64,000 nucleotides of DNA, from assembly GCA_964637115.1 (NCBI GenBank), contig CAZWVL010000008.1, positions 10,268-74,267 on the forward strand, in the 5' to 3' direction. Both the position numbers and the translations under genes were made by a program. Shown here in pieces: positions 1 to 64,000 of this stretch (its first letter is position 1; each line of letters opens with the position of its first letter). The notes beneath the pieces were generated by a model. That model did no database searches. It had not been told where the DNA came from and saw only the letters and a program-made list of their open reading frames with translations. This stretch comes from an uncultured Methanosarcinales archaeon (GTDB taxonomy: Archaea > Nanobdellota > Nanobdellia > Woesearchaeales > ARS49).

Positions 1-1
1 G

Positions 2-1261
2 GGACAAGGCGGACTTGAAGCTAGAATAGATCGCCTTCAAAAACAACTCTTTGGTGATCAAGTTAAAGGAATGCCATTGACCGGCAGGGAAGATATCACA
101 GAAGTAATGCTCGGAGGACACCCTGCATTCGGAGGCAAGCACCTGCGAATTGCATACGGACTCATCCGCAAGGCAATAGCTGATGGCCACACAATATTTA
201 CATCATTCGCAGGCCCTCTAACTGCCTCCGATTATCACAGAGTGTGGGCAATTCCTTTCATGAAAGCAGGATACATCAGCGCATTTGTGGCATCAGATGC
301 AATATCATATCACGATGCGCATGACGCAGTAGAAGGAAAACGCAAAGTCTATGACGTAAATATGTACGGCGATGATGCACTGCACTACGACGCAAAAATA
401 ATTAGAATAACAGATATTGGGTTCCCTGAAGAGGTGCTGTTCAATACAGACAGATTCTTTACATGGGTACTAAGAAAACCTGAATTCCAGCGAGCATTGA
501 CAACGACAGAATACAGATGGCACTTGGGAGAATACTTATACGCTCTTGAAGATGAAAGAAAGATTCCACACGGACTTCTTGCAACTGCATATGCGTATGA
601 CATACCGGGCTTTTGCGCCTCACCAGGAGACGGATCTGCAGCCCTCAACGGAGTGAAATTGAAAAAAATGCAACAATTGCTCGGCAACAAAATGAAACCA
701 AAATTCAAGATGGAAATCGATGTATTGACAGATGTCTATGAAGCCTGCTCGATGCATATGTGGTCGCAGAAAAAAGAAGGAAACAGACAGCTCGCATACA
801 CGGTGTTTGGAGGCGGCGCATCAAAGAACTACATGCTGCAACCAGAGCCTGCGATTGAACAAATACTGATGGTGAACACGGCGAAATACAACATAGGAGT
901 GCAATTCACCACAGCGCCCGTCACTGATGGGAGCTTGACTTCCTGCTGGCCATCAGAAGCAATCAGCTGGGGCAAACTGCAGAAAGAGGCCCAGACGGTA
1001 TCCGTTCCAGTCGATTACACAATGGTGATGAGCACAATTGCACACGCAATCCTGCACGAACGCGCAATCTACTTGGACACGCTGAACGGTCCATTATACA
1101 GAGGAGACAAAGAAAGATTCTTTGAAGATCATCCAGGAGCACGCGGATTCCTAAGAGAGCCAGCCAGGCTTTACAAAAAAAGAGAACAAGCAATAGCGTT
1201 CTTTGACGAGATGGTAAAGAGAAAACTTCCAAAACTCTTGAAAACAATGAATTTTCCATAA
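2..1261 (+). CDS. Deoxyhypusine synthase-like protein, probably 5'-truncated by the window edge
   Basis: DHS-type motifs (FAGPLTAS, GGGASKN, SCWPSEAISWGK with the catalytic Lys position). The frame is stop-free from base 2 to the ATG at 71, so the true start may lie upstream. Confidence 0.75.
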   Translation, partial: GQGGLEARIDRLQKQLFGDQVKGMPLTGREDITEVMLGGHPAFGGKHLRIAYGLIRKAIADGHTIFTSFAGPLTASDYHRVWAIPFMKAGYISAFVASDAISYHDAHDAVEGKRKVYDVNMYGDDALHYDAKIIRITDIGFPEEVLFNTDRFFTWVLRKPEFQRALTTTEYRWHLGEYLYALEDERKIPHGLLATAYAYDIPGFCASPGDGSAALNGVKLKKMQQLLGNKMKPKFKMEIDVLTDVYEACSMHMWSQKKEGNRQLAYTVFGGGASKNYMLQPEPAIEQILMVNTAKYNIGVQFTTAPVTDGSLTSCWPSEAISWGKLQKEAQTVSVPVDYTMVMSTIAHAILHERAIYLDTLNGPLYRGDKERFFEDHPGARGFLREPARLYKKREQAIAFFDEMVKRKLPKLLKTMNFP

Positions 1262-1300
1262 ATCTTTAAATAGAACAAGATAATTGCATTCTGGGGGCAT

Positions 1301-1954
1301 ATGGAACAAACAGCAAAAGAGGTTATACTAACGTACGAAACACTGTACGAATTTTTACGCAGAGAAAAATCACGCGAAGAACTGCAAAAATTAGATGAAC
1401 GCTTCCTGAAAGACACGTTGAACTATCTGCGCGAAAAACAGCAAGCATACGATGACAATTTAACGAAAAATGACATTTTTTCCCAGAGCGAACGCGATAA
1501 ACTGCACATCCAGATAACAAACATCAGGAAAATACTTCGAGACTTGTACGACATCCGCGAAAGAAAAATCATCAACATGGCAATTAATCGCAGCAGGACA
1601 AACACGCAAGTTGTTGACACGGCAAATCTTTTATCACAAGAACAGGCAATGTTTGAAAGCCTGCATTCAGTTTTGTCACAGTACAGAACAGGCATTTTAC
1701 ATCGGCTGCTTGAATTAAGGGAGCCGGATGTTTTGCCAATCGTTCTTCCACTGCCAATAGAAGAGCCACAAGAAGAAATTCCTACTCCTTTACCGCACGG
1801 CATAAAGAAAATAAAGTGCCTGGATTCAATAGAGCAGTTCTACGGCGAAGAATTAGAACAGTACGGGCCTTATGATGCAGAACAGGAAATAGAGCTGCCT
1901 GGAAAACTGGCAGACGTTCTTATTAACCAGGGGAAGGCAGTAGAACTACAGTAA
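1301..1954 (+). CDS. GINS complex subunit (Gins15/51-type)
   Basis: Helical N-terminal domain (LQKLDERF...KILRDLYDIRERKIINMA) and C-terminal beta B-domain (YGPYDAEQEIELPGKLADVLINQGKA). Confidence 0.8.
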   Translation: MEQTAKEVILTYETLYEFLRREKSREELQKLDERFLKDTLNYLREKQQAYDDNLTKNDIFSQSERDKLHIQITNIRKILRDLYDIRERKIINMAINRSRTNTQVVDTANLLSQEQAMFESLHSVLSQYRTGILHRLLELREPDVLPIVLPLPIEEPQEEIPTPLPHGIKKIKCLDSIEQFYGEELEQYGPYDAEQEIELPGKLADVLINQGKAVELQ

Positions 1955-1988
1955 GCTTTTTAAACCCCCTCTATCCCCAACGAATACT

Positions 1989-2306
1989 ATGAAGCTTCCA
2001 AAGACGAGAAATACGTATTGCCCGACGTGCAAAAAGCACACGGAACACAAGATAATTGAAGGCAAGAAAAAAACCAGAGGAAGCGCTCACCCATTGAGCT
2101 TTGGTAGCAGGAAAAGAATCAAATCAAGAGGCCACCTGGGTGTTGGAAACCACGGCAAATATTCAAAGCCAGCCATTACAAAATGGAGAATGGCAGGCAG
2201 AAAGACCAGCAAGAAAGTTGATTTAAGATTTGAATGCTCAGTGTGCAAGAAAATGCACGGAATGTCAAAAGGAGGCTTCCGAACAAGGAAGGTAGAATTC
2301 AAATGA
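1989..2306 (+). CDS. rpl44e: 50S ribosomal protein L44e
   Basis: MKLPKTRNTYCPTCKKHTEHK...KKVDLRFECSVCKK zinc-ribbon signature. Confidence 0.95.
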   Translation: MKLPKTRNTYCPTCKKHTEHKIIEGKKKTRGSAHPLSFGSRKRIKSRGHLGVGNHGKYSKPAITKWRMAGRKTSKKVDLRFECSVCKKMHGMSKGGFRTRKVEFK

Positions 2307-2491
2307 GAAACAGAATGCGCGAATCAGACAGCAAGTTTGTCAAGATCAGATGCCCTAAGTGCAAGAACGAACAAATCACTTACGGCAAAGCAAGCACACT
2401 CGTACTCTGCCTTGTCTGCGGCAAGGAACTCGTGGAGCCAACCGGCGGCAGAAGCAGGATAAAGGCAAGAGTGTTGGAAGTTCTGGAATAA
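2303..2491 (+). CDS. rps27e: 30S ribosomal protein S27e
   Basis: SKFVKIRCPKCKNEQITYGKAST...CLVCG...PTGGR. The ATG at 2303 overlaps the rpl44e stop (ATGA). Confidence 0.95.
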   Translation: MRNRMRESDSKFVKIRCPKCKNEQITYGKASTLVLCLVCGKELVEPTGGRSRIKARVLEVLE

Positions 2492-2496
2492 AATTT

Positions 2497-2808
2497 ATGG
2501 CGCCACAAACTAAAGGCCCTCTCTTTCAATTCGTAGGCAAATTGGATAACGGCGTTGAACTCCTTATTGACCTACCAGGAGACAGAGAGGCGCTCGAACA
2601 ACCGCGCATTCCGCAATCTGCATTAGACCACGTGAAGGCTGTTCCAAGAAAACTCAAAAACATAACATCACTAGATGGACTGGCCGCGGCAGTCAGGCGC
2701 GTTGAAATGACCGGAATTAATCACGTTGAAAAAGTCAATGTAATCTATTACCAAAACGGACAGGAAATAACGCGAGCATACGCCGTTGACCAGTTTTACA
2801 AATTATAG
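2497..2808 (+). CDS. Hypothetical protein (103 aa)
   Basis: ATG 5 nt after the rps27e stop; clean ORF; no recognisable motif. Confidence 0.55.
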   Translation: MAPQTKGPLFQFVGKLDNGVELLIDLPGDREALEQPRIPQSALDHVKAVPRKLKNITSLDGLAAAVRRVEMTGINHVEKVNVIYYQNGQEITRAYAVDQFYKL

Positions 2809-2863
2809 CAATATTCTTAAGTCGCGAAATCCTTATAAAGTTTGATTCTATAATTAGTACAGG

Positions 2864-3232
2864 GTGGTTGATATGGACTCAGATCTTGACATAATTGTTG
2901 TAAAAAGCGAAATAAAAAATGACGGAACACACATAAAATTAGAGCCCATACCTACCAGGATGTCTGGCAGTGCAATCACTTCATTCTATTTACCGTTAGA
3001 CCTGCGCCTCAAACCAGGAGACACAATAGCCCTATTTGGCGACCACGTTTATAGCCGAGCAGGCCCAAGCCCCGACAGCTATGAACACGGCATCGTCTAT
3101 CGTGGACACGGAACACGCCGTGATGAAGTTTTGCGCTTCACTAAGGAGGATATGGAGTTATTAGAAACTGTGAAAAATCGTGAAAAGGCCGCTTACGAAG
3201 CCGGCAAACAAGGACAACGGCGCACGGGTTAA
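2864..3232 (+). CDS. Hypothetical protein (122 aa)
   Basis: ORF preceded by BRE/TATA-like CGAAATCCTTATAAA near 2825-2840. Confidence 0.6.
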   Translation: MVDMDSDLDIIVVKSEIKNDGTHIKLEPIPTRMSGSAITSFYLPLDLRLKPGDTIALFGDHVYSRAGPSPDSYEHGIVYRGHGTRRDEVLRFTKEDMELLETVKNREKAAYEAGKQGQRRTG

Positions 3233-3327
3233 TAATTACCTAAAGCACGCTGAGGCGAAGCTTCAGCTGGGCTTTGAAACGCAAGCGTTTCAAAACCTTT
3301 TTAAACACTCTTAGTTCTCGACGTAGA

Positions 3328-4101
3328 ATGCTCTTAAAGAAGACAGGATTCCCGCAGGACGAAGAATTAGTTCTTTGCACAGTAACAGGTGTTAATCCGC
3401 ACTCGGTATTCTGCACTTTAGATGAGTATGGCGGCAGAACTGGAATGATACACATTTCTGAAGTCGCGCCCGGAAGAATCAGGAATATCCGCGAGTTTGT
3501 CCAAGAAGGCAAGAAAGTAGTCTGCAAAGTTCTTCAAGTTAACAAAGAAAAAGGACATATCGACTTAAGCTTGAGAAGGGTAAACGAAGGACAGAAGAGG
3601 ACTAAATTAAATCAGATAAAACAAGAACAGCTGGCAGAAAAAATCATTGAATATGCCGCCAAGCAGCTTGGAGAAAGCACGCTGACATTATATAACAAAC
3701 TTGCCGAGAAGCTTGCGCCTCAATTCGGCTCAATATTTGCAGCGTTTGAACAAGCATCACAAGACCAGGTGAATCTGGAAACCGTTGTTGACAAGAAAAT
3801 TGCTAAATTACTCACTGATGCAATCAAACAAAGAATAAAACCGCCAGAAGTCACAATAGGCGGAGACTTGAAATTAACAAGTTATTCACCAAACGGACTT
3901 CAAGAAGTCAAGGACGCATTGGCACTTGCCGTAAAAGCAGGCGTCAAAGTACGCTATTTAGGAGCAGGAACGTACCATTTCCAAGTCATTGCAGAAGACT
4001 ACAAAGAAGCAGAACGAACGCTGAAAGCAGGCGTGGATCCTGTGATGGACTATGCAAAAAAGAACGACATAACAGCAGAATGGACGAGAAAAGAAGACTG
4101 A
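3328..4101 (+). CDS. eif2a: Translation initiation factor 2 alpha subunit
   Basis: FPQDEELVLCTV, S1 domain GMIHISEVAPGRIRNIR, HIDLSLRRV. ATG at 3328 follows a TTTTTAAA TATA box. Confidence 0.95.
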   Translation: MLLKKTGFPQDEELVLCTVTGVNPHSVFCTLDEYGGRTGMIHISEVAPGRIRNIREFVQEGKKVVCKVLQVNKEKGHIDLSLRRVNEGQKRTKLNQIKQEQLAEKIIEYAAKQLGESTLTLYNKLAEKLAPQFGSIFAAFEQASQDQVNLETVVDKKIAKLLTDAIKQRIKPPEVTIGGDLKLTSYSPNGLQEVKDALALAVKAGVKVRYLGAGTYHFQVIAEDYKEAERTLKAGVDPVMDYAKKNDITAEWTRKED

Positions 4102-4105
4102 AATC

Positions 4106-4276
4106 ATGGAACACATTCTCAAATGCCAGCAGTGCGGCAAGTACACTATCAAAGAAGCGTGCACTTGCGGAGGGCAGGCAATAACGACAAAGCCTCCAAG
4201 ATATTCTCCGGACAAGTACGGCAAGTACAGAAGAGAAGCAAGAAAAGAAGAACTTGTGAAGAAAGGGCTGCTGTAA
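4106..4276 (+). CDS. nop10: RNA-binding protein Nop10
   Basis: Not in the ORF track. Translates to MEHILKCQQCGKYTIKEACTCGGQAITTKPPRYSPDKYGKYRREARKEELVKKGLL, in the canonical position after aIF2-alpha. Confidence 0.92.
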   Translation: MEHILKCQQCGKYTIKEACTCGGQAITTKPPRYSPDKYGKYRREARKEELVKKGLL

Positions 4277-4323
4277 AGCTTTAAATACACTGGAGACACA
4301 TTCTAACTTAAAAAAAGAGGACA

Positions 4324-5592
4324 ATGGCTAAAATACTCGCAGTAAAAGCACGCAGCATTCTAGACAGCAGAGGAAACCCCACAGTAGAATGCGAAATAAA
4401 GACTTCTGACGGCATATTCAGAGCAAGCGTGCCAGCAGGAGCAAGCACTGGAACGCATGAAGCGCACGAACTTCGCGATGGCGGAGAGGCGTATCTTGGG
4501 CTGGGTGTTCAAAAGGCAGTTAACAACATTAACATAATTCTTGCGAAGAAACTGAAAGGAAGAACAATCAATCAGCAGGAAATAGACGAGCTAATGATAA
4601 AATTAGATGGAACTCCAAATAAAAGCAAACTAGGAGCAAATGCAATACTTGCAGTAAGCATGGCAATTGCAAGGGCCGGAGCTGCAGCAAAAAGAATGCC
4701 ATTGTATGAATACATCGGCAGTTTATTCGGAACAAAGAAATTCATAATGCCAGTGCCTGCATTTAATATCATCAACGGAGGCAAGCACGCAGGAAACAAA
4801 TTGGACTTTCAGGAATATATGATTCTACCAGTTGGAGCCAAGAGTTTTGCAGAAGCATTGCGCATGGGGAGTGAAATATATCACACATTAAAGAAAAATT
4901 TAGAGAACCATTTTGGCAAGAGCGCCATAAATGTCGGAGATGAAGGAGGATTTGCACCGCCATTAGAATGTATTGAAGAGCCATTTGACTATATTACTGA
5001 TGCAATCATCAAATTAGGTTATTGGAAGAAAGTAAAATTGGGAATCGACTGTGCAGCAACAACATTCTGGAAACACGGAAGATATTATCTGGAAGGAAAA
5101 GATGTCACATCAGAACAACTTGTAAAAAAATACCAAGACCTTGTCGACGGATATCCATTAGTCAGCATAGAAGACCCATTCTACGAAGAAGACTTCAGCA
5201 ATTTCGCAAACTTAAGAAGAAAAGTAAGTGCACAAATCGTTGGAGATGATTTGCTGTGCACAAATCCTGAAAGAGTCAAGAAAGCAATTGCGAGAAACAG
5301 CTGCAATTGTTTGCTGTTAAAGATAAATCAAATAGGAACGATAACAGAAGCGCTTAGAGCAGCGCAAATGGCAAAAAAAGCAGGATGGAATGTAATGGTA
5401 TCGCACAGAAGCGGAGAAACAACAGACTGTTTTATTGCAGATTTAGCTGTCGGCATTGCAGCAGGCCAGATAAAAGCAGGAGCGCCCTGCAGAGGGGAAA
5501 GATTAGCGAAATATAATCAACTTTTAAGAATTGAAGAAGAGACAAAAGCGCCGTATGCAGGAAAGACGCTAAAATTCAATGATACTTCCTGA
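4324..5592 (+). CDS. eno: Enolase
   Basis: ILDSRGNPTVE, GDEGGF, IVGDDL, LLKINQIGT, SHRSGET, QIKAGAP. Confidence 0.97.
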   Translation: MAKILAVKARSILDSRGNPTVECEIKTSDGIFRASVPAGASTGTHEAHELRDGGEAYLGLGVQKAVNNINIILAKKLKGRTINQQEIDELMIKLDGTPNKSKLGANAILAVSMAIARAGAAAKRMPLYEYIGSLFGTKKFIMPVPAFNIINGGKHAGNKLDFQEYMILPVGAKSFAEALRMGSEIYHTLKKNLENHFGKSAINVGDEGGFAPPLECIEEPFDYITDAIIKLGYWKKVKLGIDCAATTFWKHGRYYLEGKDVTSEQLVKKYQDLVDGYPLVSIEDPFYEEDFSNFANLRRKVSAQIVGDDLLCTNPERVKKAIARNSCNCLLLKINQIGTITEALRAAQMAKKAGWNVMVSHRSGETTDCFIADLAVGIAAGQIKAGAPCRGERLAKYNQLLRIEEETKAPYAGKTLKFNDTS

Positions 5593-6259
5593 ACGGATTT
5601 TTCTTATCTGATGCCAATTTAACATGCGACGGCAGCAGGACGCTCTTCCACGACTTCCTTGACGGTCTCGGGGCTTTTCCAGACGGAACATCTATCACGT
5701 ATTCAAAATAAGTATCGTACGGCATCTCCCACTTCAGCATTTTGCCAATAGAAACTTTTTCGAAATATCGACGGAAAGGACGCATAGAATTGCCGTGCGC
5801 AGAGATTGCAACATTAACCTTGTATTTCTTTATGAAGGCAAGCAGGTCTTTGACAAATGAAAGAACGCGCTTCTCAACCATCCTGACACTTTCGCCCTTA
5901 GGTGGAGGAAAGTTGTAGGAACGATGATACTTGTCAAACAATGTTTTTCCGTATTCTTGTATGAACGCAGCATGAGAACGGCCCTGCAATTGTCCATAAC
6001 AACGCTCAATCATTCTATCATCCTTCAATTTCAAGAAGCATTCAGGATGATATTTCAAAACTTCTTTCAAAGTATGAATTGAACGCTTCAAATGAGTCTC
6101 AAAAGCAACATCAATGCGCTTGTTCTTCAGCTTTTTAGCCGTTACGCGAGCATTCCTCATGCCTTTCGATGTCCAATCAGCATCAAGCCAGCCGGTAAAG
6201 CGCTTTCTTTTGTTAAAATGAGTCTGGCCGTGACGGAAGAGATAAATATAGCGTTTCAT
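5576..6259 (-). CDS. gpmA: 2,3-BPG-dependent phosphoglycerate mutase (histidine phosphatase family)
   Basis: LFRHGQT, FTGWLD, ERCYGQLQG, SAHGNSMR. Confidence 0.88.
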   Translation of the reverse strand: MKRYIYLFRHGQTHFNKRKRFTGWLDADWTSKGMRNARVTAKKLKNKRIDVAFETHLKRSIHTLKEVLKYHPECFLKLKDDRMIERCYGQLQGRSHAAFIQEYGKTLFDKYHRSYNFPPPKGESVRMVEKRVLSFVKDLLAFIKKYKVNVAISAHGNSMRPFRRYFEKVSIGKMLKWEMPYDTYFEYVIDVPSGKAPRPSRKSWKSVLLPSHVKLASDKKNPFRKYH

Positions 6260-8052
6260 CTTGTCAATGCCAGATTATGCGCCTCTATATACCTTTCTAT
6301 GAAAATTTTCCAGTCAGCAGTAGCTGCAATTTTCTGCGCCATGATTTTGTTCTCAATGCGTTCTTTTGTCGTAAAGTGAGCAAAACGAGACATCATTTCT
6401 GTCAATGCATTAACGATCTCCTCTGTCGACTTCTTTAAACGAGGCAGGACAAAAATTCCAGGATACTTGCCCTGAGTGCACTCCTTGCAAATATACTGGC
6501 CAAAGCCAGACAAATCAGTTGTCAGACTGCTGACGCCCAGAGCGGCTGCTTCCAAAGGCGTATAGCCCCAAGGCTCATAATAACTCGGAAAAACTCCAAG
6601 GTGCGAGCCCTGCATGCTTTCATAATAACTAGTGTCAAGCAACCCATCAGCGCCTGACAAATAGATCGGGTAAAAGACAATTTTGACAACATCATCAGGC
6701 GAATTATCAAGACCAACTGCCTTTAACGCATTCATGATAAGGTCTTTATCCTCATCATACAAGAAATGCGTGCTTAAAGGAGGAAGACCGCTTCTTGACA
6801 ATCTTTTCAGCTTTGGCTTCAATTCCTGCAAAAACTCATCACCAAGCAACGATTTATTCGAAATCTCCTTGCCGGAAATGAGCAGCTGCAAAAGTTTGCT
6901 ATGAATATCCTCGTGCACTGCATCAACACTGTTTCTGACATCATTAAAGAACGTCTTGCTCTCCAAAAGCTCAGGACGAATTGCCTTGACATTGCCAGGA
7001 ATCCAGAAAAACGCAACAACAGTCTTCTCGCATTTCTCTGCTTTCAGCAAGTCATTTAATTTGCCCAACGCCTTGATGAAAACATCAACACCTTTGTCGT
7101 GAAATTCATACCTGCCTGCAATGAAATAAATCAACGTGTTATCAATATCAAAATTAGAGTATGGGAAATAATAATACATCAAGAACTGCTTTATACGATT
7201 CTTGAACAATTTGTGCTTCAATGATGCTTCCTCGAATGAAGGGAATTTGGACATGTCAAGACCATTTAAGGTGAGAACATCCGGCTTTCTGCCCAAGAAA
7301 TGAGCTGCCTCAATGCCGGTAATCTCACTAACAGTTGTAAAAACAGAAGCATTCTGCGCACTCTGCTTCTCCAACAAATGCTTTGCCCAGACAGAAGGGC
7401 CAAGCTTTTGAGCTTCACCATCAGAATCAATCTTTTCCAGATCATCATAGATGTCGCGCTCCTGCATTGCCAATGAACGGCCCAAAGTAGTTGCGTGAGT
7501 GGTAAATACAGTGCCGATTTTGATATTCTGGTGCTTCAAATAGAGCAATCCAGCACCAGCCAACCATTCGTGGAACTGGGCGACTATCTTTTTGTCATTG
7601 AATACCTTGCTGAGCTCTTCCAGCAGCCTGCCAACAGCGTAAGACCAAACAACAGGCTCATCAAAATCAAACCATTCTGTCTTTAAACTATCAATCTTGA
7701 ACCAATCCCACAATTTGCGCTTAATATCATCCTTCTGGACGGAGAAATTGGTAAAATCGACAAGAAGAACATTAGGATTACCTTTAGTAATCCACGTTCC
7801 ACAATGAACTTCAATACCTTCCTGCCTGAGCTTTTCAAAAGCGCCCCTGCAATGCTCTGGCGCCAAATGCTCTTCAAAAACACCCCAAGACTTCTTTGGA
7901 AAATAAGGGCCGATAAGAAAGTAATTATCGCCATAATGCTCCTTAATAGGCAGAATCTTGCTCTGGATGACAGTAAAAATGCCGCCAACCTTATTACACA
8001 CTTCCCACGACACTTCGAAAATAATATCTGCTTTAGCATCCATAGTCAACAC
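6256..8052 (-). CDS. Glycogen synthase, GT3 (eukaryote-like) family
   Basis: FEVSWEVCNKVGGI, FHEW, FTTHAT, AGRYEFHDKG, FPSYYEPWGYTPLE. Confidence 0.9.
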   Translation of the reverse strand: MLTMDAKADIIFEVSWEVCNKVGGIFTVIQSKILPIKEHYGDNYFLIGPYFPKKSWGVFEEHLAPEHCRGAFEKLRQEGIEVHCGTWITKGNPNVLLVDFTNFSVQKDDIKRKLWDWFKIDSLKTEWFDFDEPVVWSYAVGRLLEELSKVFNDKKIVAQFHEWLAGAGLLYLKHQNIKIGTVFTTHATTLGRSLAMQERDIYDDLEKIDSDGEAQKLGPSVWAKHLLEKQSAQNASVFTTVSEITGIEAAHFLGRKPDVLTLNGLDMSKFPSFEEASLKHKLFKNRIKQFLMYYYFPYSNFDIDNTLIYFIAGRYEFHDKGVDVFIKALGKLNDLLKAEKCEKTVVAFFWIPGNVKAIRPELLESKTFFNDVRNSVDAVHEDIHSKLLQLLISGKEISNKSLLGDEFLQELKPKLKRLSRSGLPPLSTHFLYDEDKDLIMNALKAVGLDNSPDDVVKIVFYPIYLSGADGLLDTSYYESMQGSHLGVFPSYYEPWGYTPLEAAALGVSSLTTDLSGFGQYICKECTQGKYPGIFVLPRLKKSTEEIVNALTEMMSRFAHFTTKERIENKIMAQKIAATADWKIFIERYIEAHNLALTR

Positions 8053-8097
8053 TTCCTTCTACGCCTTGAAAAAGCTTTCACACTACTCAGAAGTAAT

Positions 8098-8184
8098 CTA
8101 AATGTGCGCAATCATCAAAAGAACAGAGAAACCAAGAGTAAGAGTGATGACGACGTAAATTGTGTATAATTCGTAAGCTTCCAT
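8098..8184 (-). CDS. Putative 28-aa single-TM small protein
   Basis: MEAYELYTIYVVITLTLGFSVLLMIAHI-stop, hydrophobic, with a TTTAAAT box just upstream. Below the ORF-track cutoff. Confidence 0.35.
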   Translation of the reverse strand: MEAYELYTIYVVITLTLGFSVLLMIAHI

Positions 8185-8281
8185 GGTCAAGAAAAATTTA
8201 AATGTCGCTGACCTTCGGTCCACCGAACACTTTTTTCTCGTTGCACTCAAAAAAAGAAAAATAAAAAATAAAAATTGCTTC

Positions 8282-8953
8282 TTAGACAGTTCCGCCCAGG
8301 GCTGGTGATGGGCAGCACATTGCTACTCCACTACCGTCAAAGGCTTCAAGGATGTCGTTCAAAGCGTAGTCTGGCACTACATACAAGCTCTGCAAGATTT
8401 GCGGAATTGTTCTGCAATTGCTTGACCATGCGCCGCCATACGTTGAAGCAGCTCTGTTATAGCTTGTTGGCTGCGTGTATGTGTCGTCACTTGGGTCTTC
8501 GTTTGCTCTTACAATTCCCTCACAGCTCACTTGGATGCTTGGGATCTGTGCTCGGTTTCTGTTGTATGAAATCTTCTGGCCAACTGTCTTGACAGTTCCA
8601 CAGACACCGTTGAAGCATTCGCCAGTCACTACATCTGCGACCTTCTGAAGGCCTTCTCCGCCTGGAGTTTGTCCATAGCTTGAGAATGTTCCGGTCTGAT
8701 CATACGAACTTGCACTTGAGTAAGGATCTGCTTCACCTGATGGGAATTCCTTAGCTCTGCCCGAGAACGATCTTGAGATCGGGTCAAACACACCTCTGAT
8801 TGCACCACCATATTCTTTGGCGGCTGGCACTGCGAATTCTCCAACTGCTGCCTTGCGCGCACCTGTGAATAGGAGCACCAAGCCAACGATGGCTATAATC
8901 GCTACAATGCCGAGAATAACCAATGCGATTCCTTTTCCACTTTCTTCTGCCAC
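8282..8953 (-). CDS. Pilin-like exported Cys-containing protein
   Basis: GTG start with GAGGTGA SD; N-terminus KG|IALVILGIVAIIAIVGLVLLFT resembles a class III signal peptide. Confidence 0.65.
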   Translation of the reverse strand: MAEESGKGIALVILGIVAIIAIVGLVLLFTGARKAAVGEFAVPAAKEYGGAIRGVFDPISRSFSGRAKEFPSGEADPYSSASSYDQTGTFSSYGQTPGGEGLQKVADVVTGECFNGVCGTVKTVGQKISYNRNRAQIPSIQVSCEGIVRANEDPSDDTYTQPTSYNRAASTYGGAWSSNCRTIPQILQSLYVVPDYALNDILEAFDGSGVAMCCPSPALGGTV

Positions 8954-9075
8954 AACTGATCACCTCGTTTAGTTGTACTTAAGCGTTTTTTGTGTGTTGT
9001 TACACACGCGCTCTTTATATATTTTTCGTTTTGTCAGAACGTACAATCGTTCTGTTTTATTTAAACTAAAAAAAA

Positions 9076-9579
9076 TTAACTGTAACTTCCGCCGTATGTG
9101 CCTCCATAATATCCCTGAGTTCGTCCGGCAATGCCTCCGACCATTGGCTCACCAGGGCAGACACATACGCCTGCCTTTGGACCGAGCGTGTTAATGACAT
9201 TGTATCCAATTGATGCATAATAACCTGCTTCTGTTGGGTTGATTGAAGACAGGAAGCAGCCCTGGCCGCACTTGATCATTGGCGATGGAACATCACCAAT
9301 CGGGTTTCTCTTAGGGTCGCCCTGCCAGTTCCATTGAGTGTGCATGACATTACTTTGCGTTGCACCTGGATTGTACGTTGAACTTGCATCAGATATTCCG
9401 CCACGCGGAACACCTCTGCCAGTCCAGTAAGGATATTCAATTCCTTTAATTGCACCGCCGTAAATACCCTGACCGGTTGCTGATTTGTTTTGCGTGAAAA
9501 GCAAGACCAAACCGACAATGGCAAGAATCGCTACGATGCCAAGAATCACCAATGCTATTCCTTTATGTTCGTCAGCCAT
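9076..9579 (-). CDS. Pilin-like exported Cys-containing protein, paralog of 8282-8953
   Basis: GAGGTGA SD; KG|IALVILGIVAILAIVGLVLLFT; shares YGGAIxG with its neighbour. Confidence 0.65.
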   Translation of the reverse strand: MADEHKGIALVILGIVAILAIVGLVLLFTQNKSATGQGIYGGAIKGIEYPYWTGRGVPRGGISDASSTYNPGATQSNVMHTQWNWQGDPKRNPIGDVPSPMIKCGQGCFLSSINPTEAGYYASIGYNVINTLGPKAGVCVCPGEPMVGGIAGRTQGYYGGTYGGSYS

Positions 9580-9691
9580 TTGATCACCTCAAATTTTTAC
9601 TTGGAGACAAACCGAGCTTGCTCGGCGTACCTCTTTTGATGAAAGTCATGTCAATTTTACACTACTATAGGTTTATGTATACTGGATATAT

Positions 9692-10135
9692 TTAAATGTT
9701 TTGTTTCTTAGGTATGTATTCCCGTACCAAGATGAGTACGACTGCTATTGAAACAGCAGTATCAGCGACGTTAAACGCAGGCCAGAAATGAAAGTCAATG
9801 AAGTCAAGAACAGCACCGTACAATATACGGTCCAGCAGATTGCCTAAAGCGCCACCGAGAATAAGGCCGAGAATTGGCTGCAGTTCTTTCCCAAAAGTTT
9901 TGTGCTTCAGTATAATATAGACACTGACCGCAGAAGCAAATATGATGAAAAACCACGACGCGCTTTTGAACAAGCCAAAAGCAGTGCCAGTGTTCAATAC
10001 GTGAGATATTGAGATGATTGGAAAATCAATTGAAGAGTTCAAAGGAACATATTTTGCAACAAGAAATTTTGTTATTCTGTCGAGAATAAATATCGCGACT
10101 GCAATACTCCAGAAACCTAAATACTTGCGCGCCAT
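9692..10135 (-). CDS. lspA: Lipoprotein signal peptidase (signal peptidase II)
   Basis: DRITK, NTGTAFG, GGALGNLLDR, VLDFI, WPAFNVAD with both catalytic Asp positions. Confidence 0.92.
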   Translation of the reverse strand: MARKYLGFWSIAVAIFILDRITKFLVAKYVPLNSSIDFPIISISHVLNTGTAFGLFKSASWFFIIFASAVSVYIILKHKTFGKELQPILGLILGGALGNLLDRILYGAVLDFIDFHFWPAFNVADTAVSIAVVLILVREYIPKKQNI

Positions 10136-10497
10136 CTCTGCTGATACGGACGTTCTTCGCCGCGCTCCAATCTTTCAAGTCGCTGCAGTACTGTTTCCAA
10201 CTGAGCCTTAATCGTGTCAAGCTTTGAAGAAATCAACTGCAACTGCTGCTCTGTAGACATTGTCGCCTGAAATTGCTGCTGCTGGCCGAATGACTGCGGC
10301 ATGAACGGCTGCTGTTGATCTACAGGAGGCTCGGTAAGTCCTGCCATAGGTCTTGGCATTCCCATCTGCTCCATCCCTGCAGGCATTTGCGACTCTGACT
10401 GTGAAATTTCAGGAGCTCTCGGATACTCAGGCACTTCTTCCTCTTTCTTCCAGAACTTCAATTTATCCATGAAAGCCATACGATAAAAGAATTCCAA
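10117..10497 (-). CDS. Hypothetical protein, low-complexity linker plus C-terminal coiled coil
   Basis: MDKLKFWKK start, Q/P/M-rich linker, LQLISSKLDTIKAQLETVLQRLERLE heptads. Confidence 0.65.
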   Translation of the reverse strand: MEFFYRMAFMDKLKFWKKEEEVPEYPRAPEISQSESQMPAGMEQMGMPRPMAGLTEPPVDQQQPFMPQSFGQQQQFQATMSTEQQLQLISSKLDTIKAQLETVLQRLERLERGEERPYQQRWRASI

Positions 10498-10524
10498 AGA
10501 TGTTATAAATGTTGTGCTGAAGAA

Positions 10525-11187
10525 TTAAAGAGGCAGAGGAAGCCCAGGTCCCAAATTAATATCATCCAGCTCGGCAGCACGCTGAATTTTCCTTTCTGCA
10601 AGATAACCTTCATACTTTGCTTTCAACACATCAAAAATTTGTCTTACACAAATTTTAACCGTGTTTCTTGTGGCACGAATTTGCCCGCAAGGATCATGAA
10701 TATGATCAAATTCTTTCAGAAACACTGCTGAACGACTAGCAAGTTCATCCCTAATTCTATCCGGCAGTGATACGCCATTAAGTCTTTCACTCAATGGGCT
10801 TATGTATTGCCGCACGTTACGTACGTGAGAAATATTGTCGATATGCTCTACTTCGCGCTCATAAAGAACTTCGCCGTGATAAGGATTCATTGGATTAATT
10901 ATACGACGGCCTTCAGTCATCATTTCTGAATACAGCGCAGCTGGAGACATTTTTCCATCAAACATTGCTGTCTGCTTATTGCTTGCAGAACAGGTGAAAC
11001 CCGCAGCAACACCAAGAATCTCAGCAGGATTCATAACTGCCATAAGACTACCGTTCACAGGCCCAAGTCCGCGATAGACTGCACTTAAAAAACTGTGACT
11101 GGGATTACGGTATAGTTGCGTTTCCTCTGCCAATACCTGCTGACTGATGCCTTTTGCAGTAAAGCCGAATAATCTTAATGGTGCCAT
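10525..11187 (-). CDS. Hypothetical protein (220 aa)
   Basis: Long ORF with a TTTATATA box upstream; no recognised motif. Confidence 0.6.
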   Translation of the reverse strand: MAPLRLFGFTAKGISQQVLAEETQLYRNPSHSFLSAVYRGLGPVNGSLMAVMNPAEILGVAAGFTCSASNKQTAMFDGKMSPAALYSEMMTEGRRIINPMNPYHGEVLYEREVEHIDNISHVRNVRQYISPLSERLNGVSLPDRIRDELASRSAVFLKEFDHIHDPCGQIRATRNTVKICVRQIFDVLKAKYEGYLAERKIQRAAELDDINLGPGLPLPL

Positions 11188-11277
11188 AGTACTATTAGGT
11201 GAAGCAACACTATATAAATTTAACTACTTCTTGGTGACTATATTATATATTTAAGCAAGCAGGTATCTGCCATATGC

Positions 11278-12063
11278 ATGCGGGTGGATAACTTTAGCTT
11301 ACAGCACACATTAGACTCAGGACAGTTCTTCAGATATAATAAAGACGGAGATTGGTATGTCTGCCAGGAAAGAAACAAGCTGTTCAAGATACGGCAGAAA
11401 GGAAATGAATTGGAGTTCACAGGAACAGATGCAGGGCACATCAAAAGATTATTTGGACTAAACCAGCACTACGACACAATAATAGAATTATTATCAAGCG
11501 ACAAAACACTACTGCCCGCAATCAAAAAATACCACGGTTTGCGGGTAATGCAGCGAGACCCTTGGGAAACGCTTGTCAGCTTCCAGTGCAGCATATTCAG
11601 CAACATCAAAAAAATAAAACTGAACATGAACTGTCTGGCTAAAGAATTTGGAGTGAATAAAGGGCATTACACCTTCCCAGGGCCTGGAAAACTAAATAAT
11701 TTAGACAAAATCAAGAAATGCGCAACGGGATTCAGGGCGAAGTACATTTTTGCAGCAAATACAATGGTAAATGATGCTTATTTTGAGAAGTTGAAAAAGA
11801 AAAAATACGAAGACGCAAAAATAGAATTAATGGAGCTTCCAGGAGTTGCAGAAAAAGTCGCAGATTGTATTTGTCTGTTTGCTTTAGACAAAACGGAAGC
11901 GTTCCCAGTTGACGTATGGATAGAAAGAATCATGACAAAACTTTATTTTGACGGCAAAAAGACAAAACATAAAGACATACGCACTTTTGCAAAAGACAGA
12001 TGGGGCAAGTTAGCAGGATACGCACAGCAGTTTTTGTACCATTGGGGACGGATGAATGATTAA
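11278..12063 (+). CDS. ogg: 8-oxoguanine DNA glycosylase (Ogg1-like, HhH-GPD)
   Basis: TLDSGQFFR, GLRVMQRDPWETLVSF, LPGVAEKVADCICLF, FPVDVW, AGYAQQFLY. Confidence 0.85.
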   Translation: MRVDNFSLQHTLDSGQFFRYNKDGDWYVCQERNKLFKIRQKGNELEFTGTDAGHIKRLFGLNQHYDTIIELLSSDKTLLPAIKKYHGLRVMQRDPWETLVSFQCSIFSNIKKIKLNMNCLAKEFGVNKGHYTFPGPGKLNNLDKIKKCATGFRAKYIFAANTMVNDAYFEKLKKKKYEDAKIELMELPGVAEKVADCICLFALDKTEAFPVDVWIERIMTKLYFDGKKTKHKDIRTFAKDRWGKLAGYAQQFLYHWGRMND

Positions 12064-12706
12064 ACACTCGGAAATCGACAAAGTACTGAACATTCTTGTA
12101 AAAGAACAAGGAACGAGCACAATGCTCGGCAGAATGGGAAAAAAATACGAACCTTTCAAAGTGCTGATTTCTACAATCCTGAGCGCGCGTGCGAAAGACG
12201 AAGTAACTGAAATAATTTCTGAGAAACTTTTTGAGAAATATCCGACTGCAGAGAAATTGGCACGGGCAGATAAGAAAGATATCATCAATATAATTAGACG
12301 GATTGGATTTTATAATGCCAAGTCGAAAAATATTATTAATACAGCGAAAATGCTGCTGGAAAAGTTTGACGGAAAAGTGCCGGATACGCTTGAACAGTTG
12401 ATTGAGCTACCGGGTGTAGGAAGGAAAGTGGCGAATTGTGTTTTAGTGTATTCGTTCAAGAAAGACGCCATACCAGTGGACACTCACTGCCACAGAATTC
12501 CAAACAGACTTGGATGGATTAAAACTAAAACTCCTGAAGAAACCGAACAGAAGCTTATGAAAATTGTGCCAAGAAAGCACTGGACCGCTTTTAATGATAC
12601 TTTTGTATCACACGGCAAAACAATCTGCGTACCGATATCACCATTCTGCTCAAGATGCCCTATCTATAAGTACTGCAAGCGGGTTGGAGTGAAACGCCAT
12701 CGCTGA
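12056..12706 (+). CDS. nth: Endonuclease III
   Basis: LPGVGRKVAN HhH, IPVDTH, C-terminal CxxxxxxCxxCxxxxxC Fe-S motif. Confidence 0.93.
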   Translation: MIKHSEIDKVLNILVKEQGTSTMLGRMGKKYEPFKVLISTILSARAKDEVTEIISEKLFEKYPTAEKLARADKKDIINIIRRIGFYNAKSKNIINTAKMLLEKFDGKVPDTLEQLIELPGVGRKVANCVLVYSFKKDAIPVDTHCHRIPNRLGWIKTKTPEETEQKLMKIVPRKHWTAFNDTFVSHGKTICVPISPFCSRCPIYKYCKRVGVKRHR

Positions 12707-12725
12707 CATAAACAAAGTAGCGGCA

Positions 12726-13100
12726 TTGTGCATCAGAGACAAGAAACTGCTCATCGTGCACAAGAAAAACGTCGGCTACATATCATTAGGTGGCAAAATA
12801 AATCCAGGAGAAAGTGATGAACAGTGCCTTGAACGCGAAATAAAAGAGGAAATCGGCTGCACAATGAAAAATCCGCGACACTTCGCCACATTTGAAGGAC
12901 CAACACACGATTTCAAGCAAACGCTAAGAATGGTCTGCTACTTCTGCGACATCGAAGGAGAAATACAACTAAATCCAAACGACAATGTTGACGGTTACCG
13001 CTGGATTAGCAAAGAAGACTACAAACAAATAGAAAACGAACTCGCACACATGCTAAAAGCAAATATCATACCGGCACTCATAACAAAGGGACTCCTCTAA
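12726..13100 (+). CDS. NUDIX hydrolase
   Basis: Nudix box GGKINPGESDEQCLEREIKEEIG; start position uncertain. Confidence 0.85.
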   Translation: MCIRDKKLLIVHKKNVGYISLGGKINPGESDEQCLEREIKEEIGCTMKNPRHFATFEGPTHDFKQTLRMVCYFCDIEGEIQLNPNDNVDGYRWISKEDYKQIENELAHMLKANIIPALITKGLL

Positions 13101-13139
13101 TCACAAATAATTTAAACAACACATTGCAAACTAAAACCA

Positions 13140-13709
13140 ATGGTAAACATGATTAAAGTGCTTATTGCTGTTACCATACTCATACTCATAATTAGCATCG
13201 GCATGCTTGGCAAAAAACTGATAAGAGCGCTCATCTTCAAGACGGCAAAAACAGAAAGCAACGAAAGCATCGTGCTTGAATGGGTAACGGGCATTCTTGT
13301 TGTCGGATTATCATTCGCATACTATCTCAACCAACAACCAGAATCCGACATCACAATGTGGATAGGAGTTGTTGTCTACTTTTTAGGCTGGATGCTGCAA
13401 TTATTCGCACGCAGACAATTATACGACGACAAAAGCTTTGAAGAACGCCTGAAATCAGGATTTGAAGCAGCACAAATGGGATTATACGCAAAAATAAGGC
13501 ACCCAAGCAAGGCAGCATTATTGCTAATCATGATAGGATTGTGCTTTGCACTAGGCAGCATCTGGGCATTAGCAGTCCTATTGTTCCTATTCTTCCCAAG
13601 TATATTATATAGGATCAGCCAGGAAGAAAGAGCATTAATGGACCAATTCGGAGACAGATGGATGTCATACAAAGAAGACACTAAACGAATCATACCCGGA
13701 GTATTCTGA
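13140..13709 (+). CDS. ICMT/PEMT-family membrane methyltransferase
   Basis: Multi-TM with GLYAKIRHP and RISQEERAL...FG motifs. Confidence 0.8.
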   Translation: MVNMIKVLIAVTILILIISIGMLGKKLIRALIFKTAKTESNESIVLEWVTGILVVGLSFAYYLNQQPESDITMWIGVVVYFLGWMLQLFARRQLYDDKSFEERLKSGFEAAQMGLYAKIRHPSKAALLLIMIGLCFALGSIWALAVLLFLFFPSILYRISQEERALMDQFGDRWMSYKEDTKRIIPGVF

Positions 13710-14647
13710 TGAAACAGAAAAAAGAGGAATGGACGGGCAACAGAATTTTGCGCACGACCTGGAAAATAGTCAGCATGGGAATCAGCATAATATTGCTATT
13801 CTTTTTCGGCACAATATTTTTCAGCTTCTTCAGCTCATTAATACCAGAGACACTTTCAATCGGTAATGTAGCAGTGATACCAATTGAAGGACTGATAAGC
13901 ACTGATGGAGACAATTGGATGCCATCAATCAAAAGTGCAAACATTGTCGAACAAATAGAAAAAGCGGACAAAAATACTGAGATAAAAGCGATATTACTAG
14001 AAATAAACAGCCCCGGCGGAACACCAGTTGCAACAGACGAAATTGCCAATGCAGTAAAGTCTGCCAATAAGACAACAATAGCAGTCATCAGGGAAACAGG
14101 AGCGTCAGGAGCATACTGGATTGCAACAGCGGCAGACAAGATTTTCGCGAACAGGATGAGCATAACAGGAAGCATAGGAGTACAGGCCAGCAAACTCGAA
14201 TATTATGGACTGCTGGCAGATTATAACGTCACGTACCGCAAACTAACCGCAGGACGACTGAAAGATGCAGGAACACCGTTCAGAGAAATGACGCCAGAAG
14301 AACAAACACTGTTCCAACAACTGCTTGACGGCCTGCACAATGAATTCATCAAAACAGTAGCAGAAAACAGACACTTGCCTGAAGCAAAAGTTAGGGAGCT
14401 TGCAACAGGATTTGTTTATTTGGGAAGCGAAGCAAAAGAACTAGGACTTGTAGATGAACTCGGCGGGAAAAAAGACGCTCTCAAGTATCTTGAGAAGACG
14501 CTGAACATAACTGCAGAGCCAGTCGAGTACAAAGAGAGAAAAACATTCTTTGAAGAACTATCCGGATTAACATCAAACAACTTCTACCAGATAGGAAGAG
14601 GAATTGGAAGCGTGTTTACTTCAGAAACAAAAGTCTCATTCACGTAA
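13709..14647 (+). CDS. sppA: Signal peptide peptidase SppA
   Basis: INSPGG, ASGAYWIA, ITGSIGV, KDAG, GLVDELGG. Confidence 0.92.
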   Translation: MKQKKEEWTGNRILRTTWKIVSMGISIILLFFFGTIFFSFFSSLIPETLSIGNVAVIPIEGLISTDGDNWMPSIKSANIVEQIEKADKNTEIKAILLEINSPGGTPVATDEIANAVKSANKTTIAVIRETGASGAYWIATAADKIFANRMSITGSIGVQASKLEYYGLLADYNVTYRKLTAGRLKDAGTPFREMTPEEQTLFQQLLDGLHNEFIKTVAENRHLPEAKVRELATGFVYLGSEAKELGLVDELGGKKDALKYLEKTLNITAEPVEYKERKTFFEELSGLTSNNFYQIGRGIGSVFTSETKVSFT

Positions 14648-15064
14648 ATCTGCTTTCATTCCAACCCGAATATTTTTCTTCTCAGCAGCGCCTGCATTCA
14701 ATTCAAGAACATACTTTGCAGGCTTTTCAGACGGATAAGTAGGACACGGATCAGCCTTGCACGGCAAGACATTGGCTTTAACTTCAACAACCATCATATT
14801 GCCGTCAAGAAAAATCATGTCCAGCGGAATTAATGTATTCTTCATCCAGAATGTTTTTGAAGATTCTTCATTAAAGATGAACAACATGCCGTGATTTTCA
14901 GGCATTGACTCACGAAACATCAAACCTTTACTCTGTTCTGCAGGAGTACGGGCAATCTCAATTTCAAAAGAAACGCCATTGTCGAATGTAACCATTGGTA
15001 TTGATGCGCACGCGGCTAACAACAACAAAAAAATTATTTCTTTAATCCCATGCTGCTTTTCCAA
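14636..15064 (-). CDS. DUF192 family lipoprotein
   Basis: EIARTPAEQSKGLMFR, GMLF, FWMKNT.IPLDMIF, YVLELNAG; lipobox LAAC. Confidence 0.85.
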   Translation of the reverse strand: MEKQHGIKEIIFLLLLAACASIPMVTFDNGVSFEIEIARTPAEQSKGLMFRESMPENHGMLFIFNEESSKTFWMKNTLIPLDMIFLDGNMMVVEVKANVLPCKADPCPTYPSEKPAKYVLELNAGAAEKKNIRVGMKADLRE

Positions 15065-15732
15065 ATCGGCACCTCATACGACATAGGCTCTTTTTCAAGT
15101 TTCAAGATACCAGCATCAATCAAGTCATCAATGTTCACCATATCCTTTGCAGAATCAGGAATTCTAGGACAGGCAGTGTTAACCCAATAGTCAATGAAAG
15201 TAAAGTTCTCAAACTCAGACATGTCAAGCTCATCGCAGGCAAAAATAAAGTATTCCTTGTCAGCTTTCTTCTGCAACTCCAATGCACGCATCAAGTTTTT
15301 CTGGCCAATCTTTGTCGTAACAATAATGCCAACCCTCTTTGCGTGCAAAAAATTGTTCAACTGGCCAAGCTTAAGCTTACGCCAATCATCAACACGCTTC
15401 TTGTCCAACAAGCCAAACTCTTTAGCCACAGGATTCCACAAATAAACCGGCTGTGAAGTCATCATTGCAACCTGAACAGGATGAAACTCGCCAGAACCAA
15501 CAAACAGCCATTGGTCAACATCTTTCTTGATTTTTTCAGCAGCAGAAGCATTGCAGCCAAGAACCTGGCCGGCAAGCATAGCGTGCTCCAACTGCTGGAT
15601 AATATCTGCCATCTTATGCTGATGCTGGATTGTAGTCACAACACCCCACCTGCCCTTCGGCAGCTTCTTCAGAACACTTTCCGGCATCCTAACGTCAAGA
15701 TTGCTCTTGGCATGAACGTGCATCAGTTTCAT
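15034..15732 (-). CDS. dph2: Diphthamide biosynthesis Dph2-like protein, lacking the N-terminal domain
   Basis: TTIQH, GQVLGC, FVGSGEFH, TTKIGQ, NTACPRI. Confidence 0.8.
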   Translation of the reverse strand: MKLMHVHAKSNLDVRMPESVLKKLPKGRWGVVTTIQHQHKMADIIQQLEHAMLAGQVLGCNASAAEKIKKDVDQWLFVGSGEFHPVQVAMMTSQPVYLWNPVAKEFGLLDKKRVDDWRKLKLGQLNNFLHAKRVGIIVTTKIGQKNLMRALELQKKADKEYFIFACDELDMSEFENFTFIDYWVNTACPRIPDSAKDMVNIDDLIDAGILKLEKEPMSYEVPIWKSSMGLKK

Positions 15733-15849
15733 AACAAAGAAATCGACGAGAGTCTTTTAAAAAGGTTTCGACAGTAAGTTCAAACTATCCTGAAAGGCAC
15801 GACTTTAGGACTGGATAAAAAGGTAGGACTTCTTGATGGTGTTCAAGTC

Positions 15850-17121
15850 TTAGTCAGGACTAAATCCCGCTTTCACGGCGCTCGCATTCTGGTCCTGTTT
15901 GTAATATGACGTCATCTGTTTTTTCCATCTATCAAATTCTGCCCAGGTCATGGCGCGATTTTCTGGCGCTATGCCAAGCTTGGCGCATGCCCATTCGTAG
16001 AGCCTGATAAAAACACGATAGTTACGACTCTCTGTTTGCTTATCTACCCAATATTTAGTGCTCATTATGTGTTCGGAAGGATAACTTTCCACACGAACGA
16101 TATCCTGCTTGCTACTCATTAGATTGTTTAATTCATTGATTGGAAATCTTTGTGTTCCTATGATTATATCGGGCATTTTTTTGCCCTCGTTTTTGAGAAG
16201 TCCAAGTCCGATTGTGAAAAACATAAGCCTACCGATGTAATAGGTCGTGTGTGGATTGGCGACACCAAGGTGATCATAGTAGTATTGTTCTGCCTTTTTT
16301 GTTTTGGTTATATGCGAGAGTGCTTCCATGTGCGCTTTGAATTCATTTATCCATACTTTATTGAAGTCAACGAGACGAACATATTGTTTGTCCAAAAATT
16401 CACCCCCTCCTTCGCTGAGAAGTTCGAACATGCTTGCGTAAAGCGTAATGATTGCTGGATTGGCCAGTTTTTCCCCTAATGCTTTGAGCTTGTTTCTGAA
16501 TTTTTCTTCAAATGCAAATGCACCTTTTACATTCTCATAATGGTGCTGACCAATTTCGTGGAAGAAATACTTGTAAACCGTTGGGTAGTCAAATTTGCCG
16601 AGATAATAGAATGGTCCGACGATACGTTCAACGACCCATAAACCATTGAAGTAGACGTAAACCTCTTTTATGTTTGAAAGGTCTTGCTTGTAGTCTCCGT
16701 ACCAGTCGCGATATTCGGCTTTCGGTGGTCGTATTATGTGTATGTGCATGTGAAAATCATCGTCTGTTACAGCGTGGGACGCGTCTCGAAGGGCTGCTTG
16801 AATGGAAATAAAAAGCATTCTTGAAGAGATGTCGATAAAGTCTTTCCATGTTGGTGCAGGTTTTTGCCCAAGAAGTTGAGTAATTTTGCTGTAGATTTTG
16901 TACTCCTTTTCATATGTCCCAGTTTTCATGTCAAGATAGGTTTCTTCTCTTTCTGGTTCTTTTAGGTGGTGTGAAACAAATAGTTGCCAATCTGATGCGA
17001 AATCCTGCGGGCGATAGCTGCGCACGTCTTCAGCCTCATATCCTGTTTGACCATACGTGATTGTAACAGTGACTTTTTTATCGTGCACGGGAAAAGTTGT
17101 AGTTCTGGTCTCAACTGGCAT
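15850..17121 (-). CDS. Putative zinc metallopeptidase (gluzincin-like)
   Basis: FFHEIGQHH motif, downstream SEGGGEF and YYIGRLMF. Confidence 0.5.
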   Translation of the reverse strand: MPVETRTTTFPVHDKKVTVTITYGQTGYEAEDVRSYRPQDFASDWQLFVSHHLKEPEREETYLDMKTGTYEKEYKIYSKITQLLGQKPAPTWKDFIDISSRMLFISIQAALRDASHAVTDDDFHMHIHIIRPPKAEYRDWYGDYKQDLSNIKEVYVYFNGLWVVERIVGPFYYLGKFDYPTVYKYFFHEIGQHHYENVKGAFAFEEKFRNKLKALGEKLANPAIITLYASMFELLSEGGGEFLDKQYVRLVDFNKVWINEFKAHMEALSHITKTKKAEQYYYDHLGVANPHTTYYIGRLMFFTIGLGLLKNEGKKMPDIIIGTQRFPINELNNLMSSKQDIVRVESYPSEHIMSTKYWVDKQTESRNYRVFIRLYEWACAKLGIAPENRAMTWAEFDRWKKQMTSYYKQDQNASAVKAGFSPD

Positions 17122-17302
17122 ATATGATTTAAGTCTCCACCTTTCTTTTTAAATATTCTCAAGATACAGAAGAATCCTTCACCTTCTTGAACAGTTCGAA
17201 AAGGTCGACTATAAAAAGAGTTTTTAGGACTGTAGGAAAAGGCGAGAGATTTATTTGTTTAATAGTTGTTAGTTTCAATCGGAAGAAAGGGCTAATCTAA
17301 TT

Positions 17303-18215
17303 GGGCAAGTTTACAAACTTTTTTATACATAGTTCATATAACCTAAAACATGAACGAAAATAGAAAATCTGGATACGTTGCAGGGGGAATATTTTTATTA
17401 GTTGGTATTCTTATTACTGTTGTAGGATTTGATTCAGGTTGGAATTCTGGAAAAATTACAATTATCGTTGGTGTCTTTTTCACTCTGCTTGGTATTGGGG
17501 GAATTTGGAAACCAGACATTATAGGTCAACCACTTGCTCACTATCTTAAACAAGTTGCTGAGAACCAGAAATCTGAATCAATTTCGCAGAATCAGAAAAA
17601 AACTAAAAATAGCACTCAGGCAATAGCAAAAGATCATTCTAATGTAACTGTACAAAATAACTATTATAAATCTGATCTTCCAGAAGAAAAAACATCAGAT
17701 GAAAAAAAAGAATTAATAAAAGAGATTGGTCAAGAGTTAACAAAAGAAAAATTATCTAACACACTAATAAAGTGTATACGATTGGCTAATTTAATTAATT
17801 CTAAAAAAGATGTTTTTTGGCTTGAGAATGAAGCTCAAGGATTTGATGAGAGGACTCGTGGGAAAATTAAAGATGAAGAAATACCAGATTATAGAATTAT
17901 AAATACAGAGATTAGATTAGCAAGTACCGCAGATATTGGTTATACCCCTCTTAATTATAAATTAACTTTAGGTAGCCCAATATTTCAAATAGAAGAATGG
18001 ATAGAATCTTATAATAAAACAACTTCTCCTGGTGAAATGATATTGACAGCTCCAATGACCGAAGCATTTAAAAAAATATATAGAGAATCTTTTCAGAAAA
18101 ACCCTCCATCTGAGAAAATACCGTATATCATTTCAATAAGTGAATTAAAAAAGATTTTAAATGGAGTAAAATTAAGAATAAATACGTTTATTTCTTCAAT
18201 AAAGTAAACTTGCCC
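17303..18215. repeat. 12-bp perfect inverted repeat pair flanking the AbiTii-like gene
   Basis: GGGCAAGTTTAC at 17303-17314 and GTAAACTTGCCC at 18204-18215. Confidence 0.8.
17350..18207 (+). CDS. Two-TM protein with AbiTii-like C-terminal domain
   Basis: LSNTLIKCIRLANLIN...WLENEAQGF...IPDYRII fits the AbiTii pattern; two N-terminal TM helices. Confidence 0.6.
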   Translation: MNENRKSGYVAGGIFLLVGILITVVGFDSGWNSGKITIIVGVFFTLLGIGGIWKPDIIGQPLAHYLKQVAENQKSESISQNQKKTKNSTQAIAKDHSNVTVQNNYYKSDLPEEKTSDEKKELIKEIGQELTKEKLSNTLIKCIRLANLINSKKDVFWLENEAQGFDERTRGKIKDEEIPDYRIINTEIRLASTADIGYTPLNYKLTLGSPIFQIEEWIESYNKTTSPGEMILTAPMTEAFKKIYRESFQKNPPSEKIPYIISISELKKILNGVKLRINTFISSIK

Positions 18216-18316
18216 TTAATTCTTGTTCTTTATGTATCGCATTCGCTTATTGAATAGAATGCTCTTTCTCTCGACTCTGCGGACGCAGGTTTTCGGAACT
18301 TCGTAACCGAAAACTA

Positions 18317-18436
18317 AACTAACAGGAATTTAACGGTTCGGAACGACCGCTTCGCTATTTTGCCAAGCAAAATTTGTCCCTCGCCCAAATTTGCTCCGCT
18401 ACGCTCCGCAAACTTCGTTAAATTCCGGCGTTATAT
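18317..18436 (-). repeat. attC-like imperfect palindrome (120 bp)
   Basis: Minus strand ATATAAC-GCC-GGAATTTAACG...CGTTAAATTCC-T-GTTAGTT, starting 10 nt after the stop of the NERD gene. Confidence 0.6.
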
Positions 18437-18446
18437 TTCAATTCGC

Positions 18447-19151
18447 CTACGCCTGCTTTAATAGAATTTTTGCTACTTTTTCTAATTCTTGAGAAGAGAA
18501 TTTAATCTTTGATTCTTTATTTTGTATGTAATTACCTAATTGATCGACTTTTAAAACAGGAACAGTTGGATTATCACAATGCAAAATTACATTATCGTGT
18601 GTAAAAACCACTATTCCATCTACCCATATTCTTAATGACTTACTAAATATGTTTTTTGACTCAACATATTGCTTTAATTTCAAAGCATTGCCTTTAACTT
18701 GTTTACTTGGACTTTTTATTTCGTGTTCTTCAGGGATTTTCCAGGTGTCTTTATATTGATACCAATTATCTCCCTCACATCTAAGTTCTCCTTCAAAATT
18801 TTTTGTTTCTATAACAAAGATTCCATTACTGCCTAAAACTATATGGTCAATGTTACCATAACCATCTGGTAAATTGACATCATTAATGAGGTAATAAGAA
18901 TCTGGCAAATTTTGAAGGGATTCTATGGTTATCTGTTCGCCTTGTAGACCTCTACTATAATTCATATAAAATTTAAAGAAAAATCCCCCAACCAATAACG
19001 AAATAACAAAAATATAAATTAGCGTAAAGTTCGTAATCAAAAATGAAATTAAAATCCCTACTCCCCCAATAGAAAAAAACATACTTGAAATATTTCTATA
19101 TAATTTTGCTTTGTCTTCTAAATACGTTCCTGTTTCTTGTAAATTTTTCAT
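18447..19151 (-). CDS. NERD domain nuclease-related membrane protein
   Basis: GLQGE, NDVNL...NIDHIVLGSNGIFVIETKN, SPSKQ; two N-terminal TM helices. Confidence 0.88.
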   Translation of the reverse strand: MKNLQETGTYLEDKAKLYRNISSMFFSIGGVGILISFLITNFTLIYIFVISLLVGGFFFKFYMNYSRGLQGEQITIESLQNLPDSYYLINDVNLPDGYGNIDHIVLGSNGIFVIETKNFEGELRCEGDNWYQYKDTWKIPEEHEIKSPSKQVKGNALKLKQYVESKNIFSKSLRIWVDGIVVFTHDNVILHCDNPTVPVLKVDQLGNYIQNKESKIKFSSQELEKVAKILLKQA

Positions 19152-19153
19152 TT

Positions 19154-19624
19154 TCAGTTATTGCTATCCTTGGGTGAAGCCATATGAACCACATCATCAT
19201 CGTCGTCATCTATCACCATATGAGCCGCAACATCATCACTATCATCGTATATCTTTGAGTGAAGCCATATGAACCACCACAATAACATTATAGAAAAGAA
19301 GTCAATAGGATTGAAGAAGACGGAGCGAATATAAGTTCTCTCAGGACTTGAATAATGTTGAAAGATGAAAAACGAGTAAAGATTGAGAAGGAGTGATATT
19401 GAAATAAGAACTATCATCAATTCTAAGAATAATTTATATATGATTGTTGAAACAGATAGTCTAGTTGTAACTTTTGTAACTTCTATAATCTTGCCTGACT
19501 CGTCGTATGTTGTTATCGTTTGTTCTCTTATCCAACCCAATAATTTTCTCAAAAATTCTCCAAATCTGTTCTTTCCCATACCTTTCTCTTTCAAGTATGT
19601 TTTTGTTTTCTGAAGATTCTTCAT
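19154..19624 (-). CDS. Hypothetical two-TM protein with Asp-rich tail
   Basis: N-terminus resembles that of the NERD gene; TATA box upstream. Confidence 0.6.
   Translation of the reverse strand: MKNLQKTKTYLKEKGMGKNRFGEFLRKLLGWIREQTITTYDESGKIIEVTKVTTRLSVSTIIYKLFLELMIVLISISLLLNLYSFFIFQHYSSPERTYIRSVFFNPIDFFSIMLLWWFIWLHSKIYDDSDDVAAHMVIDDDDDDVVHMASPKDSNN
19174..19277. repeat. 19-bp exact direct repeat GTGAAGCCATATGAACCAC
   Basis: Copies at 19174-19192 and 19259-19277, with a partial core (CCATATGA) between them. Confidence 0.85.
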
Positions 19625-19789
19625 ATTATTAATAGTAAATTCTCTTCTCTTTAATACTTTCTGAACGGCAGGCTACGGCGGACTTTGATTTTTTGCCTTC
19701 GGCATCGTAGTACTTCCTCTGCTTTTCACTACAGTTCGAAAAACTGCCTTTTTAAAGCCCTTCTTGAATAGTCCCTGAAGGTAGAGGAT

Positions 19790-20062
19790 CTAGGATGATT
19801 TTTTTCTTTGAAATAAAGACCAAATAACATAAACTAAGATCGCGGGAATAAGAATAATTACATCACGCAAAAGGGTTTGCCCTAAAGACCAGCATGTACA
19901 AGGATCGATTGTAAAGAGCGCCATCATTCTATATATGTTTTGATAGTCTGGACATTGGGCAGGTAAACACGTTGCTTGAGAAAATAGACGGACAACATAC
20001 CACCAAGGGACTGATGCAATAATCGATACAAACAATTTAGCTCTTGTAAAACGAAAGTTCAT
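19790..20062 (-). CDS. Hypothetical two-TM protein with Cys-containing loop
   Basis: Hydrophobic termini; four Cys in the loop. Confidence 0.6.
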   Translation of the reverse strand: MNFRFTRAKLFVSIIASVPWWYVVRLFSQATCLPAQCPDYQNIYRMMALFTIDPCTCWSLGQTLLRDVIILIPAILVYVIWSLFQRKKSS

Positions 20063-20206
20063 TGTTATAAATCACCAACTATTTTATTTAAATCTTTGGT
20101 AATCCTAGGGCAAAATTCTCACTTTTTCGGATAGTCTTTTAGCATATTAGAATAAAGCTTTGAATAAACACCAACAATTAAATACGCAGTAATTAATTTC
20201 AAGAAA

Positions 20207-20398
20207 ATGGCGCTTTCAATCATCATCTTCATCGGCTTAATCATTCTGGCAGTGATTGCCCTAAAATTCCTTGGAGGAATGCTGCGCACGATTATTTCCA
20301 CTGCACTCTTCATCATTGCAGCAGCATTCTTGCTGAAATGGTTCACGGGAACGGACTTGTTTGGAATAGCGGGATTTGTCACAGGCCTCTTACCTTAA
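20207..20398 (+). CDS. Small membrane protein (63 aa)
   Basis: Two hydrophobic helices; TATA-like TTTGAATAAA upstream. Confidence 0.55.
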   Translation: MALSIIIFIGLIILAVIALKFLGGMLRTIISTALFIIAAAFLLKWFTGTDLFGIAGFVTGLLP

Positions 20399-21125
20399 GC
20401 CAAAGTTCAGGAATCATTTTCTCGGCAAGAGGACGCAAATTCAGAATGTCTTCTTCATTGTACATCACAAGCTTGTTAAGATAATCTCTGTCGCCAGTGC
20501 TTTTCCACATCTCCCACAAATAAACAGCATCCTCTCCTGAAATTCCCTCAACTTCAGCACGGCGTTTAATGCCTAACTGCTTTTCAATTGACTTCAAGCC
20601 GCCAGTGTAGCCGACTTTCTGGCAGACAAAACGCAAATCAACGTGAGGAATGTTTGGTTTAATGTTGAAGTAACGCTCGATAACAGGAAGGTCAAATGAT
20701 GCACCGTTAAAAGTAACAATCATCTTGTATTTTTCCAATTCCTTCAAAATTAATGAACGATCAAGATTAAAGCCGCGCACAAAAGTCTTTGCATCAACTC
20801 CATCAGACATTCCGATGACAGTAATGCCGCTGTAATAACCATTTGTTTCGATGTCAAGATACACAGCTTCGTCCTTAAACTCATTGTAAAGACGCCATTG
20901 GTCAGAAAAAGGAATCTTTTGAGAAAAGAAAACAGCATCCTCATCGCGCAAACGCTGCTTTGCTTCCTGCAACTTCCAGTCAAAAGTCTCCTTTCGCGCA
21001 TTACTAAGACCGGTTACCTTTTGCACGGCAAGAAAATCATCCCAAGAATGAATTTTCTGGCTCCAGATTTTTGACTCAGTACGATGCTTGACATTCGGCA
21101 GCAGGACAAATGATTGGGATAACAT
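20379..21125 (-). CDS. YprB-like RNase H-fold 3'-5' exonuclease
   Basis: YLDIETNG, VTFNGASFDLP, HVDLR, GLKSIEK, YNEEDI (DEDD set). Confidence 0.85.
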   Translation of the reverse strand: MLSQSFVLLPNVKHRTESKIWSQKIHSWDDFLAVQKVTGLSNARKETFDWKLQEAKQRLRDEDAVFFSQKIPFSDQWRLYNEFKDEAVYLDIETNGYYSGITVIGMSDGVDAKTFVRGFNLDRSLILKELEKYKMIVTFNGASFDLPVIERYFNIKPNIPHVDLRFVCQKVGYTGGLKSIEKQLGIKRRAEVEGISGEDAVYLWEMWKSTGDRDYLNKLVMYNEEDILNLRPLAEKMIPELWLKVRGL

Positions 21126-21268
21126 AGTTTACCTCTTTACAGATGAGTTTCCGCACAACGTTTATAAACGCTGCGCACATATGTCCAGTGGTAAGTGGGT
21201 TGATTTAGGCTACGCAATTATATTCAGGGGGGCTCAACCGCCGTCCCCCTTCAACCCCCGCGGTCACT

Positions 21269-22087
21269 ATGCCAGCATTTGCATTACATGTGGACAGTTG
21301 CAAGAAGTTGTTTGAACATTTCAAACTGCGCAAGAAAAGCTTCAATTTCGCGCTAGTTTCTTTAGGAAGCGTCCTGCCAGACCTGCAAGAATTCGGAATA
21401 ATCAAATCAGTGCACGGCAGAGCAGAACAATTCCTTCAATATTTGCTGAAAACAGACCCGAAATACGCGCCATTAGCGATAGGAATGATAATGCACGAGG
21501 AACTTGACAGAGTAATAGACACGCAGTTTGTCAATCCACACCTGCCTGCAGCAAGAGAATTACTTGAACAATACGAGTTTAGTTCAGAAAAAGTATCGCT
21601 GGCAGCACACTACCTGATAGACCACTCAGTCAACTGTTCAATTCTTGAGAAAGAGCCGCATTTGTTAAAGATAACAGAAGGCATGAAGAAAAAACTATCC
21701 CACAGATATGCGCACAAGATAGCGTATCATCTGACCAAATTCTTTGGAGGAGACGAGGAACAAATACTCAAAGCAATGCACACATTCAGAGATTTTGACT
21801 TATCACAATACTTATCACCAGATGATGCTGCAGCACTATATGCAAAATTTTTCTTCCTGCAAAAAGAACTGAAAGAAAAACAGCCGGTAAGCTTAATCAG
21901 CAAAGTGAAACTTGGACTGAGCTACGGAAAGTTCCTTCTAAGCCACCATAAAAACACTGCAAAAGAAGTCTGCGCTCAAGCAAAACAGAAATTCACCAAC
22001 CACGGCAAAGCTTATCTTGAAGCTCGCAAAGCAATGATCAAAAGAATGGCAAAACTTTCTGCAACATACGCATTGACGCTGAAATAA
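21269..22087 (+). CDS. Hypothetical protein, possible helical metal-binding hydrolase fold
   Basis: N-terminal His, LGSVLPD, VH and MHEELD motifs recall Zn-dependent phospholipase C-like folds. Confidence 0.55.
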   Translation: MPAFALHVDSCKKLFEHFKLRKKSFNFALVSLGSVLPDLQEFGIIKSVHGRAEQFLQYLLKTDPKYAPLAIGMIMHEELDRVIDTQFVNPHLPAARELLEQYEFSSEKVSLAAHYLIDHSVNCSILEKEPHLLKITEGMKKKLSHRYAHKIAYHLTKFFGGDEEQILKAMHTFRDFDLSQYLSPDDAAALYAKFFFLQKELKEKQPVSLISKVKLGLSYGKFLLSHHKNTAKEVCAQAKQKFTNHGKAYLEARKAMIKRMAKLSATYALTLK

Positions 22088-22094
22088 ACCTAAC

Positions 22095-25000
22095 TTATTT
22101 ATTTCTACGAGAATACCAAATGCCTATAATTGCCAGAGCGATAAGGATAAGCAACAAAATCCACCACAACCAGTTCACAGAACTGGGTTCAACTGCCACA
22201 GCGCCAGTAATTTCTCCTCCAGCAAATGAAGAGACCTGCTCAGGAATAAACGCCGGAATAGGCTTTTTTGATTCATCTGAAGCAAGCGTTGCGCCACCAC
22301 CAAAACTGCCAGGTCCTGGCTGCGCAGCAGGAGCTGCTGCAGGTTCGCCTCCAGTAGGAGGACCGTGACCTGTTGAAAGAGGACGGTGACTCGAACCGCC
22401 ACCTCCGCCGCCTCCACTACCGCCAACAGATGCAGGAGCAGGAGCTGCAACGACACTAACATTGCGTACGGCCTGTGCAGAATTTCCTGAAGAGTCAGTA
22501 ACGTCGTAAGTAACATTATATGTGCCGACAACAGAAAAGTTAACGCCATTGGTTACAACAATAGATCCTGTAACGTTTCCGTCAAAATTGTCTGAAGCTG
22601 TCGCGCTGGCGTCAACATAAGAAGAACCAACTGTGATTGTGGCCGGATTAGAGCCTAAGATAGTGATAACAGGAGGCGTTGTGTCAACAACATTAACAGT
22701 TCTCGTAACTTGAATTGCGACGTTACCTGAACTGTCAGAAACATCATACGTGACGATGTAAGCTCCTAAAATACTCGTGTCCACTGGGTTAACGGTCACA
22801 ATTGAACCAGTAATATTGCCATCATAATTGTCATCGGCAGTTGCACCATCATCAACATAAACACTGCCTGCTTCCACAGTCACAGGGTCAGAGCCAACCA
22901 AAGAAATAACTGGCAAAGTCGTATCAACAACGTTCACAGTTCTTGTGACTTGAACAGCAGAATTGCCTGAACTGTCAGAAACATCGTAAGTCACAGTGTA
23001 AACTCCAAGAGCACTCGTGTTAACAGGATTAACAACAACAATAGAACCAGTTAGATCACCATCATAATTATCCAAAGCAGTAGCACCATCATCAACATAA
23101 ACACTACCAACCTCAACAGTCACAGGATCACTACCAACCAAAGAAATAACTGGTAAAGTCGTATCAACAACATTAACAGTACGAGTAACTTGAACAGCCG
23201 CATTGCCTGAACTGTCAGAGACATCATACGTCACGATGTAAGCGCCTAAAACGCTTGTATTAACAGGATTAACTGTTACAATAGACCCCGATAAGTCACC
23301 GTCGTAATTATCCAAAGCAGTAGCACCATCATCAACATACACAGAACCAACCTCAACATTTACTGGAGTCGAACCAACTAAAGAGATAACTGGATCAGTA
23401 GTATCAACAACATTAACAGTACGCGTAACCTGAACTGCAGCATTGCTGGAAGAATCGGAAACATCATAAGTCACGACGTAAGCACCAAGAGCACTAGTAT
23501 TAACCGGATTCACAACAACAATAGAACCGGTAAGGTCGCCATCTCCAGCATCCAAGGCAGTCGCGCCATCATCAACATAAACACCGCCAACTTCCACAAC
23601 AACAGGAGTTGAACCAGCTAACGTAATGACAGGAATACCAGTATCAACAACATTAACAGTACGCGTAACTTGAGTAGCCGCGTTACCAGAACTATCAGAC
23701 ACGTCATACGTCACGATATAAGCGCCAAGAACACTGGTATTCACAGGATTAACAACAACAATAAAGCTTGTTAGGTCGCCATCATAATTATCAAAAGCAG
23801 TCGCACCATCATCAACATAAACACTACCAACTTCAACATTCACAGGAGTTACGCCAACCAAAGAAATAACCGGATCAGTAGTATCAACAACATTAACAGT
23901 TCTCGTAACCTGAACAGCAGCATTACCAGAACTGTCAGACACGTCGTAAGTCACAATGTAAGCACCAAGAGCACTGGTATTCACAGGATTAACAGTAACT
24001 ATAGAGCCGGTAAGGTCACCATCTCCCGCATCAAAAGCAGTCGCACCATCATCAACATACACAGAACCAACCTCAACATTTACTGGAGTTGAACCTGTTA
24101 ACGTGATAACCGGCACACTGGTGTCAACAACATTCACTGTACGCGTAACCTGAACTGCAGAATTACCAGAACTATCAGAAACATCATAAGTTACGGTGTA
24201 AGCGCCAAGAGCACTGGTATTAACAGGATTAAAAGTAACAATAGCGCCAGTCAGATCACCATCGTAATTATCAAGAGCAGTTGCGCCATCATCAACATAA
24301 ACGCTACCTACTTCTATATTTACTGGAGTTGAGCCAGCCAAAGAAATAACCGGATCAGTAGTATCAACAACATTAACGGTACGAGTAACCTGAACAGCAG
24401 AATTACCAGAACTATCAGAAACATCATACGTAACAACATACGCGCCAACAACGCTCGTATTAACAGGATCAACTGTTACGATAGAACCTGATAAGTCACC
24501 ATCGTAATTATCCAAAGCAGTGGCACCGTCATCAACATAAGCGCCGCCTACCTCTATATTTACTGGAGTTGAACCAACCAAAGAAATCACAGGATCAGTA
24601 GTATCAACAACATTAACAGTACGCGTAACTTGAGCTGCGTCATTTCCAGCAACATCAGAAACATCATAAGTAACTATGTACGCACCAACAACACTCGTGT
24701 TGACCGGATTGACAGTAACAATAGAACCAGTCAAATCACCGTCGTAATTATCAAGAGCAGTCGCACCGTCATCAGAATAAACAGAACCAACTTCAACATT
24801 CACTGGAGTTGAACCAACCAAAGAAATAACCGGATCGGTAGTATCAACAACATTAACAGTACGCGTAACTTGAACCGCGTCATTTCCAGCAGCATCAGAA
24901 ACATCGTAAGTCACGATGTAAGCGCCAAGAGCACTAGTATTAACAGGATTCACAACAACAATAGAACCGGTAAGGTCTCCGTCAACATTATCCAAAGCAG

Positions 25001-25646
25001 TGGCACCATCATCAACATAAGCGCTGCCTGCTTCTATGGTTACAGGAGTAGAACCAACAAGCGTGATAACAGGAGGTGTTGTATCTGGTGCACCTGCAAC
25101 CTCAGTCAGGGTTCCGAGATTTGTTCCATTGGAAACTGAGGCAATTACTGACGTGCCCATCTTCGTGATGTTTCCGCTCGCCAAAGGCGATACCGCTGTC
25201 GGCCGCACACGGACATTCTGCCAGGTCAAACGATTCCTGACACCGCCGTTCGAAACATTCAAAACCGTGAAAACAATCACTGTTGTGTTCACCGATGTAA
25301 TATTAAGCGATGTGCCATTGGCTGCACTATTGATATTCTTTGTGTCAGGACCAGAACCGGCAGTCCTTTCCAACAACACCGTAACAGCCGGCGAGCCCGT
25401 GTCAAACTCAAAACCAGAAGGAATTTGAAGAATGATTGTTCCAGCTTTAATATCAGAAGCAGCAGTCTCGGCAAGAGCAGGCCCTGTAAGCGTTGTGTAC
25501 GCGCCACCAACATCATCCGCTGAAATTGCCCCGCCACCAGTTGCTAGAGTTACTGTTGCAGCCGATACAGCAACAGAGCTCAAAATAAACAAAAATGATA
25601 AAACAAGCAATCTAAGACAATCACGCGCCGGCTTCCAAGTGTACAT
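22095..25646 (-). CDS. Large cell-surface protein with 11 DUF5011/HYR-type Ig-like repeats and a C-terminal TM anchor
   Basis: Signal peptide; 80-aa units DTTxPVIxLxG...GATAxDxxDGDL...YDVSDSSGN...RTVNVV; Gly/Pro linker; C-terminal TM plus basic tail. Confidence 0.9.
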   Translation of the reverse strand: MYTWKPARDCLRLLVLSFLFILSSVAVSAATVTLATGGGAISADDVGGAYTTLTGPALAETAASDIKAGTIILQIPSGFEFDTGSPAVTVLLERTAGSGPDTKNINSAANGTSLNITSVNTTVIVFTVLNVSNGGVRNRLTWQNVRVRPTAVSPLASGNITKMGTSVIASVSNGTNLGTLTEVAGAPDTTPPVITLVGSTPVTIEAGSAYVDDGATALDNVDGDLTGSIVVVNPVNTSALGAYIVTYDVSDAAGNDAVQVTRTVNVVDTTDPVISLVGSTPVNVEVGSVYSDDGATALDNYDGDLTGSIVTVNPVNTSVVGAYIVTYDVSDVAGNDAAQVTRTVNVVDTTDPVISLVGSTPVNIEVGGAYVDDGATALDNYDGDLSGSIVTVDPVNTSVVGAYVVTYDVSDSSGNSAVQVTRTVNVVDTTDPVISLAGSTPVNIEVGSVYVDDGATALDNYDGDLTGAIVTFNPVNTSALGAYTVTYDVSDSSGNSAVQVTRTVNVVDTSVPVITLTGSTPVNVEVGSVYVDDGATAFDAGDGDLTGSIVTVNPVNTSALGAYIVTYDVSDSSGNAAVQVTRTVNVVDTTDPVISLVGVTPVNVEVGSVYVDDGATAFDNYDGDLTSFIVVVNPVNTSVLGAYIVTYDVSDSSGNAATQVTRTVNVVDTGIPVITLAGSTPVVVEVGGVYVDDGATALDAGDGDLTGSIVVVNPVNTSALGAYVVTYDVSDSSSNAAVQVTRTVNVVDTTDPVISLVGSTPVNVEVGSVYVDDGATALDNYDGDLSGSIVTVNPVNTSVLGAYIVTYDVSDSSGNAAVQVTRTVNVVDTTLPVISLVGSDPVTVEVGSVYVDDGATALDNYDGDLTGSIVVVNPVNTSALGVYTVTYDVSDSSGNSAVQVTRTVNVVDTTLPVISLVGSDPVTVEAGSVYVDDGATADDNYDGNITGSIVTVNPVDTSILGAYIVTYDVSDSSGNVAIQVTRTVNVVDTTPPVITILGSNPATITVGSSYVDASATASDNFDGNVTGSIVVTNGVNFSVVGTYNVTYDVTDSSGNSAQAVRNVSVVAAPAPASVGGSGGGGGGGSSHRPLSTGHGPPTGGEPAAAPAAQPGPGSFGGGATLASDESKKPIPAFIPEQVSSFAGGEITGAVAVEPSSVNWLWWILLLILIALAIIGIWYSRRNK
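22460..25085 (-). repeat. Intragenic tandem repeat, 240-bp period, 11 units
   Basis: GTATCAACAACATT-type sequence recurs every 240 bp from 22681 to 24841. Confidence 0.95.
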
Positions 25647-25751
25647 GTGTTCTCCGAGGATAACTTAGGCAATAGCGTTATAAGTCAGTGTGTCCCCCCG
25701 GTAGGTAACACAAGGAAAGCATTTATAAACGCACACGCCACCCTATGAGCA

Positions 25752-26504
25752 ATGGAAGGACGTTTGCGGGAGATAGGGTTTACCCCTGGAGAGGAAAAAG
25801 TCTACCTTGCCTTGCTGACACTGGGCAACTCAACTTCAGGCACAATCGCAAAGCACGCAGGAGTTTCAAGATCAAAACTATACGAAATTCTTGAAAGACT
25901 ATCAAAAAAAGGATTGGTGAGCCATATTAAGCGAAATAATATTCTTTGTTTCAGCGCGGCCCATCCTAGAAGAATTCTAGACCATATCAGAAAAAAAGAA
26001 GAATTGTTAAGATACCAGAGATCATCGTTTGAGAAAACTCTTCCTTTTTTTAAAAATTTCATGAAAGAAAAAAAATCCCATGGAGAAATCGAGTTCTTTG
26101 AAGGAAACGAAGGCATAAAAAACGTCTGTGAAACATTCCTAAGAAAATCCAAACCCGGCGATTCATTCTACGAGTTCGGAAACTCATCATCAGGCTATAC
26201 AGACATGCTCGGATATTGGGATGACTTCAGCAAAAGGCGCGCTCAAAAAAAAGTTCGGGCTCTGCAAATATTCAATCAGGATGCAAAACGCTTCGGAGAA
26301 CGCCGCAAAAACTTAGCTTATACACAAGTCAAATATCTGCCCAAAGCAGGACCAACGCATTCACGAGTCGTGATATACGGAAATGACAGCGTATCCATTA
26401 CGACGCGACACAAAACTCCAATGACCATCATTATAAGCAACAGACTTGTTGCAGAAAGCTTCAAGACATATTTTGATGTTCTGTGGGATGCGTCCGCGGA
26501 ATAA
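25752..26504 (+). CDS. TrmB-family transcriptional regulator
   Basis: GFTPGEEKVYLALL...GVSRSKLYEILERLSKKGLV HTH; C-terminal FFEGNEGIK effector domain. Confidence 0.88.
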   Translation: MEGRLREIGFTPGEEKVYLALLTLGNSTSGTIAKHAGVSRSKLYEILERLSKKGLVSHIKRNNILCFSAAHPRRILDHIRKKEELLRYQRSSFEKTLPFFKNFMKEKKSHGEIEFFEGNEGIKNVCETFLRKSKPGDSFYEFGNSSSGYTDMLGYWDDFSKRRAQKKVRALQIFNQDAKRFGERRKNLAYTQVKYLPKAGPTHSRVVIYGNDSVSITTRHKTPMTIIISNRLVAESFKTYFDVLWDASAE

Positions 26505-26597
26505 ACCATGAAAGTGTGAACGAAAAAGAATCGCGACACTTAGCTATTGATGCTGTTCAGAAAGCCTTATAAACCCACCTTCTCGAAATATCCTCAC

Positions 26598-26939
26598 ATG
26601 AGCAAGAAAGAAGAACAACAACAGCAACAACAACAGCAAGAGGAAGAAATAAGAAGAACGCCCATTCCTCGAGGCAGACAAGTTCTAGGCGTTTGCGAAC
26701 AAAGAGTAGGCGGCAGCAGAATGAAAGTGCGCTGCATGGACGGAAAGATGCGCATCTGCAGGATTCCCGGCAGATTAAAACGAAAATTATGGGTGAGAGA
26801 AGGCGACATTTTATTAATAGAACCATGGGAATTAGGCGGAGACGAGAAAGGAGATGTTGTCTTCAAATACAGACCAATACAGGTTGAGCTCCTGAAGAGA
26901 AAAGGAATGCTCAAAGAAATAATGCAGGAAGAGTTCTAG
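26598..26939 (+). CDS. eif1a: Translation initiation factor 1A
   Basis: GGSRMKVRCMDGKMRICRIPGRLKRKLWVREGD...IEPWE; N-terminal poly-Q tract. Confidence 0.95.
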   Translation: MSKKEEQQQQQQQQEEEIRRTPIPRGRQVLGVCEQRVGGSRMKVRCMDGKMRICRIPGRLKRKLWVREGDILLIEPWELGGDEKGDVVFKYRPIQVELLKRKGMLKEIMQEEF

Positions 26940-26988
26940 AAGCACATGCAAATGGCAGGGTTGATGATTGCAGTCAAAATATGATTTC

Positions 26989-28149
26989 TTACTCCTCGTG
27001 CGTGTATGGAACAATCCTCTTCAAAATAACGTCGCAAACTTTTTTTGTTGCATAAACGCCTCCTATGAATAGGCCACAGTCTATCAGTGTTGGAGAATTA
27101 GCCGCGGCAAATAAACTATATGCGCCAGCGCCCCCATAATAAGCAACATTAAGTGTGACAAAGTGCCTTAAAGTCTCCAAGGGATCCACATCTGGGCGGT
27201 CTTCTGGTTCAATTTTATCGAGGTCATCTTTCTTACCCTCAGCCTTCAGTTTTGCTCGCTGTAACATTTTTTTGCTTAAGTACAAACCTGCAAGAATGTA
27301 AGTTGTGAAGGCTGGGATTAGGTAACGATAAAATTGATTGCGGTCCTCTTCATGAAGGCTGCCATGTCCATGCTTACTTGCGTTCCATTCTTGGTGAAGC
27401 ATCAATGGTGGAAACACCCTTCCCAAGAGATATTCCCAGTCAGAGTCGAAGCGTTGGCTATCTTGGTGATGCCCGATTTCATGTGCAATAATAGATTCAA
27501 CGTTGCTATACACAACAACAGTTTTGGTCATTGGATTGTAATAATCTCCGCGGGCAAATTCAGCCCAAATCTCATCTTTGAAAGCTATCAGGCTGCCGAG
27601 CGTTAGTCGTGCAAATAAATTGTTTCTTTTAGAAAGATTGTCTTCTGCAAACATGCGGTACCAATCGTAAAAAGCTTCATTGTGGTTCAATCTTACTGTG
27701 ATATCTTTTATGCTTGTATCATTTTCCAATAATGCAAGTGCCGTTTTTGCTCTCTTTGCATCAAGACCCCAACCAACACCCAAATCTCCAAAGTACACTT
27801 TTCCTGGAATGCACATAACATGACCGATGAGGCGTGAAGGCAACCAGTCGGCGTCATTAACAATGGTATATCGATCAGTCTCGATAGTAAATGGCTTTGA
27901 AAAATCAATTTCAGAAGTGCTCACTATGTTCTCAAGAGTTTGCGGATTTTTCTGCTCTGGCTCTTCTTCAGGTTTTGTTTTGCTTTTTTGAAAGAATGTC
28001 GCCTTCTTTATGTGCATTTCAGAAGGAAGCGTATATTTTTGTTCAGTTGGTGTTGATCCAGAACCTCCTGTAAAGAGATACCAAGTGTACAATCCGCCAA
28101 AAAAGGCGATTTTTCGCCAATTCCTTTTCAGGAAGTCACCGAAACCCAT
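26989..28149 (-). CDS. Hypothetical membrane protein with HExxH motif
   Basis: IIAHEIGHH followed by hydrophobic helices. Confidence 0.6.
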   Translation of the reverse strand: MGFGDFLKRNWRKIAFFGGLYTWYLFTGGSGSTPTEQKYTLPSEMHIKKATFFQKSKTKPEEEPEQKNPQTLENIVSTSEIDFSKPFTIETDRYTIVNDADWLPSRLIGHVMCIPGKVYFGDLGVGWGLDAKRAKTALALLENDTSIKDITVRLNHNEAFYDWYRMFAEDNLSKRNNLFARLTLGSLIAFKDEIWAEFARGDYYNPMTKTVVVYSNVESIIAHEIGHHQDSQRFDSDWEYLLGRVFPPLMLHQEWNASKHGHGSLHEEDRNQFYRYLIPAFTTYILAGLYLSKKMLQRAKLKAEGKKDDLDKIEPEDRPDVDPLETLRHFVTLNVAYYGGAGAYSLFAAANSPTLIDCGLFIGGVYATKKVCDVILKRIVPYTHEE

Positions 28150-28247
28150 ATAGAATAAACTATACAGAGTTATTTATTAAGTTTTCTATTTTTAGTCATT
28201 TATTAGTAGTTACTATTTGAACAAACGCTCTTATCAAGCATCAAAAT

Positions 28248-28508
28248 CTAGTAACCCAACTCTCTCCAAACATCTCGCGGCTTCTCGTTGGGATACTGGC
28301 ACTTGGGCTCCCGCATCCAATCACTGTAAGCATAACAACTGCCCGTGCACTGCCTGTAACGGAAGCCGATATGATGCTCGTCATACTCGCAACTGCCAAC
28401 AAAGTAACACTGACAGGACTGGCTCATGCTGCCTTCAACAGCAACAAAAAGAAACAAGACTAAAGCAACAACAACAGTAATGCCAAACAGCGAGCGCATC
28501 ACGTTCAT
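28248..28508 (-). CDS. Small secreted Cys-rich protein
   Basis: Signal peptide and six Cys within about 40 aa. Confidence 0.6.
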   Translation of the reverse strand: MNVMRSLFGITVVVALVLFLFVAVEGSMSQSCQCYFVGSCEYDEHHIGFRYRQCTGSCYAYSDWMREPKCQYPNEKPRDVWRELGY

Positions 28509-28539
28509 ACTATAGTATAGAGAATAAGGCTATTTAAGA

Positions 28540-29469
28540 TTATTTGACGTACTCGCCAGTAGGAGTACCGCCAGTAACGTAACGATACGCTTCCAAAACA
28601 GCAACAGCGCCCATCCCTGCGCTGATAACAGTCTGCTTGTGAGGAACAACAGTAACATCACCACACGCATACAATCCAGGAGTTTTTGTCTTGCACAAAA
28701 TATCAACAACAATCTCACCAATAGCATTAACGTCTACCAATCCATCAACCATTTTGGTGTGAGCATCCCAGCCAATCTCTGAAAAAATGCCCTGCACTAA
28801 AAGTTCACGACGCTTTTTCGTGTTCACATCCTCAATGATAAGAGATTTCACAAATTTGTCACCAGTAATTTCAACAGGAATATGATTTGTAATGATTTCA
28901 ATCTTCAGATCTTTTTTTGCGTGCTCGACTGTGACTTCATCCGCTCTAAATTTATCGCGCCTATGCACAAGATAAACCTTTTTTGCAATACGAGAAAGCT
29001 CTAAAGCTCCCTCCAGCGCACTGTTGCCGCCGCCAATAACTACCGTGTCTTTATTTGGAAATAAAGGCGCGTCACAAGTGGTGCAGGTGCTTAATCCTCT
29101 TCCGAAGAACTTGTCCTCACCAGGAATGTTCAGCTTTCTTCTTTCACGGCCATAACACAGAATGATGGTTTTTGATTCTAGCTTGCTGCCATCATTCAAC
29201 TCAATTGAGAAATTCTTTGTTTTTGTAATCTTCGCAACCATTGCTTCATTAATCTCGCAGCCCCACTTCTTTGCAGAAGACCAGAACTTTTTCATCAATT
29301 CAGGGCCAGGACCTTCATAGCCAGGATAATTCTGAATATCATTAGTAGTATTTGTCTCGCCGCCGATGTTTGGACCAGTAATTAAAATGCATTTCAGCTT
29401 CTTCCTGCCGGCATAAATTGCAGCTGTCAAACCAGCAGCGCCAGCCCCAACAATAACTACGTCGTACAT
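28540..29469 (-). CDS. trxB: Thioredoxin-disulfide reductase
   Basis: GAGAAG FAD motif, CTTCD redox centre, GGGNSA NADPH motif, GLYACGD. Confidence 0.93.
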   Translation of the reverse strand: MYDVVIVGAGAAGLTAAIYAGRKKLKCILITGPNIGGETNTTNDIQNYPGYEGPGPELMKKFWSSAKKWGCEINEAMVAKITKTKNFSIELNDGSKLESKTIILCYGRERRKLNIPGEDKFFGRGLSTCTTCDAPLFPNKDTVVIGGGNSALEGALELSRIAKKVYLVHRRDKFRADEVTVEHAKKDLKIEIITNHIPVEITGDKFVKSLIIEDVNTKKRRELLVQGIFSEIGWDAHTKMVDGLVDVNAIGEIVVDILCKTKTPGLYACGDVTVVPHKQTVISAGMGAVAVLEAYRYVTGGTPTGEYVK

Positions 29470-29705
29470 ACTAAACCTTCACAAGCACCAGTATTTAAGT
29501 ATTTTTACGAATGCCGCGCCGGTCATGACTAAATTTTTCTCCCCTGTGCATGCAAGGGGAGAAAAATTTACCTTGGTTACGCCAAGGCGGCGCGCCAGTT
29601 TACAAAGAAGAAGTCAGAAATTCATCACTTACCTGTTACTCCTCAATGATAGAAAAATATATTAAGAAGGGCAACAGTGAAATTTCAGCAAGGAGGAAAA
29701 GTTAC

Positions 29706-30095
29706 ATGAAAGCTTCTGACATGGGCGCATTTATGGCAATCATTTTACTGGGGTTAAACCTGTTTGCAGCACTGCTGCTGGAAACAAAAATGCCAAAATA
29801 TTACGGCTGGGAAATATTGTTCATATGCATCATCGGACTTGTAACATTTGCAGTATTATTCGGACTATGGATAGATGAACCATGGGCATACCCATTAAGC
29901 TCAATCTTGTTCGCACTGTCCATCGCCAACGTGGTCTGGCTGTTCCACATCACAGACACTTTTACCACATCTGCATTTGCACTGCTGATAAACATTGCAG
30001 GACTTGTAATCTGCCTGGCAAACATAAGACAACAAGCACCAGTGACTGGATCACTTGAGACGTACGAAGTTTCAGAAAGGCGCAGAAAAAAGTAA
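29706..30095 (+). CDS. Four-TM hypothetical membrane protein
   Basis: GGAGG SD before the ATG at 29706; the upstream in-frame extension is unlikely to be real. Confidence 0.6.
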   Translation: MKASDMGAFMAIILLGLNLFAALLLETKMPKYYGWEILFICIIGLVTFAVLFGLWIDEPWAYPLSSILFALSIANVVWLFHITDTFTTSAFALLINIAGLVICLANIRQQAPVTGSLETYEVSERRRKK

Positions 30096-30181
30096 TTTCT
30101 TTTATTTTCTTGTCGAAAACTTGCTAAAATCATATTATGATACTCCAAGTTTTCGAGCACAGTCGGAATCCGCAAAGCGGA

Positions 30182-32788
30182 TTACCGATGTGCTAAGAAC
30201 TTGTGAATTTCTAAATAGATAAATCCGGTAAGGGCAACACCAGTTATCATAAGCCATTCCTTCAAAGACAATGCAACCAGATGAAACACGCCCTGCAGGA
30301 AAGGCACGTACATTATCAACAACTGCAGTGCAAACGAAGACGCAACAGCAACCCAGAGCCATTTATTAGCAAATAAGCCAACAGCAAACACAGGCTTGTG
30401 AACACTTCTGCAGCCGATGGCCTGGAAAAGCTCAAACATAACAATAGACGTGAAAGCAACAGTCTGCGCTTTTGCCAACCCATGAGACTGGAACACGTCA
30501 AACAGCCAAATCGTGGCAATTGTCAACAAGACAGGATAAATGTAAATGTAAGGAGCAAGACCTGTGAAAATACTCGCATTTGCCCTTCTTGGAGGACGCT
30601 GCATCACGCCAGGCTCAACAGGGTCAACACCCAAAGCCAAAGCAGGCAAGCCATCGGTCACAAGGTTAATCCACAAAATCTGGATTGCGATCAAAGGAAG
30701 AGGCAAGCCAAGCAGGATGCTCGACAGAATTACAAGCACCTCACCAATATTTCCAGACAAAAGATACGCCAAATACTTCTGAATATTGTCAAAAATCCTC
30801 CTGCCTTCCTCGATAGCCCTGACGATAGTTGCAAAATTGTCATCGGCCAAAATCATTCCAGAAGCTTCCTTCGCAACATCAGTGCCGGTTATGCCCATAG
30901 CAATGCCCAAGTCCGCCTTCTTCAACGCAGGAGCGTCATTAACACCGTCACCCGTCATGGCAACAATATGGCCTCTTGCCTTCAACGCACCGATAATCTT
31001 CAGCTTATGAGCAGGATTCACGCGAGCATAAATGGCAATATTCTCAACTTCTTCTGACAAGTCGCTAATCTGGTCGAGCTCAAGACCAGTAATAGCACGA
31101 CCTCTAATTCCAAGCTCCTTGGCAACAGCCTGAGCAGTAGATATATGGTCGCCAGTAATCATAACAACCTTGATTCCAGCAGTCTCGCACCTTTCAATAG
31201 CCTCTTTCGCTTCTCTGCGTGGAGGATCGATCATCGCCTGCAAGCCAACAAAAACCATTTCTTTTTCAGGATCGCTCTTTGCATCCAATTTCTTGTAAGC
31301 AAAACCCAAAACTCTCAAAGCCTGATTTGCAAACTTCTCATTCTGAGAAATAATAGCCTGCTTTTCCTCTCTTGTCAGCCGTTGCTCATGACCATTAACC
31401 AGAATCTTGGAGCACAGTGACAATACAATCTCAGGAGCACCTTTTGCATAAGCAACCTTAGTCTTGCCAACAGAATGCAGAGTTGTCATCCGCTTGCGCT
31501 CACTCGTGAATTCTATCTCGCCGACACGAGGGCATTCATCGTGCAATGTTTCCACATCAAATTTCGCTTTCTTGGCAGCCACTATCAAAGCAGCCTCGGT
31601 CGGATCACCAATAACCTGCCAAGAATCATTCTCAAGCTTCAGCTTCGCATTATTATTCAAAGCGCCAATACGCAATAAAAGCTCAAATGCTTTCGAATCT
31701 TTTGAAAAATAGCCCTCAGGAGAATAACCAGAGCCTGCAACCTCAACTTCCTGACGATTAACATACAACTTGCGCACGGTCATCTCGTTATGAGTCAAGG
31801 TGCCAGTCTTGTCGCTGCAAATGACCGAACAAGCGCCAAGCGTTTCAACACTTGGCAGGTTGCGCACGAGCGCATTCTTCCTCGCCATACGCTGAACACC
31901 AATAGAAAGGCCAACAGTAACTACTGCAGGCAAACCTTCAGGAATAGCTGCAACAGCCAACGCAATTGCTGTGAGCAGGACAGCCGTAACCGGCTGGTCA
32001 ATCTTCAAAACGCCCACAATAAACACAATAACTGCAACAATTACAACCATCACACCGATATAAGCGCCCAATTTCTTCAGCGTCTTCTGCAAAGGAGTTG
32101 CTTCTGGCTTGGCTTCCTGAATCATACGCGCAATATTACCAATCTCAGTATGCATGCCGGTTCCAGTAACAACGGCACGCGCGTGGCCGTTAGTAATAAT
32201 GGTACTTGAAAAAAGCATATTATGCCTATCGGCAACAGCCAGCTCTTTCTTGAACGTTTCCAATTCTTTCTTCACAGGCAGGCTTTCTCCAGTCAAGGCT
32301 GCCTCCTGAGTCTGCAAATTTACAGACTCCAGCAGACGCGCATCTGCAGGAATTTTGTCTCCAGTATCAAGCAAAATAATATCTCCAGGAACAACTTCTG
32401 ACGCATCAATTTCCGATTCCTGCCCGTCACGCAGTACCGTTGCCTTCAAGGAAATCATTTTCTTGAGCGCTTCGATCGCCCTTTCAGCCCGATATTCCTG
32501 AACAAAACCAAGAATTGCGTTCAAGACGACAATGGCACCAATAACGTAAAAATCAACATACTCCTTAACCACCAAAGAAATAATCATTGCTGCCAGCAAA
32601 ATCCACACAATAGGACTCTTGAACTGGCCCAAAAAAATGAAGAACGGATGAAGTTCTTCTGCCTCACGAATCTGATTGTGACCGTATATTTTGAGACGCT
32701 CAGCTGCTTCTGCGCTAGACAAACCCTTATCAGACACGTTCAGCTCTGCAAGGACCTCTTTTTCTGTGAGAAGATAATGTTCGACCAC
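30182..32788 (-). CDS. P-type ATPase, type IIA Ca2+-transporting
   Basis: TGES, IPEGL, DKTGTLT, KGAPE, MITGD, TGDGVNDAP, NLVTDGLPA. Confidence 0.95.
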   Translation of the reverse strand: MVEHYLLTEKEVLAELNVSDKGLSSAEAAERLKIYGHNQIREAEELHPFFIFLGQFKSPIVWILLAAMIISLVVKEYVDFYVIGAIVVLNAILGFVQEYRAERAIEALKKMISLKATVLRDGQESEIDASEVVPGDIILLDTGDKIPADARLLESVNLQTQEAALTGESLPVKKELETFKKELAVADRHNMLFSSTIITNGHARAVVTGTGMHTEIGNIARMIQEAKPEATPLQKTLKKLGAYIGVMVVIVAVIVFIVGVLKIDQPVTAVLLTAIALAVAAIPEGLPAVVTVGLSIGVQRMARKNALVRNLPSVETLGACSVICSDKTGTLTHNEMTVRKLYVNRQEVEVAGSGYSPEGYFSKDSKAFELLLRIGALNNNAKLKLENDSWQVIGDPTEAALIVAAKKAKFDVETLHDECPRVGEIEFTSERKRMTTLHSVGKTKVAYAKGAPEIVLSLCSKILVNGHEQRLTREEKQAIISQNEKFANQALRVLGFAYKKLDAKSDPEKEMVFVGLQAMIDPPRREAKEAIERCETAGIKVVMITGDHISTAQAVAKELGIRGRAITGLELDQISDLSEEVENIAIYARVNPAHKLKIIGALKARGHIVAMTGDGVNDAPALKKADLGIAMGITGTDVAKEASGMILADDNFATIVRAIEEGRRIFDNIQKYLAYLLSGNIGEVLVILSSILLGLPLPLIAIQILWINLVTDGLPALALGVDPVEPGVMQRPPRRANASIFTGLAPYIYIYPVLLTIATIWLFDVFQSHGLAKAQTVAFTSIVMFELFQAIGCRSVHKPVFAVGLFANKWLWVAVASSFALQLLIMYVPFLQGVFHLVALSLKEWLMITGVALTGFIYLEIHKFLAHR

Positions 32789-32875
32789 AAAAAACAGCTG
32801 GAATTACGAATATATATAGTTAACGAAGAAAGATTTAAAATAAACTGCACGTATAACAACAAAAAAGGTGATTAA

Positions 32876-33721
32876 ATGGTAACAGCACAAGACTTAATGC
32901 GAAAAGACTACATTTCTGTCGATATCAGCGATACTGTTTCTGTGCTTCTGGGAGCTCTAAAAAAAGCAAAAGAACACTATGCACTCGTATTCGACGGCAA
33001 GAAGTATTTAGGCATGGTTGCCAAAAGATTCCTGCTTTCCAGCAGAATAGACCCTACAACGATGAAAGTGGGAAATATAACAAAAAAACGATCAAAATCA
33101 AAAACAGCATTCTTCGTGCCGGAACTTTCACTTGACACGGATATAAAAGAAATATGCAAGCTAATGTCAAGCTCTGACAGCCACGTGCTTCCTGTTTTAG
33201 AGAAGGACAAGGTCATCGGCATCGTGCAGGCAAGCGACGTCGTGCATGAGATAGCCCGTGAATACGCAAAGGTATCCTGCCAGGAATTCTCGCCAGTACT
33301 CATAACTGCCAGCGCTGACGACGGAATTGATGCTGCAATCAGGATTCTCAGCAGAGAAAGCATAGACCACCTGCCAATAGTCGACAAGGAAAACGCAGTA
33401 ATAGGCATGGTAGCAATGTCAGACTTATTGGACAACCCGAACTTTTGGGGAATGCAGGCACAAAAAATATCGCAAGCAGCCAGCCACCAGAGAGGCAAAC
33501 GAACAGGATACGGACACGGCGAGAAGACAAAAATGTCAAACCTGCCGATAAGAAACTTATTGAGCAGAAAACAATTATGCTGCACTTCTCCGGAAACAAA
33601 AGTGCCTGATGCTGTCGCATTAATGGAAGAAGAAGGAGTATGCAGCATTGTGCTTGTAAAGAACAAGAAAGCATTCGGCATTTTCACCATGAAATCCCTG
33701 CTGATGGATTATGCGAAATGA
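32876..33721 (+). CDS. CBS domain protein (two pairs)
   Basis: Repeated CBS units (HVLPVLEKDKVIGIV, HLPIVDKENAVIGMV). Confidence 0.85.
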   Translation: MVTAQDLMRKDYISVDISDTVSVLLGALKKAKEHYALVFDGKKYLGMVAKRFLLSSRIDPTTMKVGNITKKRSKSKTAFFVPELSLDTDIKEICKLMSSSDSHVLPVLEKDKVIGIVQASDVVHEIAREYAKVSCQEFSPVLITASADDGIDAAIRILSRESIDHLPIVDKENAVIGMVAMSDLLDNPNFWGMQAQKISQAASHQRGKRTGYGHGEKTKMSNLPIRNLLSRKQLCCTSPETKVPDAVALMEEEGVCSIVLVKNKKAFGIFTMKSLLMDYAK

Positions 33722-34337
33722 ATGGATAATATTGCTATTGTTAGTTGCATGCATGGTGCCACGGCAGCCGCCGGCACATTCAGTACCAGCGCAGGAAGTT
33801 ATGACTTCTGTTGCGCCTAAAGTTCCAACAATTGAAATTATTCCTCAAAAAACACTTACTCCTGAGGTGAAAAGTATGAAACTATCCAGCCCTGCATTCC
33901 AGCACGAAGGAAAAATTCCTTCTAAATATACCTGCGACGGAGAGAATGTTAATCCAGCATTAGTTTTTTCTGATGTTCCTGCGAATGCGAAAAGTTTAGT
34001 GCTAATAATGGACGATCCTGACATTCCCGACTTTGCAAAACAGCGAATCGGCAAGGACGTATTTGATCACTGGGTAATTTTCAACATAAAGCCAGATGTT
34101 ACAAAAATATCAGAAGGCGAAGCGCCTGGAACCCAAGGAAACAACAGCAGAGGAGAAGCAAAATACACCGGGCCATGCCCGCCAGACAGAGAACACAGAT
34201 ATTTCTTCAAGCTGTTTGCACTTGACACAATGCTGAGTTTGCCTGAAGGCTCGACTAAAGAACAAGTTCTAGAAGCAATCAAAGGACATGTTCTGGCGGA
34301 AACAGAGTTGATGGGAAAGTATCAACGTAAGATTTAA
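33711..34337 (+). CDS. YbhB/YbcL (PEBP) family lipoprotein
   Basis: LSSPAF, YTCDGEN, LIMDDPD, HW, YTGPCPP, HRYFFKLFALD; lipobox LVAC. Confidence 0.9.
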   Translation: MRNEWIILLLLVACMVPRQPPAHSVPAQEVMTSVAPKVPTIEIIPQKTLTPEVKSMKLSSPAFQHEGKIPSKYTCDGENVNPALVFSDVPANAKSLVLIMDDPDIPDFAKQRIGKDVFDHWVIFNIKPDVTKISEGEAPGTQGNNSRGEAKYTGPCPPDREHRYFFKLFALDTMLSLPEGSTKEQVLEAIKGHVLAETELMGKYQRKI

Positions 34338-34472
34338 TGTTCTTCTCCGTATTAATCTAATGCCTCGATTAAATCGGCCGAAAAGGTGAGACATTTTGTA
34401 CGGCTACGACAACTTTGCATACTCTTCATGATTTTCAATCACGAGAACGACTAAAAAAGAAAGAAGAGGAAC

Positions 34473-34961
34473 TTACTTATTTTTAATATATACTTTATAT
34501 TGGGCGAGATCAGGAATTAATTCAACAACAACGTCCTTTCTCTGAATAGCTGGGAAAAATTTATCCATACTAACTCTTTGTGAATTATCCATCCAGCGCC
34601 TTCCCGCACTATATTCTTCAGCTGCTACATGTGCCATATACTGAATATCGCCTTCTGTAACCCCTTCCCAAATTTGTTCACAAATCCCTCGTTGTTCATC
34701 TGCACCTTTTGTAAATCTATAAATCTTTGGTGTTACGGGTTGACGATGTTTTTTATGTTGAATCATTATTTGAATCCACATCATATATTGATGAGTACTT
34801 TTATTTAATTGAAATTCATTCCAGAACTCTACACCAGCATATTCTAAAGTATCACCAGCATGCCCACTTTTTGCTACAATCTTAGGGAGTAATCCACTCT
34901 GATTTAAGTTAGCCCAAACTCTTTCTTCTAATTGCCGATATCTCTCAGGTTTATCTTTCAT
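34473..34961 (-). CDS. AT-rich hypothetical protein
   Basis: 162-aa ORF with a TTTATAAA box about 22 nt upstream. Confidence 0.6.
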   Translation of the reverse strand: MKDKPERYRQLEERVWANLNQSGLLPKIVAKSGHAGDTLEYAGVEFWNEFQLNKSTHQYMMWIQIMIQHKKHRQPVTPKIYRFTKGADEQRGICEQIWEGVTEGDIQYMAHVAAEEYSAGRRWMDNSQRVSMDKFFPAIQRKDVVVELIPDLAQYKVYIKNK

Positions 34962-35026
34962 GCATTATTGATAATTCATTCGTTTATAAACTTTTCCTTT
35001 TTTGTCACTCTGAAGTTACTAAATTT

Positions 35027-35087
35027 TAAGCATAAGAATAATCTAAAATAAGCATAAGATAATCTTTTTATAGACATAAAGATTAAT
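35027..35087 (+). promoter_or_regulatory. Three tandem 22-bp-spaced repeats (candidate operator)
   Basis: CATAA cores at 35031, 35053 and 35075 (TAAGCATAAGAATAATCT / TAAGCATAAGATAATCT / TAGACATAAAGATTAAT). Confidence 0.55.
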
Positions 35088-35112
35088 ATAGCAGTATACG
35101 AAATAGGTATAC

Positions 35113-35337
35113 GTGTTGAGTGAAAGACAACCCAGAAGGCACTTCAAGGAAATCAGGCAGATAATTCTACGCGACCTGCTAATGGGGCAGAGGACAGTCA
35201 ATCAAATAGCTGAAAATACGGGATTAACCTGGCGCACGGTTGACAATCACCTCATCTATCTTTCTGGAAAAGGACTGGTTGAACCAGTATTTGTAAGCGA
35301 ATACGTCAAGATTTACCGGCTGAAGGTGGCCAGATGA
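35113..35337 (+). CDS. Small winged-helix DNA-binding protein
   Basis: RTVNQIAENTGLTWRTVDNHLIYLSGKGLV HTH pattern. Confidence 0.75.
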   Translation: MLSERQPRRHFKEIRQIILRDLLMGQRTVNQIAENTGLTWRTVDNHLIYLSGKGLVEPVFVSEYVKIYRLKVAR

Positions 35338-35562
35338 GCAAACTAAAAGTTCTCATGTTCGGATGCTCATCAAACCTTTGCAAAAGGTTTGATCTAAAGC
35401 ACTCAAGCGGGATTTCCGCTGCGCTACAATCCCGCGACATGTCGGAAATGCTTTGCATTTCCGAGCATGCTCGGAAATCTTTGATTTCCGACATACCAAA
35501 AGCCGTCCCGGCCGCATGGGAGGCAAGAACATGAGCAAACTAAAAGTTCTCATGTTCGGATG
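35334..35562 (+). mobile_element. 165-bp palindromic REP/MITE-like insert between 32-bp exact direct repeats of the GT4 gene start
   Basis: ATGAGCAAACTAAAAGTTCTCATGTTCGGATG at 35334-35365 and 35531-35562; four hairpins in between. Confidence 0.75.
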
Positions 35563-36748
35563 GGAATTCCCACCATTCAAATCAGGAGGACTAGGAACAG
35601 CATGCTATGGACTGACAAAAGGACTGGCGCGAAACGGGTGTGAAGTAACATTTGTCATGCCAGTAACGCCAGAAGGAGCAAAAGCCAAGTTTGTGAAATT
35701 GGTTGGCTCTTCCAACATTGCAAGGAACGTCAAAATAAGAAAAGTCGAAAGTCCGCTGATGGCGTATATGACTTCATCATCTTATGAAGAACACATAACA
35801 ATCAGCGGCAACAAGAAAAAACACGTCTACGGAAGAGACTTGTTTGAAGAAGTGCAGCGTTATGCAGCATTGGCAAAATACATTGCAAAAGAAGAAGAGC
35901 ATGATATCATCCACGCACACGACTGGATGACCTATCAGGCAGGCATAAATGCGAAAAAAGCCAGTAAGAAGCCGTTGGTTGTGCATCTGCACGCAACAGA
36001 ATTCGACAGAACAGGAGAAAATCCAGACGACAGAATCAGCCACATAGAATGGCTTGGACTAAAAGAAGCAGACAGAATAATCACGAACAGCAACTACACA
36101 AAACAAAACATCATCAAGCATTACAAGATACCGGCAGAGAAGATAGACGTCGTGCACTGGGGAATTGATGATGTTGACGTTCCATCATTTGACACGCCTC
36201 TCAAAAAAGATAAGATAGTGCTCTTCCTGGGAAGAATAACACTCCAGAAAGGACCGGACTATTTCATAGAAGTAGCCAAGAAAGTTCTTACATACGAGCC
36301 GGATACGAAATTCGTCATTGTGGGAGACGGAGACATGCTGCCACGCATAATTAATCGCGCGGCAGAACTTGGAATAACAAACAAAATCATCTTCACAGGT
36401 GCGTTGTCAGGAGACGATGTTCATAGAGCATTCAAGACAGCAGACATCTATGTAATGCCAAGCGTCTCAGAACCATTCGGACTTGTTGCACTTGAAAGCC
36501 TGAAAAACGGCACTCCAGTCATTATAAGTAAGCAGAGCGGCGTGGCAGAAGTGCTCAAGCACGCGCTTAAAGTAGACTTCTGGGATATTGATGAAATGAC
36601 CAACAAGATTGTGGCAGTGCTCAGGCATCAAGCACTCAAAGAGGAACTGAAAGAACACGGCATGCACGAAGTGCAAAAGTTCAACCTTGACGAGCCAGCA
36701 CGAAAAGTAAGAGACACGTATCATCACGTCCGAGGTGAGCACGCATGA
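35531..36748 (+). CDS. GT4 glycosyltransferase (glycogen/starch synthase-like)
   Basis: MFGWEFPP..SGGLG, IHAHDWMT, HLHATE, FLGRITLQKGP, MPSVSEPFGLVALE. Confidence 0.9.
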   Translation: MSKLKVLMFGWEFPPFKSGGLGTACYGLTKGLARNGCEVTFVMPVTPEGAKAKFVKLVGSSNIARNVKIRKVESPLMAYMTSSSYEEHITISGNKKKHVYGRDLFEEVQRYAALAKYIAKEEEHDIIHAHDWMTYQAGINAKKASKKPLVVHLHATEFDRTGENPDDRISHIEWLGLKEADRIITNSNYTKQNIIKHYKIPAEKIDVVHWGIDDVDVPSFDTPLKKDKIVLFLGRITLQKGPDYFIEVAKKVLTYEPDTKFVIVGDGDMLPRIINRAAELGITNKIIFTGALSGDDVHRAFKTADIYVMPSVSEPFGLVALESLKNGTPVIISKQSGVAEVLKHALKVDFWDIDEMTNKIVAVLRHQALKEELKEHGMHEVQKFNLDEPARKVRDTYHHVRGEHA

Positions 36749-37962
36749 CTGACGTCTGCCTCTACTTCCAAGTACACCAGCCATTCAGACTGGCACGATA
36801 CACGCTCTTTGATATTGGAAAACACTCAAGATACTTTGACGAAGCAAAAAACAAAGAAATAATGCTCAAAGTAGCGCGAAAATGCTACCTGCCAACGAAC
36901 AGCATAATCAGACAGCTTATTGCGAAACACGACGACTTCAAAGTAACGTACAGCATAACTGGAAGCGCGCTTGAACAATTTGAAAAATACGCACCCAACG
37001 TATTGAGAAGTTTCAAAGAACTTGCAGAAACAGGAGCAGTTGAATTCCTAACAGAAACAAGCAACCATTCACTCTCCGCGCTTGCGGATAAAGATGAATT
37101 TACTTCACAAATAAAAGAACACCAGAAATTAATCAAGAATTACTTTGGACAAAAGCCCAAGATATTCAGAAATACAGAATTAGTTTACAATAATGAGATT
37201 GCCAAAACTGCAGAACAACTTGGTTTCAAAGGCATACTCGCAGAAGGATGGGACTCAATACTAGGATGGCGAAGCCCCAACTACGTCTACAAGGCAGCAG
37301 AAACGCGCAAAATGAGATTGCTGCTCAAGAACTACCGGCTTTCAGATGATGTGGCATTCAGATTCTCCAATAAACACTGGAACAGCTGGCCATTAACAGC
37401 AGAAAAGTACGCAGGATGGATAGCGCCCATACTCGGAGACAGCATCAACCTGTTCATGGACTATGAAACATTCGGAGAGCACCAATGGGAAGACACAGGA
37501 ATATTCAACTTCCTCAAACACTTGCCGGCTGCACTGAAGAAACACAACATAAGCTTCAAACATCCCAGCGAACTGCTGAAAATACGGCCAAAAGAAGAAC
37601 TCGACATCCAGCAGACAATCAGTTGGGCAGATGTAGAAAGAGATACGAGCGCATGGCTCGGCAACAAAATGCAGCAAAGCGCGCACGCACAGATTTACTC
37701 AATTCGAAAAGACGTGCTTGCAAGCGGAGACAGAGAATTACTTGCTTCGTGGAAAAAACTTACGACAAGCGACCATTTCTACTATATGTGCACCAAATGG
37801 TTCAACGATGGAGACGTGCACAAATATTTCAGCCCATACGATACCCCATATGACTGCTTCATCAATTACATGAACATATTGCAAGATATGACGCTCAGAC
37901 TCAAAAATAAACAAGGACTGTTTGAGTCCATTAAAAGATTTGTCAAAGAGGTGAAGTTATGA
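36745..37962 (+). CDS. GH57 alpha-amylase-like glycoside hydrolase
   Basis: YFQVHQP, FRNTEL nucleophile motif, LFMDYETFGEHQW, TSDHFYYM. Confidence 0.9.
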   Translation: MTDVCLYFQVHQPFRLARYTLFDIGKHSRYFDEAKNKEIMLKVARKCYLPTNSIIRQLIAKHDDFKVTYSITGSALEQFEKYAPNVLRSFKELAETGAVEFLTETSNHSLSALADKDEFTSQIKEHQKLIKNYFGQKPKIFRNTELVYNNEIAKTAEQLGFKGILAEGWDSILGWRSPNYVYKAAETRKMRLLLKNYRLSDDVAFRFSNKHWNSWPLTAEKYAGWIAPILGDSINLFMDYETFGEHQWEDTGIFNFLKHLPAALKKHNISFKHPSELLKIRPKEELDIQQTISWADVERDTSAWLGNKMQQSAHAQIYSIRKDVLASGDRELLASWKKLTTSDHFYYMCTKWFNDGDVHKYFSPYDTPYDCFINYMNILQDMTLRLKNKQGLFESIKRFVKEVKL

Positions 37963-38336
37963 AACGAACAAAACAAAGACGCGTCAAATCAAAAATCAGG
38001 AAAACAAGACCTTCCCACAAGCCAAAAACAACCGTACACGTGACCATAACACGAAAAGTTTTAGGCAAAACACCGGAAAAATACAGTTTCAACCTGCCAG
38101 ACGGCAGAAAACTGAGAAGCGTGTATGAACTGATAGACGAATTAGAGACTATGAGTGAGGAAAACTTCAGGCATTACGTGACTGAAACAGAAAACCACTT
38201 TGCCAACTGGATAGAACACGTGTTCAGCGAAAAACACCTGGCAAATGAACTGAGGCACGTAAAAAACAGGATAGACACGCAAAGAGCGATTTTGAAACAT
38301 CTTGTAAGAGAACTCATGAAAAAGGCACACGCATGA
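37959..38336 (+). CDS. DUF5752-like protein
   Basis: FNLPDGRKLRSVYEL...FRHYV...NHFANWIEHVF. Confidence 0.7.
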   Translation: MKRTKQRRVKSKIRKTRPSHKPKTTVHVTITRKVLGKTPEKYSFNLPDGRKLRSVYELIDELETMSEENFRHYVTETENHFANWIEHVFSEKHLANELRHVKNRIDTQRAILKHLVRELMKKAHA

Positions 38337-38902
38337 ACTTACGCGACGTTCCGCCAGAAAATGAATTTGTACTAATCGGCGGAAGAAAAATCAAGAATAT
38401 CGCTGAATTAGGCAGAGAACTCAGGCAGATGAGCGATGACATGTTCGCGCATCACGTCACGGAACAGAAAAACGACTTTGCCAACTGGATAGAAAAGTGC
38501 GTAAAGGATGAAACATTGGGAATATTAGCACGAACGACAAAAGACAAGGAACGCATGGCAGCAATTGTTGAAAGAAGAATCAAAGAACTAACACAGCCAA
38601 AAATCATCAGAACCGCACAGCAGACAATGCAGCAGCCAAGCATTGTCAGAACAAAAAATGTGACCATGCTTAAGTTTGCGCACGAACAAATGCCTGCCAT
38701 AACAAAACCTCAAAAGCAAATAATACACACACCGCACAAAACGGTGCTCAAACTGCAGCACGAACAGCCATTAAAAACTGAAATTTACGTTCACGAGGTT
38801 AACAAACACCACCACGGGGCAGCATTGCTAATAGCGCATTTAGTGCTCGGGATTGTCGTAGGAGTAGCAATCGCTGCCCTGGTGCTGGCGTTTAATACAT
38901 AA
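38333..38902 (+). CDS. DUF5752-like protein with C-terminal TM
   Basis: FVLIGGRKIKNIAEL...FAHHV...KNDFANWIEK; C-terminal hydrophobic helix. Confidence 0.7.
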   Translation: MNLRDVPPENEFVLIGGRKIKNIAELGRELRQMSDDMFAHHVTEQKNDFANWIEKCVKDETLGILARTTKDKERMAAIVERRIKELTQPKIIRTAQQTMQQPSIVRTKNVTMLKFAHEQMPAITKPQKQIIHTPHKTVLKLQHEQPLKTEIYVHEVNKHHHGAALLIAHLVLGIVVGVAIAALVLAFNT

Positions 38903-38938
38903 CCTTTAAATGAATAAAAACAAAGAGGAAACAAAAAG

Positions 38939-39898
38939 ATGGTGTACGACGTTATCAGCGTAGGCGGAGCAAACATAGACGTATTCATCACTACAAAAAG
39001 CAAAGATGTAGAAATAGAAAAGATACACGCACACGAAGACGTGTGCATGCCCATCGGCGCCAAAATACTGATTGATACGCTTGTTACAGATACGGGAGGC
39101 TCAGGAGTCAACACCGCAACAGCATTCGCACGGCTCGGCTTGAAAGCAGCAGTTGTCAGCAAACTTGGACAAGATATGAATGCGGACGTAGTTCTGAACA
39201 AATTAAAAAAAGAAAAAATAGATTTCCTTGGAGTGAAAGCAGCGGGACACACAGGATACTCTGTAATTCTGTCAGGACTGCACAAGAATAGAACGATTCT
39301 CACGTTCAAAGGCAACAATAACTTGATGACAACAAAAGACATTCAATGGAAAAAACTCAAGACAAAATGGTTCTATTTTGGAACGCTGCTTGGACAGAGC
39401 TGGAAGACACAATGCGCGATTGCGCAATATGCAAAAAAGAACGGCATTAAACTTTTGTTTAACCCGTCACTCTACTTGGCAGAGAAAGGAATGAAATTCC
39501 TGAAGCCAATACTTGACGCGTGCACAGTACTCATCCTGAACAAAGAAGAAGCACAGGCGCTTACCGGCATGAAGGGATATACCAAGCAAATCCTGGAAAG
39601 ACTGCAGAAACACGTCCCTATCGTAGTCATTACAGACGGACCAAGAGGAGCGCTCGCGTACAACGGAATCCAACACTATTCAATCGTTCCAAAAGACGTG
39701 CCAATTGCCGACACAACAGGAGCAGGAGACTCATTTGCAAGCGCTTTCCTGGCAGCACTGATTGATGGACAAGACATTCCGACTGCTTTAAAATGGGGAG
39801 CTGCAGAAGCAAACAGCGTTATACAGCACTACGGCGCGACTAATATTCTGCTCAACAAAAAAGAAATTGTAAAACAATCAAATAACGCGGAGGCATAA
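38939..39898 (+). CDS. PfkB/ribokinase-family carbohydrate kinase
   Basis: GGSGVNTA, NKEEA, VITDGPRG, DTTGAGDSF. Confidence 0.9.
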   Translation: MVYDVISVGGANIDVFITTKSKDVEIEKIHAHEDVCMPIGAKILIDTLVTDTGGSGVNTATAFARLGLKAAVVSKLGQDMNADVVLNKLKKEKIDFLGVKAAGHTGYSVILSGLHKNRTILTFKGNNNLMTTKDIQWKKLKTKWFYFGTLLGQSWKTQCAIAQYAKKNGIKLLFNPSLYLAEKGMKFLKPILDACTVLILNKEEAQALTGMKGYTKQILERLQKHVPIVVITDGPRGALAYNGIQHYSIVPKDVPIADTTGAGDSFASAFLAALIDGQDIPTALKWGAAEANSVIQHYGATNILLNKKEIVKQSNNAEA

Positions 39899-39899
39899 A

Positions 39900-40814
39900 A
39901 TGTTGGTAACACTCAAAAAAATCCTGAAAGAAGCAAACAAAGGCACGTACGCAGTCGGAGCATTCAACATAAACAACATGGAAATCGCGCAGGCAGCAAT
40001 TAATGCAGCTGTTGCGCAGAAATCACCAGTCATTCTGCAAACATCTGAAGGAGCAATTGCGTATGCAGGAACGGAATACCTGAAAGCACTCGCATATGCT
40101 GCAGCAAAACAAAAAGTTCCTGTTGCATTGCACTTAGACCACGGACGAGACATGGATATTATCAAGAAATGCATCAAAGCGGGCTGGACCGGGATAATGT
40201 ACGACGGCAGCCACCTGCCATTCGAAGAAAATATCAAGAATACCAAAAAAGTGGTGCAATGGGCGCACAAGGCAGGCATCGGAGTAGAAGGAGAACTCGG
40301 CACAATCGGCGGAGCAGAAGAGAAAATCATTGCACGCGAAATAGTCTACACTGATCCAGTTGCTGCTGTAGAATTTGTAAAGAAAACTGGAGTTGATGCT
40401 CTTGCTGTCGCAATCGGAACGTCTCACGGTGCATACAAGTTTGAAGGAACAGCACGTTTGGACATACATTTATTGAAAGTCATCAAGGAAAAATTGCAGA
40501 TGCCTTTAGTGCTGCATGGTGCATCCGGAGTACCGGCATGGCTGGTAACGCAAGCAGTCAGATATGGAGCAGAACTAGGCAAGCCAGAAGGAGTGCCAGA
40601 TGATCAGATACGCATTGCAGTGCAATCAGGAATCAACAAAGTCAACACTGATACTGATTTAAGATTAGCTTTTGACGCCGCAGTCAGGCAGTTCCTGAAG
40701 GAAAAACCGTCAGACTTTGATCCAAGACACATTTTAGCGCCTGCGCGCACTTTAATGCAGCAGATTATCGAACACAGAATACAATTGTTCGGGAGCAATG
40801 GAAAAGCGTTATGA
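39900..40814 (+). CDS. fba: Class II fructose-1,6-bisphosphate aldolase
   Basis: LHLDHG, VEGELG, AIGTSHGAYK, LVLHGASG, KVNTDTD. Confidence 0.95.
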   Translation: MLVTLKKILKEANKGTYAVGAFNINNMEIAQAAINAAVAQKSPVILQTSEGAIAYAGTEYLKALAYAAAKQKVPVALHLDHGRDMDIIKKCIKAGWTGIMYDGSHLPFEENIKNTKKVVQWAHKAGIGVEGELGTIGGAEEKIIAREIVYTDPVAAVEFVKKTGVDALAVAIGTSHGAYKFEGTARLDIHLLKVIKEKLQMPLVLHGASGVPAWLVTQAVRYGAELGKPEGVPDDQIRIAVQSGINKVNTDTDLRLAFDAAVRQFLKEKPSDFDPRHILAPARTLMQQIIEHRIQLFGSNGKAL

Positions 40815-40930
40815 AATGCGTAGAAAACCAATACAAAATGCACGCATTTCATAACGTGCTCGGAAATCGCTTTCAACAATCATCAAACCAAGAGGTGAAT
40901 GGTTTCGCACATGCGATTTCCGACACGTGA
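40807..40930 (+). repeat. REP-like double hairpin carrying a 39-codon bridging ORF (40811-40930)
   Basis: 15-bp stem 40807-40821/40842-40856; bulged stem 40854-40870/40913-40928. Confidence 0.7.
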
Positions 40931-41241
40931 AGCCGATTTTAGTATATATTACTGTGCCAGATGAAAAGGACGCGGAAATGATAGGCGCAGCATTGGTAAA
41001 GAAAAAACTAGCTAGCTGCGTGAACATTATTTCTAACATTCACTGCCAGTATATCTGGAAAGGAAAATTCCAGCACGATAAGGAAGCAGTAATGATGGTG
41101 AAGACTTTTGACACGAAATACAAAGCATTGGAGAAAGTCGTTAAGAAAATTCATTGTTATGAAAATCCGTGCATTGTTGCAATGCCGATAACAAAAGGAA
41201 GCAAAGAATATCTATCTTGGAGTAGGAGGGCAGTAAAATGA
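40927..41241 (+). CDS. cutA: Divalent-cation tolerance protein CutA
   Basis: LVKKKLASCVN, YIWKG, IHCYENPCIV. Confidence 0.9.
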   Translation: MKPILVYITVPDEKDAEMIGAALVKKKLASCVNIISNIHCQYIWKGKFQHDKEAVMMVKTFDTKYKALEKVVKKIHCYENPCIVAMPITKGSKEYLSWSRRAVK

Positions 41242-41753
41242 CTTTTTGGAGAACTTTAGAATATACACTAATCTGTATGCTTTTGTTTAGCGTAATACTC
41301 TCATTATCATTCATGGAAATACGCACATTTTTTATCATAGTGAGTTTGCTTGCAGGACTGGTCTTCTACTATCTTTTCAAAGAAATGCCAACAGATGAAG
41401 CAATGCAAGAAATCAGCATTGTCTACATTCCAGCATCCATCGTGGTTATCATTGAAGGCATGTTTACAAATCTGATGAAATATACTATTGAAACGGCAGC
41501 ATCATTACGACCCGATCCTCAAATTGGATCGCTTGCGACGATATTTGCACAAAGAAACATAATATTCGAGCTAATAGTACTTCTAGTCGGACTTTTCGGC
41601 CCATTCATAGCATTCAAGCTGTTAAAAGCCCAACAAATAGAATACAAAAGACTTATTTGGAATATTGCAGCCGTATTCATCGCATACTTAATCGCCCTTC
41701 TTATTGTTACCTTTGTCATCATGCCCAGATTGATAGGAGGAGCGCCATTATGA
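41238..41753 (+). CDS. Multi-TM hypothetical protein
   Basis: About five hydrophobic helices; ATGA coupling on both sides. Confidence 0.65.
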   Translation: MTFWRTLEYTLICMLLFSVILSLSFMEIRTFFIIVSLLAGLVFYYLFKEMPTDEAMQEISIVYIPASIVVIIEGMFTNLMKYTIETAASLRPDPQIGSLATIFAQRNIIFELIVLLVGLFGPFIAFKLLKAQQIEYKRLIWNIAAVFIAYLIALLIVTFVIMPRLIGGAPL

Positions 41754-42193
41754 AACAAACAGTGCACATAGGAGCAGACCACGCAGGATTTGTATTAAAA
41801 GAACACCTGAAGAAGTTCTTGCAGAAGAAAGGCTACACTGTGAAAGATTTGGGAGCACACAAACTCATCAAAGGAGACGATTATCCAGATTATGCAGAAA
41901 AAGTTGCGAAAGCCATCCAGAGAGGAGGAAAAGGAATACTTCTTTGCGGTTCAGCAGAAGGAATATGCATAGCAGCAAACAAATTCAGAAAAATCAGGGC
42001 AGTACCAGTCTGGACGCTGCAAAATGCGAAATTAAGCAGACAGGACAATGACGCGAACATATTGTGCCTGAGCGGATGGGAGCTTTCAAAGAAAAAAGCA
42101 GAACAGATTTCATTAACTTGGCTGAAAACGCCATTTTCAGGAGAAAAAAGGCACGTTCGAAGAATCAAGAAGATAGCGAGATTGGAAAGATGA
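41750..42193 (+). CDS. rpiB: Ribose-5-phosphate isomerase B
   Basis: GADHAG, DYPD, LCGSAEG, IAANK, DNDANIL. Confidence 0.93.
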   Translation: MKQTVHIGADHAGFVLKEHLKKFLQKKGYTVKDLGAHKLIKGDDYPDYAEKVAKAIQRGGKGILLCGSAEGICIAANKFRKIRAVPVWTLQNAKLSRQDNDANILCLSGWELSKKKAEQISLTWLKTPFSGEKRHVRRIKKIARLER

Positions 42194-42804
42194 CAGAGAT
42201 AATTCCAGGAATACTGGTGCACACACTGAAAGAACTCAAGCAAAAACTGCACTTATTGAGCTGGGCAAAAAAAGTGCATATTGACATAATGGACGGTAAG
42301 TTCGTTCCAAACAGGACAATATCGGCATTAACACTGAAGAAGGCAATACCTAAGATGGACATGCAAATACATTTGATGGCGTACAAACCACACAAATACG
42401 TGAACATTTTTTCAAGAATGGGAGCAAAAGAATTGATCATTCATGCAGAAGCGTCAAAAGAGACGCCAAAAGTGCTTGAATACATCCGCGAAAAAGGAAT
42501 GAAAGCAGGAATTGCATTCAACCCAGAAACAAAAATAGGACAGCACGCGCTTATTCATGCAGATTTGGCGCTCGTGATGACGGTGCATCCAGGATTCAGC
42601 GGGCAGACGTTTTTGAAAACGCCTGTACGAAAGATTGCAGAGATAAAAAATCACAATCCACTGCTTCAAGTGGGTGTTGACGGAGGAATTAATTCGCAAA
42701 CGTGCAGATTTGTCAAAGAAGCAGATTTTGCTATTGCAACACACGCTGTTATAGAAGCAGAAGAACCAAGAAAAGCGTGGCTTGAACTCAAAAAAAGATG
42801 TTAA
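42190..42804 (+). CDS. rpe: Ribulose-phosphate 3-epimerase
   Basis: HIDIMDGKFVPN, HLM, MTVHPGFSGQ, VDGGIN. Confidence 0.92.
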   Translation: MTEIIPGILVHTLKELKQKLHLLSWAKKVHIDIMDGKFVPNRTISALTLKKAIPKMDMQIHLMAYKPHKYVNIFSRMGAKELIIHAEASKETPKVLEYIREKGMKAGIAFNPETKIGQHALIHADLALVMTVHPGFSGQTFLKTPVRKIAEIKNHNPLLQVGVDGGINSQTCRFVKEADFAIATHAVIEAEEPRKAWLELKKRC

Positions 42805-42805
42805 A

Positions 42806-43543
42806 ATGGACTTACAGAAAAAAGCAAACATAATCCGGCAAGACATTATCAGAATGATAAGCCGGGCAGGCAAAGGAAACACGGCGCCAAACTTGGGCAT
42901 GGCAGACATATTTGCCACACTATATTTCGGAGCGTTAAAACACAATCCAAGACAACCAAAATGGGAAGAGCGCGACAGACTATTTGCAGCAGGCCAATAT
43001 TCACCAGCCTGGAGAACAACATTAGCGCATTCTGGATATTTCGCAAAAAAAGACTTGTTTCAAGGGAGCCAGCACACCATGCCAGGAAGCCTTGGCTTGG
43101 CTGTCGGCAGCGCGCTCGCAGCCCAAATAGACGGCAAAGAACACCAAACTTACTGCATCTTAAGCGACCACGACCTGCACAAAGGAGAAGCGTGGGAAGC
43201 ACTATTATTAGCGGGAAAACATAAACTTGCAAATCTAACTCTCATAATCGACAGAAGCAATATGCAATCAGACGGATATATTGAGAACATAATGCCTCTT
43301 GAGCCATTGCGCAGCAAACTTGAATCATTCAACTGGAACGCCATTGAAGTAGACGGCCACAACCACCAGCATATCAAAGAGGCAATAACAGAAGCCAAAA
43401 ATTCGCATAAACCAACAGTAATTCTTGCCCACATCATACCCGGAAAAGGAGTTAATTTCATTGAGAACAAAACTGAATGGTACGAAAAACCTCCAACAAA
43501 AGAAGAAGAAAGCGCAGCATTAACAGAGTTACAAAAACAATGA
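42806..43543 (+). CDS. Transketolase N-terminal subunit homolog with degenerate active site
   Basis: Transketolase scaffold present (LGMADIF, ERDR, WEA, VDGHN, PGKGV) but the catalytic His positions and GDG motif are altered. Confidence 0.85.
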   Translation: MDLQKKANIIRQDIIRMISRAGKGNTAPNLGMADIFATLYFGALKHNPRQPKWEERDRLFAAGQYSPAWRTTLAHSGYFAKKDLFQGSQHTMPGSLGLAVGSALAAQIDGKEHQTYCILSDHDLHKGEAWEALLLAGKHKLANLTLIIDRSNMQSDGYIENIMPLEPLRSKLESFNWNAIEVDGHNHQHIKEAITEAKNSHKPTVILAHIIPGKGVNFIENKTEWYEKPPTKEEESAALTELQKQ

Positions 43544-44646
43544 AAACAAGCAAAGACGGATACGCAGAAGCACTTACAGAGCTCGCCAAACAAAAAGAAG
43601 ACATGGTTGTGCTAAGCGCAGATACTGCTCTGAAAACAGGCATCAAGCATTTTGCCGACAAGCACCCAAACAGATTCATCCAGTGCGGCAAGGCATCACA
43701 AAATATGATGAGCGTAGCAGCAGGAATGGCAATGGAAGGCAAAATAGCGTTTGCAACAGGCTGCATAACAATGGGAAAAAACTGGGACCAGATACGAATG
43801 ATAGCACACGAAAGATTAAACGTCAAAATTGTAGATGCAGACGAAACACTCGAGGATACTGCATTAGCACGCGCACTGCCAGCCATGACCATAATTATTC
43901 CAGCAGACTACAATGAAGCAAGGAAAGCAACCCTGGCAGCAGGAACAATGAAAGGTCCTGTGTATCTAAAGCTGACAAATAATTCATCCGTAACCACTGA
44001 AAAAACGCCATTCACAATAGGCAGAGTAGAAATACTGCGCGCAGGAAAAGACTGCACCATACTGGCGTGCGGTTCAGCAGTAAAGGAAGCACTGCTCGCT
44101 GCTGAAAGACTTGCACAACAAGAAATAGAATGCACCGTGCTTAACTGCCACACAATACAGCCGATAGACAAACACGCAATAATCAGCAGTGCACGCATAA
44201 CTGGATGCATTGTTGCAGCAGCAGAAAGCAATGCACTTGGAAGCATAACAGCAGAAATAATAAGCCAGAACTCGCCAGTGCCCTTTCGCACAGCACCAGC
44301 AGAGCAATCAAACATTGCCAGAGCAGCCAAAGAAGCAGTACTGCTAAAATGCGAAGGTGTTTGCCCAGAAATCCCTGAAGAACACGGCAAACTACTCGTT
44401 TCCCAAATTCATCCAGAATCATACTTCAAACTGCACGGCGGCGGAACAATCAAAAGCATACCAGGATTAAAGAAAGCACTATTGGAAATGAACAACGAAA
44501 CATTCTCGCACCACTGCAACGAACACAAAAACGACTTCAGCATATGGGTAGAAGACGTTTTCAAAGAACCAACACTCGCACACCAGATTGAAAAAACAAA
44601 AACACGCGTTGGAATGGCACTAACCATCACAAGGTGGCTGATGTGA
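43540..44646 (+). CDS. Transketolase C-terminal subunit homolog (degenerate) fused to a DUF5752-like domain
   Basis: HPNRF, QNMMSVAAG, GPVYLKL, NCHTIQPID; C-terminal FKLHGGGTIKSI...FSHHC...KNDFSIWVEDVF. Confidence 0.85.
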   Translation: MKTSKDGYAEALTELAKQKEDMVVLSADTALKTGIKHFADKHPNRFIQCGKASQNMMSVAAGMAMEGKIAFATGCITMGKNWDQIRMIAHERLNVKIVDADETLEDTALARALPAMTIIIPADYNEARKATLAAGTMKGPVYLKLTNNSSVTTEKTPFTIGRVEILRAGKDCTILACGSAVKEALLAAERLAQQEIECTVLNCHTIQPIDKHAIISSARITGCIVAAAESNALGSITAEIISQNSPVPFRTAPAEQSNIARAAKEAVLLKCEGVCPEIPEEHGKLLVSQIHPESYFKLHGGGTIKSIPGLKKALLEMNNETFSHHCNEHKNDFSIWVEDVFKEPTLAHQIEKTKTRVGMALTITRWLM

Positions 44647-45326
44647 AAATAGCCGTCTATGGAAAAACACCGGAAAGCAAAATAGAACTGCTAAAAGCAG
44701 CCAAGAAAGCAGGATTTACTTATGATGAGAAAAAGCCAGACTTAGTCATTTCTTACGGCGGAGACGGAACTTTCCTCTGGGCGGAAAGAAAATACCCAGG
44801 AATTGCAAAAGCGCTTTTCAGATACAGCAAAGTCTGCAAAAAATGCCACAACCTGCCAATCGATCATGCACTTTCGCTCATCAAAAAGAAAAAATACAAG
44901 ATAATAACTCACAACAAACTCGAAGCAAGAGTTGACAAGACAACATTGCTGGCGACAAACGACATTGTTGTCAGAAATGCCATGCCAACCCACGCAATAC
45001 GATTCAAACTTGAAATAAACGGCAAAAAAATCAATGAAGAGTTTATCGGCGACGGCATTGTAGCAGCCACGCCATTCGGCTCAACAGCCTATTTCCACAG
45101 CATTACCAAAAAAACGTTTGAAAAAGGCATTGGAATTGCTTTCAACAATACCACAGTGCTGCAAAAACCGCTTTTATTACCGGAAAAAGCACGCGTACTG
45201 CTGACATTAACACGCGGAGAAGCATTCGTAGTAGGAGACAATGAGCCAAGAATGATCGTATTAACACCTGGAAAAAGCGTTACGATAAAAACAAGCCAAC
45301 AAAAAGCAAAACTGTTATCTTTCTAA
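44634..45326 (+). CDS. nadK: NAD kinase
   Basis: GGDGT, ND, GDGIVAATPFGSTAY. Confidence 0.88.
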   Translation: MADVKIAVYGKTPESKIELLKAAKKAGFTYDEKKPDLVISYGGDGTFLWAERKYPGIAKALFRYSKVCKKCHNLPIDHALSLIKKKKYKIITHNKLEARVDKTTLLATNDIVVRNAMPTHAIRFKLEINGKKINEEFIGDGIVAATPFGSTAYFHSITKKTFEKGIGIAFNNTTVLQKPLLLPEKARVLLTLTRGEAFVVGDNEPRMIVLTPGKSVTIKTSQQKAKLLSF

Positions 45327-45943
45327 ATAGACTTAATTGCAGGCGGCGCGACCATCTTGGCGCCCTTAGCAGGCGGATTAAAGTAGTTCGCCTCAGGAAT
45401 CTGGCCAACAAGCACGACAGGGCCAGGAGAGACGTCCCAGTCGTCAGCCGGCTCCAAAGTCACTTCAACAAAATCATACGGGTCAAGATAATTGTCAACA
45501 TGATAATCAAGCTGGCCAACACCGCCAAAGCCCGTCACGAACGTGCCAAGCGACAAACGATAGCCAGAATCAACGTCAACAAGCCACACTTCAAATTGCG
45601 AATCAGTCTGGTCTGAAGCAGGAATGTCTTTTGTTTTTACCTGCACTTGGGCGCGCGGGTAACCATACCAAGTAACACTCTTGATTTTTGCAGAACCACG
45701 GGCATACATAGGAGCATAACCTCCTCTGCCCACACCCTTGTAGTCTTCAACACCAGGCGGGCCAAGATAGGCAACAGTATCAATCGTTTGGAAATTCACT
45801 CTCGGATCATAATGAGTAACGCGCTGCACACCACCAGTACCATACTTGCGAGGACTGGTAAGAGGAGATTTATACGTATGCAATGCCACGACCGACAAGC
45901 TCAAAATTGCAAGCAATGCCAGGACAATCAGTATTTTCCTCAT
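45323..45943 (-). CDS. Secreted protein with RskA C-terminal-like domain
   Basis: Signal peptide; FEVWLVD...LSLGTF...VEVTLEP...SPGPVVLVG. Confidence 0.65.
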   Translation of the reverse strand: MRKILIVLALLAILSLSVVALHTYKSPLTSPRKYGTGGVQRVTHYDPRVNFQTIDTVAYLGPPGVEDYKGVGRGGYAPMYARGSAKIKSVTWYGYPRAQVQVKTKDIPASDQTDSQFEVWLVDVDSGYRLSLGTFVTGFGGVGQLDYHVDNYLDPYDFVEVTLEPADDWDVSPGPVVLVGQIPEANYFNPPAKGAKMVAPPAIKSI

Positions 45944-46764
45944 CTTAACCTCGGATAATAATCAGGCGGTGTTCTTATCTCAGTGCGCGCCGGGTTGATA
46001 ACTCCTGACAATACAATCGTATGAGGACTTGGATCCATACTTGGGAACGGCTCCCTTGTAATCCAAACCTCATCAAACATATGCGCCAAGCGGGGAATTT
46101 GAGTAACCATCTGCAATGTGGGAGGCAGGGTGCTTTTCAAAACGCCAAGGTTCAATGCGTATTCAGTTTCATAATCAAACAACCAAGCCATGTAGATTTC
46201 GTTTTCATCCAATGGCTCAAGATAAAGAGCCTGAATGAAAATCTGGGTTCGCGGATGCGGCTTATTCAGACCAGCACCATACTCATTTCCAGTGCTGAAC
46301 ACTCTTGCCGTGCCTTTACCCATAGTTGGCTCAGTCCCGATAATCTGCTCCACAGGACTGTAAGGAAGCAATTCAACGCTTCTATCCAAGCGCGGATAGC
46401 CACGCACTTTAGGATCCCAGTTGCTGATGTGAGCAGGGTCACGACCCTGGTTTGAAAGCGAGTTGGAATCAAAGTTGAAAACTGATGAGAATGCGCTCTT
46501 GCTGCCTGTCTGCGTCAGACGATCAGTCGGACCCTTGGAACCGAAGTTTTGAAATGGTTTAACGTAGCCAGTGCCAAAGTAACGGTCACGCGTATAAGGA
46601 TCATAAATTCTTCTGTCTCTGGCAATCTGGCCAGTGTAACTGTCAATATTGTTATCGTAGACTTGATAGTTGTGAATAGCGAGAACTGAGCCGACCAATA
46701 AGAGCGCTACAAGAATAGCACTGGCAAATCTGTTCACAATATACACCTCTTTCAGCTCAATCAT
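45940..46764 (-). CDS. Secreted protein with RskA C-terminal-like domain (paralog)
   Basis: Signal peptide; YMAWLFD...LNLGVL...VWITREP...SPHTIVLSG. Confidence 0.6.
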   Translation of the reverse strand: MIELKEVYIVNRFASAILVALLLVGSVLAIHNYQVYDNNIDSYTGQIARDRRIYDPYTRDRYFGTGYVKPFQNFGSKGPTDRLTQTGSKSAFSSVFNFDSNSLSNQGRDPAHISNWDPKVRGYPRLDRSVELLPYSPVEQIIGTEPTMGKGTARVFSTGNEYGAGLNKPHPRTQIFIQALYLEPLDENEIYMAWLFDYETEYALNLGVLKSTLPPTLQMVTQIPRLAHMFDEVWITREPFPSMDPSPHTIVLSGVINPARTEIRTPPDYYPRLR

Positions 46765-46835
46765 AGAAAGCGAGCTTTATAAATGTTGTGTATGCCCCGT
46801 ATAGCCTAATTGTTAGTCACTTCATAGTAGTAAAA

Positions 46836-47135
46836 ATGGAAAGGTTTATATATGGCAATGCTCTAAAACAGAGCATGGACCGACTAGAATACAGCCACCA
46901 GCTTGCACACCAAGATATGCAAGAACGCATCAGAAGCAATGAACTAAAAGAGTCTAAAAGGAAAGTTGCGGGAGCTGGCAGACTATTCAAAGACTTGTAT
47001 GAACTACACAAATTGCACGAGCTCGGAATTGCACCGCAAATACCACCACTGCATCCGGAAAACAAGAACAGCCCTCCAACATCTTACGAACTGCTCAATC
47101 GGCGCTGGATGGAGCTCATGAAACACTTCATGTAG
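46836..47135 (+). CDS. Hypothetical protein
   Basis: Likely start MERF at 46836; followed by GGAGG SD of the next gene. Confidence 0.5.
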   Translation: MERFIYGNALKQSMDRLEYSHQLAHQDMQERIRSNELKESKRKVAGAGRLFKDLYELHKLHELGIAPQIPPLHPENKNSPPTSYELLNRRWMELMKHFM

Positions 47136-47144
47136 GAGGCCAAA

Positions 47145-47792
47145 ATGAACACCCCACGACAGCCTTGGGAACAAGACCCAGACAAATGGAAAGGAAAGCC
47201 AGAACACCACTCATTTTCCACGATGCGCTCTAAAGATGTCGGCAGACTGACTGAAAGAAACAGGAAGTCAGTTCTTGACTTGCTCACGATAAATGACGTT
47301 GAACTGCCGCAATTAATTGCTGAAGGAAAAGTAAAACCTAAAACAGTCGTCACGTACTCACGCGTTGAATGGGGTGTTGAAGGAAACAAAGTAGTTCCCG
47401 TAAGTGAAACAATACTTGCACGCGCAAACCTGTATGACTTATCGCAATGGGGCAAAACACACTGCATTGGCGTCGGCAGATATCAGGAGAATTTGTTCAA
47501 GCCGTGCACAAACGAAAATGGTGTAGATAGACTCATCTCACGAGAACACGGATTAGTATTGCTTATCAAAGATGGAAAAAGAAAACCTGGCATGCATTAC
47601 CACGACATCGGCACACAACATAAAGGAAGCACAAATGGCAGCTACCTCAATGACAATTTCGGCGTTCATAACCTAGTCATGCCCTGGGAAGAAGGGGATT
47701 ACATAAGCATGGGCAATTACCGCATACTTGAAAATAAAAACGTCAGAAACTTCAGACTGCGCTACAAGACACTGGGTGAAAAGGATGTATAA
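47145..47792 (+). CDS. FHA domain protein
   Basis: IGVGR, ISREH, DIG...GSTNG FHA signature. Confidence 0.75.
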   Translation: MNTPRQPWEQDPDKWKGKPEHHSFSTMRSKDVGRLTERNRKSVLDLLTINDVELPQLIAEGKVKPKTVVTYSRVEWGVEGNKVVPVSETILARANLYDLSQWGKTHCIGVGRYQENLFKPCTNENGVDRLISREHGLVLLIKDGKRKPGMHYHDIGTQHKGSTNGSYLNDNFGVHNLVMPWEEGDYISMGNYRILENKNVRNFRLRYKTLGEKDV

Positions 47793-48753
47793 CGTTCTAG
47801 CTAAATATCCCATGCACTTGTTCTCAGCAGCGCCAAACGCGAAAACAGGATATCACCGCGTTTGGATTAGAGACAACATTTACACGCTTTTTGGCCTGGA
47901 AGCAAAAGGCGATTATACAGCTTCTGTAAAAACAGTACACGCACTGATAGACATTCTGAAAAAACATTCTTACAAAATAGACTGGATGATAAAACAGCCG
48001 CATCCTAAAGATGGCCACAGATACATCCACCCAAGATACGATGAAAACGGAAACGAGCTTTCTGAACCATGGGGATGGAAACAGAATGATGCAATTGGAG
48101 CGCTTTTATGGAAGATTGGAACATTAGACAAAAAAGGAAAATTTGAATGGAGAGAAGGCGACAAGGAAATCGTGCAGAAACTTGTTAATTATTTACAAGC
48201 AATCGAATACTGGCACGACAAAGACAACGGAATGTGGGAAGAAGCAGAAGAAGTGCACGCAAGTTCAGTAGGAGCGTGCCTGGCAGGATTATTGGCAGTT
48301 GACCATATCGTTCACGTGCCATTGCACCTGATAGCACACGGAGAGCACACTTTGAAAACATTATTGCCAAGAGAAAGCGTTACAAAAGAAACGGACATGG
48401 CACTTTTATCATTAATCTGGCCGTACAACATTGTAACAGCACAAGAAAGAGAATTAATTTTGAAAAACGTAGAAGAATTAGTCAGAGAAAAAGGACTTAT
48501 CAGATATTCTGGAGACTTGTATTACAGCAAAGGCAAGGAAGCAGAATGGACAATGGGATTCCCATGGCTGGCAATCATTTACAAAGAACTCGGCTCAATG
48601 AACAAATATTATTTTTACCTTAACAAGACAAAAAGTGCTTTGAATCAAAAAGGAGAACTGCCAGAACTTTATTTCGGCGGAACATCAACACATAATGAAA
48701 ACACGCCGTTGGCGTGGGCGATGAGCCTGATGGCGGTAGCTGAAAAATGCTGA
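47785..48753 (+). CDS. GH15 glucoamylase / phosphorylase-kinase-subunit-like protein
   Basis: VWIRDNIY, QNDAIG, MWEE, ASS, RYSGDLY, EAEW, LPE. Confidence 0.85.
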   Translation: MYNVLAKYPMHLFSAAPNAKTGYHRVWIRDNIYTLFGLEAKGDYTASVKTVHALIDILKKHSYKIDWMIKQPHPKDGHRYIHPRYDENGNELSEPWGWKQNDAIGALLWKIGTLDKKGKFEWREGDKEIVQKLVNYLQAIEYWHDKDNGMWEEAEEVHASSVGACLAGLLAVDHIVHVPLHLIAHGEHTLKTLLPRESVTKETDMALLSLIWPYNIVTAQERELILKNVEELVREKGLIRYSGDLYYSKGKEAEWTMGFPWLAIIYKELGSMNKYYFYLNKTKSALNQKGELPELYFGGTSTHNENTPLAWAMSLMAVAEKC

Positions 48754-49874
48754 CGAGAAAAGACCAGGCGACAGTTAAGAAATTTATGTCAACATACAAA
48801 CAGTTACAGCCGCCAGTCATGCGAACCATAGAGCTGCCAAAAATTGGCAGAGCCGTGCTTCTCGATGAAAGCGTTAACCCAACCGGCACGCATAAAGACA
48901 GAATGGCTGAAAGCGTCCTTGAGTTTTACTTGAGAATATTGGCGGCCAGAGAAGCAGGAAACTGGAATAAACCGCTTCCATCACTCTCAATAATCAGTTC
49001 AGGCTCAGCAGCATTAGCAGTACAGACTCAATTGCGCAAATACGGATTCCCAAATCTGAAAGTCCTCTATGACAGACGGCATCTTGACCCAAACATTGAA
49101 GACCAGCTTACCAAAATCGGCTGCCGGATGCACTCAACCGATTTAAGCAAAAAATTTATCGACTCACAAACGCTTCTCAATCTAACCGATAACAAAGAGG
49201 GGTTTGTTGCAACATCAAAAAAGCTAACCAGCGGATGCTATAATCGAATAACGCAACGAATTCTGCACGAAATAGCCGGCGGCGGATTTTACGAGAAAGA
49301 TGAGCATGGCGCTGACAGAGAGGTCACCCGCATGCCTTGGTGGCCAGCCAGCGCATTCAAACCTGCTGTTATCGTGACGCCATTCGGCACAGGCAGATTG
49401 CTTGAAGACATTATTGAACCATGCAAAGCGGTTGTTGAAGCGGCCAACGCTGATTTGGACCACTCCCAGCAAAAAGCAGGATGGCACTACGTTGGCGGCC
49501 GTTACAACACCGCTGTTCTGCGCCAGTGCAGTTTCATTGGTGCAACAACAATCAATCCAAAGTCGCGCGCAACAAAGCTGTACGCTCCATTCAGACAAGA
49601 AGACCCTGACTCCAGCAGCCTCATGGCAGACATTGATGATTGGAATAAATGGATTCACCTGTACAAGTCAAGCGAACTTATAGGCAAGTATTCTGGCGTC
49701 TTTATATTCAAAGAAAAATACCTCAGGCAGGCGGAAGAAATCGCCGCAAAGCAAGACATCACCGCAGAACCATCTGCACTAGCAGGTATCGCGTATTTGC
49801 TGGAAAATGGCGCTCCGAAAAAACACAGAATAATCATCGTGAGCACTGGAAAGACGAAATTGGCAGGAACATGA
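48747..49874 (+). CDS. PLP-dependent enzyme, fold type II (threonine synthase/dehydratase-like)
   Basis: DESVNPTGTHKDR with PLP Lys, SSGSAA, PFGTG, EPSA. Confidence 0.75.
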   Translation: MLTRKDQATVKKFMSTYKQLQPPVMRTIELPKIGRAVLLDESVNPTGTHKDRMAESVLEFYLRILAAREAGNWNKPLPSLSIISSGSAALAVQTQLRKYGFPNLKVLYDRRHLDPNIEDQLTKIGCRMHSTDLSKKFIDSQTLLNLTDNKEGFVATSKKLTSGCYNRITQRILHEIAGGGFYEKDEHGADREVTRMPWWPASAFKPAVIVTPFGTGRLLEDIIEPCKAVVEAANADLDHSQQKAGWHYVGGRYNTAVLRQCSFIGATTINPKSRATKLYAPFRQEDPDSSSLMADIDDWNKWIHLYKSSELIGKYSGVFIFKEKYLRQAEEIAAKQDITAEPSALAGIAYLLENGAPKKHRIIIVSTGKTKLAGT

Positions 49875-50353
49875 CGCTCTTCTATTACGGCACAACTGTA
49901 CCTGTAGCAATCACGATTGCAGAACAAGGAGCAATATTCTCGCCTGTAATGAAACAACGCCACTACCTGAACGAATTACGAATAGCTCAGCCTGCACTTT
50001 TTCAAAAAAAATTTGGAAACAGACCTTTGGAAGAAACTGCAGATAAAATAGTGAGAGAAACAATTGCTCCGGAACAAGAAGCATACATAAACCAAGTAAC
50101 TCTTGTCAATACCATTCAACTTGCACTAATACAGCCGGGAAAAACAGAAGATGCAAAATTAGTTCTGGGGTTTAATGTTCATCAGCCTCCTGCAAGATTC
50201 GCACGCATACCAGTCCAGCTTGACCTTCAATACATTGTCAGCATGCACTTAACTGAAGAAGCAATACAGGACCAGCACGAACTGAAAGAAGCATACGCAC
50301 CATATTTTGCAAACAGTCAACCCTGCATTATGCGCATCGAGAGGGAACAATGA
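49871..50353 (+). CDS. Hypothetical protein
   Basis: ATGA-coupled to the upstream gene. Confidence 0.55.
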   Translation: MTLFYYGTTVPVAITIAEQGAIFSPVMKQRHYLNELRIAQPALFQKKFGNRPLEETADKIVRETIAPEQEAYINQVTLVNTIQLALIQPGKTEDAKLVLGFNVHQPPARFARIPVQLDLQYIVSMHLTEEAIQDQHELKEAYAPYFANSQPCIMRIEREQ

Positions 50354-50889
50354 AACTTCCATTTGTCTGGGAACTGAAAAATGAATTATTAACCTCGCAC
50401 CTGATTGGCTCACCGCACGGTTTCTCAATCAACCACGCACTGTATACTGTGGACTTAGTTAAGTACCTGAACGACAAAGGCTTGGTACTTGTAGAAGAGA
50501 TAAATGGATTTGGCAATTTAGATGCAACTGTAGAATTAATTGCACGCGAAACTAAAGTGGATATAAAACCGATTGCAACGTCTGAAGAAAGCAACATATT
50601 TTACCACAGATACGGCTTCAATCTCAGAGACCAACCAGAGCCAGTCGCAGCATACAGACAAGCAGATGCTGACAAGCTAAAAAAGATATATGAAGGAGTC
50701 AAGAACGATTTGACTCCTGACCAACTCCGCATTCTTGAACAATGCAATCCAAACATGGTTGCCCTCTCTTTACCAGAACTTGAAAAATTGCCAGCACTAA
50801 TCATAGTTGACTTAGCGCATTTGCTCATCGAGCCAACTATGCTGCAATTTTACCAGAAAAAAGGAATAAATATAGAAAAAATTCAATAA
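50350..50889 (+). CDS. Hypothetical protein (weak TraB/GumN-like N-terminus)
   Basis: HLIGSPH...LVLVEE; coupled start. Confidence 0.5.
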   Translation: MKLPFVWELKNELLTSHLIGSPHGFSINHALYTVDLVKYLNDKGLVLVEEINGFGNLDATVELIARETKVDIKPIATSEESNIFYHRYGFNLRDQPEPVAAYRQADADKLKKIYEGVKNDLTPDQLRILEQCNPNMVALSLPELEKLPALIIVDLAHLLIEPTMLQFYQKKGINIEKIQ

Positions 50890-51821
50890 AGTTTCTCTTC
50901 ATAACGCACAATACACTGCGTGTCAACACAGTCAAAGCCGGTAATTCTCGGCTGCTGCTCTGGAGGAATGCAGAATGCCTGCATCACTGAACATTGTGGA
51001 GCGCCGCACCTGTCCAGATAAAACACTGGAGGTTTGTGCAAAGTCTTTGTAGGACCTGCAATCTTATACGGACCGCAAATTCCTGTGACGCCCATCAACT
51101 GGCAGTCGCCCTTGACCGTGCAATAATTATTAAAACACGCTTCAGGAGTTTCTTTCCAACTGCCATCCTCGCACAACCAGTGCGTATTAGAAAATTCACC
51201 CTGTTCCGGAATTTCCGGCTCGCCCTGCAATCTTGCAACACACTCATTGTTCTGGCATTCACAACCGCCACCGCAATCCATTGTGCCAGGAGCACAATTC
51301 ATCGTACACGCCACACCTTCGCACGCGGGAGCCTGGCTGACTGGAACACAACTCGTTGCATGGCAACACTGTGCTGGCAAACAGTCAGAATTTGATGAAC
51401 ATCCTGCACTAGGGCAAGGGGCAAATTCGCAATTAGGACCTGTTCTGCCGACAGCAGAACCATCAGGACATACTTTAGCTTCCTCAGTGCACGCTTTTGG
51501 CTCATTCCAACCTTCGCGAGGAACGTTCTTGCACTCTTTATTCACGCACTTTGTCTCCAAATGACCTGCAATTCCCGAACAAAAGTCTGGACAGTCCCTG
51601 GACATATCAACATTTTTTGAAGCGTACAACTTGTTGCCAACAAAACAATTATCAGTCTTCTTATCAATGCCGCCACACGTGCAGTCAGCATCAACATTGC
51701 AAAAAGATGGATTTTCTAAGAACTGATTTTCTGAAGGCTTTGGCTCTGCAGGTTTTGGGGGAATAACTGTGCACGCTGCTAAGAAAACTAAAAATAAAAA
51801 TAAAAAACTAACCGATTTCAT
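50883..51821 (-). CDS. Multi-module Cys-rich lipoprotein
   Basis: Lipobox LAAC; CTEEAKVCPDGSAVGRTGPNCEFAPCP module; several further Cys clusters. Confidence 0.75.
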   Translation of the reverse strand: MKSVSFLFLFLVFLAACTVIPPKPAEPKPSENQFLENPSFCNVDADCTCGGIDKKTDNCFVGNKLYASKNVDMSRDCPDFCSGIAGHLETKCVNKECKNVPREGWNEPKACTEEAKVCPDGSAVGRTGPNCEFAPCPSAGCSSNSDCLPAQCCHATSCVPVSQAPACEGVACTMNCAPGTMDCGGGCECQNNECVARLQGEPEIPEQGEFSNTHWLCEDGSWKETPEACFNNYCTVKGDCQLMGVTGICGPYKIAGPTKTLHKPPVFYLDRCGAPQCSVMQAFCIPPEQQPRITGFDCVDTQCIVRYEEKLY

Positions 51822-52554
51822 AGGTCACGCTCACCTGCGCACTAATATGCACGTCCTGCGGCGAGATTTCCGTTGCAGGAGCTTCGGGACCCATCTCGGC
51901 TTTGGCCATCATGACACCGCCTCTGTAGAACGGCTGGACATAATAGCTGGTCTCAGACAAGCTCAACACTTTGCCCAGTTTAACGCCTGCGCCGTCTGAC
52001 AATGCTTCTGCCTTTTCTCGAGCGTTCATCGTTGCCTTTCTCAAGGCTTCAGTCTTGACTTCCTTCTGCTTTGCATCAGAAAGCTCGAAGTTGATGCTTT
52101 CAACATTGTTTGCGCCAGCCTGAATGCCTGCGTCAAGCAACACGCCAACTTTTCCAAGATCTTTTGTTGAAACAATGAATGAGTTGCTCACGCGATAACC
52201 CTTGTCAACCATCTTCTGGCCGGTCGGATCCCATTCCTGAATCTTTTCAACACGATAATTCGTAGTCTGGATTTCATTCTGCCTTACACCCGCCTGAGAC
52301 AATGCTGCCATAACACTGCTGCCGACTTCGCGGTTGCGAAGCTGCGCATCCTGTGCAGTTACGCTCTGCGTTTGGATGCTGAACGTTATTTTTGCCAGAT
52401 CAGGAGCAACATCAAACTCTGTGCTGCCCTGCACTGAAATAGCGTTTTGGGCCTGCTGGCCAGGCTGTTCCATAATCACACGCGTAGTACACGCGGTCAA
52501 TGCGATCATCAAGACCGCCACCAATAAGATTGTTTTGTTCATGTTTATCACCAT
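51808..52554 (-). CDS. SIMPL (DUF541) domain lipoprotein
   Basis: ISVQG, PDLAKI, GYRVSN, LLDAGIQAGAN, AREKAEAL...GVKLG; lipobox LTAC. Confidence 0.88.
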   Translation of the reverse strand: MVINMNKTILLVAVLMIALTACTTRVIMEQPGQQAQNAISVQGSTEFDVAPDLAKITFSIQTQSVTAQDAQLRNREVGSSVMAALSQAGVRQNEIQTTNYRVEKIQEWDPTGQKMVDKGYRVSNSFIVSTKDLGKVGVLLDAGIQAGANNVESINFELSDAKQKEVKTEALRKATMNAREKAEALSDGAGVKLGKVLSLSETSYYVQPFYRGGVMMAKAEMGPEAPATEISPQDVHISAQVSVTYEIG

Positions 52555-52584
52555 CTTTCTGAAAGTTGAGCGTTAATAAATATC

Positions 52585-53181
52585 CTATTTTTTACTAAGG
52601 GAAATGCCTAACTGCTTTTTATATTGTGCGGATTTATAGATCAAATATATGAGGGCGACCGCCAGAATGATTGCCGCGATGCCAAATACGTACGGCCAAT
52701 AGTTGACTGCTTCTGCGACCGGCACCGGTTCGGGCGCAGTGGCCGCAAGACTCTGCACGGCACCAACGCTTTCTTCAACAGCCGCTTTCATCGCCATAGG
52801 AGCAGCGTCTGCAGTTGCTTCCAATGACATCGCCATCTCTCCACCAGGAACGAGATTCCTGAACCAAGTCCAAATGCCGCCAACAACGCTGAATACTAGC
52901 ATTGCAAGCACAATCCAAATCTTCAATTCTTCAGGATTAAGAATGCCTTTGCCTTTCTTTGTTAATGAGTAATATTTCCACTTTCTGCCCTCTTCATGCC
53001 TCTCTACAAGACCAGCTTTTTCCAAAGCATCCAAATGCTCCTTGACTGTTGGGACTGAAAGTCCTAAAGAAGCAGCAATCTCGCTCTGCATATGCCTGCG
53101 CTGGTTCAAAAGTTTGAGAACATCAACTCTCGTTCCACTCGCTAATGCTTTGAAAGTTTCCTTGTCAAGACGAATGTCCAT
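52585..53181 (-). CDS. ArsR-family winged helix with two C-terminal TM helices
   Basis: FKALASGTRVDVLKLL...SEIAASLGLSVPTVKEHLDALEKAGLV...WKYYSLT. Confidence 0.85.
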   Translation of the reverse strand: MDIRLDKETFKALASGTRVDVLKLLNQRRHMQSEIAASLGLSVPTVKEHLDALEKAGLVERHEEGRKWKYYSLTKKGKGILNPEELKIWIVLAMLVFSVVGGIWTWFRNLVPGGEMAMSLEATADAAPMAMKAAVEESVGAVQSLAATAPEPVPVAEAVNYWPYVFGIAAIILAVALIYLIYKSAQYKKQLGISLSKK

Positions 53182-53302
53182 GGCAATTTTATCGTCCCGT
53201 TATTTAATAAGATTTGGATTTGGTAAGGCGTTACCCAAACATCGGAATTACACAAAACAATCATATTACTTGTGTGTAATTCCGAGTGTTGTCAAAAATA
53301 TC

Positions 53303-54964
53303 CTATTTTTGAAACAATTCCTCAACCAATTCAACATACATCGCAGCGCTCCAAGCCTGTGCAAGACAACCTTGCGACTTGAATTCAGCAGCGCTGCTAA
53401 GTTCTGCATGATGGCCTGTAGTGCCCTCATACAAAATTTCTTTCGTGCTTGTTTTCAAAATGTGCTGAATATAATCTTTATACTTCTTCTTGTCAAATGC
53501 AAACAGGACAATGGCAGCCAGATTGTTTATCCAGAACCAGCTGTCGCCGGAATGATAGCTCTTTGGGTTTTCGCCGGTATGCTGGCTTACAAAGGAAGGA
53601 TTGCCTGTTTCTATTGTTGCCAATCCGCCCCAGTCAAGCCACAATTTAGGCAAGACATAATCAAAACAATGAATCCATTCTCTCTTTGACAAAAGTTCAG
53701 GATAAGCATATGCGGCAATGAAAATGTTCGGCCTTATCGTGTCGTCATTTGCGCCGTCAGACAAATGGTCGTTTTTCCAGAAAGATTCCTTCACGCGATG
53801 CTTAAGCTTCTGCTCCAATGGATGCTCAGACTTAAGAACTCGATATAATCTGCAAGCGGCCAATGTCAAAGCCTGAATTTCAATCCTTGCACCTGGACGG
53901 TCAATACTGTCCATCCAAGTTTCACGAGCGCCATTCACCACAAGACCGTCTTTCAGATTTAATTCGTGCAGATAAGACTCGAGCTTTCTTTTCAGCCATT
54001 CTTTTTCCTGCTTTTTCAGTTCAGGCAGATAATCCTCAAAACGCAGGAAAAGCCAGCCGGCATCTGCAATAGTTGATGTTAACGTGCCTGGCAGTTTTCC
54101 TCCAGGCAACAATTTTTCCAACCATGAAAAGAGGATTACTTTTGCAAGGCTTTTTTGCTTTGAATGCAATAATGCCTTTACAGAAACCAATTCGTCACGT
54201 GCCCAGCGCTGGTGAAACCAAGGCAGGCCGGCACAAAGGCCGTGATTCTCCCGCAAACAAGCAAGAGAATAACGCGCGCATTCTGCAGCAGTGCGCATCT
54301 CACCATTCTTGATATCACCGCCTACAATGCTGTCAGATGCGAACTCCTCTGCTTCCTTGGCAAGACTCTTTTTTCTCGTCCACGAACTCTTTGCGAGCTG
54401 CAAAGCTTCCCTCTTTGTCTGAGAAAATGCAAGAACAAAACTGCCATGCGCCCTGCAGCCGCGCAACACCCACCGCGAAAAAGGGCGAGAATTGCGCGAC
54501 TCGTCATAAGTGTAATGCTGCTCCTCCCATTTTTCCAGTTTTTCAAACTCGCAGCCATAGAAAGCAAGCCAGAAAGAATACTCGCTTCCAAAAGACTCAC
54601 GAGCATCATTCTTCTTCTGAAAATGAACAAGCAACGCTTTATCTTCCATCAAAAATTCATAATTTCTGCCCCACTCACGATTATCATAGTTTAATTTGCA
54701 GTCGAACAAAATATCGGCCTTTTCTCCAAGTTCATAAAAGAAAACAGGCAGGTTCTTCGCGAACCAAAAAGATTCCTGCAGCCCTTCACGATCACGAGCT
54801 ACTTTCCACAGCTCGTTCAGAATCGCGCCAGGAGCGCCTTTCACGTCAATATGCGCGATTGTTTTGAACACGTCATTCTGGTGCCTGAAAAAAACTCCCT
54901 GATATCTGGATTTAATCCCGAACAATGCAAAACTGCCAGCGCAATTAGAGACGAGAAAACTCAT
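53303..54964 (-). CDS. Glycogen debranching enzyme (amylo-alpha-1,6-glucosidase)
   Basis: AGLPWFHQRWARD, ETWMD, IEIQAL, IRPN, YHSGDSW, QAWSAA. Confidence 0.85.
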   Translation of the reverse strand: MSFLVSNCAGSFALFGIKSRYQGVFFRHQNDVFKTIAHIDVKGAPGAILNELWKVARDREGLQESFWFAKNLPVFFYELGEKADILFDCKLNYDNREWGRNYEFLMEDKALLVHFQKKNDARESFGSEYSFWLAFYGCEFEKLEKWEEQHYTYDESRNSRPFSRWVLRGCRAHGSFVLAFSQTKREALQLAKSSWTRKKSLAKEAEEFASDSIVGGDIKNGEMRTAAECARYSLACLRENHGLCAGLPWFHQRWARDELVSVKALLHSKQKSLAKVILFSWLEKLLPGGKLPGTLTSTIADAGWLFLRFEDYLPELKKQEKEWLKRKLESYLHELNLKDGLVVNGARETWMDSIDRPGARIEIQALTLAACRLYRVLKSEHPLEQKLKHRVKESFWKNDHLSDGANDDTIRPNIFIAAYAYPELLSKREWIHCFDYVLPKLWLDWGGLATIETGNPSFVSQHTGENPKSYHSGDSWFWINNLAAIVLFAFDKKKYKDYIQHILKTSTKEILYEGTTGHHAELSSAAEFKSQGCLAQAWSAAMYVELVEELFQK

Positions 54965-55896
54965 ACTTCATCGCGGTAATACTTAGCCGCGTCCTCGGGA
55001 GAAACAGAATTAATTACAATGCCGGAAGCAAACTCAAAACCAGCCCAGATGGCAGAACGAGGACAGATTTCAATATGGAAATGGAAATCCTCGCCCTTCG
55101 GGCCATATTGAACAAGCAAATTATAATCAAAATTGGACTCGTGCACTTTCAGAAGAGCTTTCCTAAGAATTTCTGCAAACGCTGAAAAATTCACATCTTC
55201 CATACGCGCTATGTGCTGCTTTGGAAAAATCCAGATTTCATAATTGAAACGGGAAGCATAAGGAGTAAAGGCAATGAAGTCGGCATTCTCAAAACATTTC
55301 CTGCCGCTGTTGCTTTCCGACCTGATTACAGAACAGTACGGACAGGAAAGGAACTTGCGCATTGCAGTTATTTTTGCTGCAATCTCGGGAGGCATGATTG
55401 CCGTAGCCATAATCTGGGAATGAGAATGAACTATGGATGTACCGCCAAGATAACCGTGATTCTTGAACACGCTAACGTACTTAATATTGGGTTTTTGTTC
55501 CAGCTCAACTATCCTTCGCGCATAGACATACAAGACCTCTTCAATCTCTTCAGCACTCAGCTGCGCCAGCTGTTTGTCATGTCTTGGAGATTCAACCAGA
55601 ACTTCGTGATAGCCATACCCGCTTGCAGACGTGTAGAAACGATTGTCAGTCTTGGGAACAGAACTTCCTTCAGCTTTCAAAGCAGGAAACTTGTTCTCAA
55701 ACCATCTCAACTGCCAAGAACCGTTTTTAACTATTCTTCCAATCTCAGGAGGAGTGGAACTTTCGCTGCCAGGACAAAAATAGCAAACACCCTTCTGTTT
55801 TGTAACCGATTTCTGCAGTTCGTGAGGGCGCTGGGCTCTTGAAGAAGAAATAATCACCCAACGGTCCAATATGTAGTCCCTTCTCAATTCCCCCAT
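54961..55896 (-). CDS. galT: GalT-family nucleotidyltransferase (HIT)
   Basis: ELRRD, RAQRP, CYFCPG, ENKFP, GYHEV, FKNHG...HSHSQ. Confidence 0.85.
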   Translation of the reverse strand: MGELRRDYILDRWVIISSSRAQRPHELQKSVTKQKGVCYFCPGSESSTPPEIGRIVKNGSWQLRWFENKFPALKAEGSSVPKTDNRFYTSASGYGYHEVLVESPRHDKQLAQLSAEEIEEVLYVYARRIVELEQKPNIKYVSVFKNHGYLGGTSIVHSHSQIMATAIMPPEIAAKITAMRKFLSCPYCSVIRSESNSGRKCFENADFIAFTPYASRFNYEIWIFPKQHIARMEDVNFSAFAEILRKALLKVHESNFDYNLLVQYGPKGEDFHFHIEICPRSAIWAGFEFASGIVINSVSPEDAAKYYRDEV

Positions 55897-56017
55897 TAAT
55901 ACACCTCTTTCTGATTTTGTACAGCTAATCGCTATTTATAAAGATTTGCCTGACCTCCAAGAAGCCAGTATACGGATTACACAACCAAAAGATTTAAATA
56001 CGAAACAAGCCAGAACT

Positions 56018-56320
56018 ATGGAAATGGAAAGAGGTGCAGTAAGTGGCGCCGTATTGGTGCTGGCATTAGTAGGCATCGTTGGCGTGCTCGCTACTGTGGC
56101 CTTGATTGCTCGGCAACCTACAGGACTTGTCGCGCAAAATGAAGCAATATACGTAACCGAGGATGCAAGAACGCTGGGAATAGCGTGCAGAAACTGGCAG
56201 CACCAAGTGTTCTTCCTCGGATACACGGGCAGTTACGCTGTGTTTTGCTGCACGGAAGATATGACAGACCAGAACGAGTGCAGATATCCGCACAAAGTAC
56301 TAATCACAAGAACATATTAG
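56018..56320 (+). CDS. Small exported Cys-containing protein
   Basis: ERG plus hydrophobic helix plus QPTG; four Cys. Confidence 0.6.
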   Translation: MEMERGAVSGAVLVLALVGIVGVLATVALIARQPTGLVAQNEAIYVTEDARTLGIACRNWQHQVFFLGYTGSYAVFCCTEDMTDQNECRYPHKVLITRTY

Positions 56321-56343
56321 CGCAAAAGCGCAGGAGGTCAACA

Positions 56344-56754
56344 ATGGCAGATAAAAAAGAAGTGAGCATCTTACTTTTAGGCATCGTTGCAATACTCGCA
56401 ATCGTCGGCCTAGTGTTATTATTTACCAGCCCGGCAGCAACCGGCAAGGCATTCGTGCCACCACAATTGCCGCCAGGCATAGAAAGCCCGGCACCAGTCG
56501 GCTACCAAGCACAAGTCGGCGGGCAAGCAGGCCAAGCACGCGGCACACAGATTGGAAACGCAATCATAATTGCACGCTTAGAGGGTTCAAACCTCCCAGT
56601 ATGTCCAAACGGCAAAATCAGAACTCGTGAAATGGGCAACATACCATATGAAGCAATCCCAGGACACGAATGCGACTGGTTCTACTGCCCGGCAATGTGG
56701 GAAACAACAGACCCATCCGCAACACCAGTCCTTGCCTGCGCCAAGAAAGTATGA
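56344..56754 (+). CDS. Pilin-like exported protein sharing the LGIVAILAIVGLVLLFT helix
   Basis: GGAGG SD; helix identical to that of 9076-9579; C-terminal Cys. Confidence 0.65.
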   Translation: MADKKEVSILLLGIVAILAIVGLVLLFTSPAATGKAFVPPQLPPGIESPAPVGYQAQVGGQAGQARGTQIGNAIIIARLEGSNLPVCPNGKIRTREMGNIPYEAIPGHECDWFYCPAMWETTDPSATPVLACAKKV

Positions 56755-57059
56755 ATGAGCAGAGCGTAGGGCTTATTATTTTCGCACTCACCGCACTCGG
56801 TGCGGTGTTTGCTTTTATTCTTGTATTTGGCGGACCTCCAGATACTACAGGAAATTTAGCAGGATCGCAAAAAATAGGGACAAGCTGGTTCAAGTATAGA
56901 GATGCTTTCCAGGCCTGCATGGCGGGAACAAACTGCGAAGATGGACTGCCAGGAATACCAACAGGCGGATATGATCCTAGCTTGGAACTCTACCAGTGCA
57001 GATGCCAGACAAGCGACCCAACATTCGTCTTTTACAGAAGCGCATACGCACCGGGATGA
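56751..57059 (+). CDS. Small exported Cys-containing protein
   Basis: TM plus DTTG; four Cys; ATGA coupling. Confidence 0.6.
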   Translation: MNEQSVGLIIFALTALGAVFAFILVFGGPPDTTGNLAGSQKIGTSWFKYRDAFQACMAGTNCEDGLPGIPTGGYDPSLELYQCRCQTSDPTFVFYRSAYAPG

Positions 57060-57313
57060 AACATATACTGCCTTACCTTATTATTTTAATTCTTTCAATG
57101 CTGGCAATAGTAATGGCAGATAAGCTGACAGGCAACATTGTCGTGAACGAAAAAGACCCGTGCAGAATGATACGCTGCAACGTGCAATTGTTCGGATTCA
57201 TACAGCAGCCGGCAGAATGGATAGGCACAACACCGGACGGAATGGCAGTTTGTCATTGTCCTCAGGAATCAATGGATTACTTGTTTTACGTCAGTTTGCA
57301 GAGAAAATATTAG
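57056..57313 (+). CDS. Small exported Cys-containing protein
   Basis: TM plus KLTGNIV; four Cys; ATGA coupling. Confidence 0.6.
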   Translation: MKHILPYLIILILSMLAIVMADKLTGNIVVNEKDPCRMIRCNVQLFGFIQQPAEWIGTTPDGMAVCHCPQESMDYLFYVSLQRKY

Positions 57314-57361
57314 TTTGACGCTTTGAAAGAACAATAATCTGAACCGTACGAAAAACTGATG

Positions 57362-58135
57362 TCATTTGAAGGATTTGCTTCTTTTCCAGAAGTCTTCAAA
57401 ATAAGCATTGAACGTATCTGTAACATCTTGATTTGTGATGAGCATTACCAACGGTTTCTTTGTTTGGATTCGTTCTTGTGTTTGGAGAAAGATGCCAGTT
57501 ACATCTTTATAGCAGACAAACCCTGCAGGTGTTTTAATGTCTATTGGCATGTATCTCGCATCACATCCTTTGTAGCTATTCCTGTTTTTCAGAATTTCAG
57601 GGTCTGTGCCTTGATTGAATAATATCTTGCTTTTGATGCCTTTTTTAACTCTTTTAAGATGGTCTCTCTGCCAGTATAGGTGGAATCGTTCTTCTTGGAC
57701 TGGATAGACGCCCCATGAATGATATTCGTCTCCTGCTTTTAGTTTGGTGTATTGGTATTCCCATGCAGTTATGAAGCCTTTGAAACCTTCGAATAATTCC
57801 ACACGACTCTCGACAGGTTTAGCTAATGGCTTGAGTTGTGGGAGCAATTTCTTGATTTTTTCTTTGTTCTCGTCAAGCTTGTTCTTTTTTTCTTCGATAT
57901 AATCCAATAGTCTGTCTGGTTCGGCGGCTTGAAAATACTTTGTTTTTTCCTTGATAATGTATGCTGCCAGGCCTTTCTCGATAAGACCGTCCAGGATCCG
58001 GTAAATAATTGAATTCGCAACACCTGATTCTTTCACTATTGGTCCTGCTGTCGAAGATCCAAGCTTCAGGAGAGCCAGATATACTTTAGCTTCTCCTTCG
58101 GTCAACCCCGCTTCTGTGATTAGCATTGCATCCAT
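57362..58135 (-). CDS. TrmB-family transcriptional regulator
   Basis: GLTEGEAKVYLALLKLG...SIIYRILDGLIEKGL; FEGFKG. Confidence 0.88.
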   Translation of the reverse strand: MDAMLITEAGLTEGEAKVYLALLKLGSSTAGPIVKESGVANSIIYRILDGLIEKGLAAYIIKEKTKYFQAAEPDRLLDYIEEKKNKLDENKEKIKKLLPQLKPLAKPVESRVELFEGFKGFITAWEYQYTKLKAGDEYHSWGVYPVQEERFHLYWQRDHLKRVKKGIKSKILFNQGTDPEILKNRNSYKGCDARYMPIDIKTPAGFVCYKDVTGIFLQTQERIQTKKPLVMLITNQDVTDTFNAYFEDFWKRSKSFK

Positions 58136-58233
58136 GTGTGCAAGTAATCTGCGTTGCTATATAAAGTTTTACATTACACCACCAGTAGTGGTGGGATAAT
58201 ATTGAAATAGTTTGATAGAATTGTTATAACTGT

Positions 58234-59394
58234 ATGAGAGTGAAAACAACGCATAATACTGGAACAATACTTTTGGCAGCCATCTTGGTTTTCCTGCTTC
58301 AAGCCTGCGCAGTCCAAGACAAAACGATAGGGATTGGCGCAGTGCTTCCCCTGGTTGGTTTAGAAACTGAAGTCAAAGATGAAATGATAAGGGTCGGCGC
58401 AGTGCTTCCCTTGATTGGTTACGGAGCTGAGAATGGAGAAAATGCCCTAAAGGGGTATCAGCTAGCCGTCGAGGAGATCAACCAGAAAGGAGGATTGCTT
58501 GACAAAACGTTGGAATTGGTCGTGGCGGACCACGCAGGAGATAATACTGCTGAGGCATTAAGCGCGTATCGTTCATTAAAGGTTCATGATATTAACCTAA
58601 TGCTGGGTCCAAATTATTCACCTTTGGGACAAGCGATGGCGCCTATTGCATGCGAAGAGAACACCTTACTTATCTCGGCCGCGATAGGAATAAGGGGCTT
58701 TGTCGAAGAATGCGACTTGATATTCAACTTACGGCCTGTAGATTACCAAAACAGCGTGCTCTTGGGCGAAACCGTTGTGAAAAGCGGAGGCAAACGCATA
58801 GCAATACTTGGATCAGAGCAATCTTGGGAACGAGAACAAGCCGAAGGTGTAAAACAAGGAGTGGAACAGTCAAAAGGAAACATCGTAGCGTATATTATAG
58901 CTCAAAATGAACCAACTGATTTCCGCACAGAAGCAACAAAAATCATCCATGCCGAAGCAGATTCGGTAATATTTACCAATCATGGCTATATGCACTTGGC
59001 GGCAAAGAGGCTACGAGAACTAGGATCTACTGCAAAATTTTATGTTGTTATTCTTGATGAAACAAAAAAAGACGGAGCTCAGGGAGCATTTGAAAACACA
59101 GTAATAATAACAAGTCTCACGCCAACTCAGGAATTCATAGAAAAGTTTGAGTCGAAATACAATAAGAAACCCGACTTTCCCGCAGATAGCTCGTATGACG
59201 CATTAATGCTACTCGCTCAGGCCATTAGTAATACAAATAGTACTGATCCCCAAGTTTTGGCGACATACTTGACGAGTCTGAAACAGTATAAAGGAGCTTC
59301 CGGAAACTTAACTCTAACTGAGAATAGGGGCGTAACAAAAGACGCAACATTTCAGATAGTAAAAAACAATACCATAATCAGGTATGAACCATAA
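58234..59394 (+). CDS. LivK-like ABC substrate-binding lipoprotein
   Basis: IRVGAVLPLIG, AVEEINQKGG, LGP, YDALMLLAQA, GASG; lipobox LQAC. Confidence 0.85.
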   Translation: MRVKTTHNTGTILLAAILVFLLQACAVQDKTIGIGAVLPLVGLETEVKDEMIRVGAVLPLIGYGAENGENALKGYQLAVEEINQKGGLLDKTLELVVADHAGDNTAEALSAYRSLKVHDINLMLGPNYSPLGQAMAPIACEENTLLISAAIGIRGFVEECDLIFNLRPVDYQNSVLLGETVVKSGGKRIAILGSEQSWEREQAEGVKQGVEQSKGNIVAYIIAQNEPTDFRTEATKIIHAEADSVIFTNHGYMHLAAKRLRELGSTAKFYVVILDETKKDGAQGAFENTVIITSLTPTQEFIEKFESKYNKKPDFPADSSYDALMLLAQAISNTNSTDPQVLATYLTSLKQYKGASGNLTLTENRGVTKDATFQIVKNNTIIRYEP

Positions 59395-59535
59395 TTGAAT
59401 ATGATTTGAATTATCACTAGGAAATACTTCAGTGTAAGATTATGACAGAAATCCCCCACCTTCTTGAACGATTTTCGGGAACACTTGACTGAACGTTACA
59501 AAATCTTTTTATTCTCCATGCAGTCTGACCGTCAT

Positions 59536-60189
59536 ATGCATCCATTACTACCTGAAAAATTAAAGGACATAATTGCCAAAGAAGGCATAACTACATTCAG
59601 GCCTGCGCAGGAGAAGGCGTTAAAGGCAGGACTTCTTGAGCACAAAAGTTTGCTGATTTGCACGCCAACAGCTTCAGGCAAGACATTAATTGCGGAAATG
59701 GCGGCGATGAAGAACATTTTGGAAGGAAGGGGCAAGGCAATCTATATTGTGCCATTGATTGCGCTTGCAAATGAAAAGTACAAGGAGTTTAAGAGAAAGT
59801 ACGGACATTTATGCAAAATTGCGTTAAGCATCGGAGATTTGGATGGTTCAGACCCGTATCTTGTGGAATATGACTTCATCATCTGCACTGCAGAAAAACT
59901 AGATTCATTAATCAGACATCATTCGCCCTGGCTAAGCTTTGTTTCTCTCGTTGTCATTGACGAAATCCACCTGATTAATGACGTTGAAAGAGGGCCGACA
60001 TTGGAAATTTTAATTACGGTCATGAAACAAATTCTCAAGAACGTGCAAATTGTTGGACTAAGTGCAACAATTGGAAACCCGGATGAACTGGCAGACTGGC
60101 TTGGAGCAACCCTTGTAGAAGATAATTGGCGCCCAGTGCCGCTAAAAAAAGGAACGTTCTTCGGCGGAGAAATAGAGTTCATTGAATAA
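59536..60189 (+). CDS. Hel308/Ski2-like helicase, first RecA domain only
   Basis: FRPAQ, TPTASGKT, DEIH, GLSAT, WRPVPL then stop. Confidence 0.85.
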   Translation: MHPLLPEKLKDIIAKEGITTFRPAQEKALKAGLLEHKSLLICTPTASGKTLIAEMAAMKNILEGRGKAIYIVPLIALANEKYKEFKRKYGHLCKIALSIGDLDGSDPYLVEYDFIICTAEKLDSLIRHHSPWLSFVSLVVIDEIHLINDVERGPTLEILITVMKQILKNVQIVGLSATIGNPDELADWLGATLVEDNWRPVPLKKGTFFGGEIEFIE

Positions 60190-60733
60190 AATTAAATATT
60201 GGAAAATTAAAAATTGAATACGCAAGACCCAACGTAAGAGCGGTAATCAAAAATCCAATCAAAACACCTGCATAATCAAGCTCAAACAATTCTTTTCCTG
60301 CACGGAAAAACGTTGCAAAACCAAGAATGTAACCATAAGCTAACAACACTGCAGAAGCTCCACCACCATACGGAACAAAAGTCAATGCGCCGGCAAAGAA
60401 AGTAGTAACAGCGGGAGCAACCATTGCCAACACCAACGCAGCAAGACCCTCATAATAACCGCCATTACCATCAAGAACGTGCATCGCAACAGTGAAGAAA
60501 AACGCAGCGACAAGATGAACAACTATAAATCCCAGCACCCCAATGACAATGCCATACGAAAGCATATTTGGAGGCATCCAAGTGCTCAAAAACTGCCAGG
60601 TGAAAAAAAGCAGCCCAGCAGTCTCAAACAAGGCAGCTGCAAACAAGTACACCAGAATTCTAGCATAACTCTGCGTCTTTGCCTTCCTGATTTCATCTAC
60701 GGGATCGAATAACAGTGCAAACATTATACCCAC
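60179..60733 (-). CDS. Yip1-like multi-TM protein
   Basis: Five TM helices; N-terminal LLFDPVDEIRK. Confidence 0.6.
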   Translation of the reverse strand: MGIMFALLFDPVDEIRKAKTQSYARILVYLFAAALFETAGLLFFTWQFLSTWMPPNMLSYGIVIGVLGFIVVHLVAAFFFTVAMHVLDGNGGYYEGLAALVLAMVAPAVTTFFAGALTFVPYGGGASAVLLAYGYILGFATFFRAGKELFELDYAGVLIGFLITALTLGLAYSIFNFPIFNFIQ

Positions 60734-60774
60734 TCTTTTTGAAAGAATAATGAGAAAAGCGTATTTAAAGGTAT

Positions 60775-62073
60775 CTAAAGACCAATACTCGCCAATAATC
60801 TTTCCTTGTCAAACTGCTGCAAGTCCTCGTATTCCTGCCCGATGCCGAGGAATAAAATTGGTTTTTGAGTAACGTAGCTGACGGAGATTGCAGCGCCGCC
60901 TTTTTCGTCAACATCTGCCTTGGCAAGGATGATGCCATCAATGCCAACTGCTTCGTTAAATTTCTTTGCCTGCTCGACACAATCATTGCCGGTAATGCTT
61001 TCGCCTACAAAAATTTTCAGGTCGGGCTTTGCAACGCGCATAATTTTTTTCATCTCATCCATCAAATTAATATTGCTGTGCAAACGGCCGGCAGTGTCGA
61101 TGAGGACAACGTCATTCTTTTTTGCTTCGGCATGCTTGATGGCATCAAAAGCGACTGCAGCAGGATCAGACCCATAATCTTGGCGGATAAGCTTGACGTT
61201 TAATCTGTCTGCGTGCAATTGCAATTGGTCAATTGCGGCCGCTCTAAAAGTATCAGCAGCTGCCAAGACGACAGACAGGCCGTGATTCTGCAAATATTTC
61301 GCGACTTTTGCAATACTGGTAGTTTTTCCAGAGCCGTTCACGCCAACAAAACAAATGACAAAAGGCTTCTTTTGCTTTGCACGCCCAAGCAGGTCAATCT
61401 GAGGAACTTTGAATAAGTCCTCAATGCTGATGTGCAAAGAATTTGCAATTGTTTCCTCAACTTTTCCTCTCGGAATAGGCTTGTCGACAAGTTGTAATTT
61501 CAAATCCTGCTTGATTTTCTCAATGACCTCAACAGCGACATTGTTTTCCAATAATGCAAGTTCAAGGTCCCAGAACATTTCATCGAATTTTTCAGCACTT
61601 ATCCTCTTTGTAGTAATAGTTTCAGTAATGCGCTGGAAAAAACCTTTCTTTTCAGGCTCTTCGACTTTGATCTCTTCTTTGATTTCAGGCTTTTCAACTT
61701 TTACTTCTACTTTTTCCTCAACTTTAATTTCGGGTTTGGCTTCGACCTTTGGAGCGACAAATGTTTCCTTAATTTTTGCGAAAAATCCCTTCTTTTCTTC
61801 CTTGACTTCTATTTTTTCTTCAATTTTGGGCGTTTCGACCTTGATTTCTTCCTTAACTTCAACTTTTGGCGTTTCCTTCTTTACTTCCGGCTTTTTTTCC
61901 ACCTTTGGTTTTTCTTTCTTGACTTCAGGCTTTTTCTCAACTTCCTTTTTCTTAGGCGGCTCTACAACTACTTCCTTCTTAACCTCGACTTTCTCTTCGG
62001 GAACTTCCTCCTCCACCTTTTTGGTGAACTTGGACAATACCCCCTTCAGCTTGTCTTTCAGAAAATTGAACAT
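60775..62073 (-). CDS. ftsY: SRP receptor FtsY
   Basis: K/E-rich N-terminus; GVNGSGKTT, DTFRAAA, DTAGR, KADVDEKGG. Confidence 0.96.
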   Translation of the reverse strand: MFNFLKDKLKGVLSKFTKKVEEEVPEEKVEVKKEVVVEPPKKKEVEKKPEVKKEKPKVEKKPEVKKETPKVEVKEEIKVETPKIEEKIEVKEEKKGFFAKIKETFVAPKVEAKPEIKVEEKVEVKVEKPEIKEEIKVEEPEKKGFFQRITETITTKRISAEKFDEMFWDLELALLENNVAVEVIEKIKQDLKLQLVDKPIPRGKVEETIANSLHISIEDLFKVPQIDLLGRAKQKKPFVICFVGVNGSGKTTSIAKVAKYLQNHGLSVVLAAADTFRAAAIDQLQLHADRLNVKLIRQDYGSDPAAVAFDAIKHAEAKKNDVVLIDTAGRLHSNINLMDEMKKIMRVAKPDLKIFVGESITGNDCVEQAKKFNEAVGIDGIILAKADVDEKGGAAISVSYVTQKPILFLGIGQEYEDLQQFDKERLLASIGL

Positions 62074-62074
62074 C

Positions 62075-62485
62075 TTATTGTATTAGCTTCCTCAGCTCTT
62101 CCTGAACTTTTCCAGCATTTTCTGTAATCTTTTGCATTTGCTCGGCAAGCTCTTCCTGCAATTTGCGCAGTTCAGTTGACTGGGCTGAAATAACTTTCTT
62201 TGCTTCTGGAATGCTCTTCTGCACGACAGCACCGCCGCCGACATTTAGCAGTACACTATCAGTCTCTTCAAGCTTTGCCTTCACAAAAAGACCAGGTGTT
62301 AAGGTCACTATCGCAGGACTGCCGGCCTTTGACTGTGCAAACTCATCCAAAGCCTGCTGGACAATATCCATCTCTCCGGCCTGCTGTTCAAGAGCCTGCA
62401 CTTGCTGCTGAACCTGCTGCATCTGATGCTGCATCATCTGCAATTCCATATACTTCTGCTTGACTTCCTTAGGCATGTCCGTCAT
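62075..62485 (-). CDS. pfdA: Prefoldin alpha subunit
   Basis: Coiled coils flanking PGLFVKAKLE...VLLNVGGGAVV beta hairpins. Confidence 0.88.
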   Translation of the reverse strand: MTDMPKEVKQKYMELQMMQHQMQQVQQQVQALEQQAGEMDIVQQALDEFAQSKAGSPAIVTLTPGLFVKAKLEETDSVLLNVGGGAVVQKSIPEAKKVISAQSTELRKLQEELAEQMQKITENAGKVQEELRKLIQ

Positions 62486-62649
62486 TGCAATTTCTCCAAT
62501 AATTCTTCCAGGAAATGGCCGTACTCGTGCTCTGCTTTCAGGAATCTGACAGCGGCATCCTGTGAAGCAGTTTTTCCTTCTCTCTTAAAATGCTCAAGCT
62601 CACGCTTGACCAGTTCTTTGAGGTAAGTGGTCTCGTCCTTCGTTAACAT
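62482..62649 (-). CDS. Small hypothetical protein (55 aa)
   Basis: GGAGG SD before MLTKDE; coupled to pfdA. Confidence 0.55.
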   Translation of the reverse strand: MLTKDETTYLKELVKRELEHFKREGKTASQDAAVRFLKAEHEYGHFLEELLEKLQ

Positions 62650-63388
62650 TTTTACCCTCCGCAACTTTAATGTGAATATCACCAAAAGCTTCTGATTGTT
62701 CCAATTCAACTTTTTGGCTGTTAGCCAAGTGAAGCAATGGAATAAAAGTGTAGACTTTGTCCTGTCTTGATTCGCCAGGCAACAGTTCTTTGAACGTAAG
62801 CTTCTTTCTCACGCCGAACAATGACGAAATACGCTGGAACAAATTTGTAAGCGCGGCAGTAACGTCAAACGTTCTTTGAGGTAGGGGCATTGGAGGAGGA
62901 ACACTCTGCAAAACACGGCGCTGCTTGACTTCCAAAGCCTTTTCTAACGCCTTGACAAGATCATAAACACTGACTTTTCTTCTGCGCGCTTGCGGCAATC
63001 TCGGCAAGAGTTCATAATCTTCCTTAAGACCTTGTTCTTCGCCTCTGGCAAGCTCCTGTTCAAGCTCATCATAAAACTGCTCCTGAGACATATCTGCACC
63101 TGCAATCAAACGGTCGAATTCATCCAAATCATCGCTGACAAGCTTGGTGCTCTTAATGCGCAACAAGATTGAAGCTGCAAGCAAAACTTTTCCGCCAACC
63201 TTCAAATCCTGCTCTTTCATCTGATTCAGGCGGTCAATGTATTTTTCAGTAAGCAAAGAAATGTCAATGTTCCAAGGATCCATCTGTTCCGTGCTGATGA
63301 GATCCATAATGATAGCCTTCCAGCTAAACTCATTCTGCTCTACCAACAGGGAAAATATCTTGTCCTGCGATTTAGCCCCGGATTCCAT
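62600..63388 (-). CDS. scpA: Segregation and condensation protein A (kleisin)
   Basis: MDPWNIDISLLTEKY, ILLRIKS, FIPLLHLAN...LEQSEAFGDI. Confidence 0.88.
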   Translation of the reverse strand: MESGAKSQDKIFSLLVEQNEFSWKAIIMDLISTEQMDPWNIDISLLTEKYIDRLNQMKEQDLKVGGKVLLAASILLRIKSTKLVSDDLDEFDRLIAGADMSQEQFYDELEQELARGEEQGLKEDYELLPRLPQARRRKVSVYDLVKALEKALEVKQRRVLQSVPPPMPLPQRTFDVTAALTNLFQRISSLFGVRKKLTFKELLPGESRQDKVYTFIPLLHLANSQKVELEQSEAFGDIHIKVAEGKNVNEGRDHLPQRTGQA

Positions 63389-63429
63389 ACGATAAAATCT
63401 GAGAAGGACACTATATAAATGTTGTGCGC

Positions 63430-63443
63430 AAAAGGTTTTTAAA
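63430..63443 (+). promoter_or_regulatory. BRE/TATA promoter of tRNA-Val
   Basis: AAAAGG-TTTTTAAA about 25 nt upstream of the tRNA. Confidence 0.6.
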
Positions 63444-63467
63444 GCAGTACGAAGAGGACAATATCAC

Positions 63468-63540
63468 GGACCTGTAGTTTAGTGGCTATAACGTCTCCCT
63501 TACACGGAGAAGGTCGGCAGTTCGAATCTGCCCAGGTCCA
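63468..63540 (+). tRNA. tRNA-Val (anticodon TAC), CCA not encoded, no intron
   Basis: Acceptor GGACCTG/CAGGTCC; anticodon arm TCTCC-CTTACAC-GGAGA; T-loop GTTCGAAT. Confidence 0.95.
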
Positions 63541-63575
63541 CTAAACTTTAATACAACCAGTCATTATTCAATAAA

Positions 63576-63878
63576 ATGCCCACCGTAGCAGATGTTGCAT
63601 TAGAACTCGCAGAAGTTGTTGCTTGGTTGAATGCTTGGAAAGGCTCTGAGCCTGAAGTGTTGCCTGAGGCTCGTGGACGTTGTCTCACAATCCTCAATGA
63701 AACATGGGATTTTCTATTTCCTGGAGAACGCGTACCCAGAAAAAGCACGAAAATAGAACCTGAAGCGCTCGCCGTTCAACTCAGACAAGCAAAAGGATTA
63801 CTGGAGAAAGACTCTTTTGACAAAACGACCGTGCGTGATATTTTGGCTAACGTCATCGCTTTTTTTCAACAGACATAA
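63576..63878 (+). CDS. Hypothetical protein (100 aa)
   Basis: Clean ORF after the tRNA. Confidence 0.55.
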   Translation: MPTVADVALELAEVVAWLNAWKGSEPEVLPEARGRCLTILNETWDFLFPGERVPRKSTKIEPEALAVQLRQAKGLLEKDSFDKTTVRDILANVIAFFQQT

Positions 63879-63917
63879 CATTTAAGAAGCCACATTCTTC
63901 ACATAACTGAAAAAGAG

Positions 63918-64000
63918 ATGAACAACAAATTACTATTATTGGGAACGCTCATAGTTATAGCGATAGTTGCAGCAAGCTATTATTATGTTAGTCCGATTAT
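63918..64000 (+). CDS. Partial exported/membrane protein (3'-truncated)
   Basis: MNNKLLLLGTLIVIAIVAASYYYVSPI runs off the window. Confidence 0.5.
   Translation, partial: MNNKLLLLGTLIVIAIVAASYYYVSPI

Follow-up and report, generated by a model that had tools for sequence, protein, structure and literature searches.

An attC-like folded DNA site in a decayed archaeal defence island points to a cassette family associated with Xer-like recombinases in DPANN archaea

The window, a 64,000-nucleotide stretch of a single contig, holds an accessory island of about 4.3 kb, the features of which are listed in Table 1. G+C content is 33% over 17-20 kb and 42-46% around it. A sequence-only reading of this DNA had described the region as accessory, and comparison with relatives agrees: in four same-genus genomes (G003:C19, G006:C20, G009:C9, and G011:C15), the island is replaced by 160-460 bp, the distance that there separates its flanking genes, a Dph2-like gene and RNase_H_2 / 87-aa genes. 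Two defence-type genes lie within the island in convergent orientation. The AbiTii gene has a TATA-like stretch about 25-30 nt upstream of its ORF, and its protein has no homologues among 150 genomes of the order, so the cassette that carries it could not be traced in other arrays. The NERD protein shows weak matches to the NERD regions of the defence proteins MADS6, PglW, and MkoA. The spacer between these two genes is higher in G+C than its surroundings. The 423-aa ORF at the left has no match in Pfam, NCBIfam, or PADLOC, and a homologue was absent in 39 of 40 relatives. No tyrosine recombinase (PF00589) was found in the window or in the whole 98%-complete genome; the sequence-only reading had rightly seen no integrase in the window, and the search of the genome for an IntI-like recombinase that it proposed came back empty.

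Table 1. Features of the island in window coordinates, with the roles proposed for them here
Feature	Position	Strand	Remarks
Accessory island, about 4.3 kb	15775..20115	.	Missing in same-genus genomes; low GC
423-aa ORF	15850..17121	-	No family match; divergent from the junction, at the place of the recombinase in relatives; start 147 nt from G17268
attI-like half-site	17250..17268	+	TTTATTTGTTTAATAGTT then G; L'-like arm and short spacer, ending where the crossover is inferred, after G17268
Complete AbiTii gene cassette, 1162 bp	17269..18430	+	Opens with TTAGTTTCAAT and a leader; promoter region of its own (TATA-like) and ORF; folded 3' part reaching to the G of R'
Leader segments	17284..17314	+	17284-17292 with 18261-18269; 17303-17314 with 18204-18215
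AbiTii cassette gene, 285 aa	17350..18207	+	C-terminal AbiTii domain (abortive-infection type); Pfam PF18864 1.5e-16; PADLOC AbiTii 4.6e-16
3' folded region of AbiTii cassette	18204..18314	+	Parts given by fold
Right copy of 12-bp inverted repeat	18204-18215	+	Part of 3' folded region
Side hairpin A	18219-18260	+	Part of 3' folded region
Stem segment	18261-18274	+	Part of 3' folded region
Side hairpins B	18277-18288 and 18289-18314	+	Part of 3' folded region
Core recombination site	18316..18436	+	Element of the sequence-only reading; model R1 125 bits, covariation, boundary tests
R'' box	18316-18323	+	AAACTAAC
Single base A	18324	+	Part of core site
L''	18325-18335	+	GGAATTTAACG
Variable inner structure	18336-18415	+	Part of core site
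L'	18416-18426	+	CGTTAAATTCC
Spacer GGC	18427-18429	+	Part of core site
R' box	18430-18436	+	GTTATAT
Second unit, reversed two-gene cassette without own core site	18431..19722	+	5' end TTATATTTCAAT; truncated upstream module at end
NERD-domain protein, 234 aa	18447..19151	-	Pfam PF08378 2.5e-23
156-aa ORF	19154..19624	-	Same unit and orientation as NERD; no match in Pfam, NCBIfam, PADLOC
Remnant of type-2 upstream module	19681..19708	+	GACTTTGATTTTTTGCCTTCGGCATCGT; 28 nt identical to the module before the first site of G030:C2

The spacer between AbiTii and NERD contains an imperfect palindrome whose end (18436) lies 10 nt from the NERD stop (18447). Its outer boxes carry TAAC (18320-18323) and GTTA (18430-18433), L'' and L' form a perfect 11-bp stem, and A18324 stands opposite GGC in a 1x3 bubble, all of which the sequence-only reading had located correctly. 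When folded as single-stranded DNA, the 120 nt reached -23 kcal/mol (z = -3.06), and none of 200 shuffled sequences folded equally well. A covariance model of the family, R1, scored the site at 125 bits (E 3e-27); R1 was derived from homologues of the window site itself, so its matches define the family and are not an independent test of it. The match was obtained on the plus strand only. The site faces the plus strand, with AAACTAAC as R'' and GTTATAT as R', and belongs to the co-oriented AbiTii cassette, where it had earlier been read on the minus strand and assigned to NERD. Further copies, the search for which had also been suggested, were found as homologues of 81-84% nucleotide identity in other genomes, whereas the own genome holds this single copy (sequence search and R1 scan).

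In an alignment of nine homologues, 94% of the cells pair, and double changes were seen in 16 of the 29 pairs, a level attained by none of 500 shuffles. The conserved element extends beyond the 120 nt to the whole 239-nt spacer (18208-18446) and to its pairing with the cassette 5' leader (17269-17314), and homologues in other families keep the 3' folded region of the cassette, with changes that compensate each other. That the palindrome arose in this AT-rich spacer by chance has negligible probability on this evidence: short TAAC and GTTA words are frequent in AT-rich DNA, but the E value was reached against a model from other taxonomic families, and identity and compensatory changes would not be expected of a coincidence.

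Members of the family are present in 70 of the 151 genomes sampled from this order (Woesearchaeota-type; 46%), and over 100 further DPANN assemblies carry them as well. At least 120 contigs match the R'-side pattern, nearly all of them labelled Woese-, Pace- or Nanoarchaeota; in the single IMG/VR contig with this pattern, R1 detected nothing at E <= 1e-4. The sites form arrays of up to nine on the same strand, spaced by 0.15-2.5 kb, with one or two genes between sites, and no locus has sites on both strands. Flanking genes are different at every copy, and ORF orientation within arrays is mixed, unlike in classical integrons. Over 145 sites, TAAC and GTTA are present in 125; the ungapped 11-bp L stem, perfect in the window, is perfect in 72 and matches at 10 of 11 positions in 36 (74% together). 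The bubble is 1x3 in 105 of the 145, and in 89% the 3' side, between L' and R', exceeds the other by exactly two unpaired bases, the sole constant asymmetry in sites of 63-192 nt (median, 105 nt). Of the features by which attC sites are recognized, family and window site both have an imperfect palindrome with pairing R'' (..YAAC) and R' (GTTR..) boxes, an unpaired central spacer, and a terminal structure that varies; the L box of both lacks extrahelical bases.

The boundaries between successive cassettes were examined through pairing of the bases that follow GTTA in one site with those that precede TAAC in the next. On average, 4.4 of 5 bases paired, and 22 of 32 comparisons were perfect, against 2.5 of 5 with the R'' of the same site and 2.05 of 5 for random pairs. 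In a replicate with 112 new sites, the values were 3.6 of 5 versus 1.75 of 5. The next site gave the better match in 22 cases and the own site in none, then in 24 and 2, respectively (total, 46 versus 2). Furthermore, the rare variants GATA and GTTT are matched by covarying changes in the next site. Array sites are therefore chimeric, with an R' beyond the crossover that matches the R'' of the next cassette, and at the sequence level this next-site pairing is the chimeric-site signature of integron cassettes. This family evidence for recombination is comparative and comes from assembled contigs. It supports the attC-like assignment made by the sequence-only reading, and none of the circumstances which that reading had named as counting against it (no model match, no IntI-like gene, fixed gene order) was encountered at family level.

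The same data bear on two further explanations. A miniature transposable or REP-like palindrome (MITE, BIME), spread into spacers by transposition, would fit a non-coding repeat that is palindromic and structured, recurs in many genomes, and often sits at the end of a contig, and one of the archaeal genomes densest in MITEs is Woesearchaeal (PMC11602168). This origin is nonetheless most unlikely, given the single copy in the own genome, the arrangement of copies in one-strand arrays beside one recombinase clade instead of dispersal, and the pairing of a copy's ends with the next copy and not with each other, which is unexpected for terminal inverted repeats; no target duplication was noticed. 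A structured non-coding RNA that AbiTii and NERD, as convergent genes, would share (for instance a 3' UTR element, a terminator, or an antitoxin RNA) is highly improbable. Its appeal lies in the position between two convergent defence-type genes, the G+C-richer composition, and the strongly covarying helices; however, no match to an Rfam family (gathering score) or to a tRNA (ARAGORN) was found at the core site, the flanking genes change from copy to copy, and pairing reaches across gene boundaries into the next unit. The pairs are also nearly all Watson-Crick, with one G-U in 233 cells of the nine-homologue alignment and G-T at 17 of 1595 L-stem positions (1.1%) over 145 sites, which points to a constraint at the DNA level or on both strands. 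An IS200/IS605-type end or an RNA gene in the spacer had also been considered and was dropped given the arrays and the boundary test.

In addition to the core site, the two ends of a cassette are complementary to each other. Complementarity between the leader and the 3' region was found in 59 of 68 cassettes versus 53 of 340 controls. In the window, the 5' end of the AbiTii cassette is complementary to its own R'' across 8 nt, with 17269-17275 pairing with 18316-18322. The modelled circular junction of this cassette folded to -50.0 kcal/mol, compared with -37.1 kcal/mol in the array context and -37.7 +/- 1.9 kcal/mol when the 5' part was shuffled (z about -6.5), and contained 31 cross pairs in four helices.

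A Xer-like gene, always divergent, stands 270-1210 bp away from the first site in 15 genomes that belong to different families. Of 20 recombinase genes chosen by position alone, 16 form one branch (SH-aLRT 99) and 4 fall outside it, while none of 20 other Xer-like genes lies inside. The recombinase genes start 80-160 nt from an attI-like junction, and the 5' end of the first cassette agrees with R'' of the first site at 9 of 9 positions in four genomes and 8 of 9 in three. The array-adjacent enzymes are 252-303 aa long and match the integron-integrase model TIGR02249 at profile positions 1-181 and 238-314 only; positions 182-237, the insertion region, are absent. No contiguous match to TIGR02249 was found in 151 genomes of the order, and none above cut-off in five array genomes. 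The archaeal XerA/dif system offers a comparison for the enzyme: the best solved-structure match is Pyrococcus abyssi XerA (PDB 4a8e; 1.2e-47, full length), and NCBIfam XerA scores are 196-217 bits. These scores are, however, just below the cut-off of 220, whereas a second paralogue in the same genomes scores 230-282 bits and separates from the array-adjacent enzyme on the tree.

These enzymes bear directly on whether the window holds a canonical integron attC site served by a classical IntI with its insertion around patch III, as a single attC or CALIN remnant of the kind described by Ghaly et al. 2022. The TAAC/GTTA ends, imperfect palindrome, central bubble, and variable inner structure are as expected of such a site, family arrays are chimeric and spaced below 4 kb, and attC clusters without IntI are known from a few Woesearchaeales MAGs (Ghaly et al., PMC9668308). 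We consider this assignment unlikely, however, because the array-associated recombinases are Xer-like and lack the IntI insertion and TIGR02249 finds no contiguous partner in 151 genomes of the order. Moreover, the L stem is ungapped and perfect or off by one position in 74% of the 145 sites, without extrahelical bases and beside a 1x3 bubble, cassette-end pairing runs well past the R box, and the family occurs in 46% of sampled genomes, against integrons in 75 of 6718 archaeal genomes (about 1%) by the canonical model (Ghaly et al. 2022, PMC9668308).

The left end of the AbiTii cassette resembles the attI-like junctions of relatives. The half-site there agrees with the junction consensus (..TTTAATANNT before and GTTANNNNNAAT after the junction) found 80-160 nt upstream of array-adjacent recombinase genes in 11 relatives, and its TTAA-to-GTTA spacing is 5 nt, as in those junctions, while array sites have 8 nt. 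R1 gave nothing useful on 17222-17300 because it cannot see half-sites. The sequence-only reading had taken this place for a second attC site. The motif that it noted, GTTAGTTT, is indeed the exact complement of AAACTAAC, but it lies at 17268-17275 and not at 17258-17265, and what it marks is an attI-like half-site joined to the cassette's own 5' end, 10 nt further right. A 41-nt copy of 17239-17279 is present in a different context in sequencing run X9.

To the right of the core site, the second unit is bracketed by a 14-nt inverted repeat (18491-18504 and 19636-19649) and ends in the module remnant. Modules similar to this remnant occur in G096, G041, and G027; in the window, the rest of the module and the expected core site are missing after it, and R1 detected no site nearby. 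Near-identical pieces spanning only the second unit, without AbiTii, were found in runs X8, X9, and X10 from other studies, a comparison of assembled contigs of which some are short and low-depth. The X9 contig departs from the window after 19722. In the X10 contig, the NERD unit stands behind a different L' arm and spacer with the same GTTATA, such that the partner switches at the inferred crossover. Near-identical pieces of the 156-aa ORF region, within 19122-19525, lie in X8-X10 on short contigs separate from the NERD pieces.

Collectively, these findings suggest that the window element is very probably the core of a folded-DNA, attC-like recombination site, whose family bounds mobile cassettes in DPANN archaea (Woesearchaeota/Pacearchaeota type), and that the platform in the window is decayed. 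In relatives, such a platform has three parts: a gene for the Xer-like tyrosine recombinase, which is divergent; an attI-like half-site, located 80-160 nt upstream of this gene; and an array of cassettes on one strand. Each cassette closes with TAAC, a gap of 1 nt, the L stem of 11 bp, a loop that varies, the return arm, a gap of 3 nt, and G, and the next one begins at TTANNNNNCAAT. Because the two cassette ends are complementary over the R box and then over a further 10-17 nt of leader, or more, a cassette excised as a single strand or as a circle would fold into a single long, branched hairpin that encloses the crossover. Cutting would be by the Xer-like enzyme, presumably on a single-stranded substrate, and at the core site the bond cleaved would be the one after G18430. 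The window has a core site in the family orientation, leader complementarity, and an attI-like half-site, but the 423-aa ORF stands where relatives have the divergent recombinase of the Xer-like clade. It would then be what is left of a platform, with the junction, the AbiTii cassette, and a reversed NERD and 156-aa cassette without a site. One site plus remnants falls short of an attC array in the usual sense (two or more sites in the same orientation within 4 kb, or an adjacent IntI), which the family does form. With no recombinase in the window or genome, we make no claim of activity for the window site; it is most likely a fossil or usable only by an enzyme acting in trans.

The proposed family shares much with integron attC sites and arrays (Cury et al. 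2016, PMC4889954; Ghaly et al. 2022, PMC9668308): a folded imperfect palindrome with TAAC/GTTA boxes, an unpaired spacer, and variable inner structure; one-strand arrays with spacing below 4 kb and chimeric sites whose distal R' comes from the next cassette; a divergent tyrosine recombinase with the insertion point (attI) just upstream; and cargo rich in defence, toxin, and orphan genes, integrase-less arrays or single sites being frequent. It differs in its Xer-like recombinase without the IntI insertion, in an L stem without extrahelical bases and with a fixed 1x3 bubble, in ORFs of both orientations (the AbiTii ORF has its own TATA-like stretch), and in its presence in close to half of the genomes sampled from a single archaeal order. 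A further difference is that cassette ends pair tens of bases past the R box, with side hairpins, which would place the crossover inside a hairpin of about 290 nt and not at its foot.

Two other systems invite comparison. CTX-phi, a Vibrio phage, has a folded single-stranded attP that is integrated at dif by XerC/XerD, and other Xer-exploiting elements are known as IMEX. The likeness to these elements lies in tandem stacking at one chromosomal site and would lie in a Xer-type enzyme acting on a single-stranded DNA hairpin that resembles a core site of two arms around an unpaired centre, an action putative for the family; in contrast, the family enzyme is a dedicated array-side paralogue and not the housekeeping Xer, and the units are gene cassettes, many per array. 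SALIN, a category of IntegronFinder 2, denotes single attC sites without an integron integrase. The window, with one intact site, no integrase, and decayed neighbours, looks like a SALIN, except that its site belongs to a Xer-associated family and that an attI-like junction is still present on its left.

On balance, we lean towards the view that DPANN archaea carry a widespread integron-like capture system with a dedicated Xer-clade enzyme that lacks the insertion considered essential in integron integrases, and with long split hairpins that lack extrahelical bases and contain the crossover. The window would be an end state of such a platform, its integrase gone, one cassette complete, and the following one truncated, and the system would be either an independent invention of the integron principle or a likeness of the Xer-like ancestor of integrons. 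No published description of such a Xer-type cassette system was found; in the literature on DPANN/Woesearchaeota integrons and Xer-linked cassettes, Ghaly et al. 2022 was the only relevant work that came to light. The defining enzyme of integrons is IntI, with an insertion that reads extrahelical attC bases, whereas the proposed system would produce the same cassette arrays and chimeric sites with a plain Xer-like enzyme and sites without such bases. If this view is correct, the integron principle would be independent of the IntI insertion, a testable model for the origin of integrons from Xer/dif would be at hand, and the shuffling of defence and surface genes in ultra-small archaea with genomes of about 1 Mb would be explained. 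Most of the cassette arrays in DPANN genomes are probably overlooked by standard integron finders; the family is present in 46% of sampled genomes, compared with about 1% of archaeal genomes by canonical models.

The strain-specific 4.3-kb defence island with AbiTii and NERD could likewise be explained as a stranded piece of such a platform. Its ends had been sought in 12-bp direct repeats, ACAGTTCGAAAA. R1 found no site near these genus-wide repeats in G003, G013, and G007, and the repeats were rejected as att sites of the island; they are parts of a 50-75-nt repeat common to same-genus genomes.

The attC-like element folded more strongly over its 120 nt than 200/200 shuffles (z = -3.06), and the TAAC and GTTA words, the perfect 11-bp stem and the 1x3 bubble described in the sequence-only reading were all located at its main coordinates. 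The second motif named there, GTTAGTTT, is also present; its true place is 17268-17275, ten bases further right than it had been put, which was the sole slip. Rfam and ARAGORN gave no match at the element.

Features of the island and its surroundings, in window coordinates
Feature	Position	Strand	Length	Remark
Diphthamide-synthesis ORF	15034-15732	minus	232 aa	left edge of island
ORF without family	15850-17121	minus	423 aa	in the recombinase gene's place in related platforms
Intergenic repeats with ACAGTTCGAAAA	17173-17246; 19716-19767		50-75 nt	both sides of the island's AT-rich part
attI-like half-site	17250-17268
AbiTii cassette	17269-18430
AbiTii-domain protein	17350-18207	plus	285 aa
Spacer between convergent AbiTii and NERD genes	18208-18446		239 nt	holds the attC-like element
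Core site	18316-18436	plus
Inner stem	18325-18335 / 18416-18426		11 bp	perfect
NERD unit (NERD + 156-aa ORF)	18431-19722	reverse orientation		from T18431
NERD protein	18447-19151	minus	234 aa
Inverted repeat bracketing the NERD unit	18491-18504 / 19636-19649		14 nt
Module remnant	19681-19708		28 nt	end of NERD unit
Tandem-repeat ORF	22095-25646	minus	1183 aa

The element occurs as one copy in its own 1.27-Mb genome. Further copies, which the sequence-only reading had proposed searching for, were found at the DNA level in other families of the same order (81-84% identity) and nowhere else in this genome. Same-genus genomes gave short fragment matches only, the closest being one diverged copy in G004, and no copy was found at the window's locus in those searched. 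Compensatory changes were seen in 19/30 predicted pairs when the element was aligned with the relatives' copies. In the core alignment, 94% of cells pair and 16/29 pairs show double changes, which was matched by 0/500 shuffles. Together, the relatives' copies, the compensatory changes and the shuffle tests rule out a chance origin of the element. G-U was found in 1/233 core cells, and G-T in 17/1595 L-stem cells across 145 sites; such near-pure Watson-Crick pairing fits a constraint on DNA and not on a transcript. An RNA gene was set aside, as the pairs are almost purely Watson-Crick and Rfam and ARAGORN were blank.

A covariance model of the site family built from nine copies (R1) found sites in 70/151 sampled genomes of the order, all genomes compared being metagenome bins. 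The matches are mostly clustered on one strand and spaced 0.15-2.5 kb apart, as in contigs G096:C3 (nine sites) and G089:C2 (seven), with one or two functionally unrelated ORFs, in either orientation, between neighboring sites. The model is strand-specific (e.g., 130 bits vs 16 on the opposite strand), and no locus with sites on both strands was found. The R'-side pattern (R' being the outer right box of the site) alone matched at least 120 contigs in a species-level genome collection, nearly all labelled Woese-, Pace- or Nanoarchaeota, where our own estimate of the chance expectation is ~9 matches. Cargo in the arrays at loci L025-L034 includes a Mrr-type restriction endonuclease with a HARE-HTH domain, a NUDIX hydrolase, a STAS-domain protein and many family-less ORFs, oriented roughly half and half relative to the sites. 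Good R1 sites also lie on bacteria-binned contigs (L113, L135 and L137, labelled Patescibacteria, Peribacteria and Bdellovibrionales), and the three at L135 score equal to those of the archaeal contig G124:C91; these contigs may be mis-binned, the other reading being cross-domain cassette exchange. The unpublished genomes G010, G023, G135 and G155 are counted in the DNA search of relatives and in the 70/151, same-genus and Xer tallies; no specific claim depends on them.

The sites of an integron array are chimeric, the R' bases past the crossover deriving from the next cassette and matching its R'' (Cury et al. 2016, PMC4889954). We therefore compared the five variable bases after GTTA with the five before TAAC. 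In a first set of 32 adjacent pairs, the R' of one site agreed with the R'' of the next at 4.4/5 bases (22 perfect) and with its own R'' at 2.5/5, while random pairs agreed at 2.05/5 (3.4% perfect); the next site was the better match in 22 informative pairs and the own site in 0. A second set of 112 new pattern-found sites, with 37 adjacent pairs, gave 3.6/5 for the next site, 1.75/5 for the own and 2.0/5 for random pairs, the next being better in 24 informative pairs and the own in 2. Rare variants also covary with the next site (GATA with TATC, GTTT with AAAC), which indicates that the second base of GTTA is already part of the downstream unit.

Conservation reaches left of R'', into hairpin modules that make sense when a cassette's two ends are joined. 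In 59/68 cassettes, compared with 53/340 mismatched controls (median length, 13 vs 8 nt), the leader that follows ..CAAT is exactly complementary, over 10-17 nt, to a segment lying 40-170 nt before the next TAAC. The R box is thus a single part of a longer, interrupted stem, with the modules as its side branches. The left-most module (..CCCTTAAT.CTTGTTCTTGAT..) is present as three copies within 400 nt at L019 (G037:C35, 630-960) without a core site, so modules can occur or decay on their own.

Intersecting the R1 matches with those of the archaeal XerA model placed a Xer-like gene at a distance of 270-1210 bp from the array's first site in 15 genomes belonging to different families. This gene is divergent from the array in all of them, and five further Xer-like genes lie 2.6-7 kb away. 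The array-adjacent proteins (252-303 aa) score 185-224 bits with the XerA model (cut-off 220), and their closest solved relative is Pyrococcus XerA (4a8e). Only positions 1-181 and 238-314 of the integron-integrase model match them, on either side of the IntI insertion, and IntI4 (2a3v) matches in two pieces. A second Xer-like gene (230-282 bits) is usual in these genomes. A tree was built from 20 genes picked on position only and 20 further Xer-like genes; 16/20 of the former group on a single branch (SH-aLRT 99) that contains none of the latter. No contiguous IntI match was found in the 151 genomes of the order, in a search whose control genomes likewise hold no IntI. Upstream of the adjacent recombinase genes, by 80-160 nt, is a junction between ..TTTAATANNT and GTTANNNNNAAT. 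Its GTTA, together with five bases, is complementary to the first site's R'' at 9/9 positions in four genomes and at 8/9 in another three. The junction is an attI analogue, similar in form to a site's right half. The absence of an integrase noted earlier for the window extends to its whole genome (G000, 98% complete), where neither a tyrosine recombinase (PF00589) nor a XerA-type gene was found; the same holds for one same-family genome, whereas 123/151 genomes of the order have such a gene.

Read in the family orientation, the window's site faces the plus strand and forms the AbiTii cassette's 3' end. The cassette begins at G17268, followed by TTAGTTTCAAT; the 12-mer here also occurs, unchanged, as the R' and flank of four other sites. 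Ahead of it is TTTATTTGTTTAATAGTT (17250-17267), which agrees with the attI-type junction, the 5-nt spacing included. A model of the circular junction (18196-18430 joined to 17269-17322) folds at -50.0 kcal/mol, compared with -37.1 in array context and -37.7 +/- 1.9 with the 5' part shuffled, and has four cross helices, among them the R box and a 12-bp repeat (17303-17314 / 18204-18215). The remnant at the end of the NERD unit belongs to a module that precedes sites elsewhere, and no core site was found after it with R1. The 423-aa ORF has no match in Pfam, NCBIfam or PADLOC, and 39/40 relatives lack it; the single homologue, in G036:C46, is 25% identical. In four same-genus genomes, the block 15775-20115 is replaced by 160-460 bp. 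The contig is at least 74 kb long, and the island in it has a diphthamide-synthesis gene on one side and an RNase H-fold gene on the other, which makes a mis-binned bacterial fragment unlikely.

The full stretch was found in seven runs of two sediment studies, which may be the assembly's own source. Runs of other studies hold the NERD unit only, the AbiTii cassette being covered in none of X8, X9 and X10. X9 has pieces spanning 18436-19722, with 0-16 differences each and then divergence, and X8 holds 19035-19459. The X10 contig matches from 18437 onward; upstream it has a different L' arm (the inner right box) and spacer, then the same GTTATA. The NERD-only runs and the changed partner in X10 suggest that the NERD unit travels separately, its left end coinciding with the inferred crossover of the window's site; this evidence comes from assembled contigs and not reads, some short and of low depth, with no excision shown in this organism.

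In the likely mechanism, the Xer-like enzyme encoded beside the array would bind the folded single strand at its R and L stems, as though these formed the arms of a dif-like core. The central region would be the 1x3 bubble, marking strand and direction, and strands would be exchanged beside the G of GTTA, the partner being either the attI-like half-site or a further site. What the assemblies record are only the products of such exchange (boundaries and shuffled neighbors) and genetic linkage to the enzyme clade.

Judged by its position, fold, arrays, chimeric boundaries and attI-like entry point, in all of which it is like an integron attC, the element appears to work like one. Unlike canonical attC, however, the family has no IntI carrying the insertion, the L box of its sites has no extrahelical bases, and this genome has no second site. 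Since these three defining tests failed, we class the element as a variant, not a member. In the VchIntIA-VCR structure of MacDonald and colleagues, the IntI insertion reportedly binds the extrahelical bases, so that the joint absence of both is coherent. Smyshlyaev et al. 2021 (PMC8138268) cite MacDonald et al. 2006 for the insertion as essential to integron function. Integrons have been reported in 75/6718 archaeal genomes, with few Woesearchaeales MAGs, two of which had four attC each and no IntI (Ghaly et al. 2022, PMC9668308). A search of the literature gave no description of Xer-linked cassette arrays in DPANN archaea.

Three further observations concern the island's surroundings. Of the 302 positions in the Pfam profile, the diphthamide-synthesis ORF matches only 64-271, which may reflect a miscalled start or a shortened gene. 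The repeat containing ACAGTTCGAAAA recurs with 84-91% identity at unrelated same-genus loci (G003:C2, G013:C50, G007:C27 and G003:C28) and may represent a promoter-like element or a further family of small inserts. The 1183-aa ORF consists largely of 10-11 tandem 240-bp (80-aa) repeats with 65-82% identity and probably encodes a repetitive surface protein.

Follow-up and report, generated by a model that had tools for sequence, protein, structure and literature searches.

The window analysed here is a 64,000 nt stretch of an archaeal contig (CAZWVL010000008.1), in which a small regulator gene, a glycosyltransferase gene and a GH57 gene follow one another on the forward strand. A hairpin-rich insert lies at the junction of the first two. 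The features of the locus are as follows.

35113..35337, + strand: small wHTH regulator gene, ArsR/HTH_5-like, 74 aa (ORF list; Pfam HTH_5, E=1e-5)
35334..35365, + strand: direct repeat copy 1, an orphan of the first 32 nt of GT4, i.e. 10 codons plus 2 nt (exact repeat)
35334..35534, + strand: spacer ORF of 66 codons running through the insert (ORF list; open at the same 197-nt spacing in genome G001)
35366..35440, + strand: module 1, the family core (inverted repeats; nhmmer copies; compensatory changes in the 22-copy alignment A1)
35369-35379 and 35383-35393, + strand: arms of hairpin 1 of module 1
between hairpins 1 and 2, + strand: linker of module 1, ATCTAAAGCACTCAAG
35407-35414 and 35428-35435, + strand: arms of hairpin 2 of module 1, followed by GACAT
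35439..35494, + strand: module 2, a nested double-palindrome element (inverted repeats I3, I4 and I9)
35495..35530, + strand: tail, with a 4-bp hairpin (GCCG/CGGC), GGGAGG and a 7-nt spacer to the GT4 ATG (sequence inspection)
35531..35562, + strand: direct repeat copy 2, the true start of GT4 (exact repeat)
35531..36748, + strand: GT4-family glycosyltransferase gene, glycogen-synthase-like, 405 aa (Pfam Glycos_transf_1, 1e-36; Glyco_transf_4; Glyco_transf_5)
36745-37962, + strand: GH57 gene, coupled to and 3′ of GT4 (Pfam GH57, 1.7e-76)

A preliminary description of this DNA had reported a 32 bp repeat around a 165-bp multi-hairpin insert, and its coordinates are confirmed exactly: the two repeat copies are identical, their starts are 197 nt apart, and the 165 nt between them (35366-35530) contain several perfect 10–11 bp inverted repeats. 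The TGA of the wHTH gene overlaps the ATG of repeat copy 1 at 35334 (ATGA). This copy is contiguous with the native upstream gene, as it is in empty alleles, and provides the start of the spacer ORF, whose own TGA overlaps the ATG of GT4 at 35531 to form a second ATGA. Both overlaps and the 66-codon ORF had been described before and are borne out by the ORF list, and the GGGAGG previously placed 7 nt ahead of the second ATG is indeed found there, at 35518-35523. A Pfam search gave no family match for the spacer ORF, and all NCBIfam matches of the GT4 gene fell under the cut-offs.

The insert is a composite of a two-hairpin module, a nested double-palindrome module and a short GGGAGG-bearing tail. 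Module 2 runs in the order ATGTCGGAAAT, loop, ATTTCCGA, GCATGC, TCGGAAAT, loop, ATTTCCGACAT, and is placed at the GACAT^AC point of module 1. The ends of the insert, CTCATCAAAC on the left and GGCAAGAAC on the right, are non-complementary and its inverted repeats are internal only; module 2 alone has the ends ATGTCGGAAA/TTTCCGACAT.

The preliminary description had left room for an assembly artefact. On this account a k-mer loop or a chimeric joining of strains during assembly or binning would have made the insert, and the genome (G000) does come from a metagenome assembly whose samples are shared by related species. Elsewhere in the assembly, four 55-nt repeats flank 100-N scaffold gaps and are genuine scaffold artefacts. 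Since these repeats border the gaps, the last k of the assembler was evidently 55, and therefore the shorter 32-nt repeat is spanned by single k-mers. Moreover, Logan contigs from runs X2 and X3 cover 35336-35560 with zero differences, crossing the insert into both repeat copies at a depth of 29 compared with 27–31 in the flanks; these contigs were built at k=31 and are compatible with a minority of empty alleles in the same runs. G001, an independently assembled species, carries the same insert at the same site, with repeat copies that differ from each other at 2/32 bases. The insert is genuine, and the earlier caveat is removed by these three lines of evidence; the chance of an artefact is negligible.

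Empty alleles, which the preliminary description had suggested looking for in related genomes, are present in 12 other genomes of the same genus (including G002, G003, G004, G006 and G008-G014). All have the native wHTH-ATGA-GT4 arrangement with a single 32-mer. Moreover, a 298-nt contig of depth 32.6 from run X4, which belongs to another study, joins 35333 to 35531 with flanks that show no differences. This empty allele is the same strain-level sequence with a precise 197-bp difference, and presence or absence of the insert is thus polymorphic within the species (G000 versus X4). Occupied GT4 sites were found in two species only, G000 and G001. The G001 insert has identical junctions, the same 165-nt length and the same 197-nt spacing, and matches that of G000 at 127/165 positions; this identity of 77% is about that of the genes (75.7%). 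Both hairpins show compensatory changes between the two, and the G001 tail is likewise 36 nt long, with GCCA/TGGC as its hairpin and CGGAGG in place of GGGAGG. G000 and G001 are non-sisters by the GT4 tree, and their shared insert calls for five or more precise losses, or else for site-specific re-gain or transfer.

Further occupied GT4 alleles were sought by left-junction and module-2-core scans of metagenomes and by a left-junction scan of genome_contigs, and none was found. The left-junction scan of metagenomes gave 0 matches, and the module-2-core scan returned only an unrelated stand-alone copy (contig L119). Two left-junction matches in bacterial MAGs from genome_contigs are about the chance expectation for a 19-base pattern and were disregarded. 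In genome G082, a hairpin resembling hairpin 2 and followed by GACATG ahead of GT4 proved not to be an element: it is coding sequence at the 3′ end of a longer wHTH gene. Recent transfer of the insert between G000 and G001 was also rejected, as sliding-window identity revealed no flanking tract in which G000 is closer to G001 than to G003 or G006. Lastly, the idea that the duplication once reached upstream of the ATG, into the native Shine-Dalgarno, was not robust: semi-global alignment of the 15–35 nt upstream of both copies gave p from 0.015 to 0.96, varying with the span aligned and the species.

The preliminary description had also proposed a genome-wide check for copies. The whole 165-nt composite is single-copy in G000; both modules recur. 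The module 1 core is found at four loci in G000 (nhmmer) and at more than 20 loci in relatives (nhmmer and pattern matches), in records titled Woesearchaeota and Nanoarchaeota. Module 2 has separate copies elsewhere in G000 and occupies the same nested position in copies at tRNA-Gly. An order-wide pattern search of 401 genomes found the linker motif in only 17, with 6 matches for the reversed control; pattern matches with 2 mismatches that lacked nhmmer support were discarded. The resulting family catalogue comprises about 15 loci besides GT4 in Woesearchaeota genomes; it stems from similarity searches and is not an exhaustive census.

Almost every family copy is flanked by direct repeats of 9–41 nt that copy gene ends. 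Counting degenerate repeats and the GT4 locus, there are 15 independent loci with gene-end repeats. The repeats copy GT4, eight different tRNA 5′ ends (among them Ala-CGC, Ala-GGC, Gly-CCC, Thr-GGT, Ser-UGA and Pro-GGG), three minus-strand tRNA 3′ ends, two other RNA genes and two CDS 3′ ends. Polarity is fixed: at 15/15 loci the element has the gene body on its right, beyond its GACAT or tail end. The repeat also starts at the gene boundary: where it could be scored, in 12 tRNA copies, its offset from the tRNA edge is −4 to +3 nt. Within tRNAs it extends to the gene end, give or take a few nt, from one of the loops (D, anticodon or T). At eight sites the two repeat copies co-vary between species (GT4 position 18, tRNA-Ala position 5, two in tRNA-Gly and four in a gene of genus g2). 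The same junction of tRNA-Ala is occupied in G000, G001 and G003 by different variants or with nested additions. Some copies lie between genes without a repeat (C7 of G000, L051 and L053), and one, L110 in G190, sits within a tRNA T-loop, also without a flanking repeat. The GT4 insert is a member of a dispersed, protein-less hairpin family whose target genes stay whole. Such a family of small inserts, entering gene ends without breaking them, is apparently undescribed.

The hairpins themselves are conserved. The locus folds at −90.4 kcal/mol (z = −6.7), with 0/200 shuffles as good, and in a scan of the whole G000 genome for direct repeats spaced 50–350 nt it tied for the top folding-energy density (−0.40 kcal/mol per nt). 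In alignment A1, 97% of cells are paired compared with 86% in shuffles, 37 cells carry double changes compared with 12.2, and pairing in slid controls does not exceed 58%. The stems of module 1 are nearly pure Watson-Crick: 19/22 copies have no G-U pair, and no copy has more than one. RNA of the minus strand folds slightly better in 19/22 copies. However, because the stems are almost all Watson-Crick and the minus strand is G+U-rich, the folded strand cannot be assigned.

Two readings would have the structure act as RNA. In the first, offered in the preliminary description, the insert is an evolved cis-regulatory leader, with the hairpins and the 66-codon ORF forming a leader-peptide or attenuator for GT4 and GH57. 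The ATGA overlaps at both ends of an ORF that is open in two species agree with this, as does the predicted pairing of the GT4 Shine-Dalgarno and ATG. In G000 the Shine-Dalgarno is predicted to be unpaired with a probability of 0.03, compared with 0.42 in G001, and the motif itself is conserved as GGGAGG or CGGAGG. However, 12 genus members and a conspecific strain have the plain overlap and no insert, and a leader peptide is impossible in tRNA genes or at CDS 3′ ends, which carry the same core. Conservation of the spacer peptide between G000 and G001 is confined to the ten codons of the duplicated part. Moreover, an Rfam cmscan of 34900-35800 gave no match with E below 3, and almost purely Watson-Crick stems are atypical of RNA switches. 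An origin as a leader is thus unsupported and very unlikely, although a secondary effect of the insert on GT4 translation is plausible because the Shine-Dalgarno and ATG are predicted to be paired. The second reading is intron-like: the archaeal splicing endonuclease would remove 197 nt, the insert plus one repeat copy, at a bulge-helix-bulge and restore the native junction. The repeat-less T-loop copy L110 resembles a non-canonical intron, the tRNA insertion points lie in loops where archaeal introns occur, and in G000 a predicted 13-bp helix pairs repeat copy 1 with the junction of tail and copy 2. This long-range helix is not conserved in G001, however, and splicing is unneeded, since each downstream gene copy is already complete. 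Furthermore, 197 is not divisible by 3, and it is the open reading frame that has been maintained. We regard splicing as highly improbable.

The preliminary description had instead put forward, as its other reading, an insertion with an unusually long target duplication, and this is upheld by the empty sites and by the presence of the core module at other gene ends. Its suggested partner, a Y1/RAYT-type TnpA, was searched for in G000 and not found. G000, which is 98% complete, had no match to any of eight Pfam families searched (Y1_Tnp, DDE_Tnp_1, Phage_integrase, Cas1, RVT_1, TnpB, rve and Resolvase), including PF01797 (Y1/HUH transposase), PF01867 (Cas1), PF01609, PF00665 and PF07282, while control genomes were positive. 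What remains to be weighed is how the DNA was inserted. One proposal is a MITE or transposon footprint, in which a DDE-type transposase with long, variable staggered cuts, as in IS1630 and IS1634, inserts at random and only insertions that regenerate a gene end survive. Long, variable target duplications are known: those of IS1630 measure 19–26 bp, and restriction-modification (RM) genes show “insertion with long target duplication” (PMC2853133). The spread of repeat lengths from 9 to 41 nt and the repeat-less intergenic copies would fit. Nevertheless, the insert has no terminal inverted repeats, and G000 lacks Pfam matches for DDE, Y1 and TnpB. This proposal predicts both orientations and scattered upstream repeat starts, whereas all 15 loci have the gene on the same side and, in the 12 tRNA copies scored, repeats start no more than 4 nt from the tRNA edge. 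Decay would also be expected of neutral orphan copies, but from species to species these follow the changes in the gene copy. We therefore consider it unlikely.

The other proposal is an att-type mini-cassette, a cargo-less unit with its own, attP-like copy of the target end. A viral or plasmid tyrosine recombinase acting in trans would mobilise it, or else the host's homologous recombination would integrate an excised circle (Campbell-type). Duplications of tRNA fragments through integration have been described (PMC9897764), and the loop-to-end repeats in tRNAs are the classic att layout of integrases. The fixed polarity, the tRNA-Ala junction occupied in several species, the precise empty alleles and the refreshing of repeat copies suggested by co-variation all point the same way. 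At about 200 bp, insert plus repeat match a full attP in length, and tyrosine recombinases occur in 48/77 genomes of the taxonomic family. Against this, the carriers G000, G001, G005, G007 and G013 have no match to PF00589, the targets (tRNAs, other RNA genes, CDS starts and stops) are very diverse for a single integrase specificity, and no parent element that combines these hairpins with an integrase was found. We hold this proposal to be possible, if on the doubtful side. A staggered-cut transposase explains the anatomy no better than does an att-like, cassette-type or homology-anchored mechanism.

Taken together, these data make it very probable that a hairpin DNA element has been inserted between nt 32 and 33 of GT4 in a woesearchaeote (DPANN) with duplication of the 32-nt gene start, and that it belongs to a family found at gene ends with duplications of 9–41 nt. 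The distribution of the copies suggests that the element is mobile. We propose that the insert is old, being common to two non-sister species at about gene-level divergence, and that precise losses have recurred through recombination or replication slippage between the repeat copies. The copies may have been kept alike by gene conversion or re-insertion. The operon is presumably still functional: ribosomes finishing the wHTH gene would restart at repeat copy 1, translate the 66-codon spacer through the hairpins, stop at the second ATGA and restart on GT4, whose Shine-Dalgarno and ATG are otherwise predicted to be paired. The two ATGA overlaps, an ORF open in both species and the conserved GGGAGG or CGGAGG speak for such coupling. 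Conservation of the ORF is only suggestive: a shuffled insert keeps the frame open in 6% of trials, and after 38 random substitutions it stays open in 22.5% of copies. More speculatively, and with considerable doubt, the family might represent a new minimal class of mobile DNA in DPANN archaea. Such cargo-less hairpin cassettes would carry or regenerate the target gene end and enter and exit precisely at gene termini (tRNA loops, RNA-gene ends, CDS starts and stops) by an undescribed recombination, whether with a trans recombinase or by host homology-anchored insertion. Repeated cycles would keep the copies identical, and non-canonical tRNA introns, split genes and new leaders or promoters might arise from them.

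If the rules of the family hold (the duplication starts at the gene boundary, polarity is fixed, the repeat copies are refreshed and the carrier genome has no known recombinase), then DNA can be inserted into essential genes without damage in a manner unlike that of any catalogued transposon, integrase or Cas1 system. The setting is that of the smallest archaeal genomes, where every gene counts. GT4 is the clearest example in a protein operon, with the insert inside a CDS at a coupled junction and the operon presumably still readable. Orphan gene starts, tRNA fragments and spurious ORFs of 60–70 codons may be traps for the annotation of DPANN genomes, and the presence/absence polymorphism provides strain markers.

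Translational coupling involves overlapping stop and start codons (ATGA) and leader-ORF-dependent unmasking of a downstream start. The GT4 locus resembles this classic arrangement in having ATGA at both junctions, a spacer ORF through stable hairpins and a Shine-Dalgarno and ATG predicted to be paired. Here, however, the leader appears to be a by-product of insertion and is absent from most relatives. Casposon or CRISPR Cas1 integration differs in that no Cas1 was found and the repeats vary from 9 to 41 nt rather than being set by a ruler.

Small comparable elements include the Sulfolobus SM MITEs. Like MITEs and palindromic repeats (REP/REPIN-RAYT and the IS200/IS605-derived PATEs) and IS1630/IS1634, the inserts are small, non-coding, hairpin-forming, dispersed, low-copy, nested and polymorphic for presence or absence. 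However, the GT4 insert has no terminal inverted repeats, and no Y1/RAYT or DDE partner was found in G000. The target duplication of 9–41 nt is tied to gene ends, compared with 2–10 bp in MITEs and none in REP and IS200, and polarity relative to the intact gene is strict, unlike in MITEs and REP.

CIMEs are non-autonomous att-flanked elements, and the inserts share with att-flanked elements repeats that comprise one complete and one partial gene copy. Elements of the SSV, pNOB8 and TKV types, placed in tRNA genes by tyrosine recombinases (PMC9897764), likewise show loop-to-end repeats, precise excision and use of the same site in several species. In contrast to these, the hairpin insert has neither integrase nor cargo, G000 and G001 are without a tyrosine recombinase, and the family uses 5′ ends as often as 3′ ends and includes starts and stops of protein genes among its targets.

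The long-target-duplication insertions of RM genes of the Nobusato/Furuta type, found by comparing related genomes (PMC2853133), also have a long duplication (30 to >400 bp) that is single-copy in the empty allele, contain no transposase or integrase and often have a repeat that overlaps a gene end. The GT4 repeat, present once in empty and twice in occupied alleles, lies above the 30 bp used there at 32 bp. However, the RM insertions are kilobase-sized bacterial gene units, each a one-off, and no archaeal case passed the filter of that study. The hairpin inserts, by comparison, are non-coding units of 70–165 nt that recur with a fixed polarity and a repeat starting at the gene boundary.

The insert at the start of the GT4 glycosyltransferase gene is a real, polymorphic insertion, and it belongs to an apparently undescribed family of gene-end-duplicating hairpin elements; here a family element is caught within coding sequence at a coupled gene junction. 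The preliminary description proves right throughout. An exact 32-nt direct repeat (35334-35365 and 35531-35562, 197 nt start to start) encloses 165 nt rich in perfect 10-11 bp inverted repeats, ATGA overlaps occur at both ATGs with a 66-codon ORF between them, and GGGAGG sits 7 nt upstream of the second ATG.

Features of the GT4 locus (window coordinates).
35113-35337, winged-helix (wHTH) gene, ArsR-like, 74 aa, Pfam HTH_5; its TGA overlaps the ATG of copy 1
35334-35534, spacer ORF, 66 codons, reading through the insert; its TGA overlaps the ATG of copy 2
35366-35440, module 1: hairpin 1, linker ATCTAAAGCACTCAAG, hairpin 2, GACAT
35439-35494, module 2, double palindrome: ATGTC, hairpin, GAGCATGCTC, hairpin, GACAT
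35495-35530, tail: 4-bp hairpin and GGGAGG
35531-36748, GT4 gene, 405 aa, beginning at copy 2 and coupled to a GH57 gene

The insert region folds at -90.4 kcal/mol (z = -6.7). The insert had no Rfam match and the 66-aa ORF product no Pfam match, and an inverted-repeat search found no terminal inverted repeats. Module 2 sits within module 1 at the latter's GACAT^AC point, as it does in the tRNA-Gly copies, and also occurs stand-alone, dispersed in this genome (G000) and elsewhere. G001, a different species of the same genus, has a tail of equal length in which the hairpin has co-varied and CGGAGG replaces GGGAGG. Two copies of TAAGCATAAGA, 22 nt apart, precede the wHTH gene (35027-35059), and AAGCATAAG/AAGCATAAC motifs stand at the corresponding place in G001; the doubling may represent a BRE/TATA-like promoter that was duplicated, or else the wHTH protein's operator. 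Elsewhere in the window, several exact 26-36 nt repeats with a period of 240 nt (23065-24838; G000 C8:33332-35105) point to a tandem-repeat coding region.

The possibility of an assembly artefact, raised in the preliminary description, is countered from three sides. G000 (1.27 Mb, 27 contigs, 98% complete, 43% G+C) has four 55-nt repeats bordering 100-N gaps, indicating that scaffolding used k=55 and therefore that the 32-nt repeat is spanned by single k-mers. Coverage across the insert was found in Logan contigs of X2 and X3, sequencing runs of two further samples from one study, which span 35336-35560 with zero differences at a depth of 29 against 27-31 in the flanks. Moreover, G001 has the identical arrangement with repeat copies that differ at 2/32 positions, so assembler collapse or looping cannot account for the structure. 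The exact 55-nt direct repeats around 100-N runs (window 63946-64000, i.e. G000 C8:74213-74368; C3:142217; C10:30255; C11:1959) are scaffold joins with overlapping ends, true assembly artefacts that are mistakable for duplications.

Empty alleles are present in relatives. A single 32-mer with the native wHTH-ATGA-GT4 overlap is found in 12 other genomes of the genus (those listed are G002, G003, G004, G006 and G008-G014; G010 is unpublished, and the claim stands without it), and occupancy within the 77 family genomes is confined to G000 and G001. In X4, a freshwater sediment run from a second study, a 298-nt contig (depth 32.6) joins 35333 to 35531 with both flanks difference-free, while the insert-specific tail has a depth of 0.36. 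One and the same strain-level sequence thus exists both with and without the insert, the difference being a precise 197 bp. These alleles, together with the recurring family copies, favour the insertion that duplicates a long stretch of its target and that had been put forward as one option.

The GT4 tree places G000 with G003 and G006, and G001 with G011, all three partners being empty-site genomes. The G000 and G001 inserts are identical at 127/165 positions, approximately the gene-level divergence (75.7%), with no flank tract of extra similarity between the two at this site. Read most simply, the insertion is old and has been precisely lost several times; site-specific re-gain is the alternative. 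Mechanistically, precise loss is easy between 32-nt repeats that hairpins bridge, and, as the X4 allele shows, such loss or the reverse gain occurs within one species.

A module-1 profile built from seven copies identified four in G000, namely at the GT4 site, inside the 5′ ends of tRNA-Ala(CGC) and tRNA-Thr(GGT), and free-standing on contig C7. Relatives have >20 further copies; tandem units also occur (G009). Pairing extends to 97% of the pair cells in an alignment of 22 copies, compared with 86% in shuffles and ≤58% in slid controls, and 37 cells have changed on both sides against 12.2, indicating that the hairpins are under selection. The stems are nearly all Watson-Crick (at most one G-U pair per copy, zero in 19/22), a pattern that is easier to reconcile with a DNA-level or strand-neutral structure than with a typical RNA switch.

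Most copies are bordered by 9-41 nt direct repeats that copy a gene end.

Examples of repeat lengths by duplicated gene end.
tRNA-Ala(CGC), 15-19 nt
tRNA-Gly(CCC), 21-26 nt, degenerate as far as the anticodon loop
tRNA-Ala(GGC), 14 nt
tRNA-Ser, 19 nt
tRNA-Thr, 11 nt
tRNA-Pro, 9 nt
three tRNA 3′ ends, minus strand, 18, 21 and 35 nt
two other RNA genes, 17 and 25 nt
two CDS 3′ ends, minus strand, 20 nt and 38-41 nt

Polarity is fixed: at 15/15 independent loci the intact gene is situated past the element's GACAT/tail end, on either gene strand (two-sided binomial p ~6e-5, with locus independence judged by eye). These loci include GT4, degenerate repeats and the tRNA-Asn locus of unpublished genome G070, a degenerate repeat outside both the 22-copy alignment and the 12 tRNA copies scored for boundaries. 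In those 12, each with a scorable repeat, the repeat begins between -4 and +3 nt of the tRNA edge; at GT4 it begins precisely on the ATG, and at the CDS 3′ ends 4-5 nt beyond the stop codon. Its other end falls in tRNA loops (D-loop, anticodon loop, T-loop). The orphan copy, that is the extra gene-end repeat, follows the gene copy across species. At GT4 position 18, G000 reads T/T and G001 reads G/G; at tRNA-Ala position 5, G000 reads A/A, whereas G001 and G003 read G/G; and there are two co-varying sites in tRNA-Gly and four in a genus-g2 gene (G015 vs G072); the only exceptions are two sites, both in G001 copy 2, and a decayed copy in G076. At the tRNA-Ala site, G000, G001 and G003 share an identical junction around different element variants, one with an extra nested insert, and G006, G007 and G010 are empty. 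Unpublished genomes contribute G010 (counted among the 12 empty GT4 sites and the three empty tRNA-Ala sites), G070, and G347, G023, G086 and G087, which enter only search tallies; the conclusions are independent of all of them.

Several individual loci are worth recording. At G000 C2:148998-149199 (L083) a module-1 copy follows nt 15 of tRNA-Ala(CGC) with a 19-nt duplication, and a BRE/TATA-like motif, AAGCTTAAAAA, fused to its GACAT, stands at promoter distance from the intact tRNA. The same 14-mer, CATAAGCTTAAAAA, recurs ahead of the orphan copy; the genome has it in these two places only, which hints at a former tandem unit. A decayed module-1 remnant (hairpin 2 and GACAT; C2:152090-152170) abuts the promoter-like AAGCTTTTTAAG of tRNA-Met, and the HIT-like gene upstream has its stop codon in the apparent element linker. 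At C21:61-281, a different multi-hairpin insert is flanked by 20 nt of the tRNA-Pro(TGG) 3′ end and by their duplicate 201 nt downstream, with the intact gene on the left; it represents a further family of gene-end-duplicating inserts within G000. At least four TCCTGAGACCGTCCCAGT-like units lie in a hairpin-dense 230 nt at C9:27269-27500. Among relatives, a module-1 copy at L110:1440-1640 (G190 C59) lies apparently in the T-loop of a tRNA gene with no flanking duplication and appears to resemble a non-canonical intron. In tRNA-Gly(CCC) at L040:677-792 (G007 C2), position 37 is where ARAGORN places a 45-nt intron, which holds a GCCGACGAAGTCGGC hairpin that resembles those of the nested modules; the same gene has a module-1 insert at its 5′ end.

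In the native state, wHTH and GT4 would be coupled by termination-reinitiation at the ATGA. After insertion, copy 1 retains that overlap and the spacer ORF terminates in ATGA on the true GT4 start. This ORF is open, at exactly 66 codons, in both G000 and G001, even though hairpin 1 and linker show a 1-nt length difference, which is compensated. The GT4 Shine-Dalgarno and ATG are predicted to be paired (Shine-Dalgarno unpaired probability 0.03 in G000 and 0.42 in G001), and spacer translation would both bring ribosomes and unmask the start. By the statistics, the open frame is no more than suggestive: shuffled inserts are open in 6% of trials, the frame survives 38 random substitutions in 22.5% of copies, and the corresponding frame is open in 14/22 family copies. 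The peptide is unconserved beyond the duplicated 10 codons, which suggests a translated spacer rather than a functional protein. The leader-peptide/attenuator option is not supported as the origin; the insert departs from attenuators in at least one tested defining feature.

As for the mover, G000 has no match to Y1_Tnp, and hence no Y1/RAYT-type TnpA partner by this search, nor to DDE_Tnp_1, rve, TnpB, Resolvase, Phage_integrase, Cas1 or RVT_1, all of which were positive in control genomes. Tyrosine recombinases occur in 48/77 genomes of the family and are absent from the element carriers G000, G001, G005, G007 and G013. Host recombination may move the element, or else a recombinase supplied in trans by an accessory virus or plasmid.

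Membership of MITEs, REP/RAYT, IS200-PATE and casposon/Cas1 elements each fails on at least one tested defining feature. Full-text literature searches found no account of such inserts in DPANN archaea, nor do they figure in a 2026 preprint covering 208 complete Nanobdellota genomes. IS1630 is cited with 19-26 bp duplications (PMC2853133), but a long-stagger transposase is improbable here: random long-stagger transposition with selection leaves the polarity, the boundary rule and the refreshed orphan copies unexplained. An att-like or homology-anchored cassette is a possible, if still rather doubtful, reading. Unlike tyrosine-integrase elements, the family inserts carry neither an integrase nor any cargo; their anatomy at tRNA genes nevertheless mirrors the att repeats of those elements (PMC9897764).

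Follow-up and report, generated by a model that had tools for sequence, protein, structure and literature searches.

Split transketolases (TKs) are encoded by two genes, as in Carboxydothermus hydrogenoformans, both chains of which have been solved (6yak and 6yaj), and as in the canonical split TKs of the DPANN and CPR groups. Pseudoenzymes are well known among eukaryotic kinases and phosphatases; to our knowledge, they are rarely documented in the central metabolism of prokaryotes. In mammals, the TK paralog TKTL1 occurs beside an active TK and is thought to be without normal ThDP-dependent activity. An internal deletion in its PP domain, around human His77/His110, removes conserved His residues. 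Being a full-length protein of eukaryotes, TKTL1 retains both the Glu and the loop of its Pyr domain and carries no added domain. No report of a dead TK in archaea or bacteria was found in the literature. The ten split TKs of PMC13663882 all keep His at the position of EcoTK H100, and His at the H473 position is kept in the cross-coupling-specific subgroup of that study.

Here, a TK-like gene pair carrying a C-terminal DUF5752 module is described from a 64,000-nucleotide stretch of archaeal DNA (the window). We know of no function or binding activity for DUF5752. OrfY of Thermoproteus tenax (4cso), the best structural match of the module, is said to have been linked to the treT gene by Kouril and colleagues in 2008. 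No paper mentioning DUF5752 was found in the literature, and none on OrfY of T. tenax, PMC3634074 and PMC11046441 being silent on it.

Organization of the locus

The pair lies on the plus strand, in a long, tightly packed operon of glycogen and pentose phosphate genes that runs from a GT4/GT5 glycosyltransferase to an NAD kinase. At the head of the operon are the glycogen-synthase-like GT4/GT5 enzyme (35531-36748) and a GH57 enzyme (36745-37962), followed by two small DUF5752 proteins, one free, of 125 aa and with a Lys/Arg-rich N-terminus (37959..38336), the other of 189 aa and with a C-terminal hydrophobic helix (38333..38902). A PfkB-family sugar kinase (38939-39898), a class II fructose-bisphosphate aldolase (39900-40814), CutA (40927-41241) and a membrane ORF (41238-41753) come next, and then RpiB (41750-42193) and Rpe (42187-42804), both with strong family matches over their full length and all on the plus strand. 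No NCBIfam model matched GH57, the two small DUF5752 proteins or the membrane ORF.

The N subunit of the TK-like pair (PP domain; 42806..43543, plus strand, 245 aa) matches Pfam Transketolase_N, and the C subunit ORF (43540-44646, plus strand, 368 aa) matches Pfam Transket_pyr and Transketolase_C. Within the C subunit, the Pyr domain (residues 1-150) and the TK_C domain (residues 151-270) together occupy 43540..44349, and are followed by a Cys/His-containing linker (CEGVCPEIPEEHG..., 44350..44409) and by a DUF5752/OrfY-type module of one repeat, about 78 aa, that extends to the stop codon (44410..44646). Rpe is directly 5' of the pair, its TAA stop (42802-42804) being separated by one base from the ATG of the N subunit at 42806. 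The two subunits are joined by an ATGA overlap (43540-43543), and the TGA stop of the C subunit (44644-44646) overlaps the GTG start (44634 or 44643) of the NAD kinase (44634-45326, plus strand).

The host genome comprises 1.27 Mb in 27 contigs and is 98% complete. It is referred to here as a Woesearchaeota-type DPANN archaeon, a label based solely on the source names of homologs and on Atlas taxa. Annotation pipelines label the TK-like genes as transketolase or DXS.

Fold and loss of active site residues

The TK fold, with its PP, Pyr and TK_C domains, is retained according to Pfam and phmmer and, for the C subunit, AF2 modelling with Foldseek. The C subunit model is confident throughout (pLDDT 89, pTM 0.87) and superimposes on 6yaj with a target-normalised TM of 0.86 and an rmsd of 1.8 A (Foldseek). 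Among solved proteins, phmmer places the split TK of C. hydrogenoformans closest, with E 1e-46 and 1e-40 for its two chains. Residue states were taken from the phmmer alignments with 6yak and 6yaj, and from alignments with canonical split TKs and with the full-length TK of the same genome; the motif table covers 34 loci.

In the N subunit, GKGN is found where the canonical sequence is GSGH, AG-Q where it is SNGH, SDHDL in place of SDGEH, DRSNMQSDG in place of DRNNIQIDG and EWYE in place of EWHG, and the LQGHP...GPLGQG loop is missing through a deletion of about 20-28 residues. In the C subunit, GKASQN replaces GVAEQN, the cofactor-activating Glu having become Ser, and the HAGISVGPDGATHQ loop (HAGxxxGxDGxTHQ) is deleted. 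The Glu position carries A, K or a gap in close relatives, or is lost with the whole segment. The two positions aligned with substrate-phosphate Arg residues are K and N in the pair. At what we take to be the equivalents of E. coli His26, His66 and His261, the residues are N, Q and Y, respectively. The equivalents of His100 and His473 (numbering from PMC13663882) are both deleted.

The ThDP/Mg2+ motif G/S-D-G...N is not matched, the pair having SDH...S, with the Asp kept. The second Gly is absent across the degenerate clade and bulky residues are found instead, while the Asn is absent from this genome and its closest relatives and is kept by several, or even many, other members of the clade. 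The metal-binding Asp is invariant, the dead clade included (alignment A3). The Ser of SDHD was considered as a further loss and ruled out, as canonical split TKs of the lineage have SDG. Against the NCBIfam equivalog model NF004559 (cut-off 488 bits), the two subunits score 175 and 160 bits.

Given that four His and the Glu are gone, together with two loops and, in the ThDP motif, the second Gly and the Asn, the pair is very likely devoid of TK chemistry, as judged from its alignments. With an invariant Asp, and with Asn still present in several members, some binding of a diphosphate ligand may nevertheless persist. A previous reading of the window from its sequence alone (the sequence-only reading) had proposed full, coupled ORFs on a TK scaffold, and both hold, homologs starting at the same Met residues and Pfam, phmmer and the model on 6yaj recovering the scaffold. 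The His losses and loop deletion that it had proposed for the N subunit reappear in the alignments with both split and full-length TKs, as do the loss of the C subunit Glu (ASQ) and of the GEDGxTHQ loop. Its claim that GDG is lost in SDHD stands for the second Gly and falls for the Ser, while the Asp is kept.

The DUF5752 module

The C-terminal 80 or so residues are the best conserved part of the C subunit across the clade, with F26, L40, L44, M47, H55, N61, D62, F63, W66 and L76 invariant in the tail. The tail of the protein studied here scores 16.4 bits against PF19027 (E 0.006), below the gathering cut-off of 23; the 208 positions of the model cover two repeats, the tail being only one. All 36 of the 36 clade tails match PF19027, all of them below the curated cut-off and at best with E 3e-6. 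A profile built from the tails retrieves 4518 representative proteins (50% identity) at E <= 1e-3, and DUF5752 is present in 52 of 62 proteins matched by it. Its matches include tandem repeats, stand-alone proteins of some 100 aa whose ends are often Lys-rich, and fusions to KaiC-like, ParA-like and FlaC-like proteins and to very long proteins. The neighbours of the tail in the Atlas are DUF5752 clusters.

The AF2 model of the tail (pLDDT 88) is a small beta-hairpin with helices, and VIA-align ranks OrfY (4cso) first among its structural matches, with Z 9.3, an rmsd of 2.1 A over 83 residues and 20% identity. Foldseek with the tail alone returned nothing at E <= 0.001, the best hit being again 4cso (E 0.08, probability 0.99). 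4cso is likewise recovered when PDB sequences are searched by profile (E 3e-4), with an NDF..W motif common to both, which in DUF5752 may form a structural helix cap. Other structural matches of the tail, the N-domain of ViaA (Z 6.1) and helical bundles (Z < 5), were rejected as too weak. The tail is thus, by profile homology and modelled fold, a DUF5752/OrfY module, in line with the C-terminal domain that the sequence-only reading had called DUF5752-like.

Searched with the module profile, the whole genome yields exactly three DUF5752 modules, all within this operon and each in a different architecture: free with a strongly basic N-terminus, with a C-terminal hydrophobic helix, and fused to the TK-like C subunit. 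In another genus, the orthologous operon contains this trio as well. The C-terminal hydrophobic helix of the 189-aa protein is read as a predicted membrane tail anchor.

In TK_C, the degenerate clade has a set of conserved residues that canonical split TKs do not share: C172, E195, E197, C198, T199, K211, H212 and C223. C172, C198 and C223 are fully conserved among degenerate members, and K211 and H212 are found in at least 94%. Most of these residues are already present in most of the tail-bearing proteins that have the catalytic loop, so they track the tail and not the loss of catalysis. They may form a docking surface, or a metal site together with the CExxC...EEHG linker and the HHC of the tail. 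The Cys/His linker is modelled with low confidence, yet is conserved among the tail-bearing clade.

Distribution of tail-bearing pairs and of full-length transketolases

Relatives form a graded series, from pairs with all motifs and the tail, through His-substituted and loop-deleted forms, to pairs with an eroded Pyr domain. Every motif is intact in both subunits of the tail-bearing pairs of G015, G019, G022, G028, G029, G031, G035 and G047; the motifs of the G030 pair are intact too, its tail being seen in the six-frame search. In G036, whose pair is counted with the degenerate ones, the loops are kept and the His positions are D, Q and Q. The pairs of G025, G026 and genus g1 are degenerate, and G009 has a strongly reduced form in which the Pyr domain is mostly lost. 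Among tail-bearing metagenomic homologs, P0038 has both AEQ and an entire HAG...THQ loop, and P0021, P0030, P0033 and P0035 keep most of that loop. The loop is lost from the remaining ones, some of which lack about 30 more residues, including the Glu segment. P0038 is an intact tail-bearing TK from a more distant lineage that adjoins a TrmB-type regulator, and the other two DUF5752 modules are absent there. The fusion is present on apparently intact enzymes, and these show it to be older than the loss of catalytic residues.

The genome studied here also has a canonical full-length TK of roughly 620 aa on another contig, C3. It has the motifs GSGH, SKGH, LEGHP, GSLGQG, GDG, GWHG, AEQ and GEDGPSQ and scores 850 bits against NF004559 (cut-off 488). 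This active-looking enzyme probably does the chemistry. With a full-length TK as query, none was found in nine of the nine genomes that have intact tail-bearing pairs (completeness 76-100%), and one is present in G036, G025, G026 and 12 of the 14 g1 genomes. The same query found none in G001 and G010, both of g1, and in G009 a full-length TK is seen only as a fragment at a contig end. Other genera of the family have full-length TK only. In two genomes of the same genus, the dead pair is the sole TK-like match.

In the C subunit tree, a branch with 99/93 support sets the degenerate pairs apart as one clade. Because all degenerate sequences lie beyond this single branch, the association of degeneration with full-length TK amounts to roughly one historical event and carries no statistic; tests that treat the co-occurrences as independent were discarded as invalid. 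G010 (locus L009) and G023 are unpublished genomes, and no conclusion rests on either. L009 is within the codon-model runs and the motif table and is omitted from the identity statistics, the tree and the quoted dN/dS ranges; G023 is counted only among the genomes with ordinary split TK.

Conservation and selection

Six-frame searching of 60 related genomes located tail-bearing C subunits free of internal stops in 14 of 14 genomes belonging to the genus and in several further genera. Across 20 or more orthologous loci, neither stops nor frameshifts were seen where contigs allow. Wherever the C subunit is present, the N subunit is retained with it and coupled to it. The order Rpe, N subunit, C subunit, NAD kinase is conserved across the genus and in another genus, and one genome of another genus has the whole operon from GH57 to the NAD kinase and the two RskA_C-like genes.

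Under the GY codon model, omega is 0.050 for Pyr, 0.065 for TK_C, 0.082 for the tail and 0.068 for the N subunit, as compared with 0.071 for Rpe and 0.061 for the NAD kinase; with synonymous sites saturated (tree lengths of 8-21 per codon), these values are meaningful only between genes. Owing to this saturation, NG86 was run on the least saturated pairs, where dN/dS is 0.08 (G005/G014), 0.22 and 0.19-0.30 for the C subunit and 0.15-0.36 for the N subunit, alongside 0.15-0.31 for Rpe and 0.11-0.16 for the NAD kinase. The dN/dS of the TK-like pair is 0.08-0.39, near that of Rpe and the NAD kinase. Purifying selection acts on the pair.

Mean pairwise identity within the genus is 0.67 for the tail and 0.66 for TK_C (ranges 0.64-0.67), 0.59 for both Pyr and the N subunit (ranges 0.56-0.59), 0.70 for Rpe and 0.74 for the NAD kinase. 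Across the same genomes, identity to G000 is 73-91% for the full-length TK and 51-79% for the degenerate C subunit. The pair therefore evolves faster than its neighbours, and fastest in the parts that formerly bound the cofactor, yet is constrained everywhere.

Proposed role and alternative explanations

The operational marks of a pseudoenzyme are found together at this locus: catalytic residues are lost, the fold is kept, selection is purifying and there is an active-looking paralog. We therefore favour, with a probability of about 0.62, the reading that the TK-like pair is a non-catalytic hetero-oligomer derived from TK, a pseudoenzyme under purifying selection whose remaining role is structural or regulatory. 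Its history may have begun with an active split TK of the archaeal lineage that acquired a second function along with a C-terminal DUF5752 module. In one clade, which also has a full-length TK, the split pair would have become redundant for catalysis, and its His residues and Glu, both active-site loops and a portion of the ThDP/Mg motif would have been lost stepwise. The N subunit, the TK_C domain with its tail, the overall fold and the position in the operon would have been kept throughout.

As to what the pair might do, a scaffold or adaptor acting through DUF5752 pairing with the tail-anchored and basic-tailed partners is the role that we favour. An alpha2beta2 body would display two DUF5752 modules, which could pair with, or share a ligand with, the two other DUF5752 proteins of the operon, and so tie the glycogen/pentose phosphate enzyme set to a place or a signal. 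Pairing between single repeats is plausible, as OrfY itself consists of two such repeats. The more general proposal, that DUF5752 is a pairing or ligand-sensing module which gave an active split TK a non-catalytic role in metabolon assembly or localisation through a tail-anchored partner, and that this became the sole role once a full-length TK took over the chemistry, is put forward tentatively. If it is true, the lineage would be a natural stepwise record of the passage from enzyme to scaffold in archaea with reduced genomes. A role as glycogen-particle adaptor, raised by the sequence-only reading, could also be envisaged from the GT4/GT5 and GH57 genes upstream and the link of DUF5752/OrfY to sugar-metabolism operons, although the module is widespread and promiscuous in its fusion partners.

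The main rival to a scaffold or adaptor would be a ligand-binding regulator, in which the PP domain binds ThDP or another diphosphate without turnover, or the tail binds a sugar or alpha-glucan, the pair serving as a sensor or buffer for the enzymes of the operon or for the NAD kinase. The invariant metal-site Asp, the Asn kept in many clade members and the N subunit that is never lost from the pair are consistent with such a role, as are the molecule name given to OrfY by its depositors ('OrfY protein, transcription factor'), the basic tail of the free DUF5752 protein and the TrmB-type sugar regulators that adjoin the pair in relatives. However, bulky residues stand in place of the second Gly in the ThDP motif clade-wide, and the Glu and the pyrimidine-side loop are gone, some genomes being without about 30 residues around them. 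Sensing of a sugar phosphate through the ancestral site is further weakened by the loss, in this genome, of the residues aligned with the substrate-phosphate Arg. The ligand-binding regulator is considered unlikely, and a neofunctionalised enzyme much more so. In the latter case, the new Cys, His and Lys of TK_C and the Cys/His linker would carry out a ThDP-independent reaction, possibly with a metal, as the conservation of C172, C198, C223, K211 and H212, the CExxC...EEHG linker and the HHC of the tail might suggest; but the same residues occur in most tail-bearing proteins with the catalytic loop, several are probably buried in the core, and no known catalytic motif was recognised with Pfam or NCBIfam.

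A reading of the pair as a plain pseudogene was rejected on the integrity of its ORFs and on dN/dS. A pair in the course of decay, or a functional tail with a drifting TK part as its carrier, would be in keeping with the N subunit and Pyr being the fastest evolving parts with the lowest mean pairwise identity, with the progressive deletions of the Pyr domain that culminate in the strongly reduced form of G009, and with a divergence about twice as fast as that of the full-length TK of the same genomes. Nevertheless, this is the least probable of the explanations considered, as the ORFs are intact in all orthologs where the contig allows, dN/dS is far below 1 everywhere, including the N subunit and Pyr, the N subunit is retained and coupled in every case, and the C subunit model is confident along its whole length. 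The sequence-only reading had argued for a selected pseudoenzyme as opposed to a pseudogene, and the checks that it proposed agree: pairs are intact and syntenic in 14 of 14 genomes of the genus, frequent frameshifts are not seen, dN/dS lies well under 1 and near the values for Rpe and the NAD kinase, and a canonical full-length TK is encoded elsewhere, on contig C3.

For the non-catalytic hetero-oligomer favoured here, the graded series of relatives allows one to ask which parts of a ThDP enzyme serve a non-catalytic role. The occurrence of three DUF5752 architectures in one operon suggests testable partners for a widespread uncharacterised module. In addition, metabolic reconstructions of DPANN archaea call for caution where a dead pair is annotated as transketolase or DXS.

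Comparison with known systems

The pair shares its two-gene architecture, its domains and its C subunit fold with the split TK of C. hydrogenoformans and with the canonical split TKs of DPANN and CPR, to which it is 33-50% identical in sequence and whose neighbourhood of Rpe and RpiB is also found here. Unlike these, it is without the His residues, the Glu, two loops and part of the ThDP motif, and has the additional DUF5752 module. The equivalents of H100 and H473 are both lost, in contrast to the split TKs of PMC13663882.

OrfY of T. tenax (4cso) is a free protein with two tandem repeats, whereas TK_C of the present pair is joined to just one. The comparison with TKTL1 concerns the deletion in the PP domain, which here overlaps the region deleted in TKTL1 (the loop of the His110 equivalent), the equivalent of His77 being substituted. 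In contrast to TKTL1 as it is generally described, the present enzyme is split, has losses in both halves and carries a fused DUF5752 module, and the two cases are of independent, convergent origin.

Transketolase complement of the genus

The source genome encodes a canonical full-length transketolase on another contig (C3:142371-144170, minus strand; positions 349-2304 of locus L001). A stretch of withheld or unknown bases near the 3' end of this gene gives X in the translation, so that the protein is legible only up to its C-terminus. No full-length transketolase was found in two genomes of the same genus, G001 and G010 (the latter unpublished), in searches with a protein query and PF00456. 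If this absence is not an assembly gap, G001 and G010 possess nothing but the degenerate split transketolase-like pair, which lacks the catalytic residues (in the window: N subunit, 42806-43543; C subunit, 43540-44646).

Genes flanking the degenerate pair

The NAD kinase gene that follows the C subunit has two candidate starts within 44634-44646, GTG 44634 and GTG 44643. If translation begins at the latter, the gene overlaps the stop codon of the C subunit as GTGA; homolog alignments start close to this second GTG. Located 3' of the operon and convergent to it are two tandem paralogs with weak matches to RskA_C (anti-sigma-K C-terminal; 45323-46764, minus strand), a pair kept at the equivalent place in L040, the orthologous operon of another genus. 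A TrmB-family regulator gene is found directly 5' of the transketolase-like pair, or of an intact tail-bearing transketolase pair, in two other lineages (L038, 8168-8905; L040, 8448-9188); the position directly upstream of the pair in the window carries no TrmB-family gene.

Distribution of DUF5752 modules

Only three DUF5752 modules are present in the source genome: the C-terminal tail of the transketolase-like C subunit and two small proteins encoded side by side (37959-38902), one with a Lys/Arg-rich N-terminus and the other with a C-terminal hydrophobic helix. L040 carries this trio as well. Among the profile-search matches, the module also stands at the end of very long proteins (for example P0261, 1970 aa; P0279, 1347 aa; P0250, 804 aa) and in fusions with KaiC-like, ParA/MinD-like and FlaC-like domains. 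Many of the free copies have a Lys-rich C-terminus that resembles a histone tail.
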